From Oikopleura dioica (taxonomy: Eukaryota; Animalia; Chordata), in contig OU015569.1 of assembly GCA_907165135.1 (NCBI GenBank), forward strand, positions 4,278,001 through 4,342,000: 64,000 bases of DNA, given 5' to 3'. Positions within the stretch are counted from its first letter, which is position 1; every line of letters begins with the position of its first letter. Shown piece by piece: positions 1 to 64,000 of this stretch. The notes under the pieces were generated by a model. It saw only the letters and a list, made by a program, of their open reading frames with translations, did no database searches and was not told the DNA's origin. The position numbers and the translations under genes were made by a program.

Positions 1-34
1 AAAACGTCAAGCAGGAAATTAAGCTATTGGCTAC

Positions 35-336
35 CTCATTCTTTTAGGAGTGGCGTCTTTCCTATCATGAGTCTTTCTCGTTCTCTCCAAAAGAACCGGC
101 GTTGGCATGCTAGCAATGAGTGGAGCTGGAGCTTTTTCGGAAGGATCATTTGACTCAGACGAGTCCTCGTTGTCGGCGAGTGGTTGTTGCACTCCATCTT
201 CGGTGCTTTTCGCTCGTTTCGGAAGACAAACTTGCGGGTCTTCGTTTTCTTCGTCGGAGCATTGAATAACAGTTTTGGAAGGGCGTTTTCGAAGGCCACG
301 CTTCGCTGCGAGCTCCGACTCAATGATTTCGCTCAT
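35..336 (-). CDS. First exon of an uncharacterised low-complexity, charged protein; gene continues off the left edge
   Basis: ATG at 336 (MSEIIESELAAKRGLRKRPSK...), open to a GT donor at 34 (ATGAG|GTAG). No family recognised. Confidence 0.5.
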
Positions 337-904
337 ACTATGGGAAAAATTTGAGAGCACTAGTGATTGCACAACGTGTTGAACAGAGGCAGAATGAATG
401 AAATAGAATCTGCTGCAGATGAAGATTGATTGCTATTACATGTACTAGAAAATAACGGAAATGTGTGTAGGGCGGTGAGGTTTGGTCGTTGAACGGCGAA
501 AAAATGATTTTGCTTTTACTCTTCTTGCTTCTTGAGGCCCTCGGAAGAGCGTTTGTGGCTTTCTAGCGCACGAAGTGTGCTCAAATCCTAAACAGTCATT
601 TAATTAAACAAGATTCACATGGATGAAGTTTTGATAAATTTCGGACGTGCGCTATAATTAAAGAATTAAATTATGGAAAGGGAGTGATGATAACTGATTT
701 AGATAATTGGAAAAAGAGCAGAAACCGTTTTCTCGGAACGAGCAAAATTTTGAATGATTCTAGATTAGGACAGTTTCTGATCTTTCTTTATGATAAATGT
801 TGTCGTGCGTTCAATTACCGGAAGTTCTCAAATTACTGAGGATCTTGCTCACGCTTGGCTTGATAAAGATATGACTTACACTTTTGAAATCGTTTTACGA
901 TTTT

Positions 905-3052
905 CTAATAAAATGATGTTCTCCTCGTTGTCTTCACAGTCAATTTGAAAATTACCTGAGGTAAGTTCGATTTCCGTCGCATAGCTTTCCCTCGCGATTT
1001 GTCATCAGCTTCGGTGTGTTGGGCGGCAGTGTTGACTTCGTCCCATTTAAGCTCTTTTGCAACTGATCCCTTTTCTTCCTTCTCGTTCAAATTGAGATCG
1101 CGCAGTTTTTCGGTATCCACCTAGAACTGTAATTCACCCCGATTTAAATTGAAAAAATACCTCGCCAGCGAAAGCATCATTCTTGATAACGAGTCCATCA
1201 ACTTGATGTCGCAGTGGATTTTTCATCGCTTTCTCTGTAATACGCTTCCAGGCTTCTTCTCGCTCTTGAATAGCCTGAGAGGGAATTAAAAACAAACACA
1301 ATTGGTGATGCTATCCACCTGTTTTTCCTTCAAGCGTTCGCTCTTGTAATTGGTGGTGCACTCGTCGAACAGATTCTGATCCATTTCCATGAAAAGCTTG
1401 AGAGCATTGTAGATCAGTCCGTGAATGGTCTTATTCCAGTGAGACTTCAAAAAAAGTAAGTGTTTGTTTATTCTGTCTGTTCAATTTCTGACTGTATAGG
1501 CTCATCGAAGACACCCTATGCAGAATGAACCTATACAGTCAGATGATGAAAAGCCTAGATAATTTTTGAATATAAACCTTGGAATTTCGGTAGAGAGGCG
1601 GGAACATAATCGGCAAGATAACCTTGGTATGGTCTTGCACTAGACTGACAAAGTACTCATTGTTCCAGTAGTAGAGAGCTCGCTCGGCAACTTGGAAATG
1701 CGGCGACGAGACGCAACGTGCAAGCTGGTTGAATAACGGCCTCATTATTCGAGCGAACTCAGCATGCTCGATAACGTCCAGAATCTCTTCTAGCTCGTTC
1801 AGGAACATCACCTCCTGAATGCAGAATGTTGAATATTGTCCCAAAAATTTTGACGAAATTACCTTCGGAGAGTGTGTCTTCGGCCAGAACTTGAGCAGCC
1901 CAGTTACCACTTCTTCTGTTAAAGATGGGTCTTTCTCGAGAAACTGTACTACGCAGTAAGCCAGTTGAGGATGCTAGATCATTGTTAAAAACCGCTTCAT
2001 AAAGGATCCTTACGTAGACTGACAATGACTTGATTTTATGGAGAGGCAAAAGAACTTTGAGCAGGAATATTTTATGTTCCCCCTTCAGAGGCAGCGAGAA
2101 TCCGTTGATAATCGAACCCAGAATTTCCAGAAGCTCTGCAACACCATTGTGTCGCTCCGTTTCGTAGACGAAGCGGTAGAAAATGTTGTTGATCTGTTTA
2201 CGAATGAAAGCTCGAAGGTTGAGGAACTTGCCATAAATTCTGATACAAGTTAAGTTTTCAGACTACTCGAAAGAAGCTACCGATGAAGAGTAGTTTTCAA
2301 AAGATCGCGCTCTCGAGGATCCTCAGAGTCGAAAAGGTCGAGGAGCTAGAATAAAATTTGAGGGCAGGAATCATTGGGAGGAGACTTACCGGAACCACGA
2401 AGCTTTTCTGGTCAATAAACTTTTTCGCAAGATTAGGCTTGAAATCTGGACTTTCCAAAAGCGGAGGAAAAACTCGTACACAAGCTGAAGACATGCTCGG
2501 ATACTTCAAACAAGATCACATTACCTGAAGATGAGGCCAAGAGGCTTCTAACGTCGGCTCGTCCTCTTCTGGATCGAACTCGGCGCCATTTGGGTTTGTG
2601 TTCGGTGGTAATGATCGGAATGTATTCACAGCTAAGAACAGCGTTATTTCATCCAATAGTTTGAAAAGATTCTTACCAAACATCTCTACTGCTGCGGAGA
2701 AGATAGGCTCTGTTATGACTCCTCTATTCATTGCGACGAAGTCCACCATTTCTCCGAGAGCGGCGCGTTTTACCTCTTTCCATTTGAGGTCGGATAGTGG
2801 ATCAGCGATGAAGTCGAACATGGTGCAACATTGTTTGAGCTTTTTGAGGAAAAGTTCTTCTCGCGCAGCAGGATCCTTCTCTTCGATGAGTAACGGCAGC
2901 TTGATGAGCTCTCGTTTTCCAGATAAAGTAAATCTTGAAGATGACTGGCGCTTTTCTTTCGCCGGAGAAGGAATCGCTGTTTTGTCATACAAGGCAGTTT
3001 TTGCTAGCGCCGTCTTTGGCGGCTCATCTGATTTCTTTTCTTGCTTTGTCAT
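905..3052 (-). CDS. PPP2R5: PP2A regulatory subunit B56 (B') family, multi-exon
   Basis: Exons give EASWPHLQ|[52 protein letters not shown]|[31 protein letters not shown] and [14 protein letters not shown]. One 1-bp frameshift lies in the A-run at 2457-2460. Confidence 0.95.
1487..1543 (-). ncRNA. Candidate intronic pre-miRNA-like hairpin in PP2A-B56 intron 1445-1577
   Basis: Perfect 14-bp inverted repeat (1487-1500 / 1530-1543). On the sense strand it extends to about 20 bp with G-U pairs; 57-nt hairpin. Confidence 0.4.
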
Positions 3053-3219
3053 TTCGATCTAAAGTGAACGAATTGTTTAAGAAATTGTGAAAAAATAGTG
3101 TTTTGTGAAGTAGAAAGAATAGCTAGTGTACAATGAATTGGAATTAAAAAATAAGGCAGATCGGGAATTCAGGAATGTGGTGAAAAAGGAAACGAGTTTA
3201 CGATGTGAAACGAGGGCCT

Positions 3220-5100
3220 TCAATATTGATCACCGATTGTGAACTGAGTTCGATGTTGAGTTTCCGCGAACGACAGAAGCAATTCTTCTGTGTCCGCTTC
3301 ATCGTAATCCAGTGGTCGCGGTAAAGTATCACTCGAAGAAACAAGATAGACTGGCGCGCTATTGGGTCTAGGGGTATCATCAGGCTCCGAGTCTGATGTG
3401 CCGAAATTTCTGGTTGCATCGAATAGACTAATCGATTCTGAGATCGCATTTTCGTTCGATTCATTGTTGTCGGAAGATAATTCGGCCAATAACTCAGCGG
3501 ATAAAGATCTGTCGGCAGCGTTCGTTTCGTTTAGAGGATGCTGTTGGAGTTCTTCAGCTAGATCAGCGCCGCCGAGCGTGATGAAGTTAATGTAGTTTTC
3601 TAGGTCGCGAACAGCAATCGGAAACGATTCGGGTCGCACAGAGAACTTGAGCTTTAGATCGCCGTCGACGAGAAGATTGTTGACTCGGCGGAGCGATAGG
3701 AAGCGATTGTAGCCCCAACACTCGCCAATAGCAAACTCAGATGTAAACTCTTTCTCGTAGATCGACTTGTCGTGCCGATCGAGAATGCTGAACTGGTATG
3801 TATACTTGGCAGAGGAATGAAGTGGAGTCGCATTTGAAAGTTGAAGGAAGACACTGAGATGAGAGTTCTGAGCCATTTCGTTCCCATTTGGATAGACCTT
3901 CAGCTGCCAAGTCATTCCGTGATGATGAATGGACCCAGAGTAAAGTGGCATATTTGAAGAGAGTTCTTCCTCGAAGTTCTCGACGGTAAAAGTCCCTTGT
4001 TATTGTTAGTCCAACCAATTGAAATTTGTAGAGCCTTGTTGATAGGCGGCTATTACCTGTGTTCCATTTGGGGTTGAGTTCATCTTTAAATTGGCTCGTA
4101 ACTGGCTCGTAGACAAAGCTAGAGATAGGCTCAGCTACTAGCTGATCTAGAGAAGATTCTACGACCCGTCGTTTTTGCAGAAGCTCGGCTTCGTCTAAGG
4201 CTTCTGTTTCACGCTGCGTTCTTGCAATCGAAGCTTTATTTTTCTCAATTTCATCGCGAAGTACTTTCCGATAGCGCTCGATCTAAAGAGTACATGTTTG
4301 CTCTTCCCTTCGGATTCTACCTCGACGTTTCGTTCATTCGCGTTTTCTTCTAGACTTTTGATTCGCTCTGAAACGAAGTTTTGAATTTGAACAAGGCCCT
4401 GCTCTTTCGCGTTTCGAATCTCTTCTGCATTTCGGTCGTAATCAGTGATCAGAATTTCGAGTTCTTCGTTTCTCACTTTTACGGCATCAATTTTTTCTTG
4501 GACGGATCGTTTCATTTCTTCGTAAACCTCGCTCAGCGGCTTCATATCATGTCCTCGATGTAAAATCGAAAAGCAGCCGCACTTGTGGCATATTGCAGAT
4601 GTGCATGTCGTACAGAAAACGTCTGGCGGGTGAAGTGTTGGTCAACTTTAAGAAGATCTAGTGATACCTTTGTGAGCTTTGTGAATTTGACACAATTCTT
4701 GCGGACATCCTTCGCTTTGCTCTGGTATTGTCTCCGTCGCTGGTCTTGATGGCCGTGTCGGTGTCTGAGCAATAGTAGTAGCGTGAGTCGTTTCTAATCG
4801 CGCAATACTGGCAGTAACATCGCTCACCCATCCGCATTTCACCAAGGAACTCTATCATCATTTCGGTTACTGATATCAACTAACAAATATTACCTCTGAC
4901 AAGTTGCATCGGCAGTGTGGACACTGTCTGTGGCGACTGACCCAGCGGATGATGCACTCTAGGATCAAAATTCGTTCTAAGCTGCGTCATGAAGTAGCCT
5001 CACCTTTACAAAAGAATTTTGAACATTTTGGACACAGGTGAGCATCCTGCAGTGGCCCCATACAGACTAGACATTGGAATGCCGCCGAAAGTGTTTCCAT
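3220..5100 (-). CDS. TRIM37: TRIM37-like E3 ligase (RING, B-box, coiled coil, MATH)
   Basis: N-terminus METLSAAFQCLVCMGPLQDAHLCPKCSKFFCK|ECIIRWVSRHRQCPHCR matches the TRIM37 RING. B-box cysteines and a coiled coil follow, then the MATH motifs WQLKVYPNG..HLSVFLQL..ECWGYNRF. Confidence 0.9.
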
Positions 5101-5262
5101 TGTCTCTCTAAAAAGAATTCATGAAAACATCTCTTGCCCATGGTTAGCCCGCCATTCGATAAGACTTAGTAAGTCTATCTAAGAAGAGCAACTAGATTCT
5201 AGAAAGACAATGGGTGAACAGGGCAGTGAAATATGTGAAGTCTGATGTGCAATAATGAACTT

Positions 5263-7806
5263 TTAGTTGGACATCATCAAGGATTGAACGGCAGTCAAGA
5301 GACTTTGTGAAGGAGTTTTCTTAGCCTTCATGCTATTGCAAGCTTTCATGAGAAAATTCGCTAAGTAGGAAAGGGAGCGAATCTCTTCGTACTTAATCAA
5401 GTCTCGCAAACTGGACGTCCCCTCGAATTCGTCTGCGAGCTCTCCAAGCTCTTTAATAATCCAAGTGATGCTCTCTTCCGAGTAGAGCGCCTTGTTCTTC
5501 ACTGTTCGCAACAGATTGGCAGTGAGCAACTGAAGAAAATGGCTTCTCTCATTATAGAGATCTGCATTCATCGAGTAATATTCCTCGGAATCTTTGAGGT
5601 AGTTAATGGCATGATCATAGTTGCCGATTCGGATGGCTAGTTTTGCTAGCATGAAGTTTGCTTCCATCTCGAGCCCCTTGTAATTTCTCGCCCTGGCTCG
5701 ATCCATAGCTTCCTTCAAAGACACGTTGATTTGGCTACTCTCCGACTCATCTAATTCTTCCTCGAGCATTCTTCACACGAATACAAAAAAGTACTTATTG
5801 ATTCGCTACAAATTTCACTCGAACTTTAGTTTGTATCCGTGCCTTATCTTCGAGTGCAGTATTTGCAGCCTAATGTGAATAAAAGCACTTTTCTCATTAA
5901 CGTCCATCGAGTCCAGAATGTCAACAAATGTAACCTGGGCTCTGGCTTCACTTTTCTCATCGATGATTACTTCCAGCTCCTCGAGGCGCCAAGAAGATCC
6001 ATCAGACTTTCCAACGACGATTCCATTAAAATTCCCTCGCGCAAGCCTCCGTAGATCTTGGAGAATATCCTTATCTTCCCGGATAAGGTCCGATGCTTTC
6101 GGAAGATTCACCCGCAATAATTTCGCTGCATTCATCTTTCTAGGGATACTTTTTTATTTTTTCGAGACTCAAGCTCGCGATTTTAGATTTCATGAAAGAC
6201 CCTCTTCCTGAAGAAGCGAAAAGTTCAGCAGCAACGACGTTTCTTCGCCTTTCGCTGCTCCAATGTTCATAATCGTTTCGCTGCAGAGTGTCGACAGCCG
6301 ACGAAAACCGAAATATTCGTAGATCACACTTTTGATGCTGATGAAATGTGCAATCGCCAAGAAATGCGCAGCTTTTTGATTGTTGTTTGGAATCCAATCG
6401 TAGAGGCGCTTGTAGATACTCTCTTTCGGTTCCCCAAGTCGAAGCATGCGTTGAAGTTCACTAAGGCTGGTCAACTGGTCGCAAAGGCTAGCATTGAGCT
6501 GCGTCAAGGTGCCCCAACGGTCGCTCTGACCGAAGATCGTTGTTGGCAGGATTTCATTTGTGATGAAGGCTCGCCAGAGCATGACTTGCTTCATAATCAC
6601 CTTATCATTGCTCGTGTAGGAATGAAGCTGAGCTGCCATCAAACACTTCTTAGCTGCGTTGTCGTAGCCAAAATAGTTCAGAACGATCCCCAGTCGAAGA
6701 GCTTTTTTGTTGACAACGATTTTTTACGTAATGAAAATTTACAGTGGCGCAATCTTGCTATATTAATTGTCAACAGTACCTAAAACGCGCAAGGGTTTTG
6801 CCCCACGTCCATCCTCGTGAATGCTCGCCAAGAGGGAGATCTCATGGAAGTGATTGTTGAAAGTATCCCAAACGGTACTTTTATCAGCCACGAGAATATT
6901 CGCAATAAGGTTTACGTTGAGCGGCTCAGCTACTCGTTGATAAATTTCGAGAAGTTTTACCATCTCTTTAAACCCATCTACGTCCTCTTCTGCCATCGTC
7001 TTCGCAAACTTTACAGTCCTTACTTTCTTCTCATTCGTAACAGGCATTGGCAGTTGAAACTTGCCAAGTATCTCTCCAGGATCAATATCGTCTTCCGCCG
7101 TACTCTCTTCATTCAGCGTACTTTCTTCTTCAGGCTGCGTTGGCGCAAGAGAGGGAAAGTGTTTTTCTTTCGCTGGGATTCAAAAAATCGTTGATAATAT
7201 TCTCATGTGACAGTCGAACCCAAGACCTATCCACTTTCTCGTCGATTTGCCAAGTTTAATTCTTTCGGAGAAGTCCAAATTTTCAAAATGGACGAACGCT
7301 CTTTGCAGCTTCTCAGAAAATGGAGCGTCTAGGTGATCATTGTCAAGTCCGACGGAGTAAATCTAAATAGGAGTCGGCAAAATTTACACGAATAAATTTA
7401 GTCAAAAAATAATGAAAATAAAATTTCTCAAAAGTCAAAAGTTGCCGACCCAAGAACCCATTCGTCGCACTTTTCGTCAAAGTCCATCATGAACATGTCG
7501 TTGAGGAACATGTCGTCAGCAGCACAGTGCTCCAACTCCTTCGCCACGAATTTGTGAAGATTGGGATTCGCCTCGATCAACGTCTTCATGAAATCCTCAA
7601 AGAATACGAGTGCCGATACTATTGTCAATAGAGCGTGTTACCTCAGGAGTCACTTTTCTTTTGAGAAAATTGTGGAAGGCAAGTGTCAACTTGCAGTTCT
7701 GCGCCAAGTCCTTGTCCAAGTTATCCTCTCGTCGATCGGCCTGATAAAAGTTCTTCAAGAAGATGGCTGCGAAAACATCCTCTTCCTTCAATTCTTGATA
7801 CCCCAT
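5263..7806 (-). CDS. ANAPC5: Anaphase-promoting complex subunit 5-like TPR protein, multi-exon
   Basis: Recalled alignments to APC5: LKEAMDRARARNYKGLEMEANFMLAKLAIRIG ~ LLQALALSKEYRLQYLASETVLNLAFAQLILG; SVIYEYFGFRRLSTLCSETIMN ~ TAIWRLYGRSTMALQQAQMLLS; INIARLRHCKF ~ LNLAALHCRF. Exon boundaries are approximate. Confidence 0.65.
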
Positions 7807-7988
7807 CCGGCTATCCTTCTAAAGATAAGTAATTGTTAAACTTAATCTAAAATCTTTTTTTTTTTTCAAATTAAAATGATTGGATCGTACGTTAATTCTT
7901 TTATCGGAAGGCTATTAATTTTGCATGCAACCGCTTTAAATTTAGTTAAAAGTTGAACGCGACTCTTTCTCAAAGACTGGCAGACAAT

Positions 7989-8012
7989 ACTGAGTCATCG
8001 ACTGAGTCATCG
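7989..8012. promoter_or_regulatory. Tandem 12-bp duplication carrying two AP-1-type TGAGTCA sites in the divergent intergenic region
   Basis: ACTGAGTCATCG x2, with TGAGTCA at 7991-7997 and 8003-8009, between ANAPC5 (-) and MCRIP-like (+). Confidence 0.35.
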
Positions 8013-8345
8013 TGTCAGGAGTGCGCTGCTGAGTGCATCATTTCTCCGGAGTCTCACTATTTCCCTCCCACTGTCACTGCCAGGACTTTTGCTTACTTTT
8101 TTCTCAAACAAGTGTTCTCAGGTATTGCATTAGCAACAAAAATCGCAAATATTAGGCTCTTCAGAAAAATGCGTTACTGGTGCGCTCTCGATTTTCGTTA
8201 TTTCTTTTCTGACTTCGAGTTCGCTCAAAGATTGTTATCGTTATCTTCCCCTGGGCAAGACGAAATCTACACCTGTTTCTCCGTGTTTTTTTTTCTGAAT
8301 TATTATGCATTGCAAGTCAGTGCTACTAACCGCTCTTTCGTTCAG

Positions 8346-9450
8346 ATGTCTACGGAAGAGTCAGCTTCGAAAGAGCCAGTTATAGAAAACTCGGCTCCAG
8401 ATGAAGCAGTTACGCCTGAGCCCGACCCACCCGCCGAGGAGCTGGTCACTGATGAGCATTTCCTCGAAATATTGAGCTTCGTTTCTTCGAAATGGAACGC
8501 TCTCGTTCGAGACGTGACCGCGCAATCAACAAGGACACGACGAAATACGCCCGGGCGCATTATTGGAAGAACCGGCACGGTCGTTTACAAGAATCACTGT
8601 CCAGCTGTTGAGAGAGATGTATGTAAATTTGCAAAATCAAAGACTAAAATGAGTTAAGAACTTCGTCCCCTGGAATCGAAGAGTTCAGCAAAAGCAAGAA
8701 CAACCACGCGTTGTTCAGACAAGGGTACCCCCAAAGAAGAAATCCGCGATTTCACCAGTATCCGCGTAAGTTCAAGAAACCCAGACAAAAGCATGAACTC
8801 TTTTTCAGACCAGGAACTTCCAGCAGCGCATCTGAAAACTCTGATTGCACACACATCACTGCACAGATAAATTCGATCAAGTACGTATCGTCGCTTTTTA
8901 CGTTGACCACATTCTTATTTTAACATATTTTTTCAGGTTGGGAGACTCATCTGGCGCGCTGGTTACTCCAGCATTGCCAGTCGTTTCTCGTGGAGTCGAA
9001 AATGATTTCCTCAACTCTTGTGAAGACGCAAAAGCCATCAGCGTCCAGAAAGCACTGGAGATTGAGCCTTCAGTCCGCGAGTATTCGGAGTTCGCCCAGG
9101 ACTTCTACAACCCAGATCTTGACTTCAACCTGAACGAATGGCAAGAAGTCAAGACAAAGAAGAAGCCAAAAGAAGAAGCTCGAAACGAAAACGTCGAAAA
9201 TCTTGCGAGCCAGAACGAGGCGCCAAAAGAAATGGCGCAGCCCAGCAGCACCGTTCGCTCTCGCCAGAAGAAGGTCGAGCCTCGCGGCCAGTTGCATCGC
9301 TCCAAGTCCAACTACAGATTTCCCTTCAAGAGCGGCGATGTGAATGCGAAGGAAAACATCACTGGGAGGAACAAGAGCGCGACTAGAAAGGGAGAAAAGG
9401 CTGCGAAGAAGGGTGTTTTAACCAACACGGAAAGTAACCGTATGAAATAG
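8346..9450 (+). CDS. MCRIP/FAM195-like protein with a long C-terminal extension
   Basis: Exons 8346-8618, 8659-8765, 8809-8880 and 8937-9450 splice in frame. ELVTDEHFLEILSFVSSKWNAL and VVYKNHCPAVERDNFVPW resemble MCRIP 'AHEENVRFVSEAWQ' and 'VQYVERTPNPRLQNFVP'. Confidence 0.6.
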
Positions 9451-10016
9451 TCAGTCTTACCGAATGCGAGCCTACCGCTGTTTTCAGTTAGCATTGTCTA
9501 TTTTATGCGGTGAAGACTTTTTTTTTTGTCCATTTATCATTTTTAGAATAAATTATAAAAACCAACTTCTTTAGCTTATTAGATTCGCTAATCAGTTAAA
9601 GGGTTATTTATACTACCCTATTTTAATCAAATAGGAGTCAGAAATTGAAATAGAGCACCGCACATGAAAAAGAAAAGTAGATTAGCGCCATCCGGCGGGC
9701 TATCATATGGAAATAAAAAGCAGTGTAGTAGTGGCGCTATCGATGCGCCGCGATGCGTGGGCGTCCCATTTTTGCTGGTTGGCTCAGGACCTCACATGGC
9801 GGACTGGAGAAAAGAATCCATCTTTCTCGCGACTTGAGCTTTTTTTTCAATATACTCCTCACTAAATTCCAGTTGACTAGAGATAATGATGATGGCATTG
9901 TAAAGTTTTTGTTTATTTTAGACCGACCAAGCGTTAATTCAAGAGATCAAGCCTCTTTTTGTTGATAACAGAGAGAAAGATTTCTTATCTAGGACTATTT
10001 AGACTGAAATTGGATC

Positions 10017-11118
10017 ATGGCTCCTTCCGTCCCAGAAGCCCTCAAAAAGAAGCGACAGGCTTACCAGGCCGCTCTCGCCAAGCGAGCTCTTGCTCAGCAA
10101 AACGCCAAGAAGGCTAACACCCTCAAGCGACGAGCTTTGATCAAGGTAACCATCCATTCTCTTCTAGCTCGTATACTCAAACTTTCTAATAGCGAGCTGC
10201 TTCCTACGCCAAGGAATACGCCGCCGAAGAAAAGCTCAATATCGCCCGAGCCCGACAGGCCAAAAAGAACGGAAACGTTTACGTCCCAGCTGAGCCCAAG
10301 CTCGCCTTCGTCATCCGAATCCGAGGTATCAACCAGGTCTCTCCACGAGTCAAGAAGATCCTCCAGCTCCTCCGACTCCGACAGATCGGAAACTCCACCT
10401 TCGTCAAGCTCAACAAGGTAAATGTCTTTCCTAATCTTCCACTTTTTCTCCGTCCAATTTTAATTTCGTCCTTTTAACAAAATTTAGGCCACTATTATGA
10501 TGCTCAACATCGCTCAGGCATGCAGGTCACGATAGATTTCACCTGGGCAGTCTGGAATGCTCATAATTTTATCTGTCAAGCTTGATGGATCCTTGCGATC
10601 TTGGGCTTGACGTAAGAGAGAGAGTGAGGTGCGGAAACCTAGTGTTACTGTGCTTCTCTCCAGTCTCCGTAGAACTCTAAGAAACTCGATTTATTAAACT
10701 AGTCGTGACCTGATCTACTGCCTTTCATCACCTGGGGATACCCTAACCTCAAGACTGTCCGAGAGCTGATCTACAAGCGAGGACATGGAAAGGTCAATGG
10801 CCAGCGAATCCCACTCAAGGAGAACGCCGTCGTCGAAGGTTCCCTCGGAGAAGTTGGACTCCAGTCCGTCGAGGATCTTATCCACGAAATCTACACCGTC
10901 GGACCCAACTTCAAGCGAGTAAGTATCTTTTCTCCCACAATTAGTGTTTTCGACTCTCTTGCGCTAATCTCTCTATTTAGGCCAACAACTTCCTCTGGCC
11001 CTTCAAGCTCTCCACCCCCGTTGGCGGCTACCGACGAGTCACCAACCACTTCGTCGAAGGTGGTGACTTCGGAAACCGAGAAGACAAGATCAACAACCTC
11101 GTCAGAAAGATGAACTAA
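10017..11118 (+). CDS. RPL7: 60S ribosomal protein L7 (uL30)
   Basis: Exons 10017-10145, 10193-10417, 10488-10517, 10721-10918 and 10981-11118. Motifs [53 protein letters not shown] and GGDFGNRED. Confidence 0.97.
10518..10720 (+). other. Non-canonical (GC..TG as assembled), structured 203-nt intron of RPL7
   Basis: Protein homology requires IAQ|PFITW. A 10-bp perfect terminal stem forms between CAGGTCACGA (10523-10532) and TCGTGACCTG (10703-10712), with internal hairpins. Confidence 0.75.
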
Positions 11119-11319
11119 GAAGCTTGACCTTCTGTACATGGGACGTAAAACGATTCTGTTGTCGATTCTATTCAATAAAATTTGACCGGAATTACCTTTC
11201 ACTTTTGTTTTTGCTTGTTTGATTCATTTCGCAGGATAATTTGGCTCTTGCAGTCGAAGGTTTCTTCTCCATTTGAAGACCGCTTTTAAGAACTTGGACG
11301 GGCCTCGTGAAATGAAATT

Positions 11320-13764
11320 ATGAACAATTCGAACGAGTCGTACGTCGGGGACCCGATGGTCTCCCAGCCCGAACATGCATACCATCAGACCATCCCCACC
11401 AATAATCAGTTAGAACATAACCCAAACATGCAAACCACGCGGCTCCCAGTTCCGGAAAGGCCTTCATACACTCCGAAATCAACTCGATTAACTAGCTTTT
11501 CTGTTCGTTTGAAATCAAAGCCTTGAAAGACCATGCAGCCGCAGCATATTAATCAAAATCAAAACAGCGTCATGTCTCCTCAAATGAGCGATACAGCAAG
11601 TATGAAAACGGAATCGCCGGCCGAAATAAAGAACCAAATGCCTAATACTCCAGGTTCAATGAATTCTATGGTAAGGAAAACGAGCAGACCCAAAGGAAGA
11701 AGCTGTATATTCATAAAGCTTGCTTCTCCTTTATTCATCATAGCCGGGGGAGATTCTTCTTTCCGAAGAAACTTCTCTCTTTACTGATAAATTTAGTCGG
11801 CGGATAGCGATATGCAGAGGAACGCATCGATCGTCTCTGCGACCAAAGTTGCGGAGGTTTTAAAAGTTGCTGGTGAAGCGTTTCAGCGTCTCGGCGAATG
11901 CACAATGTTTTTGGATTTCCACAGTGTAAATAACAAGTCAAAGGTACTTCTTATCAGCTTACGTTTTAACTTCTATTCTCGCAATCAGTGGATGCCCAGT
12001 GACGTCGATAAGCTTCAAGAAGCGGTTCAGAACTTTAAGGACGATTTGGGAACTATAAGTAACACGATGCAAAAAAGAACAAGCCAAAAACTCAAAGAAA
12101 ACCTGCACAAACATTTTGGGAACAGTGTCAATAACCGGTGAGATAACAAGCTTCGATCTGATGTATAATGAGTGCACTAGAATGCAAACCGATCAAATGA
12201 CGAAAAAGCCGAGAATGCAACAGGTGGCAAGTCCTGCTGGTCAAGCGCAAAGTCAGCTACGGCAAAATAACTCGATGGGTGCAAATCAAAAGACAATGAA
12301 CCCGCACCTTCAACAACCGATGCAGCAGCAACAGAGTCAGACGAGCCAACAACAACTCAGCCAGCAAGTAGCGCAGCAAGGACATCAGATTCAACAAACT
12401 AATCAACAACAACAGAATCAACAGCAGCAGCAGCCAAGACTCAGCGGATCTGTTCCGATGAGCCCTGGACAAAAGTAAGTCCTCAGACTTTTTGAAAGAT
12501 CCGATCTCATGGCTAAGAGTAGGTTCCTTTTAGAGCTTGACTCGGCTGAAAAGTAATTATTCTTTGTGTAAATGACCGATGGGTCCGCTCTCTATCGAGA
12601 AATAGGCCGCGATTGGCATTTCTCCAACAGACACTGAATCGTTAAGAGTAGTAGTCGACTGGAATTTTAAAATTGTCCTCTGACTCGTTTGAGTTTAGAA
12701 AATATTAAGACTGAAATATTTGGCCCAATGTTGGCGTTTTCTTTTCTTTTTCAAGCCCATTCTGGGCTTTGAAGAGTCCTGTTTAAGTCCTTGTCTACTC
12801 TTTCAATCAAGAATAATCAACCTAGCCCTTCAGACTCCGTTTATTCCTATGCATAACGAATTTAAGCCAAAATCCGACGCTCCAAATGCAACGCGGCCAC
12901 TCTCAGCAGAATGCCCCTCTGCAGCACCTTCCCCGCAGCGGCCAGTCCGGCAGCCAGTCAAACTATATCGTCCAAAGCCCTGGATCAGGGCAAAGACTCA
13001 TCCAAACTAGCCAGCACCAAGATAACCAGCAACAGCCATCGGTAAGCGTGCTCTTTCAGCCCTTCCGCGGTTTACTTTTTCGCTTAGTCCCGCGTGGTCT
13101 CGACCGCTACAACTATGGTTCTCGGCTCTGACCAACAAAAGGGTGGTCAGCAATACACGGTCAAGGCAAGGTTCCCGATTTGAGAAAAATTAACAGTCGC
13201 CATTCAAATCGCCACACTTGAATAGCATTTCGAACTGGTTGATTGTTGCGAATGATTTCGCCAAAAAGTCTAAGAGACTCAATTTCTTGATCCGCTACCA
13301 ATCATCATTTTTTTCTTTGAATTATTGCAGGAACCCCTGTCCTAGCAAACAATTATCGACGGGAAAAGGACGTTGATTCTTGATCACAGCGATCTGCAGC
13401 GGTTGATTAACAGCAATTCCGGAAATGCACCCGCTTCTTTGATTCTGCCGACGGTACGCGTTAATTAATTTTACACCCTAGACGGCTCCCTTCCGCTTTT
13501 CGATTTGACTGCGAGTCGCAGTCTGCGACAAATTAAAACTGTTGAAAATCGCATGGGATCCCCAACTGTTGATTCACCAAATTCTATTCTGTTTTTTTTT
13601 TTCTAAAAGTTGTGATTTCCAACTGTCGCAAACTTGTCTCGCAAGAAAATGAAACTGACCATTTGTACTAGACTTCATCCGTTGACTCAAATGGACAGAA
13701 CCAAACTGTTATGGTGATGACGAGTCAGCCCAGCAATCAGAACGGTGCCCGGCAAAACCAGTAA
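11320..13764 (+). CDS. BAP18: BAP18 (C17orf49)-like chromatin complex subunit with Q-rich N- and C-terminal extensions
   Basis: SATKVAEVLKVAGEAFQRLGE..QWMPSDVDKLQEAVQNFKDDL resembles BAP18 'STKVGEIFSAAGAAFTKLGE..KWTETEIEMLRAAVKRFGDDL'. Last exon is 13672-13764. The 5' exons are uncertain. Confidence 0.75.
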
Positions 13765-15338
13765 CAATCGCCTTCGCAAAGAATGATTATCATGATATTT
13801 AACGCGTCTGAAGACTTTACAAAAGTCCTCAAAGACAAAATAAAAACCGCCAATTAAAAAGTCTACTGCCAGCTGTTTGAGTTTTTTATTCGTTTCGGTT
13901 TCGTTTTCCACTCTTACGTTTTACCAAAATTCCTGTCCTGCAGCTCCAGGTGCAGGCTTTGAGTTTGAAATCCAGTGTTTGTCGGTACAGTTTGTCCCGT
14001 GAGCCTGAACATGTTCATTTTTGTTTCCTCCTTGGTTATTCAGGGCTTATGCAATCGAACCCGAAACTGGAACTATCAGCCATTTTTCATTAAATCCAAT
14101 AAATTGATATAGAAAGAAACTATCTTCTCCTAATTTTATTATTCTGTAAAAACTCATTTTGTTTCCCCTCTTTTAATCTAAAAGACCATCCTACATTGAT
14201 AAGCTGTTCTTACTGTTATATCTTTCCCTGATTCATTTTTGATTTATCTGACTTACGAATTCTTCTACAGACCGAATCTTCTGATATTTTCGTCGCATGA
14301 TAAGCTCACTACTACGATTAACGGCCCCTAATTATTCATGGCACGTAATTCAAGCTGATCCAGAAATAATTCAAACTTCTACTTTTTCCCATTTTCAAAC
14401 CGAAACAGTTCCTATTGCTTTAATTCTTGCGAGCATTTTGTTCTTTCTCCGGCAGATCAAGTGAATGCTCCGTAACTTCTGAGTCTGTCCTGACAATAAC
14501 TAAGAACTTCGAGTGAATAAAACTGAGCACCATTTCCTTCATCTAGAATCTAGATTCTAGATTACTTTTCCCGTTATTACACTTTCAGTTATCTGTTACT
14601 AATAGAATTTGATTCATTCTAACATGAGAAGTCGATTTTCGTATAGTTTGGAGGGACCAAATTATTTCTACACTGCAAGAATCAAAATTTGGGTGATATC
14701 GCGGGCAACAGCTTGAACACGAGAATATCTCTGATATATGGCATTCAATACTGAATTTTATCCTTCTTAAACGTAAAAAGACAGTCCTAAGACATTACTG
14801 CCGTTATCGTTTTTTTTATTTCTGAAAACTACAAGAACTCTTTTGCGAAGTCCCAACAAACTCCATACTTCCTATCAACAATCTTTAGTAATTTTACATT
14901 GATTTGACTCAGTACGGCTCCATTTAAAAGTTCTCAATAACGATCAATTATTTTTCAAATAAATTCTTTTTATGGATTTATTATTTGCGCATTTTTCGAA
15001 AGGCATTTCAGGAAAAACGGAAATTCGTAATTATACGGTTGAGAGGGTTTGTAATTTTTATTAGTATTGCATTTCTAAAAGAATGCCATTACGCGTCGAT
15101 GCATATTCAAATAAAAACATGTCTAAATAAGCCATTCCAAGAGATAGTCAGCATGGGATTGTATTCAGATCAAACCAAACATTGGTGAGTTCGAACCATC
15201 CCACTTCGCATTATTCAAATTAGGATTCTCTGGGGCGCCGCCGCTACAAAAAGCCCCGGCGCGACTTTCAAAATTACAATTCTCGCAGAGCAAGACGCTA
15301 CTTCTTTGCTTCCTTTTTAACGTATCGACTTTATCAGA

Positions 15339-17161
15339 ATGTCAGAGAATCGCCAGCGACAGCACAAGTTCTCAAATAAGAAGGATGCCGCCCGAGTGAA
15401 CCGACGGGAAGTGGCGGTTCAGCTCCGAAAGACTGCTCGTGAAGACCAGATGTCCAAGAGACGTAATCTTGCTGAAGATCTCAACACCTCGCCATTGAAG
15501 ACGAACTCTCCTGACCGAAATGACGACGAACGACAGCTTCCAAAGAGCTATGACGAGATCCGGTCTTTCTTCGCGAGCGGAATGCCCTCCCAAGTCCGAA
15601 GAGCTTGCAAGGCTTGCCGAAAGAAGCTTTCCGCTTCTGGAAATCCGCCAATCGACGAAATTATCAATGAAGGTTTTGTGAGACCTCTCATTCAAGCTTT
15701 GTATTCGACTGACAACGCCACACAGAAAGAAGCGGCATGGGCTCTTACCAATATCAGTAAGTCGACAAAAATTAAACCAGGCTGTAGGTATATTTTTAGC
15801 TTGTGGAAACGAACGACAAACAGCAGAAGTCGTCAATAAAGGAGGCGTCGCCGCGTTGACACATTGCTTCACGAATGATGAGGATCCTGAAACTGTGGAG
15901 CAAGCGATCTGGGCCATTGGTAACATAGTAGGCGATGGACCCAGGATGCGCGATTTCGTTATCGAAGCTGGTATCGTTACATTGATCATGCCACACATCA
16001 AGTCCGAACAAAGCAACGAGTTCCTCGCCAATTTGACCTGGATGCTTTCAAATCTTTGCCGAAACAAGCCTCCGCCTAAATTTGAGCAGGTGAAACCGCT
16101 CCTACTTCCGCTCAATGCGCTTCTTTGCTGGAAGGACCCTAAATGTAATGTCGACGCAGCATGGGCCCTAAGCTACTTTTCCGACGGGTAAATTATTTTT
16201 ACTGAAAAAATAATTAATTCTGTTTACAGGGGCGATGAATACGTCGAAGCAATGGCGAACGTGGACGGGCTCATAAAACAGTTAATGGTCCTGGCCTCGT
16301 CAGACAAGCCGAAAGTGATGGTTCCTGCCATCCGAGCGCTCGGAAATAGCCTGACAGGAAACGACGAGAACACGGAGACGATTATGAACTCTGGCTTCTT
16401 GGACATGGCTGCTTACATGCTCAATGGATCAATGAGACGCGCAGACAGTGTTATCAAGGACGTGATTTGGGGACTCTCAAATATCGCAGCTGGCACCCCT
16501 AATCAACAGCATCGCTTGGCTAGCAGAACAGATCTTCTCAGAGAAGTCTCGGACCGATTAAAAGGCGCCGAGTTCAAAATTCGAAAGGTTAATTTGAATA
16601 TAAGAATAAACAGTCAATATGCTTTCAGGAATGCTGTTATGTTTTCGGAAATCTTGTTACAAGCTCAAAGAAGTTAAAGAAGGACGATGTTTACAATCTT
16701 ATTATGTGTCAGTCGATTGAGTCCGTTGCGACGATTCTCGAGTGCAACGATAGTAAGCATTTGTTTCCCATCACAAAACATTCAAAATTTTTAGCTCAAC
16801 TGATCGAAGTTGCTCTCCGATTCTACAAATGCATGCTTGAGCTGGCAGATCAGCACAATATCGACATTTTTAGCGCGGTCGAAGAAAGCGGCGCGCTGGA
16901 CTCATTCGAGGCTCTTCAAATGCACCAAAGTGACGTAAGTAATTTGCCTCTTTCAAATAATGAAAATCGCTGTGAATAAGTTTCAAAGTTCAAATTCGTT
17001 ATGTAAGCTCTTTGACAAACAATGTCTTTTAGGAAATCTACAGCCTTGCCGTCCACATTGTCGAGACCTGGTTCTGCAACGAAGACTTCACCAATCCAGA
17101 AACTGACGAAATGGCCTTCAAAGAGCCCCTTCACGAGTCAAACCAAAAATTTGCCTTCTAA
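15339..17161 (+). CDS. KPNA: Importin-alpha (karyopherin alpha)
   Basis: IBB domain RREVAVQLRKTAREDQMSKRRN; ARM repeats EAAWALTNI, EQAIWAIGNIVGDG, WMLSNLCR and DAAWALSY; stop at 17159-17161. Confidence 0.93.
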
Positions 17162-17786
17162 GTCCCTTCGCCTTATGTCCAAGTAAAATTTTGCATCTAG
17201 ACTGCCTAATTGATTATTTTCCGACTCTTCGGTGCTTCCTTGCTCAAAATTTCAATTGAAGATCTTTGAACTAACATCGATCACGTCAGCTTCAATTATC
17301 TCGTTTTACTTTAGCCATTCCTTTATGCTCCAATGATTCCATTTCGGCCATTATCTTGCATTTAACATTTCCAAGCTTAGAATTTGATATAGTTGAAGAA
17401 AACAGTACTAGATCTACTTTTCACCTTTCTGGACTAACTATTTATGCCCGCTTATCTCCTTTGTGACATATTTTCTGAAACAAAAAACGATCTTCTTTTA
17501 ACTGTAATTTAACTGCTGCTATTTTACCACCGTGGTTAAATAAAGTCATTGATCTACGAAATCTACAGTGTCGCATAAATAAGTCTAAAGACCTTTGGTT
17601 ATCTCTTTATTTGCTTCGATGGGGTGATCATGTTTGTTGATTCTCTAGGGGTTAACGAAAAATTACCAGTTATGCGTAAAAACGATTGACTGAGCGACAG
17701 AGACAGGGCAGTTGATTGTGAGACGAGGCGTAGCGAAACTTTGTCGCCAACAGTCGCGAACTTTTTCATTGAGTTTTTCAAGTTAA

Positions 17787-19226
<1,440 letters not shown>

Positions 19227-19568
19227 GTCAACCTTTTATATCTCCGTTACTGTAGAATAGAATCATTATCATTTAAAGTTGCAATTTCTCTGTTAGGTGC
19301 GATTGAGATTCGCGTTCGCGGTAATCTTTCAATACTAGCAGATCAACACTTTAGTTTATAGACCATTACCAGCATAAAATCAAAATACCAATGTATCCAA
19401 CTCTTCTTCATCTTTAGTTTAACGGTTCAACGTTCCATCACACTTGAAAGTTTCTTCACTTCCACATTGATCCTCCAATTGCCTGAATATGTTCGAATAT
19501 TTATAATTTACTTATTGATTCCTAATAAAAATACAGCTGAACTTGAGCGTCAAACAATAACTGATAGA

Positions 19569-21270
19569 ATGGAGCCTGATACGTGGCCATACCATTGTAT
19601 TGCGTGTAACATGAATATTCCTAACCCGATCTCATGGAATGCTCACAAGGAAGGTAAGAAGCATGTGGTGAAGGAAAAAGAACTGAAACGGCGACAGGTG
19701 ACCTTCTCTATACGATATATATTTTTATCCATCCGGAAATTCTATTGGTCTGAATCTGATGTTGATATTGTTAGGCCGAAGGAAAACGAACTGTTTATGT
19801 CACAGGAGAAGTCGTGACAACGCCGGTAGCCGAGCTTCTTCTTCGCGAATACTTTCAATCCACGTTTGGCGAGGTCGAGAAAATTATTTGCCAGGAAAAC
19901 TTTTGCCTTGTCATATTCGAAAGTGAGACTGTATCGGAGTCCTGTTCTTCGCAAAAGAGCAAGAATTCTCTGGCTATAAAATACAGGTCAAACCGAGAAT
20001 CCAAAACTTCGAGCATCTTTCAACAACGCAAAGACGTTGGAGATAATAAATAAGCTCAACACCGCTGCAGATTTATCTAAACAACTCGCTATCGTCGATA
20101 GTTTTTATGGGGGTGGCCAGATCCAGCTGTTTCAGACGACGCTTGAAGGGTTCATTGAACGGTTGAAGGCTGAAGGGATGGTTCAAGAGAGAGAAAGAGA
20201 ACCAGATTTAGCGTGATTATCGTGTTTACAAAATTATTTTTGTATTGAGATAGCAGTATTGAACCAACACTAAGTCGGCCAGAGCGTCAACTTCGTTGCT
20301 GATCTTATTGGCTCAGCGAAGTACCAGCTTCAAACTCCGTCTTCTGATTTCGATATTAATTTCCGCGTTGGAAAGGTCAATTCTTTTGCGCTCGAGGAGA
20401 AGTTTATTGAGATTGGCCGGAAGACAGTTCGCAACGAGCCTCATTCGGCGCGCAAGGAACGCGATCAAACAGCCGTTGTTCTTTTTATCACCGGAAAGAT
20501 TGTCTCCTTGTCAAAGACTCTACCTATCTCCAGTGTACATGCCGTTATTGGAGCTCGAAAGCCGGTTATTCGGATGAATCTAAGCGGGAAAAAGCTTGAG
20601 ATCTCCATCGGAAATACTGCTGCTTCGGTGAATACGCGTTTCTTCGAAACCTGTTTTAGAGATCATCTTTTTCTTCATCTTGGTACGCTGATTTTTTTTT
20701 TGGCAAAGAAAAATTTTTGTTTCAGTGAAGATGACAAAGTTTATCTTTTCACACGGTGAGCTGAGCAAAGCTGGTCGATTGTCGTCCTACTCTACTCTGA
20801 TCGCCATGTACTCTTTTCTGATCGAGAAAAAAATTGCAAAACCGATCGACCAGCTTGTTGCTCAATACGGAGCCAGACACGAAGAAGGTCTGGAAGAAGA
20901 TGGCTTCTGCAAGAAGCAATGGGACTACCGGCTCCCGAATGAAGTTCCTTTTGAATGGCCAGTTGTATCGTCAAAAGAAGAAGCCGTCAAGCTCCTTTTT
21001 AAATTGTTCTTCGAGTTTTCGCATTGGCTCAGCTCAGTCGAGTCTGATATTGTCGTCAACATAAGATCCGATGTCAATCCAAACATTTCGGATTTCTTCA
21101 GTTCCTACCAATTAACGGAGCAACTATTCAAAGCTGCTGTTCTCAACATTGCGGATCCATTCGAAGTGGAGCACAATACTACCGGCCATATTACCGCGAA
21201 AACTCTTCACAAAATGTCGAAAGTATTGAAAAGCTTCGCAATCAAAGGGAAAATGAAGGCTTGTTCATAA
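19569..21270 (+). CDS. TUT1: TUT1/Star-PAP-like terminal nucleotidyltransferase (zinc finger, RRM, NTase, PAP-associated); frameshifted in this assembly
   Basis: YHCIACNMNIPNPISWNAHKEGKKH zinc finger, an RRM-like segment, IGSAKYQLQTPSSDFDI NTase motif, LSSYSTLIAMYSFL and LNIADPFEVEHN. Apparent 1-bp frameshifts near 19955, 20005 and 20280. Confidence 0.75.
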
Positions 21271-21479
21271 ATAGTAAATGAATTCAAGGATCGGAGTAAC
21301 AGAGGAATTTTAACAGTCGACTCAACGCTTCAAATTCAGAGTTAAGAACTAGCTCAACAGTAAATCTATGTATTGTTTCATAATCGTTTGATGCCAGGGA
21401 GCTTCCACTGGATATTACATTCCTGTTAGATTTTTCTGTTTTTCTATTCAAGTAACTCGAATCAAGTTAACTGGTGACG

Positions 21480-22826
21480 ATGTTGAAGCCTACAAAGAGA
21501 GTCACAAATTTTATCGAGAACCAAAAAGCAACATCACACGACTCCAAAGATTGGGGTATTTCGTTACTCATCGGCACGGGCGAAAACCGAATGGATGCTG
21601 GGCAATCTTGTGGTCTAGTTACCTCTTCCCGCACTACAAAAGCTGGCAACGAGTTCAGTTTGAATGTAGATTCAACTAAGAAGTCAGAGTTCTTTGCCTT
21701 TCTGGACAAGGTATTGCGCGTTCAAATGCCGGAAAAGCTGATCAATGAAAGCATGGAAGATATGGAAATATCTCCTAAGAAGTCAAAGATGAGTGAAGAG
21801 ATGTCCTCGGATTCTTTCGACTCTGGTGGGCTAAAAGTTTTACTGCTTTACCAAACATGTTCAACTTGTTTTAGGCCATGAAAGCATCGGTGAATGTTTC
21901 AACTGCTCGGTCGAGTTCAAACTCTGGGAAGGGCGCCGAGGAACTAGAAGGCAACTCGAGCGCGAGTACAAAAACGCAAAGCCGATCGATATTGAGTCTC
22001 AAGTTTCCGCTATTTTGCTGGGGAAAACGCCCAAGAAGTTGGGGGAAGCGATGGCTTTCAGGCTTCAAGTAGCCGATGCGGGAATCCGATTGCTCCCGGA
22101 GAAAAATAGCCAAGATGATTTCAAAAAACTTTTTGCGGGGCCGGAAATCGTAAAAAAACTGCAAGTGCAGTTTTCTTCAGCTCCTCGAGACGAGTTGAAT
22201 GATGGGTCTAACTCTTGATAACTCTAAGGATTTACCGGTTTACCGGCTGGTTACCGGAAAATACGTTGTCACCGGCCGTTTTTGTTCTAGAAGTGGTAAA
22301 CAGATGATCGACCCAGGAAATTGTTCCTTATAGTCAGTTCTACTGCAGGCTAAAAGATGAAAGCCGTATCATTACTCCGAAGAGAGTTATCACTAAAATA
22401 CTATTTTTGGCGGAAATGGGACTAGAAATCAGGAACGTGCAGCGACAACGAAATTTATGCAAAATTTACTGTTTTTAATGATAACTCTCTTCGGAATAAT
22501 GATACGACTTTCATCTTTTAGCCTGCAGTAGAACTGTCTATAAGGAACAATTTCCTGGGTCGATCATCTGTTTACCACTTCTAGAACAAAAACGGCCGGT
22601 GACAACGTATTTTCCGGTAACCAGCCGGTAAACCGGTAAATCCTTAGAGTTATCAAGAGTTAGACCCACCATTCAACTCGTCTCGAGGAGCTGAAGAAAA
22701 TTGCACTTGCAGTTTTTTTACGATTTCCGGCCCCGCAAAAAGTTTTTTGAAATCATCCAAGAGTTCTCTGAACTTTTCCGTTTCCTCGAACAAGCCGTTA
22801 CGAAATACTTTCTCGCTGAAGCGTGA
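21480..22826 (+). CDS. Uncharacterised protein with two diverged internal repeats; last exon interrupted by a foldback element
   Basis: Two exons; removing the element and one TSD copy yields ...PEKNSQEFSELFRFLEQAVTKYFLAEA*, which parallels the N-terminal ...VDSTKKSEFFAFLDKVL. Confidence 0.6.
22114..22757. mobile_element. Foldback/MITE-like element with ~280-bp near-perfect TIRs
   Basis: Arms 22114-22392 and 22479-22757, with 5 mismatches counted and an 86-bp spacer. Flanked by direct repeat CAA (or CCAAG at 22110-22114 / 22757-22761). Internal TACCGG repeats. Confidence 0.85.
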
Positions 22827-22977
22827 ACGCATTTCATTCTATTCTTAATTGTTGATCTCACTTATTATTTCACCTCCTTTCTTTCGCCTCGAGTTCAAAA
22901 CTCATTCACTGCCGACACGATGGAATGAAAACTTGTTGAATTTCTCCAATGACCACTTAGTTAAGATCGAGGGCGCA

Positions 22978-24163
22978 ATGGAGGACGAGCTAGCGCCTGG
23001 AGCTAGTCCACCAGGTTATGGGCCTAGTTTCGGAGCCACCCTTGCAATCTTTGGCGCATTATCGGCTGGCGTTTCCATGGTTCTTCAAAAGGTATACGAG
23101 AGTTTTTGTCAGCTTTACTACGAGATTCAGGTTGGAGTCGCGAAATCAAAGGTAATTTGGTTTTGTGGTCTTGCTTGTCTGATTATTGGTGAAGTTTTGA
23201 CTGTTGCTGCATTCACTTATGCTCCTGCTGTGCTTGTTTCCCCTCTTGGTGCTTTCCGAGTAATTGTTACTGCGATATTAAGGTACGAAAGTGTTTAACG
23301 ATCGCAGAAGCCAGAAATTTTTAAGTACAGTCTGGTTGAAGGAGCGATTATCTAGAAACGGAAAGCTTGGTATCTTATTATCTGTGGTCGGCGCAACAAT
23401 GCGAAGGGTTTCAACCTTGATTAGGAAGATTTAAAAGTTTTCAAATAATTATCGGGGCATTTCAAAAAACCCGGCTCAAGATCGTTTACAACGCTCCGAA
23501 AAGCGTCAAAATCAAAACATTCCAAGATCTGGAGCATTATCTACTGACATCTAGGTTTATATTGTTTGTTTTTGGGGTATTCGCCGCCTCTGCATTCTTA
23601 TCGAGACGAGCGAAGATAAATGGAAGTCGAAATATTTATCTCTACGTCACTATTTGCAATCTTTTGGGAAGTTTGGGCGTACTTTTATCGAAAGGCATTG
23701 GAATCGTAGTTCAATCGGAACGAGGCAAAAATATTCAGAGAAAAATACTTGTTATCTATTAGAAACTTATTCTTTGCCCCTGAGTAGATCTTAGGCGGCG
23801 ACATGAGCATAATTCTGAGTCCTGTCGCATGGGCCGTTCTCCTTGGCGTTGGATACGGCGCTGTCTCCCAGCTTTATTATCTGAATCACGCGCTGCGGCA
23901 CTTTGACGCGGCGCAAATAGGATCCCTTAAATATGTTGGTACCAACGCGCTAGTTGTTGTTGGCTCGGTCATTCTATTTGATGAATTCGCATCAATGACG
24001 ATTCGGTAAACCTTTTTAAGGCGATCAGGATAAGAGATCATGTGTTTTCAGTGACACACTTGGACTCTTCTTGGGACTAAGTATAGTCGCCTTTGGAACA
24101 ACTTTTATGCACGGCTCGGATTTTTATTGCAAATCGAAGCCTGCCGGCATCAAAAAGTATTGA
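22978..24163 (+). CDS. NIPA: NIPA-family magnesium transporter
   Basis: WFCGLACLIIGEVLTVAAFTYAPAVLVSPLGAFRVIVTAIL, YVTICNLLGSLGVLLSKGIG, YLNHALRHFDAAQI; multi-TM; stop at 24161-24163. Confidence 0.85.
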
Positions 24164-24606
24164 AATATTTTAACTAGAAGATTTCGCTTTACGCGTTTTA
24201 TAGCCAAGAACCTGTTGTTTAATCAGATGGTCTATCAGTTATCCTCCCTTTCCTAATTATACCGCAAACTCCGATCGGCATAAGTGCTTTCAACAAAATC
24301 TTCTGTTTTTTATGAGTGCCCTTCTACTTCAATTACATGCCTTCTTCACTATTTTTGTACTTGTGCGAAAAGATAAATCTGTTTTTCATCACGTTTTCTT
24401 GCATTCGTTCATCGAACTTTAAATTTTCATATCCCAATTCAAAGCTAACTGATACAGTTGTCTTACCAACAAATCGCTCTTCCAATTTAATTCTGCTAAA
24501 ATTCAATTCAAGTGTGTCTTGAATTGTTGCTGTTTTTTATTAAAGTTTTACTTTATTTTCAAACTGATGCTTTATTATCTTCACCTGATGCCAAGTGAGC
24601 TCAGAA

Positions 24607-26765
24607 ATGAGTCTGTGTCGAGTGATAGGGTGGAGTAGGGCGTTCCGGTCGATGAGTTACACAATCCGACTTTCTAGAATGGCATCGGACACGCTGTTCG
24701 TGTCTGAGAAGCTTGGCAGCGACGAGAACAATGGAACGGAGCAATCCCCATTGAAAACCGTCTTGGCGGGCTTTATCGCCTCTCAAGGAAAGGTAACTTT
24801 TCGCATTCAAAGCAATCTTTACCGAATATGAAAGGCGAAAATTATGGTCCAAAATGCCGACAAGAAAGCTGAAGCCGCGTGGGTTGAGCTTTCACAGGCA
24901 CAAAGGAAGAAAATGACGAAATTGTACCAACAACACGTTCGAAAAACTGAGAAGGGCGCTGAGAACGAAGCTAAGAAGGCTGCACAGGCTGCGGCGGAGG
25001 CGGAAGCTCGCGAACGAAACTTGGCTGCAGCTAAGAAGATTAGCCTTACTCTTTATGAGTCCCTTCCTGCTGCCACCACTGTCAAAATTATCAACGCTAA
25101 GCCCCTCCGAGACTCACGCATCACTGTGAACGCATGGGTGCATCGAATTCGTCGCCAAGGAAATAATCTGATGTTCTTGGTCGTTCGAGATGGTACTGGT
25201 TATCTTCAGTTACCGTGTTTTAAATTTGTTTATCATGCGTTGAACTTGAACGGTTGAAGTCGATAATTTAAAACACGCGCCAGTGCGTCCTTACCGACAA
25301 GCTCTGTCATACTTACGACGCCCTCATTCTTCAGCCCGAAGCTACAGTCGAGCTCCACGGTCTGCTGGAAGCCGTTCCCGAAGGTAAAAATGCGGAAGGA
25401 GGTCACGAATTGAAAGTCGACTACTGGAGAATGATCGCAAATGCTCCTCCTGGTGGTGTTGAGAATGTCGTCAACAAAGAGGCTGATCCAGACACTCTTT
25501 TCGACAATCGGCATCTGGTCATTCGTGGTGAAAAGACATCCAAGATTCTGAAAATCCGATCTCACCTTATGCAGGGTAAATTTCTCTTATATCTCCGTTG
25601 CCCAATGAGTCTTCCTTTAAGCATTCCGAGAGCATTATTTCTCTCGCGGTTACCACGAGGTGACCCCTCCTTGTCTTGTTCAAACGATGTGCGAAGGTGG
25701 TTCGACTCTCTTCAAGTTTGATTACTTTGGTGAACAAGCATATTTGACCCAGTCTTCCCAACTCTACCTGGAGACCTGCATGCCTGCTCTTGGTGACGTA
25801 TTCTGTATGGCTGAGTCTTACAGGTACTTGATGACGCTTCTAGATCTATTGTAATCACGCCATTAACTCAACAACATGATTTCGAAACCTCTACGTAACA
25901 TTTTCTATTTAGAGCGGAAAAGAGCCGAACCCGGCGGCACTTGTCCGAGTACACTCACGTCGAAGCTGAATGTCCATTCATTACCTTCGAGCAGCTTTTG
26001 GACCGCATCGAGGACTTGCTTGTGGACGTAATTGACCGTCTGCTAAAGTCACCTGCAGGCCAGTACGTGTACGATCTTCATCCAAACTTCGTTCCCCCTA
26101 AGAAACCGTTTATGCGAATGGATTACAAAGATGCCATCAAGTATTTGAAAGAGCATGACATCAAAAAAGATGATGGCACTTATTACGAATTCGGTAAAAA
26201 TCTAATTGCTTTCAATTTTATTCATTTGAATCTAGGTGACGATATTCCTGAGGCTCCGGAGAGAAAGATGACTGATCAAATCGGAAAAGTGATCATGCTT
26301 CACCGATTCCCTGCTGAGATCAAGTCCTTTTACATGCCAAGATGCAAGGTAAACTATTCCGGCTGGTGAGAGTGACTAATTTTTACTGAGGACGACGAAC
26401 GAGTTACCGAGAGTGTGGATGTGTTGATCCCTAATGTTGGTGAAGTTATTGGCGGCTCTATGAGAATGTGGGACTATGACACATTGATGTCGAAGTATGC
26501 TGAAGAAGGAATCGGTGAGAGGAAAAACTCTCGCAAATATTTTAATGACTGTATTTTAAGACCCCAAAGACTATTACTGGTACACTGACCAGCGAAAGTA
26601 TGGATCATGCCCTCACGGTGGATACGGACTTGGTTTAGAAAGAATGCTCACTTGGTTGTGCGATCAATATCATATTCGTGATGTTTGTCTTTATCCCAGG
26701 TAGTGGAAGAACTTCTGTCCAGTGTAACAAGTTCATTTAGATACACTGGTCGATGCAAGCCTTGA
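24607..26765 (+). CDS. NARS1: Cytosolic-type asparaginyl-tRNA synthetase with an optional 24-aa N-terminal extension
   Basis: Eukaryotic N-domain [81 protein letters not shown] and [10 protein letters not shown]. ATGs at 24607 and 24679. Confidence 0.95.
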
Positions 26766-27054
26766 GATTGAGAATAGGGAGAATTATTTAAAACTTAGGT
26801 GTACGCAAATGTGCGTGTGTGCGTTCTATACTGTTTTGATACTGACCTGCAAGCTAGCAATAATTTAAACTGTCCGGACCTGAAAAAAGTAAAAATAAAA
26901 GGGGTTAGGGCCATATGCTCTTGATTTGAACACCATAATCGGGTTTCTATGAAATGAGTGTGGCCCCTTCTACCGCTACTAAAGCACATATAGAGAATAC
27001 CGACGAACGAAGACCAATTCAGCATATGGTTTTTTATAGATTGATTAGAGAAAG

Positions 27055-27832
<778 letters not shown>

Positions 27833-28231
27833 GAAGATCGTCAAAACACTAGTTCAGTTTCTATATGTTTCCTGTCTTGATCACAGCTATGATTTTCTTT
27901 AAATTTCAAAGGGTTGATTTCACGGGAGAAATATTAGTTAGAATAAGTTCCATACATGTATGATGACTCAAAATTAAACGTCCGCTTTTCCTGTATGTTC
28001 ACACTGCCAACCCTTTGATTCTTAATATATTAAATCAAACTGTCATAGCGAAACGTATGGTTTCTTTGCTGATCTTACTGTTTGTGCGCTATTTTTCGCT
28101 GAATCGCTGGGGGCCGTCGATTTGATCGCTAACCGAAACCGCGGAGAATATGGTTCGATCGGCGCCCCCTCTTGGAGTTAACCGAACTCCTCATTCGAGC
28201 AGCACATTGTGAGAATTTGCGTTTTTCAGAA

Positions 28232-31200
28232 ATGCCGCCCAAAAAAGGCAAGAAAGTTGTTGGCTATCAGAAAGCAGAACCTATCGCGCCTGGGTTTGTC
28301 GTCACAGATGCGAGAAAAGTTTCTTATGTCACTGGCGAAGCTGTTGGTGAAGGTGGATTCGGGTTGATTTATCTTGCGGACGTTCAAGTACGTATACAGT
28401 TATAAAAACAAATCATTAATTAACCATTTTTCGAAGGGTCGTCAAGTTGATATCGACAATGCTCGATACGTGATGAAAATAGAGCCGAAAGCGAACGGTC
28501 CTCTCTTTCAAGAGATCAACTTTTACAATCGGCACTGCAAAGAGAGTGACATCGTCAAATTCGCAAAAGAAAAAAAGATAGGCGTTCTTGGAATTCCTAA
28601 ATTCATGTCTTCCGGAGTCATCGCGTACAACGGGAACGATCTGCGATATCTGGTCATGCAGCGCTTTGGCCGAGATTTGCAGAAAGTTTTTGATGAGAAC
28701 GGCACTTTCAGTCGACAGCTGAATGCGCAAATTGCGACCAAAAGTACGATTCTGTGGCAGACAACGGATTGAGTTGGCCCACTCCGCACGTGAGGCCAAG
28801 GCACGGAAGGTGTCAAGCCGAGAGTCAATAGATGCAAGGGACCACACCGCCGGTGCGAACCCCTGCAGAGTCCGGTTGGAGCCAAAACGATCGTGAAGGA
28901 GTACCAGAGATCTGGAAGTTTGAACGTCGTTTCCCTCAAATTCGAATAGAGCACCTGAATTTTCACCGTTGTTCTCAAAAAATTGGGTGCAGAATTTGCC
29001 TTCCCAGAGATCCATGAGCATGAGCTCGCGTGAGCACGACTTTGCTCTGTAATCGGTGAGCATGAGCACGCGTGAGCACGAGGGGCCCAGAATTCTGTGA
29101 GCATGAGCACGCGTGAGCATGCTCATCGAGCTCACTCACGTGCTCACGTGCTCGTGAGCTCGTCAGATTTCAAACCCTGGTCTCGGTGTGAGACCTTGAG
29201 TGAACAGAATCAGAGGTCATATTTAGCCCGAGATTAGGATCAAGCTCATTCCCAGATCAGCCCTAAAAGTGAAGATATAGACTACCAAAAAAATAAGAAT
29301 TTGGTGAAACTCGCCAAAATCGGGTAATTAAGGGCGAACAATCCGAATCTTTGGTCGAAATAGACTTTCAATTTCAAATCAGCCAAGAGCAGTAATTTTG
29401 ACAACAACTACTACCCTTCAGGGGTTGTTTCAGAAAAAAGTGTCTACAATTGACCTTTAATTGGTCAACTTTGAGCTTTGAGCTCACCTTTATATTTATG
29501 ACCGAAAATATGGGTTTGTGTAATGACAAAATCGTACATTTTCTGATCGCCTTTGTTACATTATCATATTTTGGAAATTGAGAAGACTGAGATTTTCTTC
29601 AATAGATGTGCTTAAAATCTTTCAGGTGATTTGGGGTGAAGTCCCATTCCAGTGACTAAATTGGTTGGAATTTTCAAGATTACTGCCCTTGGCTTATTTG
29701 ACATTAAAAGTTTATTTCGACCAAAGATTCGAATTCTACGCCCTTTATTACCCTACTGAGCGTATTTTCCCCAAATTCTATTTTTTCTTCGTCTTCATTT
29801 TCACTTTTAGGGCTTATACGGGGATGAGCTTGATCCTGATCTCGAGTTTAATGTGACCTTTGATTTCGAGGTCTCACACCGAGACTTCCTCCAAACTTGG
29901 CCCAGAACCGGACTCGGCAGGAGTTTGCACCGGCGGCGTGGTCCCTTGCATCCATTGACTCTCGGCTTGACACCGCCTGTGCCTTGGCCCCACGTGCGGA
30001 GTGGGCCAACTCAATCCGTGTTCCCCCGATTCTGTTAAGAAGTAGCTTTATAATTATTCTTTAGTGCTGTACTCGCTGGAGTACATGCATAGGAAAAGAT
30101 ATGCGCACGCAGACATCAAAGGCGCGAATATATTGCTCGGTAACGAAGTAAATGCTGACAAAGAGGAGCTCTATTTGATTGATTTCGGTCTTGCATACCT
30201 TCTGCCGGCGAATCCTATTGAGAGACCCGATCCAAAGGCTCGACATGACGGAACTGTAAGATGAGATTTTGTTTTTATGGAAACTCGAACTATTTTAAGA
30301 TCGAATACTGCTCAACTGATGCTCATTCGGGTTGCAAACCTTCATTTCGAGGCGATTTAGAAATCCTCCTGTGGAATCTTGCACACTGGGCATCTGGAGA
30401 TCTCCCTTGGTTGACATTGATCAAAGAAGGCATGCCTGATAGTCAGAAGGAAAAGGTTGCATCGCTCAAGAGAGAAATGCTCGCGAACTCAGATCAATTT
30501 ATGTCGGATCTGGGTATAGGTAAGATTAAGATAGTATACATATGTCCCTTTTAATAAATTATTCAGAAGATCACAAAGAGATAAAACAGCTGATGAAGTA
30601 TATCGGTGCGATGAAGTACTCTGATGAGGTAGACTTCAAAAAAGTACGCGCTTTCTTCGAGCCACAGCTTCCTTCTGGAAACAAGCTTGCCTTCAAGCAG
30701 ATCAAGTCACGAAAGAGTTTCGTTCCTGGAAAAAAGTTGCCAAAAGTTCAGCGAACTATCACCCCTGCACCTCGGAAGGCCCCTTCGAGAGTGACACCAG
30801 CTAAACCTAAAGCGAGTTCGAGAAAAACAACTATCGCGAACAAATCAACAGCAGAGAAGGTGAAAATAGCTGGCCGACAAGGACGTGCGACGACATCTGT
30901 AATTGATGAGTCCAGCGACGAGGAAATAAGCTTCTCTCGATCTCGTTCTCGAAACGAGAAAACTCGAAAGAAGTCAAACGAGGAAGAAGACGATGATTAT
31001 GACCCATCATCATCGAAAAAGAAAGCGGCAACCAGATCGCGACAGACCAAGCGAGCAATGAAAACCTCTACCGAGGAAGACTCCACCGAAATGACTGTCC
31101 CTGTTAAGCAACGGGCAAAGAAGCAAGCATTGAGGTACTTTTAATACGATTTTATTACAGCTCCTGATTATTATTTTAGCACTGGTAGTCCAGCTGTTCG

Positions 31201-31486
31201 AGGATCATCGACTCGTTCGAGGCGCAATCTGAGCGAACAAAAGTAAGTTTCGAAAAGTCGCATGTTTTCATTTGGCCATAGGAAACACACAGAAACGATT
31301 GCGGAGACGTCTGAAGATGATATCCCGAAGGAGACCCCAAAGAGGTCTACAAGGAAGAAAGCGAGCACCGTCGAAAAAGTGCAGGAAGTCAAAACGAGGA
31401 AAGTCACAGACAAACTAGCAAAAATGAGAGAACTGAGAGACGCTCAACTTCAGAAGGCGAAAGAAGAAAAGAAAAAAGAAAGGTAG
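28232..31486 (+). CDS. VRK1: Vaccinia-related kinase 1-like with a basic C-terminal tail
   Basis: GEGGFGLIY, VMKIEPKANGPLFQEINFY, LEYMHRKRYAHADIKGANILL, YLIDFGLA, HDGT|IEYCSTDAH and RGDLEILLWNLAHWASGDLPW. Confidence 0.9.
28756..30026. mobile_element. Non-autonomous Mutator-like (MULE) element in a VRK1 intron
   Basis: 9-bp TSD CGATTCTGT (28747-28755 / 30027-30035) and GG termini. Outer TIRs 28764-28877 / 29906-30019 (9 mismatches in 114 bp); inner TIRs ~29180-29309 / 29765-29885. Removal leaves a normal 41-nt intron. Confidence 0.85.
29014..29179. repeat. Array of (G/A)TGAGCATGAGCACGCGTGAGCA-like motifs ending in a hAT-like CAGGGTTTGAAATC terminus (minus strand)
   Basis: Three ~24-bp copies plus inverted TGCTCAC copies, present only in the left arm of the MULE. 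Confidence 0.6.
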
Positions 31487-31622
31487 ATCTTAGAATTCAT
31501 CCGTTTCTTTAGCTCCATCATTGAACTTTTCCATTATTTTGATTCATATTTGTGATTTCACGAAATAATCGGTAACCGTCATGGCTTAAATTTATTCTGA
31601 TAGTGATGAAGGATACAGTAGT

Positions 31623-33246
31623 ATGACAGTTGTGATGTTGCGACAAGAGCTGACCCGTCGTGGTCATACAAATCATCGCAACCTTCGAAAGGCGGCTCTG
31701 ATTAAACTGCTGCAAGAATCTTAGAACAATACTCAATCTATGTCTCTACTTTTCATTTACCAACTGCCAGTTTTACACTCAATATACTCACAATCACGGA
31801 TCAAGCTTTTTCATTTTTGCACTGCAGTTTTCAACTATAGTTTCAGTTCATTCTCTTCATTCGAAGAAGATCAGGAAAATATTCCACCGATTGTCGAGGA
31901 AATTTTGGACGAGAGCGCAGATATTCAGGCCAAAAAGGGGGTCAACCTAAACTTCTCTTTGGATGCAGAAACAACAATGGAGGATATTGCTTCTTCCGAA
32001 GAGGACGAAGACCCACCGTTGCCAAAAGTTCCGAAAAGAGGGAATAGAAGTTTGGCGGAATCCTCTTCTGATGTCAGGTACAGTCGCAAGAAAAAGGGAA
32101 GAGCCCCTGAAAAGAAGCTCAAGAATGCAGAGAGACCTCTACCGACTCTCCAGGGGCCGTTTCCCCCCGAGGAACGGACGATTAAAACTCCGGTTACCTC
32201 TTCTGCTGCACCAGCTACTCCCCCTTCGGCCTCTCCAATAACCTCACCAGCAGGACCACAGAGCACTCCTCCTGTGCATGAGGATGCAGTCAAGCTCAGT
32301 ACTCGGAGTAATAACTTGGTCCCCGGGTTTTCTGGTTATGTGCTCCCCAAGACATGGGCGAACCTTAATCCAACCGGTCAGACATACGAGGGGCATGATA
32401 CTTATTCGGTGCAGTGTGAACATAATAGCCAACTCTCGGATCTGCACTGCATCCAACTTACAGGCGCAGCGAAGGATAAGATAATCGAGGAATCAGTACG
32501 AGCTGCAGAACAGTAAGGATGGTTTTTCTGTGCATTTCTCTTACGGTTTTCTTTCTAGGCTCGAAATTAATAAAGAGCGCCAGAGCTTGATCGATGCAAC
32601 GAACGAGTTTCTGAATTTGCCGGGGATTTTGACACATTGTCGTTGTGGTATTTATATCCACTACGAAAATTTATCTTTGCATGTACTTCCTTTCACTTAT
32701 GCAGTAATGGCTTTATCATGCCATTAAATATCGTTGAACTCGGGAGACCAGTAAGATTCATGTTTTTCTAAAGCGCAATTTGTCTATTCAGATTGAGTTT
32801 TTACGGTCTTTCCCGGGCTCCGACACGAGAAAATCGTGTTTTAGTAAACTTATCGTATTTTCAGGGATCTGGACAATCCGAATGTCAAAATTACTTTTGA
32901 CGAGAAGATTGGCCCGATAAGTGCGGAGTTCGTAGGTGAAAGAAGCTCCAGTGACAAGAGTCCGCCATTACCACCACCGGGCAAGAACTACATCGGAGAG
33001 ATTGAAGATGATGTTTTCCAGCGACTCGAAAATGAAACAAGGAGAGCCGAACTTATGGCCAAAAGGCCTACCCGTGCGACGGAACGAAAGAAGAGAATGT
33101 TTCAGCCTGGAAAGAACAAGTGTCCTCGGAACGCTTCAATGCAGACTGTAAAATCGTGGCTCATGGACAAGCCACATAAACTCACAGAGCTTCGCCACAA
33201 CCTTTCTAAAAACCCACTTTTCACAGTGATAAAACAGAACAAGTGA
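31623..33246 (+). CDS. Uncharacterised protein with a possible N-terminal SAP/Rho-N-like helix-extended-helix motif; exon structure uncertain
   Basis: MTVVMLRQELTRRGHTNHRNLRKAALIKLLQES at 31623-31721, followed by a long acidic/Pro-rich ORF (to ~32512) and spliced 3' exons ending at TGA 33244-33246. Confidence 0.5.
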
Positions 33247-34417
33247 TCACTCTCAAGCTCACTATAATTTCTTCATTTACATTCTTCTACTTTTACATTC
33301 CCCTTTCGACAAATAAAGGGCCATTTAACTGCCAAAAAATCATACACACTCTGATAAATAATATTCTGAAGTCGATCTTCTGAAATATTATTAGTTTTTT
33401 TTTTGTTTATAAATTCTAAGCATGCATATGTTCAATTTCACGGCGAGTCTACATTCTCATTGATCAATAAATGTCTTGAAAGGTAGCATTCTCAATCGTG
33501 ATTTAATAGCTCTTTGTCACTGACGTATTTTCAAGGGTCTATTCTTGTCACAAAGCTCCAAAGCGAGCAGTGCTTCTCAAGTCGTAGGATTTCCCAACGC
33601 TCGCTTTTCGATCCTTAATTTAGACCGCCTTTATGTAGGAAGAAGTTAAACAGAAAAAGTTTGCAGTGACCAAATTTTTAATTGAAATGTAATCAAAAGT
33701 TCAGCGTTCGGGTTTGCCAGGGTTTTACTTTTTAATCTACGTTCTCTTTCACACTAGGTGAAGTCGTGTATTTTTATGCGCTTAAAATTTACAAAAATAA
33801 TTTCACGCCCGATGTGCATCGCAAATCAAGCCTTACTGCATTATTAATGAGCTCGAGTGCGCCCAACTCCGTGGCGTGCGTGCCTTAACCCCCTTGGGCC
33901 TTGGGATATCCACGCCTGTTGTGAAATCGGAGTAGAATTCAGAGAGATCAAAAATCAAATTCGGGAATACGAGAAGCCTCCCTTGCCGGTAATTTTCACT
34001 TTTAATTTAAAATTTATGAGCATATTTGACTTTCATTCTCAAGTGCTGAAATTAATTAACCTTTGTTCAGCAATTAAATTTTTAATAAGTTATTTTGAAT
34101 CAATTATATCCCCTGTCCGCGCAGCGTTTCATGCGTTAAGATATCTCTAGGTGAGAAATATAGCAGACGGCAAGTAGGGAGAACTGCCCGCGGCGCGTGA
34201 ATGGCCACGATTTCGAACGGGTTCAGAATGAATTGAAAAAGAAAGTGAAGCGGCGCGCGCAGCTACGATTAAAAAAAGTGTTTTACCTCCGCGGTTTACC
34301 CGCCAATTTCAACAATAGTTCGATAATTGCCTGATTTTCTACGAAACAAAAAAATCCAAAGAGAAACCAGCGCGATCGTTAAAAATATCGACAGCAAGGA
34401 AAGAAATCTTGTTCAGT

Positions 34418-36948
34418 ATGCTTAGCACGGAGCCAGACGATGTAAGAGTCATCAAAAAGAAATATATAGACATTCGTGTTCAGGCGAAAGCAGACTACGT
34501 CCGACTGGCACAGTATGAGCTCCGGGATGAGCTTGGTAGTGGACAATATGGTGTAGTACGCGCCGTGCGTTGCTCCGAAACAAACAAAGACTACGCCATG
34601 AAAATCATCAGGTAATTTTAGCAGTAATATTTACTGTCAAAGTCGCGCGCAGCTTCTCGGGAGCAAACAACGACATCTTAAATTTAGTAAACGCCGTCTG
34701 ATGAAAAGGTCAGGCTTTTTGCGTATTCCGCCGAAGCGCGCCGGGAAGTCAAGCTCTGGACCGAGCGCGTACTCGCCACTGGAAAAAGTGTACCGCGAAA
34801 TCGCGCTTCTGAGACTGGATCAACATCGCATAAATTTTCAGGAAGATTTATATTAACTTCTCATTACACGGGCGCGCGACTAAGCGCTCAAAACACGGGG
34901 TCGGGAAAACCGACCACCAAGCATTATTCAGCCCCGCGCGGGGCGCCGAATCCGGAGTGTGAAAAACCGCGCCGACTATTTTGACCTCTTATTCATATTT
35001 CCGTTTCGGTATTGAGTTCAAAATTATACTGTTAGAAAGCTTGAACACTGAGCTATTTACTCATCTTATTATCAAGGAAGAAAAACCTTCAGATTTTTCG
35101 ATAATGAGCGCGAGAGAAATCTGGTGCAAAGCGCCATTCCTCTTGAGAAATTTCACGAAACTTCGCAGAGTGGTTCGATTTGTTCATATAAGTGCACATT
35201 GCAAAAATTAGGCCAAACAGATTACCAACTTCGAAGTTATTGAGGGCCAAAGTCGCCGTGGTCGGTTTTACCGACCCCGTGTATTGAGAAGTTAATTTAT
35301 GAAAATCGGGGGGCTACTTGTCACTCAACGATGGATCGATAATGAGCTCGAGTTCTGTAATTGTGTTGATCCCGAAAATAGAGGAAAATAAACCACACCA
35401 ATTTGGTGAAACTGGTTGACGTACTTGACGCACCAGGCGATGGCATGCTGTACATGGTGTTTGAACTCCTCCCAAATGGGTAATTCTTATAGCTGCACAA
35501 TATAAAAGTGCCACTTATAATAACATAAGAGAATAGACAATTGATAATATATCACTCCTGATCGGCTTTTGCCCCTACTCGATGATCTCATTTGATCTAT
35601 TATTCAAGAGTTAAGCCGCGGCTTCGTTTTATACAGTGCAGCGCCTGTGGCCTGTTAAATTAACGTATTTCAGAAAATAACTCAAACCTCATTAATTTCT
35701 CTTCTATGACTTCAGCCTATTGCCGAATTAGAAAGGCCCTTGATTTACCGAATCCTAGCGAAACTCTGAGGATACCAAGCGAAGAGCCTTTATCGGAAGA
35801 AAAGGCGAGGAGTTACTTTCGCGATACACTGCAAGGATTAGACTACTGTAAGTCAGAGTTCGGTTTTCCATGAAATAATGTGTCTCAGTACATTACCAGT
35901 ACATCATTCATCGCGACATTAAACCGGCAAATCTACTTCTTGATGCGAATAATAATGTGAAGATTTCCGATCTAGGAGTGAGCGTTGAAGTGGAGGACTC
36001 CTATCTCATCTCAGGACAAGTTGGAACTCCCGCCTTTATGTCTCCAGAGCTTCTCAATCCAGGAAAGGGCTACCTTTGAAGCTCAGAATTAAATCTTCGA
36101 AAGCGCAGTTTCAAGCCAAACTCAAAGATAGCGGGAAACTGTCAGGAGTTTGCGTCGACTTGTGGGCCTTAGGCGTGACGCTCTTTGCTTTCTTAGCTGG
36201 AACCGTTCCATGGAATGATATTACCTCAATCGGAATACTAAACAAAATAATGACCCAACCGCTTAACTTCTCGAGCATGTACGTTTTTAATGAGATTACC
36301 CAAGTTAGAATAATTTGTTTAGTAATCCTCCAATTTCACGGGACTGCGAGGAGCTCATACAGCAAATGTTATCGATCGATATGGATGAAAGACCGACAAC
36401 TGATTCGCTCTTCAAGAACAACTGGGTCCTGGCAACAGGTAATCAACCCTCTAATCGTCTTCATCCTTTCTTTAGCAGCTTCCATCTTCTCGCTGGAGTT
36501 GACAGTAATCAAGACTCCATTGAAGTCATAATACGATTTCTTTTTGTTGATATAAACATCCTCATCGATGCTAAGTAACTTAACAGTGAATATATTTAGG
36601 AGAACTTGGCGCCCGCTGTCACGAGTATGTCGATGTCACAGATGAAGATGTTAATTCTTCCGTTACCACAGTCCCAAAGGAAAATAGGATCAAAATGTTA
36701 TTTAATTGCTAGTAACACTAACAGCTTTTTGCTCGTTTGAACAAGTCCATTTGAGCTTGATACAATATAGAAAACGTAAGGTTTCGTTATCAAAGTTATT
36801 CAATCCTTTATAAGTTGGAAACACTCATCATGGTGAAGCAAATGCTGAAAAGACATAGTTTCCGGAACCCATTTACTCTCAATCGCCAAACATCACAGTA
36901 AGATGGCTAGTTATTGAATGTACATGCGAGCTCATCTTCAGGTTCTAA
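34418..36948 (+). CDS. CAMKK: Calcium/calmodulin-dependent protein kinase kinase
   Basis: YELRDELGSGQYGVV, DYAMKII, REIALL|RKINHTNLVKLVDVL, YIIHRDIKPANLLL, GTPAFMSPE, VDLWALGVTL, and the CaM-binding LIMVKQMLKRHSFRNPF. The 5' end may extend further. Confidence 0.9.
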
Positions 36949-37565
36949 CTGAAGCGAAAAGACCTCATTTTGTGTATGAGTTGTTATTTTTTATTATTAT
37001 TTTCGCCTTCTGTGCCTAGTCAGTTTCTTGTTATCAGTTTCGTTTATTTTTCATGTTTTTGTCTTGTGCCTTAAACCTAATTGATCTCGTATTCCAAAAA
37101 GAGAGCTTTCCAATAGACAGAAACAAGTGTAGGAGTTTCTTATCAATCTTCATGAATGCTGCATTCAGAATGCATGATTTTGTTTATCATGCAAGACATT
37201 ATTGTTTCCCTCCGCGGTGCTTATTTCTTTTGTCACCAAATATTCGGTACTCATGTAAAGACTTATCCATCTGTGTAGCCAACAGATCCGCCGAAACAAT
37301 TCTGATCCTGAAATTGACAAACCAACGCCAAAAAAGTTTGATAGCCAGTAGTCGAATTTTTAGCGTTCGAAATATTTCCAATTTTTTTCAACAAAAAGTG
37401 ACCTTTTCTGAAACCTGTTAATAAAAAGAGAAATCATCGATCAAACCAAAAACGAAATTTGATACGTTTATATAATCGAATCTAAAGATCTTGGTTATTA
37501 TTAATTTCATGTGATTGCTTTATTTCAGGAGGAAACGTAGATCGACATTCTGTCGTCTGCAGCAG

Positions 37566-38434
37566 TTAATAAGCTTGAATATTTTTTACAGAAAGCAGGA
37601 ATGGAACGTTGAAAACTTTGTCAGAGATGATGAAGCCAAGTTCGTGAACATCATAGAGTTTCTCTGCGAGAGATGGTGCATTAGGAGGAGTCTAAATGAC
37701 ATGAAAATCAATTTATTTTATGCCTCACTTACAAGTCCCATAATGTTGTATCTGAAGTCCGCAAAGTTCATTTCGTACGTCTGCCAGGAAGTCGACGCAC
37801 TAAACTCGATTTCAAAATTAGCGATTCCCCATTCGTTGTCAGTTCTTGGGGTCAAATTCATTCTGAAGTCACGGTTTGTCGCCTTCGCTTCGAATCTGAT
37901 GCCAGTTTTGCCATCAAGCGAGCCGTACTCGATCTCTTTGCGTACAGATGCAAATCCTCCGTTATTTTCAGCCTTTCATAGGTTACTCTACCACATAGAT
38001 TAATAGAATAAGACTATTAGACTATAGTATAAGAATAAGCTATTTAGCTAACAAAAGAACCCAGGCCTTGAGCTCGCCCCAGAAGTGAACAACTTCTCCA
38101 GATGGAATAACGTAGCCGTCTGATACTCCTCCCATAACATTGTCGTTCACGGACCTCCAGACTTCTCCTTCGGAAACACCACCCATCACATTGTCGTTGA
38201 CACTTTGCCATTCAGAGGATGCGATGACTTGTCCCTCGGAAACGCCTCCCATAACATTATCATTTACAGACTGCCATTGACTCTAATTTAAATTGAATAT
38301 TATGCATTTATTACTACGTATACCTGAGAAAGTACTTCTCCCTCCGACACGCCACCCATGACATTGTCATTTACTGGTCGCCATGGACTCGCATAAACGA
38401 CCATAGTATTGAAAAAGACATTCGAAAGTTTCAT
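37566..38434 (-). CDS. CIA30 (PF08547)-family protein, bacterial/algal type, with 4 tandem copies of the WxxVNDNVMGGVS(E/D)G motif
   Basis: Four exons, including a GC-AG intron at 37973-38066: MKLSNVFFNTMVVYASP-[motif]x4-...FWGELK|AENNGGFASVRKEI...PFLLSVKNIQAY*. Confidence 0.8.
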
Positions 38435-38475
38435 ATTTTTCTCTTTTGGTTAGAAACTAAAATGGGTTTGGCTCC

Positions 38476-38483
38476 TTTATATA
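38476..38483 (-). promoter_or_regulatory. TATA box of the CIA30-family gene
   Basis: TATATAAA on the minus strand, about 42 bp upstream of the ATG at 38434. Confidence 0.55.
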
Positions 38484-38708
38484 GCTCCAGGCAGGTAGAT
38501 TTTTCGAATAGGTTGAAAATTTCAAGGAATTGTTACGTAATGAGCGCATAATTTCTTGAGCTGCACCCACACCACCACGCCACCACCCACTTCTTCTTCT
38601 GAACTATTTAAACCTCTCCCAAGTAGGCATCAAAATTGGTCAGAATGCGAACAAAGATGAAACAACTGAGCGTTTGAGGGGCAAAGAATGCCAAATATAT
38701 TACAACTT

Positions 38709-41700
38709 CTAACAGAATTTTGCTGCTTTCAAGAATGATTTCACAATCTTTTTGTCAAGTAGAACGTCCACTGGAATCGTTTGCAGGGAGCAGGACATCA
38801 TGAATTTGGATTTCTTTGTTATTTTCATGGAGAAGAAACCCGGTGGAAGAGTTGTGGTTGGGTTTCCTTTGAAATCGAAATTAGCGAGTGCTCGGTTTTG
38901 CGAGAATAAGTCAGATGGGAACTCAGTAAACTGGTTGTTTGCAAGGTTTAGATTCGTAAGAGCTCGTAAGTGAGACAAGAGCTCACGAAGCTCCTCCCCG
39001 TCGGAAAGATTGTTATTCGCCAAGCTCAAAGAGGCGATCTGTTCTTTTCGAATAGTCGAGACTTCGTCGCCGTTAGTTCTCAGCCGGATGAAATTGCCAA
39101 CGTGCAAGTCTTGAATGATTGACTTGAGGCCCGAAAGTTCGAGATTAGCGCAGCTAACGAACTCGCCTAGAAGAAGAAAATTAGTTCCGTGGAGTACTCT
39201 ATCGAAATACCTCCGCCTTTCTTCTTCTTTCGCAAAAAGTCTGATGCCCGAGCCATTCCCTTGGTGCAATGAACAGCATTTGAAGTTTCGTCTTTGATGT
39301 CAATAATGCCACTTCGCTTGATCATACTTAGCGTTCCCATTCCCTAGAAATGCGCTTTTAGCATTTGAAAACCTCTAATTTTACTTACGCAAATTTGCAT
39401 GCCGCTGCCATCCAAAAAGAATTCGAGAGCAATTTCGCCGCTGCCAGTATAGGCACCAGAAACTCCTAAGTCGGTGAATTTAGCAAGACCATCTTGATCA
39501 ACGGTCACTGTAGTTTGGCCTGTTAAAACAACGCCATGGACTGAGTTAATAACATCTTTCTCACTTCTGTTCTTTTTGGCGGTCTAAATAGATGGTCACT
39601 ATCAAAAATAAGGATTAATTTCAGAAGATGACGTGAAACTAACATTTATGATGCAAGGTTAGTAATCATTAGTGAATCTGCACATAGATAAAATAATTTC
39701 ATGTTAGGTTTTCTAACAAGAAACATCGCAGTATTCTCAGTATCGGTATTCCGAATTCCGCATTTTTTAATTCACAAACCAAATGTTAGTCGGTTGTCCG
39801 AACTCTAACAAAAAATACCTTCGACGTGCTACATTGGCCTGTGGCATCTTGTGACTCTAGCCCCAATGCTCTGAGCATTTTACAAAAAGGCGAGTCTACA
39901 AGTTTTCTCTAAATAAGCTGTTTAAAAATTGTCTTGTACGAACCTTTCGGAATTGTTTCCTAGAAATTTCTTGAACCTGGGTATCTGCGGATACAAGCTT
40001 GACACTGATTGATAATCCGTTAACAACCACTCGCGCTCCATTTTCGTCAAGAACTTGGAGCCAAGGTTGTGTTGCGAATGTTTCGCCAATCTTCAGTTCA
40101 AGCTCGGGCTGTCGGAAAATTGACAGATCTGTTGGCATCGAAACGGTCTTTGACGACATTCCATCAAAAGGATTGAAGACATCTTCAGATCTCATGTCAT
40201 CGTGTACGACATGTTCCTCTTGATCAACACCGTTGACAGAGATTTGAACAACCTCCAAGTTCAGTTTTTCCTTCATCTCAGATTTTATTGTGCACACCGT
40301 CTTTGCTTCAATTATCTTAAATAATTGATAATTGAATGAAAATTTAAAAGACTACCTTTCGCTGGAGATCATTAAGACTTTCCATATCAAGGTCATCATT
40401 GAATCCCATTGATCGTGCAGTTGGTCCTCCCATAGACGCCATGGATCCAACTTCGAATGTTAACTTCGCAGCATTGGAGCCAATGCTTCTTCTACGGCGA
40501 GTAGATGACTGACCGATATTGACCACTTTGACGTTCTTGTCTGAAACTCCAAGAATAGACGCAAGAATAGGACCCAGTGATTTCTGCGAATAAAGTTCTT
40601 CCGGCGTCATTTCCATGACTGTGTCCATATTGATGATCAGTGTTTGAGAAGTTTTCAAAACGAGATCTGAAATAAAGATGAGCCTTTTAAACTGAAAAGT
40701 AACTTTACCTTCGTTGCCCCGAATGGCCAAATGAAGAGTCATAGCATTTCTGTCGAAGTAGTTCGCTCCGTGTTGAAGTAAAACACCGTCGTCAATGTTA
40801 GGAATGAATCTTGGATCGGGGAACATGTACGTGAAACTGCCTCCCTTATCTAGCTGCGCATTGGTGGGTCGCACAAGCATACCGCCTCGATAGACTTCTA
40901 TGCGCTGCATTCTGCCAACAAAGAGAGAAATTGTTATGAAATCATCATCATCTGCCATTGGCATAATAATGCGATTAGTAAGAGGCAAAGTTCCTGTGAA
41001 AGCGACTTCGTAATGATGATCAGCAGCGAGAATCGTGTGGTAAAGACTAGGCCTGTCCACTGAAGCGTATCCGTGGTCACCCTTGTAAGATCCAGGACCA
41101 TTGATCAAATCAATGTAGCCAGTATCGGATCTTACTCCTAGTGGGCCAATTCTACGATCAGTAGTGTCTTTGTCAAGAGACTCAAAAACAACGAGCTCGT
41201 GCTTGATTCCAGCGCAAATATCCAAAAGCCACGAATCATCACGAATACAACTTCCATCGCGAATAATACCCTTATTTGGTGCCCACAAAGTAACATCTTT
41301 TTCGTGCCGTCGTCTTCAGTCAGCATGGAGAATGGAATTCGATAGTCGCCCAGACCTCTTCTGGGATCTCCATTCCACTCAAAGTCGGACTGAGCAACCA
41401 TTGTTACTGGGAAACCACGGCCACTTGTGCTTCCGTCGTCATAGATCAGTACTTTTTTGCCTCCATCACAGTCCATGTCTCCGCATTGCATTTTTTCCTC
41501 GCTCATAATCGAAAGAATATTCGGGCGGTGGATGAAAAAACGATTTGTATCTGTGACTTCGATCATAGCATTTCGCTCCATAACGATCGGATGCATGTAC
41601 TCAGCCATATCCGGGTTGGTTCGAACTGCAATGTTACTGACGCCGCATCTGCTACCAAAAGAGGCAAAAACATTGTCATTAACACACGAGCTTCCGACAA

Positions 41701-44700
41701 TTTGAGGATGGTTCTGAACAAAGTTCCAAGTTTCAAGTGGCGCTCTGGTCTTCGATCCAATAATATTAGTTATCATGAATCCAGTAAAGCCTCCATTATG
41801 ACGAGGCGCTCTTAGGAGAGAAGTTTTGTCGAAATATGGAATGACACCAGGAGTCAATTGTGCCATATTTGATGAGCAGTCAAAGCTGTCCGACATTCCT
41901 CCGATGAGCGAATTTCGGATTTTGGCAGACTTATAAATCAATTCATGTTCTGTTGGTTCTGGATCAATAATGATTGGCAAGATACCGATAGGATTATCAA
42001 ATGTAATAACGCCCTCGATAATTAAACTTGATGGTGACTGGAGATAGAAGCCGTAGTCATAATTGCGGTACGAAGCTATGTTTGTCACAAGTGAACAATC
42101 TTCGCGGGACAAAAGCCAAATAACGACTCCGTTGTGGGTACCATGAGCGTGATTCAATCTCGACTGATCAATAGTAACATTTCTATTGGGGCAACCAACC
42201 GATTGCTCGCCGGCGGGACAGGCATCACCTCGAAGACGAATACCAAAGCCCTCCACGCCAGCAACACGGTTAGACTCAAAAACGATAGTACTCAAAGCGT
42301 CGTCAAGTCTAATACCGGAAGCGTAGGCTCCCTCAAAGCGAGTCCCATCAAGATCAGCACCACCTTCAGTAGCCAAAAGTCCATTTAACGTGTTTATGAC
42401 CATATTTCCTCTGAGAATGTTGCCTTGGCCGGCACCAGCAACTCGAATAGCGTCGTTAATAGTTCGATGTAAGATGTTGTTTTCCACAAGCACATTGAAG
42501 CTGTTAATAATACCAATAGCTGTGACAAAACTATCGCGGAAAGCACAGTTGGAAACTCTTGAAACCTCGGTTGTTCCATAAAAAGCAACGGCGTACCTCG
42601 GATCAGGTGTATCGGTATATCCGAACTGACCAAAATTCACAAACTCAATATTTGATAAAATGGCTTTTGTTCGTCCAGCGTTGTTTTCATTTTTGTTGAC
42701 AAGAAGACGAGCGCCGAATTTCTCTTGATTATTTTCAGCAATGAATTTGATATTTCTATTGAGCAGACCGACTTCAGCGGAGACGGTAAAATCGATCCCA
42801 TCATATTGAGAAGCGGAAGCATCATGGAAATGAGCAAGTGGCGATGCCAACTCAATTTTGTTTCCGTGAACTGACTGAATAACGCACTCTTCTGATTCAC
42901 TTCCATCGAAGCTCGTGGAGGCAATGACAATTTCATCGCCTTCACTCCAAGTTACAGAACGATCAACAACGATGGAAGTCATTCCAGCAGAGGCGGGTTC
43001 AAGAAGTTGAGCCTGTGCCATAGCTTGACAACCGTATATTTCCGCGATTCCATAAACAACAAATGCCTTCTTTCCAACAGCTGGGATTTTGTTCTTGATG
43101 AAAACTTCGTTGTTGACATTACTCCTAATATTGAACTCGATCGAGTGCCCACAAGGGAACGGCGACTGCTCAGTACCAATTATGAGTTTGCCGTTTACAA
43201 CTACATTGTCGACATTGATTGTATAGTCAAGATCTGGCATGAACTCTAATGTTCCATCAATTATCAGATCCTCAGCGAAAATCGTTGCATTATCAAGAAA
43301 GACATGTCGATCCACCGGAATATGAATATTCCCGCCGTCAGCAGTTGGACTTCGCCAGCAATCTGGGTCGCTGAAGACACACGTCTGTTGGTTCATGAAC
43401 ATTTCCTGTTTTGATAGGATAACTTCCTCGGCAGAGTCGTCTTGCTTGTTCTTGACCTCAAACTCAACATGAACTGTTCGCCCGACAAGTTCTGTTGGAG
43501 CAATAGATCCAGAACGCTGCTGGCCACGTCCAGAAATAACAAAAGCCACTTCGCCGGTTGCTGTGTCAACACTAGTATCAAGATTGTCCGATTCTTCTGA
43601 GAGTACATCGGCAAAGTTTGTCGCCATTCTCTCGGAAACTTGAAGATGTTCAATCTTGTCCGTAAAAGCACGTTTCATGATGACATGATCGTCTTCTTGA
43701 AAGTAATAGAAATCGGCGACGAAAGAAAGGTTTGAAAGCGCGTTAAATCCCTCGAAAACATATTCATGGTCTTCTCCCTCAAGAACCATTCCAGTGTAGC
43801 CTCTTGGGTGAACGATGCGTAGGCTTCTCCAGGGAGTCAGCGAACTACCATATTTATTTCGAACGATAAAATTGGCCCCGTTGAGGAATTGTGGTGCAAG
43901 TTCGTTCATACCAAATTTCTTCAATTTAACACTGGCATCACAAATGGTGGCATTTACTTCTCCAAAATTGAATTCGTTTAAGCCAGAGGAGTCACATTTA
44001 TCCGGAGGGAGAATTCCAGACTCTGTAAGCAAATGAACTTCTTCGTTGCGACCAGTAAGTGTACCGTCTAAGTCGTGGAAATCGTATTCATGCTCCCAAG
44101 CAAAAGTGACCTTTCTTGGCGAGTTGTGCCACTCGATATTGCTGAACTGCGCTTGATTTGCACAGTCAGTTCTATACGCTCGGTAGCATGGATTGATTGC
44201 AATACATGTTTCATTGAAGTTAAAGAATTTGAGGCCGTCAACGGTAAATGCGCCGAGTTTCCATGGAGTCTCTAGACCCGCTTTTTGCTTATAGCATTCT
44301 TTTGTCATAATGTTTGATTTTCCAATAATAACGGAATCCTTAATCAATAGACCTTCATCTCCAAAGACATCTAATTTTGTTTCCATAAACGACAGATCGG
44401 CGAGTTTGTTATCTGCAGCAATGAAGTCAATGAATTGAGTGGCAGTGACGAAAACACCTTCAGCGCCACGTTTATTACCCCAAGCTGTGAATCTTCTGAA
44501 CTTAGCCGGTTCGAAGAACATTTTGGGATCCAAGGAACAGTCTCCGCCTGGCACAGGAGTGAAAATTGGATAGAGCCAAAGTCCAAATAACCCGTTCGAA
44601 TGCGCTACATTGTCATCGAATCGACCTAGAGGCACTTTTTGTGGACAGTAAGTTCTTGTGAAGCTCGGTCCAGTTGGCCTCTTTGGTGGGTTCATCCAGA

Positions 44701-47700
44701 AACCATTGTGACTTCCACCAACAGCATGATTGCCGACCCATTCATTATTCGGATTGGTCATCCAAAAGCCAGATGCCCAAATGTCGGTCGAGAGAAGTGA
44801 TGTTGACGTTCGAATACCAATCGCCAAATTGTTGTAAATTCTGTTTTCTGTTTCAATACCGTCCTCGATGAAGAAACCATGTCCCTTGACATGGAAAGCA
44901 GTGTTGCGTTGAGCAAGAAGACGATGTACTCCGTGGAATGTAAGCGCTCGATTAAATGTGTGATGAATGGCACAGTCCTTGACGAAGGATTGTTGCTGAT
45001 CGCCGACAAGATGGAAGTGCACCGGGTATCTTCCGAGTTCAAAAGCTTGGCCGGCGTTAAAAACCTCGACATTTGACATGCGAACTTGTTTAGTTCCTGG
45101 ACCAAAATGAAGTGTGGATCCAAACTCGTCTGAACCTACTTCTTCTCCAAAGCGGCCTTGGAAACAGGTCTGAATTTCGAACATATTATCTTCGGCTTCG
45201 ATCTCGCATGATTGAATTTCTTGGGCCCATGAGGTGTCCATATTTCCAGAAATGCGGACATTTCTCGTCAAAAGACCTACTTCAGCTCTCATGTCAAGAG
45301 TCTTGCCGCCCCATTCTGAAATTTCACCCAAATGTCTGTGCGCAACTTCTCGGTCCAATTTGATCATGTTCGACCTTTCATCAATTTTCACGATAGAGAA
45401 CATTTCATTCTCATCAACAGTGTCGATTCCACCAGTAGAAGCAATAACTATCTCCCCACCGATTGGCCAATCACTGATATCGTCTTTAAGTTTTATCCAG
45501 GTAGTTCCGGGGACAATAGTCTCAACCAGCTGAGTCCAAGGGTTGGCAATAGGTCGTCCGTGCATCTCCAAGGATCCATCGTGAATAGCCATAAATTTTG
45601 CTCCGTAGAGTGGAAGCCGTGCACTACGGCGATGGCCATATAGCTCGATATGAGCTTCTTTCATAAAAGGAGAGTTTTCGCTTCCTATTTGGACATGACC
45701 GCCGTTCGTAACAAGAATGTAATGAGCGCGGAGAGTAAGATCTTTCTCGCGATCAAAGTGGAGGGTTCCTCCATTGACTATCAAAACCAGAAGTAATGGA
45801 GTAGATGTGTCTAGCAAAAGATCAGAGCCATCCATGATTTCAACGATTTCACCATCTTGTGGCATGCATTCGGTTAAATCTTGATCTTCTTGGCATCCCC
45901 AGCTAGCTGGATTAGACCATTCATTGACATACCAGTATTGGACCAAATCATTTTGTTTGCCGAGAGCAGCAACATTAACTGTAACAGGGAGAACTTCCGA
46001 CTTAGATGCAGCAGATGTGACGCAAACAATTTGATCAGAGTTTACTGAGGCGATTTCGCACTCATACTCACCGAAGTGCACAGTGACTGGCTCTTCGAAA
46101 TTATTACCGTGAATAGTAACTTCTGTTCCACCAGTGGTTTGACCTCTACTTGGTGTTATTTCGAAAACGTTTGGAGTTCTGTCGTTTCGATATTTATATT
46201 TTGTACGAGTACTGTCTTCTAAGAACCCGTTTCGAACAATCACTGTGCACGAATCCGAGCTTGACATAGCAGGTGTTTCGCAAACATACAGTTGACTCTC
46301 ACCAGATTCTAGGCTGATAAACTCGCAAGGATTTCCACACAAGTCAATTTCGGATGATTCCGTAAGTCCTGTCCCAGAAATAGTCAATCGCTGCCCTCCA
46401 CCAATACTTCCAGAAATAGGAGCGAAGTTAGATACATCGAGGTTAAAGTTAACAACAACAGTAGTTTTACCATGGCCAAACAAGTCATCGAAAATTTCAA
46501 CGATATGATCCCCAGCAGCAGCAAATGGAGCACGACACTTTACAACAGTTTTGTCGCATTCCACAATTTCGCAATCACTACCACCGAGCATTATCTGCGG
46601 ATTCTTGTTCGTACATCTGAAATTGCTTCCAGTGATCTGAAGAAGATCTCCACCCGAGATGCTTTTGTTTGGTGAGCAACTTGTGACAACAGGGGAGAGT
46701 GACCGGCGGTAGGTGTACTGAATAGGAGGCCAGTTTACGATGCCGTCTTCGGCAACCATGGTAAGACGAATTGATGCAACATTGAGATCGGCATCATCCG
46801 AATTCTTTAGTTTCGGAATTGTGAGAACCAGTTCGTCTGAAGTAGATGAAATAATCTGAGTCGTTTCACGAATGATTCCAACATTGTCCCAGCTAACACG
46901 CATTGTTGATTTTTCGCCGAAACCGAGACCTCGAATCGTAACCGTATTGCCACCATAAACCGAACCACTTGAAGGAGAAATCTCTTTAATTTCTGGATTG
47001 AGGGTAACCAAACTATTCGAGCGATCTGTACTTCCGGCAAGACCATAAACAGACGAAAGAAGATTCGGAAAGTACTCACCGGCGGGTACTCTTGTTGCTT
47101 CACAAACAACTTTTACAGATGAGACTTCGACGTTATCGCATGCAAAATCACCGATTCCAATAATCACTGCGCCGTCGAAACCTTTTCCAAAGATTGTGAT
47201 TTCGTTACCATCTCGAGTTACACTGTCAATCATCGGAGTTCTTTGCTCATCATAGTGATAGACGAGGTCTTCTACTGTCGCAATAGGATCTCCCTTGTAC
47301 GTCACAGTAACAAGTGTTCTTCCATCAATCTCGTCTCCACTTGGAAATGGAACAATCACCATAATTCCCCCGTAAAGAACGGATAGAATTCTAGCCTCTG
47401 TGTTTCCAAACAAAACTCTTAGATCTTCAGTGTCAGCTGCAAAATCAAGTGCTTCTCCTCTTACTTCAATCACTTGGCCACCAAACATTGATCCCGATCG
47501 TGGTTTCAAACTCTTAGCAGTAGGAACAACTGTAATACACTGATCCACACTTGATCGAATGATTACTCCTCCAACGCGCGAAATATCAATGTTCAATCCA
47601 CAAAGATCACCAGGGGGCATAGAAAATTCGTGTTCGAGCTGGCATGTGATTACAGACGATTTTTTCGAGCTTCTTGAGAGTGTTTCGAGTTCAAAATCAT

Positions 47701-50700
47701 CCATGTCAGGGTCGTTTTGGTTAATATCCAAGTTGCAGTTGTATCCACCAATGCTGATCGTCATGCAGTTTATGTGTTCGATCAAACCTGACGCTTCTAT
47801 CTTTACAATACCGCCCGGTCGAAGGACTTTTGGGCTCATTGACTCGACAACTGGAGTTTGGTCAAAACTGAAGCTGTGACTGACGATGTCTTTGCTGAAT
47901 GTCGACACTGTCAAAACATCGCTCGATAATTCATTGCAGCTATCTTTGGAAGTGGAGAACACAAGGTCGATAAGCTTGTGTTCAGCAATTTGGTCCCCAA
48001 TAAAAACTGTCACTTCGGACTCCTCATTAGATGACTGCTCTTCAACGATGATAGTGCCGGTCAATGCGAGACTTTCTGAGCTTTCGATAAAACCTGAAGA
48101 GTAAAAGTACGTTCCCGGAGTGAGAAAATCGAAACTCCACTCGCCAGACTCGCCAACGAATTTTGGCGATTGGAAACCAACTCCGTTGTATTCGACTCTG
48201 CCTTCTGATGCAGTCTGTTGAATTCGGAACTTTGGAGTCTCATTTCCAGTTAGTTTTAAGTTCCATCGCCATGTAACTCGCTCGCCAAGCGCAATCACAA
48301 GAGATCGTGGAGTCCATGAAGCCATTGGCATTCCAGCAATAGTGGCCACGCCATTTTCAACAATATGTTCTTTGACACCACTTTGTGTCTCACAAAGAAT
48401 AGTATTTGACGAAACGCTCTTGATGGTGCAGTCGGTTTCGCCAATTTTAACTTCTGTTTTGCCTTCCGCAAAACCAAAACCCTTGATTGTAAGAAGAGCT
48501 CCACCAGCAATACTCGATACTTTTGGGAGAACAGAACTGACTTCAAGAACGTAGCTTAGATCTTTTGAGTTCTCGGAGTTTCCGTTTTCGTTAACAATGA
48601 TGACTTCATGTGTGCCTATTTCATTGCTTGGAGCGAGAACAACTATTTCAGAATCATCAAATTCAACGATTTCGGCTTCTCTATCTCCAACGAAAACCTT
48701 TTCGACATTTCCGAATCTCGATCCAACTAAAACCATTCGCTCTCCCCCAGCAACACCAACAGAATCTCGAGAAATGTCAGCAATTGAAGCAGAGATATTC
48801 TCAGCAGATGATACACTCAATTCAGTATCGTCTCCATTAATCTCAATCGCATAAGTTCCGGCATCCAGAGCAGGAGCTCGACATTGGATTTTTGAAAACT
48901 CAACGAGAACATGTTCACAGGGTTGGCCATTTATTCTGACTTCTGTTTCATCATTGAGGCCGGCACCTTCTACTGTCAAGACTCCTCCTCCTCCGACGCC
49001 AATAACTTGAGGAGACACACTGTTTAGTACAGATTTAACAGTAACGAAGAACTCCCCAGCAGAGTACCCGAACTGTTCACTGTATGCTCGGACACGAACT
49101 TTTCCCGAAACTTCAGGGAGATTGAAAATAATCTCTTCGTCAGATACGCTAATAAGTGGCGACGCTGATCCTCCCACGATTATCTGTGTATTCTTGTTGA
49201 AATTTGTTCCCGTTATTTTGTAAGATCCGTCTTCTAATTTATCCAAACTAGCGATAGTCATTGTTTGCTTCTCCAACCAGGCGTAGTCACAATCAATCGA
49301 TGTTCTTGGGAAGCATACGGCAGAAACTCCAGCGACACTAATATCGAATTTTGGCTGTGGCGAAATCTGACGAACGTAATCGCCATTTAGGAATGGTATT
49401 CGTAGACCACCATCGTTAACGGTTATCGACCTTGTTCGAATACTCATACCAGTAACGGCAACATTGTCAAGCTCGATTTGTTCTTTGTCGCCAGATGAGT
49501 TCCAGATAATAACCCAACTATAGCCGTCCATGCATGTTCCAAACTTTTTGACCGTAGCAGCACCAAACTCGTGCCCAAAAACAGCAGTAAGTCGTTGTTT
49601 CAGGTGATTTGCAGTCCACCCAACTCCAGCGGAAAGAATTTTGTTCTTGTACTTGAGATCGAAGTTTCCATCTACTCCAGGACTTACTTTTGATCGTCGG
49701 TCAACTGTTGCAGAGAATCCGGAAAAGGTGTACAGATGTGTCAATGGGTTTTTGATCATTTCGAATTTGACTGGATCAACAAGTTTGATGAGAGGAATAT
49801 CAAGCCCGCAATCGTTGGTCTCAAAGAAGAGGCGAAGTGTTGGACGACCGGATACGTTTGTCCACTCAGCGCGGATTTTCGGAATGTAACCACTTGGACG
49901 TGCGCCGATTTCACTCTGCTCGACATGGAAATGGCCTTCGACCTTACCAATTACAAATTCATCAATGTAAGCGGTCTTCTCATTTTGATTGTTCGCAGTG
50001 AAATCGAGTTGTTTTAAGAGAATAACGGAGTTAGAACCCACTTTCCTCTTCAGGAACTGATCATTGTTGATGAATTCTGTAATAATATTCCAGCATCTGT
50101 ATTTCCACGTGTCTGTATGATCGAGCCCAAAAGAATAGCTTCTTACACCCTTCCAATTGGAAGCTTCCATAGTTAATTGAATTTTATCACCAATGGCTCC
50201 TTTGTACGCAAAGCAAATGTTCGGATTCAGATTCAAGTCAATGGGTGCGACATCAGAGTATCTTCGCGCATCGAAGAACTTAAGACGCTGAGTATTGAGC
50301 GCAACTGCTTTAGAACCACAGTAAGGCTCTGATTCTGACGTATACCAGTTCCATGGATAGACCGAATTTTTTTCGCCGCCATTTCGAAATGCCTCTCGAA
50401 TGTTTCCAGTATCTGCACATTCATTTTTAGAGAGAAGGTTCAGCTCTCGAGAAATTTGCTCCTCGCTACTTGTTGGCGTCAATGTATTTGTTCGACGGCC
50501 ATCTAGCTCGAGTACAAAGCTGATTTCATCAGGAGAAGACTGATCGAAAGAAATATCTTGGACTTCTTGTTGTGCGAAATCTTTGATTTCAATTTCTTGC
50601 GTCTCAAACACATAGTCGAATGTTGACTGTTTGTCGCCTTCAGCAGAGTGGAAAAGCGCGCCAATGTTGACGAAACCAGAGCTCCATTTGGTATGAATGG

Positions 50701-52638
50701 CTTCAGCTCGTAAATAAATGGGCTCTCCTTCTTCTAAGAAAATTTTCGACATTATTCCCTGTTTGAATGAGCCATGGAAGTCCCTTGGACTTTGTGAGTT
50801 CTTAATGAGCGAAACGAGATCAGCATTGGAGCTACACGCGTTTGAAGAAACAAATAGTCTTCCTTCATCGCTAGCAGCCACTTGGAAGGAGTAGAAACCA
50901 CTTTCCTTAGGTACAAAGACGCCTTCCAAATGAACCGTAAACTCTTGTGCGTCTTGTTCATACATTGAAGAGTCAACGTCAACAAAACTCGGCGTTCTTA
51001 TGAGATGGTCCCAGACATCAGATTGCGCGATGTCCCAGACTTTAGCTACAAACCCTTTCTGTCCTGGATAACCGCACTCATCGTGAACTGGTGCTTTTGG
51101 AGCTGCCAAGACGACGCTATCTTTGCGAATGTCCGTAATTGTTGCCTTTTCGCCACCAATTGTTACTGAGGTCATTTCCTCACTGAAAGGGCCTCCTGCA
51201 ATTGTGATCATGTTTCCTCCGATGAGTCCACCACTTCTCTTCGAAATATTATCAACTCTTGGTGTCAACTGAAAATTGAATATTTGTACATCGTTGCCCA
51301 CAGCTGTATACAGGTCCGTTTTAGAGGTACTTTCTCCGTTGAATGTCGTCGAAAAGGTGACATTGACATTTCCAACGTAGGAGGTCTTGATCTTGCACCG
51401 GATGAAACCATCGTTGAAACTGGTCAAGGAAATTGAAGGAGAGCCTTCGATATCGTCAAGCTCGCAAATTCCAACGTTTCGTCCAAGAGCATCGACAAAC
51501 CTAGGTTGGCTTCGAAGATAATTTTCACCTTCTTCTACACTGCCTGTTTGAGAGCACTCTTCATCCTCATCTAATGCGCAACGATCTTGCAGATATGCGT
51601 CGGTAAAGATTCTTCCTTTGATTGTTATAATATCTCCATTGGATCCATAATTAGCCGGTTCAATTTCTTTGATCAAGGGGACAAAGTTCGAGAGAGCCTG
51701 GACCTTACAAATACGACACGGTTTTCCAAATCCGTTCTCACCGATTTCACGGCCGTTTGTGAAAACCTTCAGAAAATAACTTCCATCGGATGGAAACTCC
51801 TCTGTAGTGCATACAATCTGGCTGTCTTTTTTGGGGTCGAGATAAATATTTTGCCAGTTAATTCTTTAAATTTGACCTCCATCTTAATTTTATGCTGGAT
51901 ATTATTTCGACCCGCTTCCTGTAGTGTAGTATCTAATAACATTGCATCTGACTTCATCTCGTCCAGAATTAAAAGTGACTGCGTATTGAGTTTGGTCATA
52001 CTGCGTCGCTCGCGCTAGCTTCTTCGAAGCTTCGCTCATTCCTTCGAGCTCTTCGTCCGTAATTGGAGCCGTCTTTTGAGCTAGGTTGCAACCCTCGATA
52101 GTTATAAGTACTCCGGCTTGTCTACTAATGCGAGCAGGTCGGACAAGATCGATAACTGGTCTATTGTTGAAGCAGTTGCCGGAAGAGGAGGCGAACGAGA
52201 CATCTTCTTCCATCCGAAATCCTCCGTCTTCTTCTTCCTCTTCCTCGGCCCAATACGTGATGTCTTCGACAACATCATCGACAACAAGCTGATAGCGTCC
52301 AGGACTGGGCCATTGTTTTATATTGCATCTAACTTCCTTTTTTCCTTTACTAAATCAAATGGTATTAAAACTTTACTATCGATGTAGAACTACTGTCTAC
52401 CTCAGTAATACTCTCTACCAGGTAAATTCCTGACTTACCTGAAAATATTGCACTTGACATCTTCCAACGTTTCAGATCGAAAGACAACCTCATCCACTCT
52501 CGGCAAATTCGCGCCATAGATGGTCAGAATTCCGCTGCCGCCGTAAATGGGATAGATCCCTTCAATGGGGCTCCCATAGTAGCTGGAGACTAGAAATGAA
52601 AGTAAGAAGAATATGTTCTCTGAATTCTGAAAAAACAT
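38709..52638 (-). CDS. PKHD1L1: Fibrocystin-L (PKHD1L1)-like giant protein (IPT/TIG, PA14, G8, PbH1), with in-frame C-terminal LRR exons
   Basis: 3512-aa ORF with many IPT repeats (SGSIGGGQRLTISG), two G8 domains, GQAFELGRYPVHFH, AIHHTFNRALTFHG and FWMTNPNN. One frameshift in the T-run at 41298-41302. 3' exons join in frame to ORF 38709-39269. The start codon is uncertain. Confidence 0.9.
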
Positions 52639-55159
52639 GTATGGACAGCATTCTATTACGCTCCTGGCGACGAAGACAAACTAATTGCAGTGCTGAATCA
52701 CGCTCCACCTCCACCACCTAGAGAAGACTCACTCAATTACTAAAGATGGCTTACGGCGCTTTCTAAGATCTTAAACAATCTTGTTGAGAACTTCGTCGAA
52801 GCTTCTTGAAATATTGATAATACTTATGCATCTGTTTATGTTAGAAAATCATCAGTTATAAATATGGGCGCAATGTTTAACAAATATTGTTGAAATCGGT
52901 TTCAAAGAATCATCAAGCGCCAAACAATTTAATAATTTGGCATTTAATTCAAGATTTTAAATTTAAATTTCACATTAAAACTAGAGATAGCTAATTTTAT
53001 AGCCTCTGTAGGGCGGTATCAAGTACTTGGATCGATTACAGTCTAGTTAGGCGGGAGGCCGTACTGCGCTGATTCCACTCAACTTCCGCCCTTGGCAGAG
53101 GGTGACCCGGTCATTCGCCAGCAGGAGACCATTGTGACCCTGTTCTCGCCACGATCGAGTCTTCACGCAAAGTTTAAAGATAAACCCTTATCTTTTTATT
53201 ATTTATTGCTTATCCCAAAACTATCGCTTTCTAAAAATTATTCAGAAACAATTTCGTATCCATTGCAATATGGGGCGTGAGACCACTTTTATTTGAGGCA
53301 AGGGAAAGCATGAGGAGGCGTAGATGTCCCATAAAGATTCGAAATGAGAAAATTGGACTTTATTGCAGCTAGAGCAGCAGCCAGCTGGAACAATTGTCCG
53401 TTCTGATCACGGAAGGACGGAACCTACTAGACCGTTTCGACCAACCGTCAAATTTACGCTAGAAAGTCAAGCAAACGGTACTTTCGCTCTTTCATCTAAT
53501 CGGGTCGAATTGTAAAAGAATATGTCTTAATTAACACTTTTTACTATAGGTTTAATGCATTTTTACTAATTTAAATAAAAAACAAACACATAAAAAGTAA
53601 TACAAGATTTTTTTTTTCGGAATTTTCATATCCTAGAGAAACAGTAGTGCTTGGGATAAAATAATCTTGCGTCAGTGTATTTAAAAATGAGGACTAAGAT
53701 TGGAGAGATGGAAATTAATTTCCGCCGAATCGACCAGTTTAGTCTTGCTTATCAGTGCTAATCAATCTTACCAGCTAAAAAGCTGCTTTGTAGTAGAGCA
53801 GCGAAAAGCCAGCTCATCTCTCTACTGGGCGGCGTCTCTCACTGCGTGCCCCTTAGACCGACGCCAGAGCTGCATCAGAAGCCTAGACCGGTGCTTCCTT
53901 TCGAAGCAAATAATCTAACATCCATTGAGCCAGCTGCGGTTTCCTCAGAGATAAATTTTATAACTAATTGTCATTACTAATCGACTAAGTAGTTACTGAG
54001 TTAACTAGCGTAGAATCGACAATTCCAACACATGAAACTTTGATCGACGATGAGAATCTGGCTAAACACATGATCACTAAACTTTGAACAAGCAACAAGT
54101 ATGGAAAATAGAGGCACTCTTGATGAAAAACCTATTGACGCTATTATACACGCTATATGTAGATATTATCTAAGACCGGGTATTTTTTATTTTGACTGAC
54201 TTTGGCTAAGACGTCTGGATTTGATCTTCGAGGGCGCACGGCGACCCTGTCCGGTTATTCTCAACATGCGCGATTGGCTGCGCGCGATCTGGGAATTTTC
54301 CCACAGGGATGAAGACGTCGGAGTGAGGACGTCCTCTGTCGCGATGCGGATCCTAAATTTCGTCAGACTCGTGATGGCGACTTTGCTTCAATTATATACC
54401 GTTATCAAATTCACTGATATTCACAAGTAAAACTAGAAAAGTAAAAACCATAAAGATAAGAGTTCTTCTGGATAGTTTCAGGAAGGTATGAATACAAGGC
54501 TAGGATAATCTCCTCGATTGCTGGACAATTAGAGCATTTAGGACAACTAGAGACTTATTTTTTCCTCTTTCTATGAGCAATCTACGCTGCGGATGAAACC
54601 CGTCGTGAGGTCACTTTAGACAAATTCGGTAAACAAACTCACATGAAAAGTGCCAACCATCAACTCAATCATTACCGTTAAAAAAGATCACCTCGAAGAT
54701 AATTACTATTTGATCCTTCAACTTTTTTCACAGGAGAATTGATTTTGTTGCTTAGTTGATCGATTCATGGGAATTCTGCCTTTTCATAAGTACTGAAGGG
54801 AAGTAGGTCGAGCTGGTTGAAATTGGATTTAGGATTTGGTTCAGGTCAAGCGCCTTTGTTTAGTTGCGTGCTGTGCTGTCGCGTATGGTACAGTACTTTC
54901 AGTACGGTATTGACCTCGATTCTGAGCTTGACCAAACGCGCTCAGGCGTTGGCTCGCGGCCAGCGGGTGGCGCCAAGTGCCATTATGAGCATTTGATTGG
55001 ACTCAGACTTGGACTCAGAACTTGGCAATCGGCCAAAACAGCACAGTTGGATTAACACGTGAAATCGAAACAGAGAATAATTCATTCACCTCCAGTACCC
55101 AAAAAAGAGCCTCACTTTCATGACTAACGAACAAAGCTGAGAGATTTACTGAAGATTTT

Positions 55160-58100
55160 ATGGAGCACTATACTACCGCCGACTTCCATGGAAAATACCA
55201 GAGGTATGAACAATAATAGACATCACGGGATTAGCCTTTCCTCTCAGTGCCTGGCTCATAAGCGTTTTTATTCAGCACGAGCCTATTTCGAATTATGATT
55301 TAACTTAAGTGCCACCGCGACAATGGTATCCTCCGAAATATCATTCCCAGCAAAAGTATTCAACATCGGAGCGATGGCAAATGCAGCCGTAGAGGATTTG
55401 GGATACTCTGGTGGTGCCTCGTCATCGCCGAAATCGAACACCTCCTCCACGAACACCCTGTCCACCGATTCATCAAACAAAGGTTTGCTGCTTTTTTCGT
55501 GAAAATGGTGATCAATGGCAATTTACTATGGAATTTTTTATTGGTATTGATACCACATGTCTAGGTGTAAAAGATACCGTCTCGTATTGACCATATACGA
55601 CAAGAGAGACTCTTGTTTATTTTCATATTTTTAAGATTTAGCATTTAAAATAAAAAGAAAAAAATAATAAATAAAATATGTTTTTGTGTAAAAAACAATA
55701 TGAAGAGTATGGGTTAAGTTAGAAAAGTGTTTCTGTGTGCGCGGGTGGTATTCTGCTGGGTCAGGCTCATAGAACTTACGATCGGTCTAATTAGATTCCA
55801 CATGATTGTCCTGAGCAGAGATGAGAGAGAACTAATGCTTACAGCGTAAGGCAACTTAGAGGTGATATTTTTTTATTTTCAAGACATCATGGTGTTTTTG
55901 AGACGAATTTCAGCCGTACTCTGGAAAAGGGTCTGCGGGTCCATGAAAATACTAGCATATAAGCGAGACACATAATCGCAGAATCTTTTCCATCCACCGT
56001 CCATCTAGAGCGTTTGCTGTTTTTTAAACTTAGAGAGGCCGAATTTAAATGTGCTATTGTCATAAAGGTTGAGCGGAAGACGTCTAATCGTATGCCTGGA
56101 CGGTTGTCTTCATTAGAAATGAAAAAATCATCACGTGTGTGATAGTCGTACTACACAACTCTTTGTCCCTTCGGCCGGAACGTTCCACCGCTCTGTGGCT
56201 ATCGCACATTCATTGCTTCGGATTAAACATCTCTGCCGAGCAAGTCAATCCAACTCTTTTAGATTCGCTCGACCAACAAGACCCAGAAGGGACTGACCAC
56301 CACCGAGGATTTCTTCAAGACACCACGGGCTCTATCTCGCCCGTGCTAGAGGTAGCTGACTCTCCCGACGAGAACTCAAGCGAGGAACACATAGAAGTAA
56401 TAAAAAACGAGCCGATCGAAACAGTCGCCAGCGATATGAATTGCTCGGGAGACAACTTTCATCGCCTCTTCCGGCCAAACTTCGGCGATATCACTCAGTT
56501 AGCTGTAACTTCTTTCCAGGTAAGCCTTGCTAAAGGCTCGCCAAAAATTAACTTCTCCAAGCACCCACATTTTGGAACATCAACACCCGACGCTGAAAAA
56601 CCCGCACGCCAATGTGGCGTCTGCTCGGACAAAGCTACCGGACTTCACTATGGGATAATCTCTTGCGAGGGATGCAAGGTAATTATTTCCGTCAATTTTG
56701 GAACGCGTTCTCCTCTCATACAAGTCCAACGGAGACGTGTAATTGAATTCGCTAATAGTGGCTATTTTTAGGGATTCTTCAAGAGAGCGATCAGCAACCG
56801 GCGGGTCTACCGCTGCGTGAATGGTGACGACAACTGTAAAATGTCGAGAAAGGACCGCAATCGCTGCCAGTTTTGCCGGCTAAAGAAATGCCTTCAAGTT
56901 GGCATGAATCGAAAAGGTTAGATAATCATCGTAAAGAAGTGGTGAAATGCTGAAGAAATCATTCAGCTGAAACTCTCGTGAATATCTCCATTAGAAACAA
57001 AACTATTTTCCCAGCTTACGGCTTACATACGATATCTATTCTCAATAATTCTTGAAGGAGTAGTTGAGTCACGAGCGTAAAACGATATCCTCTCACAAAC
57101 ATATTTTGTCTTCTTGTCGCTCCTGCAAGGATGATACCAATTTTATATTGGCGACAAATATATTAGATCAAGTTTAAATTTATTTGACTTGGATTTAGCC
57201 ATTCGTGAAGATGGAATGCCTGGAGGACGAAATAAATACACAGGACCGGTTAATTATTCAGAAGAAGAAGTCGAAAATATACTCACCGGTCGTGAATATG
57301 CTTCACTGCCATCACTTTCGTCGCCAGCGTCAAAGCCGTCGATCACTGCCCCCAAGACCACACTGCCTAATTCACAATCTACCACTCTCCAAACCAAAGC
57401 ATCCAAACCAACAGAATCAAGTGCTATAGACTCAGTCACCAGCTCATCGAATCCAGCGCCGTCATTTATGTCTGTCTTCAATGGACAGACCGCTTTCACA
57501 CCCGTCAACTCTCTAGCCTCCTTCCAGAAAAATGCACCGTCTAGCTCATTTGCGGATAGTCCCCAACGATCTGCTCAGAAACGTCGCCGGTCGACTGCGT
57601 CTGAGCTTGCCAATCAGCCCAAGTCCAAGATCGTGGCTCACGAATCATCTGTACTTCCATTTCAACAACCGGTTGCTCCTGGCGTCAATCTTCACGAAAT
57701 GAGCCCCTTCTTTATTCCAATCATCAATCCCTTTTTGAGCAAAATACTTGACAAGATCGAAGATGCTGACGAACCCGATATGCTCAATTTCTCGACAATA
57801 TGGCCAGAATTCAAGTTGAAAGAAAAAGTCAGCAAGAACGAGTTCTTAGAAGCTGTGCCAAGGATTGCTGAAGCGGTAAGTTGTTTATCGGGGGCCTTTT
57901 TTGGATCCCGTTTTATCGAAAAAATACGTATGTAGGGACAATCTCGCTGGTAAACATGACGATCAAGATTGTTAAATTAATTTTTAGTCGTTCAAAGGCG
58001 AGACAGTTTGGCTACGCAAAGCAGGTTTAATCGACACAATCGGACTAGTCGATATATTTTCGCTCTTGTCGCAATCCTGGCAATGTCTCGCGCTCATTCG

Positions 58101-59319
58101 TCTTCTGCGATTCCCCAAACAGCTTCAGTCGTTCAACAACCTCATCAGCAAATACGAAAACCCGCCAGCTGACATGGGCAGATTCACCGAGGTAAGAGAT
58201 TTATTTTCTTTTGAAAGTTAAATTATTTTCAGATTTACCCTCTGCTCGTGCGCATTGCTCATCTCTACAAGAACTGCATTGAACTTCAAATTGTCAACAA
58301 GGAATTTGCTTTTTTGAAAGCACTTTGTGTTATCAACACCGGTAACATTATTGGAATATTCTTCGTATATTATACAATCTTCATAAATGTCCATTCGAAC
58401 GTTGCTAAAAAGTTTTTCAGACAATAGCAAAATGCTAGAACACGCGAATTTCGAAGTCGGAAAACTACAACAGCTTTACTGTGTTGCTGCTCGTTCAGTT
58501 TTTGGGGACGGCAGAGTGATCAGCTTAGCCGGTGCCCTTGGAGAAATTAAGTATAAGCTTTTGCTGGTTATATCTCACTCATCGTACGATTAAGATTAAT
58601 TTGCTCGACAATAAAAACACTTGAGCCGAATATGATGCTGCTCCTCATCCGAATCGCCGCAAAGACCTGCTGGGAAATGTATTTGAAATCAAATGCTTCC
58701 AAGGAGGTATGGAATAGCAATACTTGAGTGTTTCGCTGTTTTTTCTTTTTGTTTTAATCAGTTTCGCCAAATTCATTTACTAGCTTGTTGCATGTGGTCT
58801 TAACAACTTTGTAGGATTTGAATATGGACTCGTCTGCCTCGCCAAACTCGAAGTCATACGAATCCGGATCGCTTCATTCTAGCTCAGCGCCTACTAGTTC
58901 TGGTGAGTGTATTTTCTTAGAGCATGATCAGTGTATATCATCGGCGTCCTACATGTTGATTTATAGCATTTTTTCATTTTTAGAAGTAATCTTTCTTTGT
59001 TTCAGGTGATGAGCTTAATGAAACTGGTCGCCAGAACTTAGGATCAATCTTTAATCCGTCTTCGTCGATCCTCTCCGCCTCCCTCTCGCTTCAACTTGAG
59101 CGTCAAGTTAGCGTCGAAAAGTCCCCATTCATCACGTCCAGTTTCTCCACGTCCGGCTGTAGTAGCAACAGTAGCTTTTCCTCCATGATTGCGCCCCAAT
59201 CAACTCCCTCGCCGCCGACCAGTCACACCACTCCGCCCCACGAGCCTTCTGTATTTATTCCAACGCTGCCCTGCTCAGTCGTCGAAGTCGACGAGGATAT
59301 CGACGTCGAAGTTGAATAA
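55160..59319 (+). CDS. NR6A1: Nuclear receptor GCNF (germ cell nuclear factor)
   Basis: DBD CGVCSDKATGLHYGIISCEGCK|GFFKRAISNRRVYRC...GMNRK|AIREDGMPGGRNK is diagnostic of NR6A1. The 5' exons (55160, 55309) splice in frame; stop at 59317-59319. Confidence 0.9.
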
Positions 59320-59829
59320 TCGGAAACGTCCAAGCCCATTCGCTTCAACCTGATTTATAATTTAAAATTCGCTCCCTTGTACTCATTTCACTTGACTGGT
59401 GCGATCACAGATGAAATTCCCTTGTGTCATTGTCATTGTTAACTTCGCGAGCACTTCCTGGTCCACTGACTGACGATCCTTAACTGTAGATAGAATCCTG
59501 CATTTTGACAATTCCCTAGATCTCCTTACAAGAGCGAGACAAAAAACAAGCTTCACAGAATCAGCAATAAAATGTTAAGCCACTGAAATGCTGTTTTCTT
59601 GAGTTGAACAAGCAAATGAATTTAGTTTTTATTCATAGACCTAAAAGTCAAGCCTCGTTATATTTGCCGAGAGACTAGAAACATATGCAGAAGAAGGGTT
59701 TTAATCCTAATCATCTATATCGGACGCGTATGCAGGGCGGAGAACAGTTCCTTCTGTTGCATTGGACATGCATTTAATACTTGAAGATACTCCTGATGGC
59801 GCGCTTGCTCTATGAAAGCCTAACATTCA

Positions 59830-60416
59830 CGCAATAGGAGTGGTAACACACTTGACCGCATAAAAACCAAACACGAACCGTATCTCCTAAACATGGTCCT
59901 TCCAGAGTAAAACTCCGCCAGTAGAACTCTGTCGAATTAAGTTATCTTTAAGAGAGTGCTTGGAGAATCGAGAGACATATTGCGTGCGAGGGCTTTTGAT
60001 ATGGTTCTTGATCATTCTTGGGGCGATTTTTGCGTTTGTTCTAGGTATGTAATTGCGCTTATGTTTTTATTGTTGCAGGGGCACGGACAAATATTTTTTC
60101 TAGGAGTTTTATTTTACAAAAAGAGACGAGCGAAAAAAGAAGCTGCGAATAGAAACGGGCCTGACAATAAAGGTGCAATTAAAATATAGTATTTAAATAT
60201 GCAACAAATTCAGTAGTTGAACTGGACTCTCCATTCAGCGTTTCTAAAAGCAGAAGAAATTCGATTGCGTTTGCGCGTGTTTCCACCAATATATTCTTAG
60301 GTTTTTATAAGCTATTAAGATGACTTTAACTATTTTGTGTTCTAGAGCTAAAGAAAGGCAATGAAATTCGCGAAATGTCGAGAAGAAGTTCAGCGATGCA
60401 TGATATTTTAGCCTAG
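59830..60416 (+). CDS. Small single-pass membrane protein; 5' end unresolved
   Basis: Spliced frame ...ECLENRETYCVRGLLIWFLIILGAIFAFVL|GVLFYKKRRAKKE..|ELKKGNEIREMSRRSSAMHDILA*, i.e. a hydrophobic helix followed by a basic stop-transfer segment. Confidence 0.45.
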
Positions 60417-60876
60417 CGCTAAATTGTTGACTCCATTGTTGCTCTTTCTACTTTCTGTAAAGGCGAAAAGGCTTTTTGAAGTTGAACATTCCAAAATATC
60501 GAGCAGAACAAACACAAGAACGCTCATCTCTTAATCAAGATGAATTAATGCTTCTCAGCAGCGTCTTAAAGAGTATACTGTCAATGTTCACCTCACTAAA
60601 GCGCACATATTTCTTCTTCTCAGCTTAGCCAGCTTATGTTACTCCAACTGTATATATTGACAAATGATTATGCTGAAATAAACAAACAACGAAATAAATT
60701 AAATTTTCACTTGCATCAATTATGAAATGCTCTCTCTAGTTAATCTAATAGTGAACCGTTGGCAGTTTAGTAAGGAAGGAAGATATTCAGTAGTTTTGCG
60801 AAAAGAGCATAGTTCAAAGTTCAGTTATACTTATACAAGCAATCGATGCAGCTTAGACTGGGTGCGAGCGCTCATC

Positions 60877-63800
60877 TTATAAATTTAGCTTTGAACACAT
60901 CAACGAGTTCAAACTCGTTTCGCCTAAACGAGCGTGCACCCTTCCTTTTACCGTTGATTGGAGGCGTCCTTCTAGTCGGTATTCCCGCGCCATTCTACGA
61001 GCGATGTCAACCTGGCGTAAAAATGGTTTTTTCTTGAATGCAACAGACATGCTTAGAAGGTTTGCTGCGTCAAAATTTGAATCCCTTGGCAACAAATTGT
61101 TTTCCCGGCAGCTATTGGTAGAGTTAGCTATTTTTAAATGAAGCCTAGGTACTTTTTCTTGAAACTTCGTTCCAGCATGAAAGCAGGCTCTGAGGTAGAA
61201 AAACTGGCTGGAAGTGGAATCTTTTCATCGCGCTCGGCAGCGGTTGCCATTGGTAAACTATCGGGAATCAGTGGCTCTTCTGATTCCTAAAATCATTAAA
61301 ATTTTGAAGGCGCTGAGATCTGGATACTTGATTTGCGAGCTGCGTTAGAAAGACATTTTGAACAGAGATCGTCTTTTTCAGCCGGGGAGCGGTTTTCGGA
61401 GATTTCTTTTCGCGAAATCTACATCAGTTTTTTTGAATTTCCAGAGAAAAAAATTTGGATAAAGTGACCGATTCGATTGAATTTTTGATTGATTCCGAGT
61501 GTCTTTGAAATAGGAACGAGCAGTGAAAGTTTGGGACGCGTCAGTTTATCCCATCTTCCTAGTTGCGGTTTTTTAACGAGTGCCGTTTGGTTGATTACAT
61601 TCAATTAATGAAAATCATGTGTACATGAAATTTGAAGTGGAATCATACTTTTATTTGAAATTTTACCTAGCCGCTCCAGTTTCAATTATTTTACTACTTG
61701 AATGAAAAACGGAATATCGACGGACTACTTTTTGAAACCGCGCAACTTCTTTTTCGTTTCCAGTCTTCCAGTATCTTTTGCGCTGAGCACGGATTTTCCC
61801 CGATGAGTTTAATCACGTGAAAATGAAGGATCTGAGACGAAGGAATAGTTCATTAATAAATATATCGAGAGCCGTATCCTGAAGCTCATCGACGGATAAA
61901 TACATCATTCGATCTTTTGCATCTGATCGCATATTATTCATATATCTTGGGCCATCTATTGCCACCGCTGATCCGCTCATTTGAAGTTGACTTGCAGAAT
62001 TTTTCCAAAAGTCCACAATTTTACTTGTGAGAACAGAAAAACTCTTTCCTGAGGCTTTTGCTGATAATAGTGTTTGAAGCAAAGCGTTTATTAACGTACA
62101 CGCGTTCACGCGACCTCTGCAGCCAGAGTCTCATTTTGACCGCGACGCTGATTGAAATCTGGTTCGCTGACACTCCTTTTCCATACGGGACTTTTCCAAA
62201 GCATTTCGCTAGCAGATAGCGTGCACAGGGCTTCTGTTTGTATCTGAGTGCATAGTTCCATGCTTTTGCGTCGCTCCAATCGGGAGCGAACAGACAGCTG
62301 ATATTGTTGGCGACGAAGATTTTTATAATGTGGAGATTTCCACGCTGCGCAGCGACATGTATCGAAGCTTTTCCACATTCGATGTGATCGCTGGGGTTCT
62401 TGCACCATTCCCGTGCCGGATGGAGCCCAATACTTTCTCCTGGATTCACCGCCGTCGACGACTTTTTGGACGTCAACTGTTCGGCCATGTCGGACAGCCC
62501 CAAATGTGCAGCGATATACAAGCCGACTTTTGCCTGGTACTTGGCGAGCTTTTCGATTTTGGAGAGTGAGAACAGGAACCGTTTCACTTGACCGTTCAGG
62601 GCGTAGTTGAGCAAATTTTTCCACCCATCCCAAATGTCAAGTCGCAGAGTACACCCGCGTTGAAGTTCATAATAACTATAAATGTCCAGCTTGAACAGAT
62701 GCTCCGGAAGCCTTACCGAGTGAACGGGAAGTTGTCAAAGAGTTCGATTCCGCTTCCAGTGACTAGCCGGAAAATAGAAACTGGGAGACCAGTTTCCCGG
62801 GAAACTTGCATGTGGTTAAATCACAATTCATTCCATTTGAAATAAATAATAATATAACCCTAACTATTGACCTTAGTTCACCAACAGTTGAGACTTGAAA
62901 GTCAAGCTCATCAAAAAGCTGGTAAACTTGCTCGTTGAAAGCAGAGTACACGTAAAGGACGACACGGCGTTCTTCACGATCAAATGCTCGTAGTACTAAA
63001 TAAATTGTCGAGTTGGAGTGGTGACCTTGAGTTACTCGGAATTATACGAATGCCTTCTGCTACTATGTCTGCCCGCTAGCACAGATTATGTTCAAAGCTT
63101 ACCTTCGCCAGAGCCGATTCCTAGAGAGCTCAGTGTCCATTTGTCCTTGAGATTGCAACCATCAAATAATATGTCTTGTTTAGGATGATTACTTCATTAA
63201 TTGACCCCGATAGAGCGTAACTATATTAAATATAGTATATATAATAAAGCTCATCTCTCATTTTGGAGCGATCATTGAATATACAGGCTCTACTGTGCCC
63301 TCTGTTAATTCTCTGGCCGTTTAAACTTTAAGCACCCTTTTAGAGGAATTCTTCCATCCTTATCAAGCCGAAGATCGAATTTCTCCTTGAGTATTTCCTA
63401 GAAATCGATTTAACAATTAACCTCTTCATGAGAAACCTTTATTGCCCGAATTTTGGTTCTATCCTGAATCGTTAATGTCAACTACAACGCGGTGACATGA
63501 GCTCAAATCATTATTTCCGTCCTTATCAGTTTCATAAATGTTCGGTCTCCGCTCCTTGATATCTCTGTAGTGAATGAAAATTATCATGATTAGGCAGATT
63601 TATTTTCTTGAGCAGCTAAACTTCCTAATAAAGCCATAAGGCGAGCGGCTTACAATAGCGCTGTGATTTTACTTTCTTAAACAAAAACCACATCGACAAT
63701 ATGAGATTCTTATGTTACTACGAGGTGTATTTACTATCACATCAAGAGCGCGATTTGTTATTTTTGGGCATTGCAGCGAAAATTAAGACAAATGACCCTA

Positions 63801-63915
63801 CCACTCAAAGAAAATCATTAACGTACCTTTATGGCCTGAACAGTAACGCGAATCGGTACGAGCAGTTCAAGTTTGCTTTTTTGTATCGGATGAAGATCTT
63901 CGTTCTTCCGCCCAT
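60877..63915 (-). CDS. ANKRD60-like protein (ubiquitin-like domains plus ankyrin repeats)
   Basis: Ubl-like TVQAIK|EILKEKF and LLFDGCNLKDKWTLSSLGI; GLYIAAHLG; GLHPAREWC; IHVAAQRGNLHIIKIF. 1-bp frameshift near 63872. Confidence 0.7.
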
Positions 63916-64000
63916 GTCTCTTTGTTACTTCTTGTAGATGAGTAGGAACATTGGCTGAACGAGCGCTCGAGGGGTGTCTGAAATGCTCCTATTCAGCTGC

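Follow-up and report, generated by a model that had tools for sequence, protein, structure and literature searches.

The third intron of the RPL7 (uL30) gene of the larvacean Oikopleura dioica is removed from mRNA between GC and TG ends, and on balance we consider it probable that this is a stem-clamped, non-AG intron specific to larvacean uL30 genes, positioned by a helix and taken out by the U2-type spliceosome. Under this account RNA structure, not GT plus AG, would set the splice sites: a conserved terminal zipper helix would hold both intron ends together, and a permissive larvacean U2-type spliceosome would remove the intron, with the helix compensating for weak splice signals, acting as a ruler that fixes which nucleotide becomes the 3' splice site, and supplying CUAnU in its 3' arm as the branch site. 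The features concerned lie on the forward strand of the window, the whole 64,000-nt stretch of O. dioica DNA that was analysed (contig OU015569.1, positions 4,278,001 to 4,342,000), and are collected in Table 1.

Table 1. Features of the RPL7 locus and its third intron, in window coordinates
Feature	Position	Strand	Basis or remark
Trans-splice acceptor AG for spliced leader; 5' UTR 14 nt	10001..10002	+	X9 contig start and CCGATTTCGATTGTCTAAC
RPL7/uL30 gene, 5 exons, 239 aa	10017..11118	+	translation
Exon 3, 30 nt, CAG end	10488..10517	+	translation and X9 contig
Intron 3, 203 nt, GC..TG (GG..CT if slid 1 nt)	10518..10720	+	translation, X9, orthologous introns (L001, L082-L087, L091)
5' spacer before helix	10518..10522	+	5 nt in window, L001, L085, L084, L091; 6 in L083
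Terminal (zipper) helix, 5' arm, with invariant ACGATAG	10523..10535	+	fold, duplex test, alignment
Cryptic GT in 5' arm	10526..10527	+	among other species only the L083 arm has GT (GAGUAAC)
Hairpin A, loop GUCUGGAA	10544..10563	+	same fold in window, L001, L085
Hairpin B: stem I, GAU bulge, stem II, loop, U bulge, stem I'	10574..10612	+	RNAalifold and single-species folds
Variable middle, with GAGAG/CTCTC hairpin	10613..10698	+	64% identity to sister lineage, near the 61% of intron 4
Terminal helix, 3' arm: CUA[G]UCGU and GACCUG	10699..10712	+	CUAnU branch-site-like, n bulged
AG beside 3' arm	10701..10702	+	AA in L001, L082; coincides with variable bulged n
3' spacer, 8 nt, to non-AG 3' splice site	10713..10720	+	8 nt in 7 of 7 species

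The junction and its orthologues

Translation of the gene gives a complete product from exons 10017-10145, 10193-10417, 10488-10517, 10721-10918 and 10981-11118; shark RPL7 matches it in tblastn, and an orthologue of the window's uL30 carries the Pfam domains Ribosomal_L30_N and Ribosomal_L30. Introns 1, 2 and 4 are GT-AG introns of 47, 70 and 62 nt. At intron 3, the uL30 frame MLNIAQ|PFITWGYPN needs excision of 10518-10720, for which a 1-nt slide gives 10517-10719. The first-pass annotation of this DNA had proposed that the join IAQ|PFITW uses a GC donor at 10518 and a TG acceptor at 10719-10720, which both the translation and an mRNA joint confirmed, and that the GC donor cannot be used productively with the AGs nearby, which also held, since an exhaustive scan of GT or GC donors against AG acceptors around intron 3 gave no in-frame, stop-free product. 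Nested (stwintron-type) two-step canonical removal was rejected by eye, no internal excision creating a terminal GT or AG. The donor context, CAG|GC at 10515-10519, is that of a G(non-T) donor after exonic AG, yet the intron ends in TG, not in the AG of O. dioica G(non-T)-AG introns; its ends and donor do not fit the U12 type either.

Four public runs were compared with positions 10000-11200: two of DNA (X4 and X5), an oligo-dT plankton metatranscriptome (X9) and raw reads of single-cell RNA (X23). The junction of intron 3 is real and used in mRNA: a 709-nt X9 contig (depth ~55), which starts at 10001 and spans RPL7, has four joints, namely the three GT..AG introns and 10516->10720, where 203 nt are skipped with one ambiguous base. 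Among the pieces listed, this contig differs from the window by three letters, all in exon 2, and is preceded by the loose letters CCGATTTCGATTGTCTAAC, the Oikopleura spliced leader, which also heads the mRNA contigs L083-L085. X23 comes from a sister lineage (90-95% alike), is 3'-biased and is too sparse at the intron 3 junction. The DNA runs span the region with 9 and 11 differences, including in each a single T>A somewhere within that stretch; three window ORFs looked up for independent DNA on base 10719 were not on record.

Orthologous introns were found in the sister Oikopleura lineage and in five further larvacean species, after the identical codon (IAQ|P) in each sequence (L001, L082-L088 and L091). 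L001, from the sister lineage, was found by a metagenome scan with the exon-4 peptide (88% identity over the peptide, 91% over the whole protein), and an exact-protein look-up led to a Logan assembly of the same lineage (L082), the 3' UTR of which matches loose ends in X23. Larvacean uL30 fragments were then collected by a word search with the N-terminal ORF of L001, and their contigs taken. L083, L084, L085 and L086 are JGI contigs of ~1 kb with the spliced leader at their start; L087 and L091 are genomic contigs whose remaining introns are GT-AG; L088 is genomic and holds only the 5' part of intron 3. The intron ends are GC..TG in the window, L001/L082 and L083, GC..CG in L085/L086 and L091, and TG..AG (or GT..AA) in L084 and L087, the only two with an AG end; in L088 the intron starts with TT (GT if slid 1 nt). 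The spliced junction, NIAQ|P(F/Y)ITW, occurs in ~38 larvacean-like protein or transcript sequences. The intron position is larvacean-specific, judging from whale-shark RPL7, which lacks an intron here and has its own seven codons downstream.

The terminal helix and the removal of the intron

The stem that the annotation had seen at 10523-10532/10703-10712 is a perfect 10-bp inverted repeat that beats 499 of 500 arm shuffles and, as had been noted, covers the GT at 10526. The region 10508-10730 folds at -70 kcal/mol, against -59.5 in shuffles (z = -2.45). Arm-to-arm duplexes as good as the natural ones arose in 1 of 500 shuffles for the window, 0 for L001, 2 for L084, 0 for L087 and 1 for L091; the same test was weaker for L085 (22 of 500) and L083 (122 of 500), the terminal duplex of L083 being no better than shuffles. 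Covariation in other larvaceans, which had been put forward as a check, was found across seven species, with compensatory pairs and fixed spacers. The helix has invariant cores, ACGAUAG in the 5' arm and CUA[n]UCGU in the 3' arm, where n is bulged and may be A, G, U or C depending on the species. Next to ACGA/UCGU the adjoining pair is C-G, U-A, A-U or G-C, a compensatory series, and the outer helix reads CAGG/CCUG, CGGGA/UCCCG, GGGA/UCCC or GGG/CCC; in L084 and L087 a further segment lies in the middle (AGAGA/UCUCU versus GGAG/CUCC).

At its outer end this helix is separated from the 5' splice site by 5 nt (6 in L083) and from the 3' splice site by 8 nt. In all seven species the 3' spacer keeps its length while its sequence is free (AUCUACUG, UCCUUUUG, CAAUCUCG, CAUCUCUG, ACCAAAAG, ACGAAAAG and AAUUUUCG); how far the invariant UCGU stands from the 3' splice site, by contrast, varies between 14 and 23 nt, which suggests that the ruler would be the outer end of the helix and not the motif. 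A window-wide scan for the 5/8 register gave a weak excess (39 versus 25, with a maximum of 32 in 20 shuffles), a 3' spacer of 8 nt being the highest column. The annotation had further paired exonic CAG with the terminal CUG across a 5x5 loop; such pairing is possible as one among several weak options, but the minimum free energy (MFE) fold prefers AGGCA/UGCCU across both junctions, and neither is present in all species.

We favour spliceosomal removal on three grounds: the weak U1/U6-like donor, the CUAnU motif, and the handling of non-canonical introns by the U2-type spliceosome of larvaceans, which have lost U12 (PMC13326754 for both points; PMC11282704 for non-canonical introns). The resemblance to a weak U1/U6 donor is seen at the 5' end as CAG|GCAUG in the window and as CA|GUGAAC or CA|GUUACC elsewhere (with a 1-nt slide). 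The (A)CUAnU of the 3' arm matches the CUAAU near the 3' end of the GT-AG introns 1 and 4 of RPL7 and lies 18-27 nt upstream of the 3' splice site, with no AG between the two in 5 of 7 introns, the O. dioica lineages included; the exceptions are L084, whose only AG is the 3' end itself (in the TG..AG reading), and L087, which has a second AG inside the helix.

Some features sit less easily with this account. No boundary reading of L084 or L087 (TG..AG or GT..AA) has both G+1 and G-1, a difficulty for the usual chemistry of the second step; n, the putative branch nucleotide, is variable; and the branch-site-like motif, being buried in the predicted helix, would have to open for U2. These three points keep alive, at a low probability, a structure-coded route of the kind proposed for euglenid introns, in which an endonuclease plus ligase or some other machine would measure from the helix and ignore the terminal dinucleotides. 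Such a route would suit terminal dinucleotides that vary around a fixed helix and spacer geometry, as well as the missing G+1/G-1 combination just described, and the arrangement in the window, N5-CAGG...CCUG-N8, resembles the N3-CDG...CH'G-N5-6 of Euglena (PMC12501133). Against it, the 5' ends have the appearance of GC or GU donors following exonic CAG or CA, the branch-site-like CUAAU is at a normal distance, both the spacer lengths and the first exon base, a C and no purine, misfit the Euglena code, and the U2 spliceosome of Fritillaria removes all non-canonical classes (PMC13326754, PMC11282704). By inspection, neither IRE1-type sites (CNG|CNGN loops) nor the bulge-helix-bulge sites of the tRNA endonuclease fit the intron. 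We give next to no credence to an artefact, whether an A misread as T at 10719, a caveat of the annotation itself, or a recent unspliced MITE insertion. Each DNA run has its T>A at some position in 10000-11200, and intron 3 does carry terminal inverted repeats, but the joint is seen in mRNA, five other lineages show TG or CG ends in independent assemblies, and the donor would stay GC even with AG at 10719-10720. An assembly error is very unlikely because the sister lineage has TG in two independent assemblies (L001 and L082) and further larvaceans have TG or CG ends; as for a MITE, no other copy of intron 3 exists within the 64-kb window, no target-site duplication goes beyond a direct repeat of 1 nt, and distant larvaceans share the intron. 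Removal by the U2-type spliceosome, guided by the helix, remains our preferred reading.

Inner hairpins, retention and possible regulation

Inside the helix-clamped ends, two further hairpins are conserved. The O. dioica complex and L085 share the hairpin A loop GUCUGGAA, a motif that also occurs in L084 and L087; a hairpin-A-like fold in L091 (from the whole-intron fold) has the loop GCUUGGAU, and changes in the hairpin A stem are compensatory. Hairpin B has the same architecture in 7 of 7 species folded independently, with invariant tandem U.G pairs and, according to RNAalifold, compensatory changes at 8 of its 13 pairs; its z-scores range from -2.3 to -4.0, and a pattern search for hairpin B within the window gave hits at chance level. 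The first 100 nt of intron 3 are 86% identical between the window and the sister lineage, as against 78% at third codon positions, 42% in intron 2 and 61% in intron 4. Of the two internal hairpins that the annotation had listed, then, GTCAAGC/GCTTGAC is real and conserved, while GAGAG/CTCTC falls in the non-conserved middle. A K-turn or C/D reading of hairpin B was discarded since its partner strand is UUGG, not CUGA, so that the key G.A pair is missing. We also dropped mimicry of 5S rRNA loop E / helix IV, which uL30 is said to bind (PMC9297842), because local alignments with sea-urchin 5S rDNA (from PMC6245762) failed to outscore shuffles for 5 of 6 introns.

Retention of intron 3 is recurrent and specific to this intron. 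The trans-spliced mRNAs L083, L084, L085 and L086 contain the entire coding sequence and the 3' UTR, and intron 3 alone interrupts them; L087, a genomic relative of L084, has two more GT-AG introns that are absent from L084. Retention in spliced-leader mRNAs was thus found in three species, with a premature stop in each. A retained intron 3 in the window would bring a stop after five codons, at the TAG of ACGATAG, while in L084 and L087 a TGA follows immediately and in the others the stop comes after 4-29 codons. Clusters of retained forms have 1-4 members, versus 13-19 for spliced full-length forms, which indicates that retention is a minority state; no retained contig was seen in X9, the run of the window's own lineage. 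Full retention is the sole alternative to the productive junction that we saw.

These observations bear on the central proposal of the annotation, a switch in which the fold would toggle between GC..TG and the canonical pair GT10526..AG10702, feeding nonsense-mediated decay under the control of free uL30 or another factor. We regard this switch as very improbable. Its ingredients are there: GT and AG exist in the window, the stem covers the GT, and use of the pair would, exactly as had been claimed, leave 26 nt behind, shift the frame and reach a stop (TGA, 10767-10769). However, the sister lineage has AA in place of the AG, GT is absent from the 5' arms of L084, L085, L087 and L091, and no contig or read shows the decoy joint 10525->10703, with the reservation that rare forms are lost from contigs; what was seen instead is retention of the whole intron. 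The GT10526/AG10702 pair is not kept in relatives, and the two-junction toggle is therefore unsupported.

Regulated splicing of intron 3 nevertheless is plausible, given the premature-stop retained mRNAs in three species and the autoregulation of yeast RPL7B. By analogy with that system we tentatively suggest that hairpins A and B may form a protein-binding element, most plausibly for uL30, that would tune helix formation and hence retention. Feedback by uL30 is the most attractive reading of the hairpins in view of the zipper, of a conserved hairpin whose unpaired bases are invariant, of the shared gene family and of the retained stop-bearing mRNAs, and would be convergent with that of yeast RPL7B. 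In the MFE folds of 6 of 7 species hairpin B and the zipper form together, and we found no conserved pairing that would preclude the zipper; the only hint is a resemblance between block 3 (UUGAURG) and the 5' arm (ACGAUAG). The combined proposition, that in oikopleurid larvaceans the cut sites are measured from the helix (5 and 8 nt) whatever the terminal bases and that the intron is also a uL30 sensor of an origin independent of yeast RPL7B, in which free uL30 would bind the invariant hairpin with its GAU and U bulges, alter zipper formation and leave the premature-stop intron in the mRNA, we consider unlikely to hold in full.

Two readings of the inner hairpins would dispense with feedback. 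They may be a constitutive structural aid, hairpins A and B and the zipper merely folding the 203-nt intron for splicing with nothing regulated; where signals are weak, long introns depend on zipper-type structures (PMC12311795), and the spliced form dominates transcript catalogues. But the invariant GAU, U, tandem U.G and GUCUGGAA point to sequence-specific recognition and not to mere compaction, and retained polyadenylated forms recur in three species, which leaves this reading doubtful, if worth keeping in mind. Somewhat less likely still, the hairpins may belong to an intron-hosted small RNA, snoRNA-like or other, with retention reflecting slow splicing and no uL30 feedback. In its favour, snoRNAs commonly reside in introns of ribosomal protein genes, as in intron 2 of both yeast RPL7 paralogues (PMC12311795), and the conservation of hairpins A and B does not depend on the splice sites. 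A snoRNA host was also an outcome that the annotation had allowed for, yet Rfam searches (gathering and permissive thresholds, E<=5-10) found no match in the window, the intron alone or five orthologues, and we found no conserved C/D or H/ACA boxes in the intron, UUGAURG not being RUGAUGA. A protein-binding element, for which uL30 is the leading candidate, stays our preferred, if tentative, reading of the hairpins.

Significance and comparison with known systems

Larvaceans and euglenids both raise the question, still open, of how splice sites are found without GT and AG. Intron 3 makes the question testable, offering a highly expressed gene, a proven junction and seven natural variants in which the terminal bases change around a fixed geometry of helix, 5 nt and 8 nt; these properties combined make it a ready-made minigene for asking whether structure, not sequence, defines an animal 3' splice site. 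Were the respective readings true, intron 3 would add a second, independent example of a uL30 gene whose splicing its own product controls by way of intron structure, or would be the chordate equivalent of Euglena's structure-coded introns. In practical terms, gene predictors that insist on GT/GC-AG will break the essential RPL7.

The closest functional parallel is intron 1 of yeast RPL7B, where a zipper-stem splicing enhancer competes with a conserved structure bound by Rpl7, which represses splicing (Granas et al. 2025, PMC12311795). Shared with the larvacean intron are the uL30 family, a second intron structure conserved across species and the unproductive nature of the unspliced RNA, and here too a predicted zipper, significant and co-varying, joins +6..+18 to the CUAnUCGU region. 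The intron position is different, however, and there is no sequence similarity; the yeast intron is GT-AG with only its branch site off-consensus, whereas the larvacean one has non-GT/AG ends; and the bound structure excludes the zipper in yeast, an exclusion that we did not find in the larvacean intron, where uL30 binding is putative.

Euglenid nonconventional introns follow the pattern 5'-N3 CDG ... CH'G N5-6 | R (PMC12501133, PMC11282704). They resemble intron 3 in their variable non-canonical ends, a helix just inside both ends and asymmetric fixed spacers, and in the O. dioica lineages the helix likewise starts with CAG and ends with CUG. Yet the larvacean spacers are 5 and 8 nt as opposed to 3 and 5-6, the downstream exon base is C instead of a purine, other larvaceans replace CAG/CUG by CGGG/CCCG or GGG/CCC, and the larvacean donor and branch site look spliceosomal. 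Nearer in phylogeny are the MITE-derived introns of Fritillaria borealis, the ends of which are described (Henriet 2019, via PMC13326754 and PMC11282704) as AG..AC or AG..AT for the most part, and which come in many copies and with target-site duplications. As there portrayed, they share with intron 3 a larvacean host, non-GT/AG ends, terminal inverted repeats and a lineage-specific position, and they are removed by the U2-type spliceosome, as we infer for RPL7 intron 3; set against that description, intron 3 differs in its GC..TG/CG or TG..AG ends, the lack of a target-site duplication, its single copy in the window, its age and its being under selection.

Within O. dioica itself, G(A/C/G)-AG non-canonical introns have been described (Frey and Pucker 2020, PMC7072748), and intron 3 has with them a genome and a non-GT donor after exonic AG in common, but it also lacks the AG acceptor. 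Among the non-GT introns of this species it is unusual in that its 203 nt are not short, that it has extra conserved hairpins, that distant larvaceans share it and that it is sometimes retained. In human U2-type introns, a TG can be used as a 3' splice site (Szafranski et al. 2007, PMC2374985); there, such TGs are alternative 3' splice sites, whereas the non-AG site of RPL7 intron 3 is the only productive acceptor, is conserved and would be placed by its stem.

Possible alternative pairing and splice sites at RPL7 intron 3

The invariant 5'-arm motif of the terminal helix, ACGAUAG (10529-10535), and the hairpin-B motif, UUGAURG (10582-10588), have GAUAG/GAURG in common, so that either might act as partner for the 3' arm, CUA[n]UCG, and an alternative fold of the intron could have its basis here. 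A possible local 8-bp hairpin was seen in the larvacean genomic contig L088 (1710-1762), where the intron's 5' end (UUACCCGG...) could pair with CCGGGUAA ~35 nt downstream; this contig stops short of the intron's 3' arm, which a long-range zipper would need.

The first AG beyond the real 3' splice site lies at 10752-10753, 32 nt inside exon 4. Splicing to this AG would cause the in-frame loss of 11 conserved codons, and X9, an oligo-dT plankton metatranscriptome run, showed no such joint.

uL30 protein records and intron 3

An in-frame TGA opens the intron in a larvacean mRNA contig (L084, 460-462) and in a genomic contig (L087, 3631-3633). For P0008, the gene caller took the intron-initial TGA as W, under a non-standard code, yielding a spurious 196-aa protein. 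In P0006, a larvacean entry of a transcript catalogue, ...PYITWG is fused straight to GPNFKRANNFLW, with most of exon 4 missing in frame; this reflects alternative splicing or else an artefact of assembly. The close uL30 matches listed by the protein searches (best 120 each) all trace to unnamed catalogues of metagenomes or transcripts, and none of the matches listed (best 120 per search, limited by query length) was an NCBI-named Oikopleura uL30. If public annotations are without a correct uL30 model, the non-canonical intron may be the cause.

Other candidate introns and the distribution of intron 1

The plus-strand candidate starts with GAGGTCACGAAT, similar to the RPL7 arm AGGTCACGA, and the terminal spacer of the minus-strand candidate is CAAAAAAG.

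Candidate introns in the window with the same register as RPL7 intron 3 (spacers from the helix outer end to the splice site on the 5' and on the 3' side)
Feature	Position	Strand	Characteristics
Candidate GA..AG intron	25399-25535	+	helix of at least 7 bp, 5-nt/8-nt register; open frame either side
Candidate GA..AG intron	51826-51918	-	helix of at least 7 bp, 5-nt/8-nt register; open frame either side

The window lineage and the larvacean genomic contigs L088 and L091 have RPL7 intron 1 (10146-10192), which the sister Oikopleura lineage L001/L082 lacks (window 10146-10192 vs. L001 240-593). Intron 1 is a presence/absence difference between closely related lineages.

Follow-up and report, generated by a model that had tools for sequence, protein, structure and literature searches.

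The gene content of Oikopleura dioica raises the question of how asparaginyl-tRNA is supplied to its mitochondria. The mtDNA retains tRNA-Met as its only tRNA gene, and the mitochondrial aminoacyl-tRNA synthetases (aaRSs) have been lost save those for Gly, Phe, and Met, so that NARS2, the mitochondrial asparaginyl-tRNA synthetase (AsnRS), is among the losses; a full set of cytosolic aaRSs is present (Klirs et al., 2024; PMC11384887). This published report bears out two assumptions of the original prediction for the locus considered here, namely that most mitochondrial tRNA genes have been lost and that NARS2 is absent. The route by which cytosolic aaRSs would enter the mitochondrion is not discussed in that paper, which does not use the word "dual" or describe a layout with two spliced leader (SL) sites. 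Based on the analysis of one window, a stretch of 64,000 nucleotides of contig OU015569.1, it seems somewhat probable that a single AsnRS gene, through a choice between two SL sites, provides both a cytosolic enzyme and a presequence-bearing mitochondrial one.

The locus is the cytosolic-type AsnRS gene of the Okinawa lineage of O. dioica and lies on the + strand of the window (Table 1). In the searches, the mRNA contig L002 and database proteins served as stand-ins for the spliced Okinawa protein. The protein initiated at the second of two in-frame ATGs (ATG2) is colinear with human cytosolic NARS1 (8tc8; E 2.7e-230, residues 5-554) and with other animal cytosolic AsnRSs, and bacterial and archaeal AsnRSs score far below 8tc8 in the same comparison. 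As expected of a cytosolic NARS1, the product possesses the appended AsnRS_N domain (PF20917), an OB-fold anticodon-binding domain (tRNA_anti-codon, PF01336), and the class IIb core (tRNA-synt_2, PF00152). The O. dioica AsnRS proteins formed one cluster in the protein searches. The joined exons give an open frame of 578 aa without a stop, equal in length to the ORF of L002. Translation starts at ATG2 in the two NCBI models (CBY09464.1 and CAG5096130.1), so that an extension of 24 aa is left out, and the public Okinawa gene model is additionally short by 24 residues at a non-canonical intron. A lineage-specific non-canonical intron of 74 nt occupies 25210..25283 (+ strand), as placed by an RNA contig joint 25206->25281 with an ambiguity of 4 nt. 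It is a foldback or MITE-like insertion with 13-nt terminal inverted repeats (arms at 25214-26 and 25265-77), and it is missing in Norway and in lineage 3.

Table 1. Features of the AsnRS locus, in window coordinates.
Feature	Position	Strand	Evidence
Two conserved intergenic patches	24426..24482	+	Invariant columns, four-lineage alignment
Site aligned with the Norway-type upstream SL acceptor (CAG/ACTG there, CAA ACTG here)	24560..24566	+	Alignment and sequence reading
Candidate SL acceptors upstream of ATG1 (Okinawa lineage): AG 24594-95, 24598-99, 24603-04	24593..24604	+	Sequence
Block of 146 nt conserved at the nucleotide level: ATG1, extension, downstream acceptor, ATG2, first 21 codons	24596..24741	+	Lineage alignment
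In-frame N-terminal extension of 24 codons, presequence-like, long mRNA only	24607..24678	+	Sequence, RNA contig L002
TTTCTAG, main SL acceptor (SL joined after 24677)	24671..24677	+	SL reads and contigs
Exon 1 from ATG2, start of cytosolic AsnRS	24679..24792	+	Colinearity with cytosolic AsnRS; NCBI models
AsnRS exons after exon 1, first four	24835-25209, 25284-25575, 25622-25823, 25913-26193	+	
AsnRS exons after exon 1, last four (stop TGA 26763-65)	26236-26348, 26391-26514, 26561-26699, 26741-26765	+	

The original prediction started from two in-frame ATGs that each stand behind an AG, and the window agrees with this description. ATG1 (24607-09), which has an A at -3, lies 2 nt after CAG 24602-04, and ATG2 (24679-81) lies 1 nt after TTTCTAG (AG 24676-77). 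The two are in frame with each other, and the closest in-frame stop upstream is TGA 24586. Farther upstream, the first of the conserved intergenic patches reads TTxATATCCCAATT and contains a CCAAT core (24434-38), and the second is AAATCGCTCTTC at 24471-82. Judged from the alignment, these patches are possibly promoter or outron elements.

All of the RNA evidence on 5' ends comes from other cryptic lineages, specifically the Norway-type sister lineage, and not from the Okinawa lineage of the window. Raw reads filed under the species label (X18-X20) belong to a different cryptic lineage, 88-95% alike to the window, a same-lineage run available as contigs (X1) does not cover exon 1, and a JGI scan for Okinawa-type contigs returned none. 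The SL sequence was taken as printed by Danks et al. (PMC6883708). A word search with exon 1 gave just a 41-aa ORF, and the extension-bearing ORFs came from members of a 90% cluster. In these data, the downstream acceptor at AG 24676-77 is an SL site, as had been proposed. The loose SL end CATTTTTGAGTCCGATTTCGATTGTCTAAC precedes 24676 in 30 raw reads (8, 8, and 14 in three runs, with an agreement of 0.98-1), and six assembled transcripts (L007-L011 and L014) read SL...TCTAACAG/AATGGCG, where the slash marks the junction. The short mRNA that results is the dominant form and has an ORF of 554 aa.

A long SL-mRNA also exists in the sister lineage. L002, a full-length metatranscriptome contig identical to contig L006, starts with the 3'-terminal 21 nt of the SL followed by ACTGGC, so that its junction reads ...TCTAACAG/ACTGGC where the genomic sequence in L012 and L003 is GCATCAG/ACTGGC. 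This junction lies 34 nt before ATG1, and the genomic AG immediately before it follows a pyrimidine tract. Because the SL end and the genome share just 3 nt at the junction, an assembly chimera is unlikely. Every intron has been removed from L002, it shares its 3' end with the short-form contigs, and the ORF of 578 aa (P0053, recorded on 2 contigs) exceeds that of the short form by the in-frame, presequence-like extension. Together with the short-form reads and contigs, L002 places two SL sites around the first in-frame AUG in the Norway-type lineage, and use of the downstream acceptor is not exclusive. The long form is rare, as at most one of about 42 reads over exon 1 (about 2%) enters the extension. 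Additionally, a uORF of 3 codons (ATGCTTTGTTGA) in its 5' UTR terminates 8 nt short of ATG1. Both points count against the mechanism proposed below.

The position of the upstream site differs from the one foreseen. SL addition had been predicted at CAG 24602-04, and no reads support a junction at 24604; an upstream site that retains ATG1 was found, but at GCATCAG/ACTGG. In the window's lineage, the AG of this Norway-type acceptor aligns with AA at 24561-62 and is thus absent from the Okinawa genome, which presumably employs another acceptor. The three candidate AGs have 14, 12, and 10 pyrimidines in the 20 nt upstream (in the order of Table 1), and all lie 3' of out-of-frame uATGs at 24567 and 24588. 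Among the RNA reads examined, which derive from other cryptic lineages, no SL loose ends are listed at 24593..24604.

The extension itself has the composition noted in the original prediction, with 5 Arg, 5 Ser, and no Asp or Glu. Its net charge is +5, LCRVI matches the phi-x-x-phi-phi pattern, and its hydrophobic moment falls in the top 1.7% with an 11-residue window and in the top 12% with an 18-residue window. Composition and hydrophobic moment fit a presequence, and random ATG-started open 24-mers of the window score equally in 12 of 809 cases (1.5%); overall, 1.5-4% of the window's random ORF peptides resemble the extension. These properties suggest that the extension may act as a mitochondrial presequence, and R24-M25/A26 could be an R-2 cleavage site.

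The extension is conserved, and its frame is open in Okinawa, in Norway, and in two further lineages, a test that the original prediction had set for sister lineages. Between Okinawa and Norway, where 68% of the synonymous sites of the mature coding sequence differ, only 6 of the 72 nt have changed versus about 49 expected at neutral sites (P 1e-14). The resulting replacements (S10T, R11K, F13L, and S15P) keep the character of the leader and its net charge of +5. In three lineages with coding sequences 6.9% divergent, the 72 nt are identical. Conservation extends over the 146-nt block, which shows 10 differences between Okinawa and Norway versus 25.8 expected from the CDS-wide rate (P 3.5e-4) and 0 versus 10 expected among the three other lineages (P 4.5e-5). 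This block reaches 63 nt beyond ATG2, where no presequence is encoded. Since the conservation is at the nucleotide level and the substitutions in the extension are spread evenly over the codon positions (2/2/2, no third-position excess), constraint on the encoded protein is not proven. The fold of the block gave no thermodynamic signal against shuffled sequence (z -0.17), and 24100-24900 matched no RNA family in Rfam. A two-sequence consensus fold contains one possible compensatory pair, in a stem enclosing the acceptor and ATG2, which is too little for claiming RNA structure. A distant AsnRS (P0019) with an apparent basic N-terminal extension was dismissed as evidence of extensions in other taxa, because its TTG start had been assigned by a prokaryotic gene caller and the real ATG is downstream. 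P0016 and P0029 carry similar ORF-caller extensions.

Under the proposed mechanism, the pre-mRNA of the single cytosolic-type AsnRS gene would receive the 40-nt SL at one of two sites. In most molecules, trans-splicing at TTTCTAG would remove ATG1 and leave 1 nt between the leader and ATG2, from which the cytosolic enzyme of 554 aa would be translated. In a minor fraction, trans-splicing at an acceptor upstream of ATG1 would allow initiation there, and the 24 basic, amphipathic, and acid-free residues of the 578-aa protein would direct it to the mitochondrion and presumably be cleaved off. Inside an organelle that has neither its own tRNA-Asn gene nor NARS2, this enzyme would charge tRNA-Asn that is likewise imported. 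The original prediction is partly supported, in that alternative trans-splicing occurs and mitochondrial import may be inferred.

Other explanations account for parts of these observations. The upstream ATG and its open frame could be a functionless chance feature of a non-coding outron. By a rough estimate, about 10% of genes would have an open in-frame upstream ATG by chance, and 34 of the 809 random peptides lack acidic residues and reach a net charge of +5 or more. However, neither the few changes between Okinawa and Norway nor the identity of the 72 nt in three lineages would be expected of such a feature, and the conservation appears to bring this explanation close to refutation. It is also very unlikely, though less so, that most of the presequence form comes from RNAs that escape trans-splicing, having their own cap through an alternative start or read-through from the NIPA-like gene, so that the switch would be whether trans-splicing occurs. 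Contigs L004 and L005 lack intron 1 and retain hundreds of upstream intergenic bases without an SL, and L004 extends into the spliced coding sequence of the upstream NIPA-like gene; moreover, O. dioica start sites that exclude trans-splice sites have been discussed (Danks et al.; PMC6883708). These contigs may, however, represent polycistronic RNA before processing or joins made during assembly, the upstream ATGs and ORFs in such long leaders would hamper initiation at ATG1, and the SL-capped long form is seen directly in L002.

An explanation that carries more weight, although still unlikely, is that the long SL-mRNA is a by-product. SL-capped long RNA retains the downstream acceptor and could therefore be a processing intermediate, formed at a cryptic upstream acceptor and re-spliced at 24677, or it could be rare noise. 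The 146-nt block would then be kept for reasons at the RNA or DNA level, for example because it helps the downstream acceptor to be used efficiently, controls translation start, or contains a promoter-proximal element, and mitochondrial Asn-tRNA would be supplied by import of precharged tRNA or of the short enzyme without a presequence. Apicomplexan mitochondria reportedly function without local aminoacylation. The scarcity of reads in the extension, the even spread of substitutions over codon positions and the reach of the block past ATG2, the difference in the upstream acceptor between lineages, and the possible compensatory pair around the acceptor and ATG2 all agree with a by-product. Alternative trans-splicing in trypanosomes is reported to be mostly noise, and there are general doubts about proteome diversification through it (PMC6821157). 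Against a by-product, the frame, ATG1, and the basic, acid-free character of the leader have been kept between lineages so divergent that their synonymous sites are saturated, and L002 represents a whole mRNA, with every intron spliced out and a normal 3' end. The N-terminus of the short protein is acidic and thus a poor import signal, and the block folds no more stably than shuffled sequence. Overall, the choice between two SL sites for a cytosolic and a mitochondrial enzyme remains the explanation we favor.

The layout of the AsnRS gene resembles that of HTS1, VAS1, GARS1, and KARS1 in yeast and human, where one gene encodes both the mitochondrial and the cytosolic enzyme and the presequence lies between two in-frame AUGs. 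Those genes select the AUG through alternative transcription start, alternative cis-splicing, or leaky scanning, and not through the position of an SL. The closest parallel is the IleRS of Trypanosoma brucei, which is dual-targeted by alternative trans-splicing, as the original prediction had stated (Rettig et al., 2012; PMC3273800). Both are single eukaryotic-type aaRS genes with two SL sites around the first AUG; in both, the long mRNA encodes an N-terminal extension and the more common short mRNA starts at the second AUG. The mitochondrial tRNA genes are entirely absent from T. brucei and almost so from O. dioica. The hosts, however, are a kinetoplastid protist and a chordate, and only part of the O. 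dioica genes are trans-spliced, unlike those of T. brucei. The IleRS extension has about 75 aa and an experimentally proven localization, whereas the AsnRS extension has 24 aa and a predicted localization. Additionally, the ratio of short to long mRNA is 3-4 for IleRS and at least about 40 for AsnRS, and the distance from the SL to the AUG of the short form is 44 nt and 1 nt, respectively. In Sileneae plants, the loss of mitochondrial tRNA genes was likewise accompanied by N-terminal targeting extensions on cytosolic-type aaRSs, seen in full-length transcripts (Warren et al., 2023; PMC10375062). In contrast to O. dioica, these plants have no SL trans-splicing, their isoforms arise by gene duplication or alternative transcription or translation starts, and the localization was confirmed by microscopy where that of the AsnRS leader is predicted. 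No published report of aaRS dual targeting by alternative trans-splicing in a chordate was found.

A broader possibility is that dual targeting through the choice of two SL acceptors is the rule for the cytosolic aaRS set of O. dioica, with the conserved block around both AUGs serving as an RNA switch that sets the ratio of long to short mRNA. This extension of the argument is speculative and, we think, rather improbable. Such a system would have followed the loss of 17 mitochondrial aaRSs and of nearly every mitochondrial tRNA gene. If true, it would be the first case of protein sorting by SL trans-splicing in an animal, and SL trans-splicing would do more than resolve operons and mediate TOP-like translational control. 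If the AsnRS case is confirmed, the pattern of acceptor, AUG, basic leader, acceptor, and AUG could be searched for in other aaRSs and in tRNA-processing enzymes. For AsnRS, the locus would explain how tRNA-Asn is charged in the mitochondrion of an animal without a mitochondrial AsnRS. The supply of organellar translation in O. dioica was left unaddressed by the 2024 mitogenome paper, and the locus offers a testable answer for one amino acid. If this answer is correct, a mechanism so far demonstrated in trypanosomes would extend to animals, and alternative SL acceptor choice would gain a function at the level of the proteome in a chordate.

The cytosolic-type AsnRS gene lies on the forward strand and carries two start codons in one frame, 24 codons apart and each behind an AG, as the original prediction described. 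The upstream ATG (24607-09) lies 2 nt 3' of a CAG (24602-04), the downstream ATG (24679-81) lies 1 nt 3' of TTTCTAG (AG 24676-77), and the closest in-frame stop on the 5' side is a TGA at 24586. The context of the upstream ATG has an A at -3, that of the downstream ATG an A at -3 and a G at +4. When joined, the nine exons encode 578 aa from the upstream and 554 aa from the downstream ATG, with the Pfam domains AsnRS_N, tRNA_anti-codon and tRNA-synt_2 and a match to human cytoplasmic NARS1 (8tc8; E 2.7e-230, residues 5-554). Because other animal cytosolic AsnRS start near the position of the downstream ATG, with short acidic N-terminal tails, this ATG is, by sequence comparison, the canonical cytosolic start and the 24-codon extension is lineage-specific. 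Both public models, CAG5096130.1 (O. dioica OKI2018_I69, Okinawa, chromosome XSR; identical to the window protein where modelled) and CBY09464.1 (Norway), begin at the downstream ATG.

AsnRS exons and candidate upstream acceptors that exclude both out-of-frame upstream ATGs
Feature	Position	Strand	Basis
Exon 1	24607 or 24679-24792	+	joined translation
Exon 2	24835-25209	+	joined translation
Exon 3	25284-25575	+	joined translation
Exon 4	25622-25823	+	joined translation
Exon 5	25913-26193	+	joined translation
Exon 6	26236-26348	+	joined translation
Exon 7	26391-26514	+	joined translation
Exon 8	26561-26699	+	joined translation
Exon 9	26741-26765	+	joined translation
Candidate AG	24594-95	+	sequence listing
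Candidate AG	24598-99	+	sequence listing
Candidate AG	24603-04	+	sequence listing

The 74-nt intron at 25210-25283 is found in the Okinawa lineage only, the Norway lineage and a third lineage being continuous there. In an RNA contig, 25206 connects to 25281 with a 4-nt ambiguity that permits no GT-AG phasing. The flanking CAGT direct repeat and the perfect 13-nt terminal inverted repeats (25214-26 and 25265-77) give the intron the look of a foldback or MITE-like element, inserted into a coding exon and precisely removed as a non-canonical intron. This intron is the reason that CAG5096130.1 lacks 24 residues.

Three raw RNA-seq runs labelled with the species name really derive from another cryptic lineage, which is Norway-type and 88-95% alike. 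Directly 5' of 24676, their reads (8, 8 and 14, agreement 0.98-1) carry the loose end CATTTTTGAGTCCGATTTCGATTGTCTAAC. Completed by the genomic AG, it equals the last 32 of the 40 nt published for the spliced leader (SL) of O. dioica, ACTCATCCCATTTTTGAGTCCGATTTCGATTGTCTAACAG (PMC6883708). The junction SL...TCTAACAG/AATGGCG also occurs in five JGI metatranscriptome contigs (L007-L011) and the Logan contig L014. From these reads and six SL-bearing contigs, TTTCTAG is the dominant SL site, with the downstream ATG one nucleotide behind the SL.

A longer SL-bearing form is represented by contig L002 (= L006; JGI Ga0314681_10025427, 2045 nt), whose 5' end consists of the terminal 21 nt of the SL, followed by ACTGGCTTTTTTGATGCTTTGTTGAGCTCAGAAATGAGT. 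Both L012, from the Norway genome, and L003 have ACTGGCTTTTTTGATGCTTTGTTGAGCTCAGAAATGAGT right after ...GTTTGTTCTCTTCGCATCAG, with its AG 3' of a pyrimidine tract. The overlap between SL end and genome at this junction is limited to CAG, which makes a k-mer assembly chimera unlikely. All introns have been spliced out of L002, its 3' end coincides with that of the short-form contigs, and it has a single 578-aa ORF from the upstream ATG; this exact ORF (P0053) is recorded on two contigs. There is thus a long mRNA that is SL-capped and looks mature. Its abundance is low: read depth over 24602-24647 was 0.04, 0 and 0.61 versus 10.7, 14 and 17 in exon 1 of the three Norway-type runs, or at most 1 read in ~42 for the long form, and such reads should align over the extension because inter-lineage identity there is 92%. 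Use of two SL sites, as had been proposed for this gene, is very probable in the Norway-type lineage.

The position of the upstream site departs from the original prediction: it was observed 34 nt 5' of the upstream ATG, whereas the predicted CAG is 3 nt from that ATG, and among the SL loose ends listed for the three Norway-type runs none falls at 24604. By alignment and reading of the sequence, the Norway acceptor CAG/ACTG corresponds to CAA ACTG at 24560-66, and that AG is therefore absent from the window genome. Also present in the window are a 22-nt insertion and, at 24567 and 24588, two upstream ATGs that are out of frame; a long mRNA should lack these ATGs if it is functional. They open a 24- or 17-codon uORF overlapping the upstream start unless the SL is added 3' of 24590. 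The Norway-type long 5' UTR (L002 14-54) has a 3-codon uORF, ATG CTT TGT TGA, ending 8 nt before the upstream start. Among the candidate AGs, the CAG originally proposed is a possible Okinawa acceptor. Contigs from the same-lineage RNA run X1 begin at 24858, 3' of exon 1, and no Okinawa-type contigs were found in JGI. A long mRNA comparable to the Norway-type one is fairly probable in Okinawa.

The extension is open, as anticipated, in four cryptic lineages: Okinawa, Norway (L012, L003, L002), a third (L001, L004, L005) and a fourth (L017, L018). Between Okinawa and Norway, the mature CDS has a pS of 0.68 (dS about 1.8) and a pN of 0.036, and the 72-nt extension has 2 synonymous and 4 non-synonymous changes. 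Both start codons lie in a 146-nt block (24596-24741) with 10 differences between Okinawa and Norway, where the CDS-wide rate predicts 25.8 (P 3.5e-4). The three non-Okinawa lineages do not differ at all in this block, against 10 differences expected from their CDS divergence of 6.9% (P 4.5e-5). In these alignments, nucleotide conservation of the block is stronger than coding constraint explains. Some catalytic-core exons are equally conserved, so the block ranks with the best-conserved parts of the locus but is not unique. The changes in the extension are spread 2/2/2 over codon positions and conservation runs 63 nt past the downstream ATG; the constraint therefore acts at least partly at the nucleotide level, where it may serve the choice of acceptor, initiation or the like. 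One compensatory change, from U-A to C-G, falls in a predicted 7-bp stem (~24644-50 with 24682-89) that surrounds the downstream acceptor and ATG; the folding energy of the block is no better than that of shuffles.

The extension has the arginine-rich, non-acidic character ascribed to it, with 5 Arg (4 Arg and 1 Lys in other lineages), 6 Ser/Thr, no Asp/Glu, a net charge of +5 and the phi-x-x-phi-phi motif LCRVI. The substitutions S10T, R11K, F13L and S15P keep this charge and the hydroxylated and hydrophobic character. Against a background of 809 random open 24-mers taken from the window, each starting with ATG, the peak hydrophobic moment of the extension ranks in the top 1.7% when 11 residues are taken at a time and in the top 12% with 18 residues; only 12 of these 24-mers (1.5%) lack acidic residues, carry a net charge of +5 or more and also equal its 18-residue moment. 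R24-M25/A26 would fit as a candidate R-2 processing site, leaving a mature end resembling the cytosolic one. The mitochondrial need that had been put forward is borne out by the literature: tRNA-Met is the sole tRNA found in the O. dioica mitogenome, and an HMM scan recovered every cytosolic aaRS and mitochondrial aaRS for Gly, Phe and Met only, in agreement with the expected absence of NARS2 (Klirs et al., 2024, PMC11384887). Dual targeting is absent from the discussion in that study.

The conservation of the extension all but excludes an ORF open by pure chance. Block conservation cannot by itself prove that the extension is translated; on a rival reading, the block would be regulatory and the long RNA an intermediate or noise. 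The rarity of the long RNA, the nucleotide-level conservation, the difference in upstream acceptor between lineages and the uORF of the Norway form favor this reading; the splicing, 3' end and intact ORF of L002 are those of a mature-looking mRNA. Alternatively, the presequence form may be made from non-trans-spliced transcripts. Contigs L004 and L005 contain the extension and retained upstream intergenic sequence and have no SL, and L004 extends back into a spliced upstream NIPA-like gene; both look like unprocessed or polycistronic RNA.

This NIPA-like Mg transporter gene (in the region 23800-24163) is on the same strand as AsnRS, and L004 connects its spliced coding sequence to AsnRS across a ~440-nt spacer. 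The AsnRS 3' UTR ends near the start of a downstream Ran GTPase gene (ATG 27055). NIPA, AsnRS and Ran may form a polycistronic unit, with a first spacer far above the 60 nt used for O. dioica operon calls. Within 24426-24482, two short patches, ATATCCCAATT with its CCAAT core and AAATCGCTCTTC, do not vary among the four lineages in an otherwise unalignable spacer, and may be a promoter or outron element.

The invoked precedent holds: T. brucei IleRS has the same layout of two SL sites flanking the first AUG, its presequence-bearing mitochondrial isoform is encoded by the long mRNA, and its short mRNA is 3-4 times commoner (PMC3273800). In Sileneae plants, cytosolic aaRS were retargeted after mt-tRNA loss (PMC10375062). 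The complete proposal, in which two SL sites yield dual forms with a predicted mitochondrial function, stands at slightly better than even. Since the layout resembles that of T. brucei and, as first supposed for chordates, no report of this mechanism was found in the literature searched on Oikopleura, Ciona, tunicates or C. elegans, the AsnRS locus would be a chordate case of an already known mechanism, with its localization predicted.
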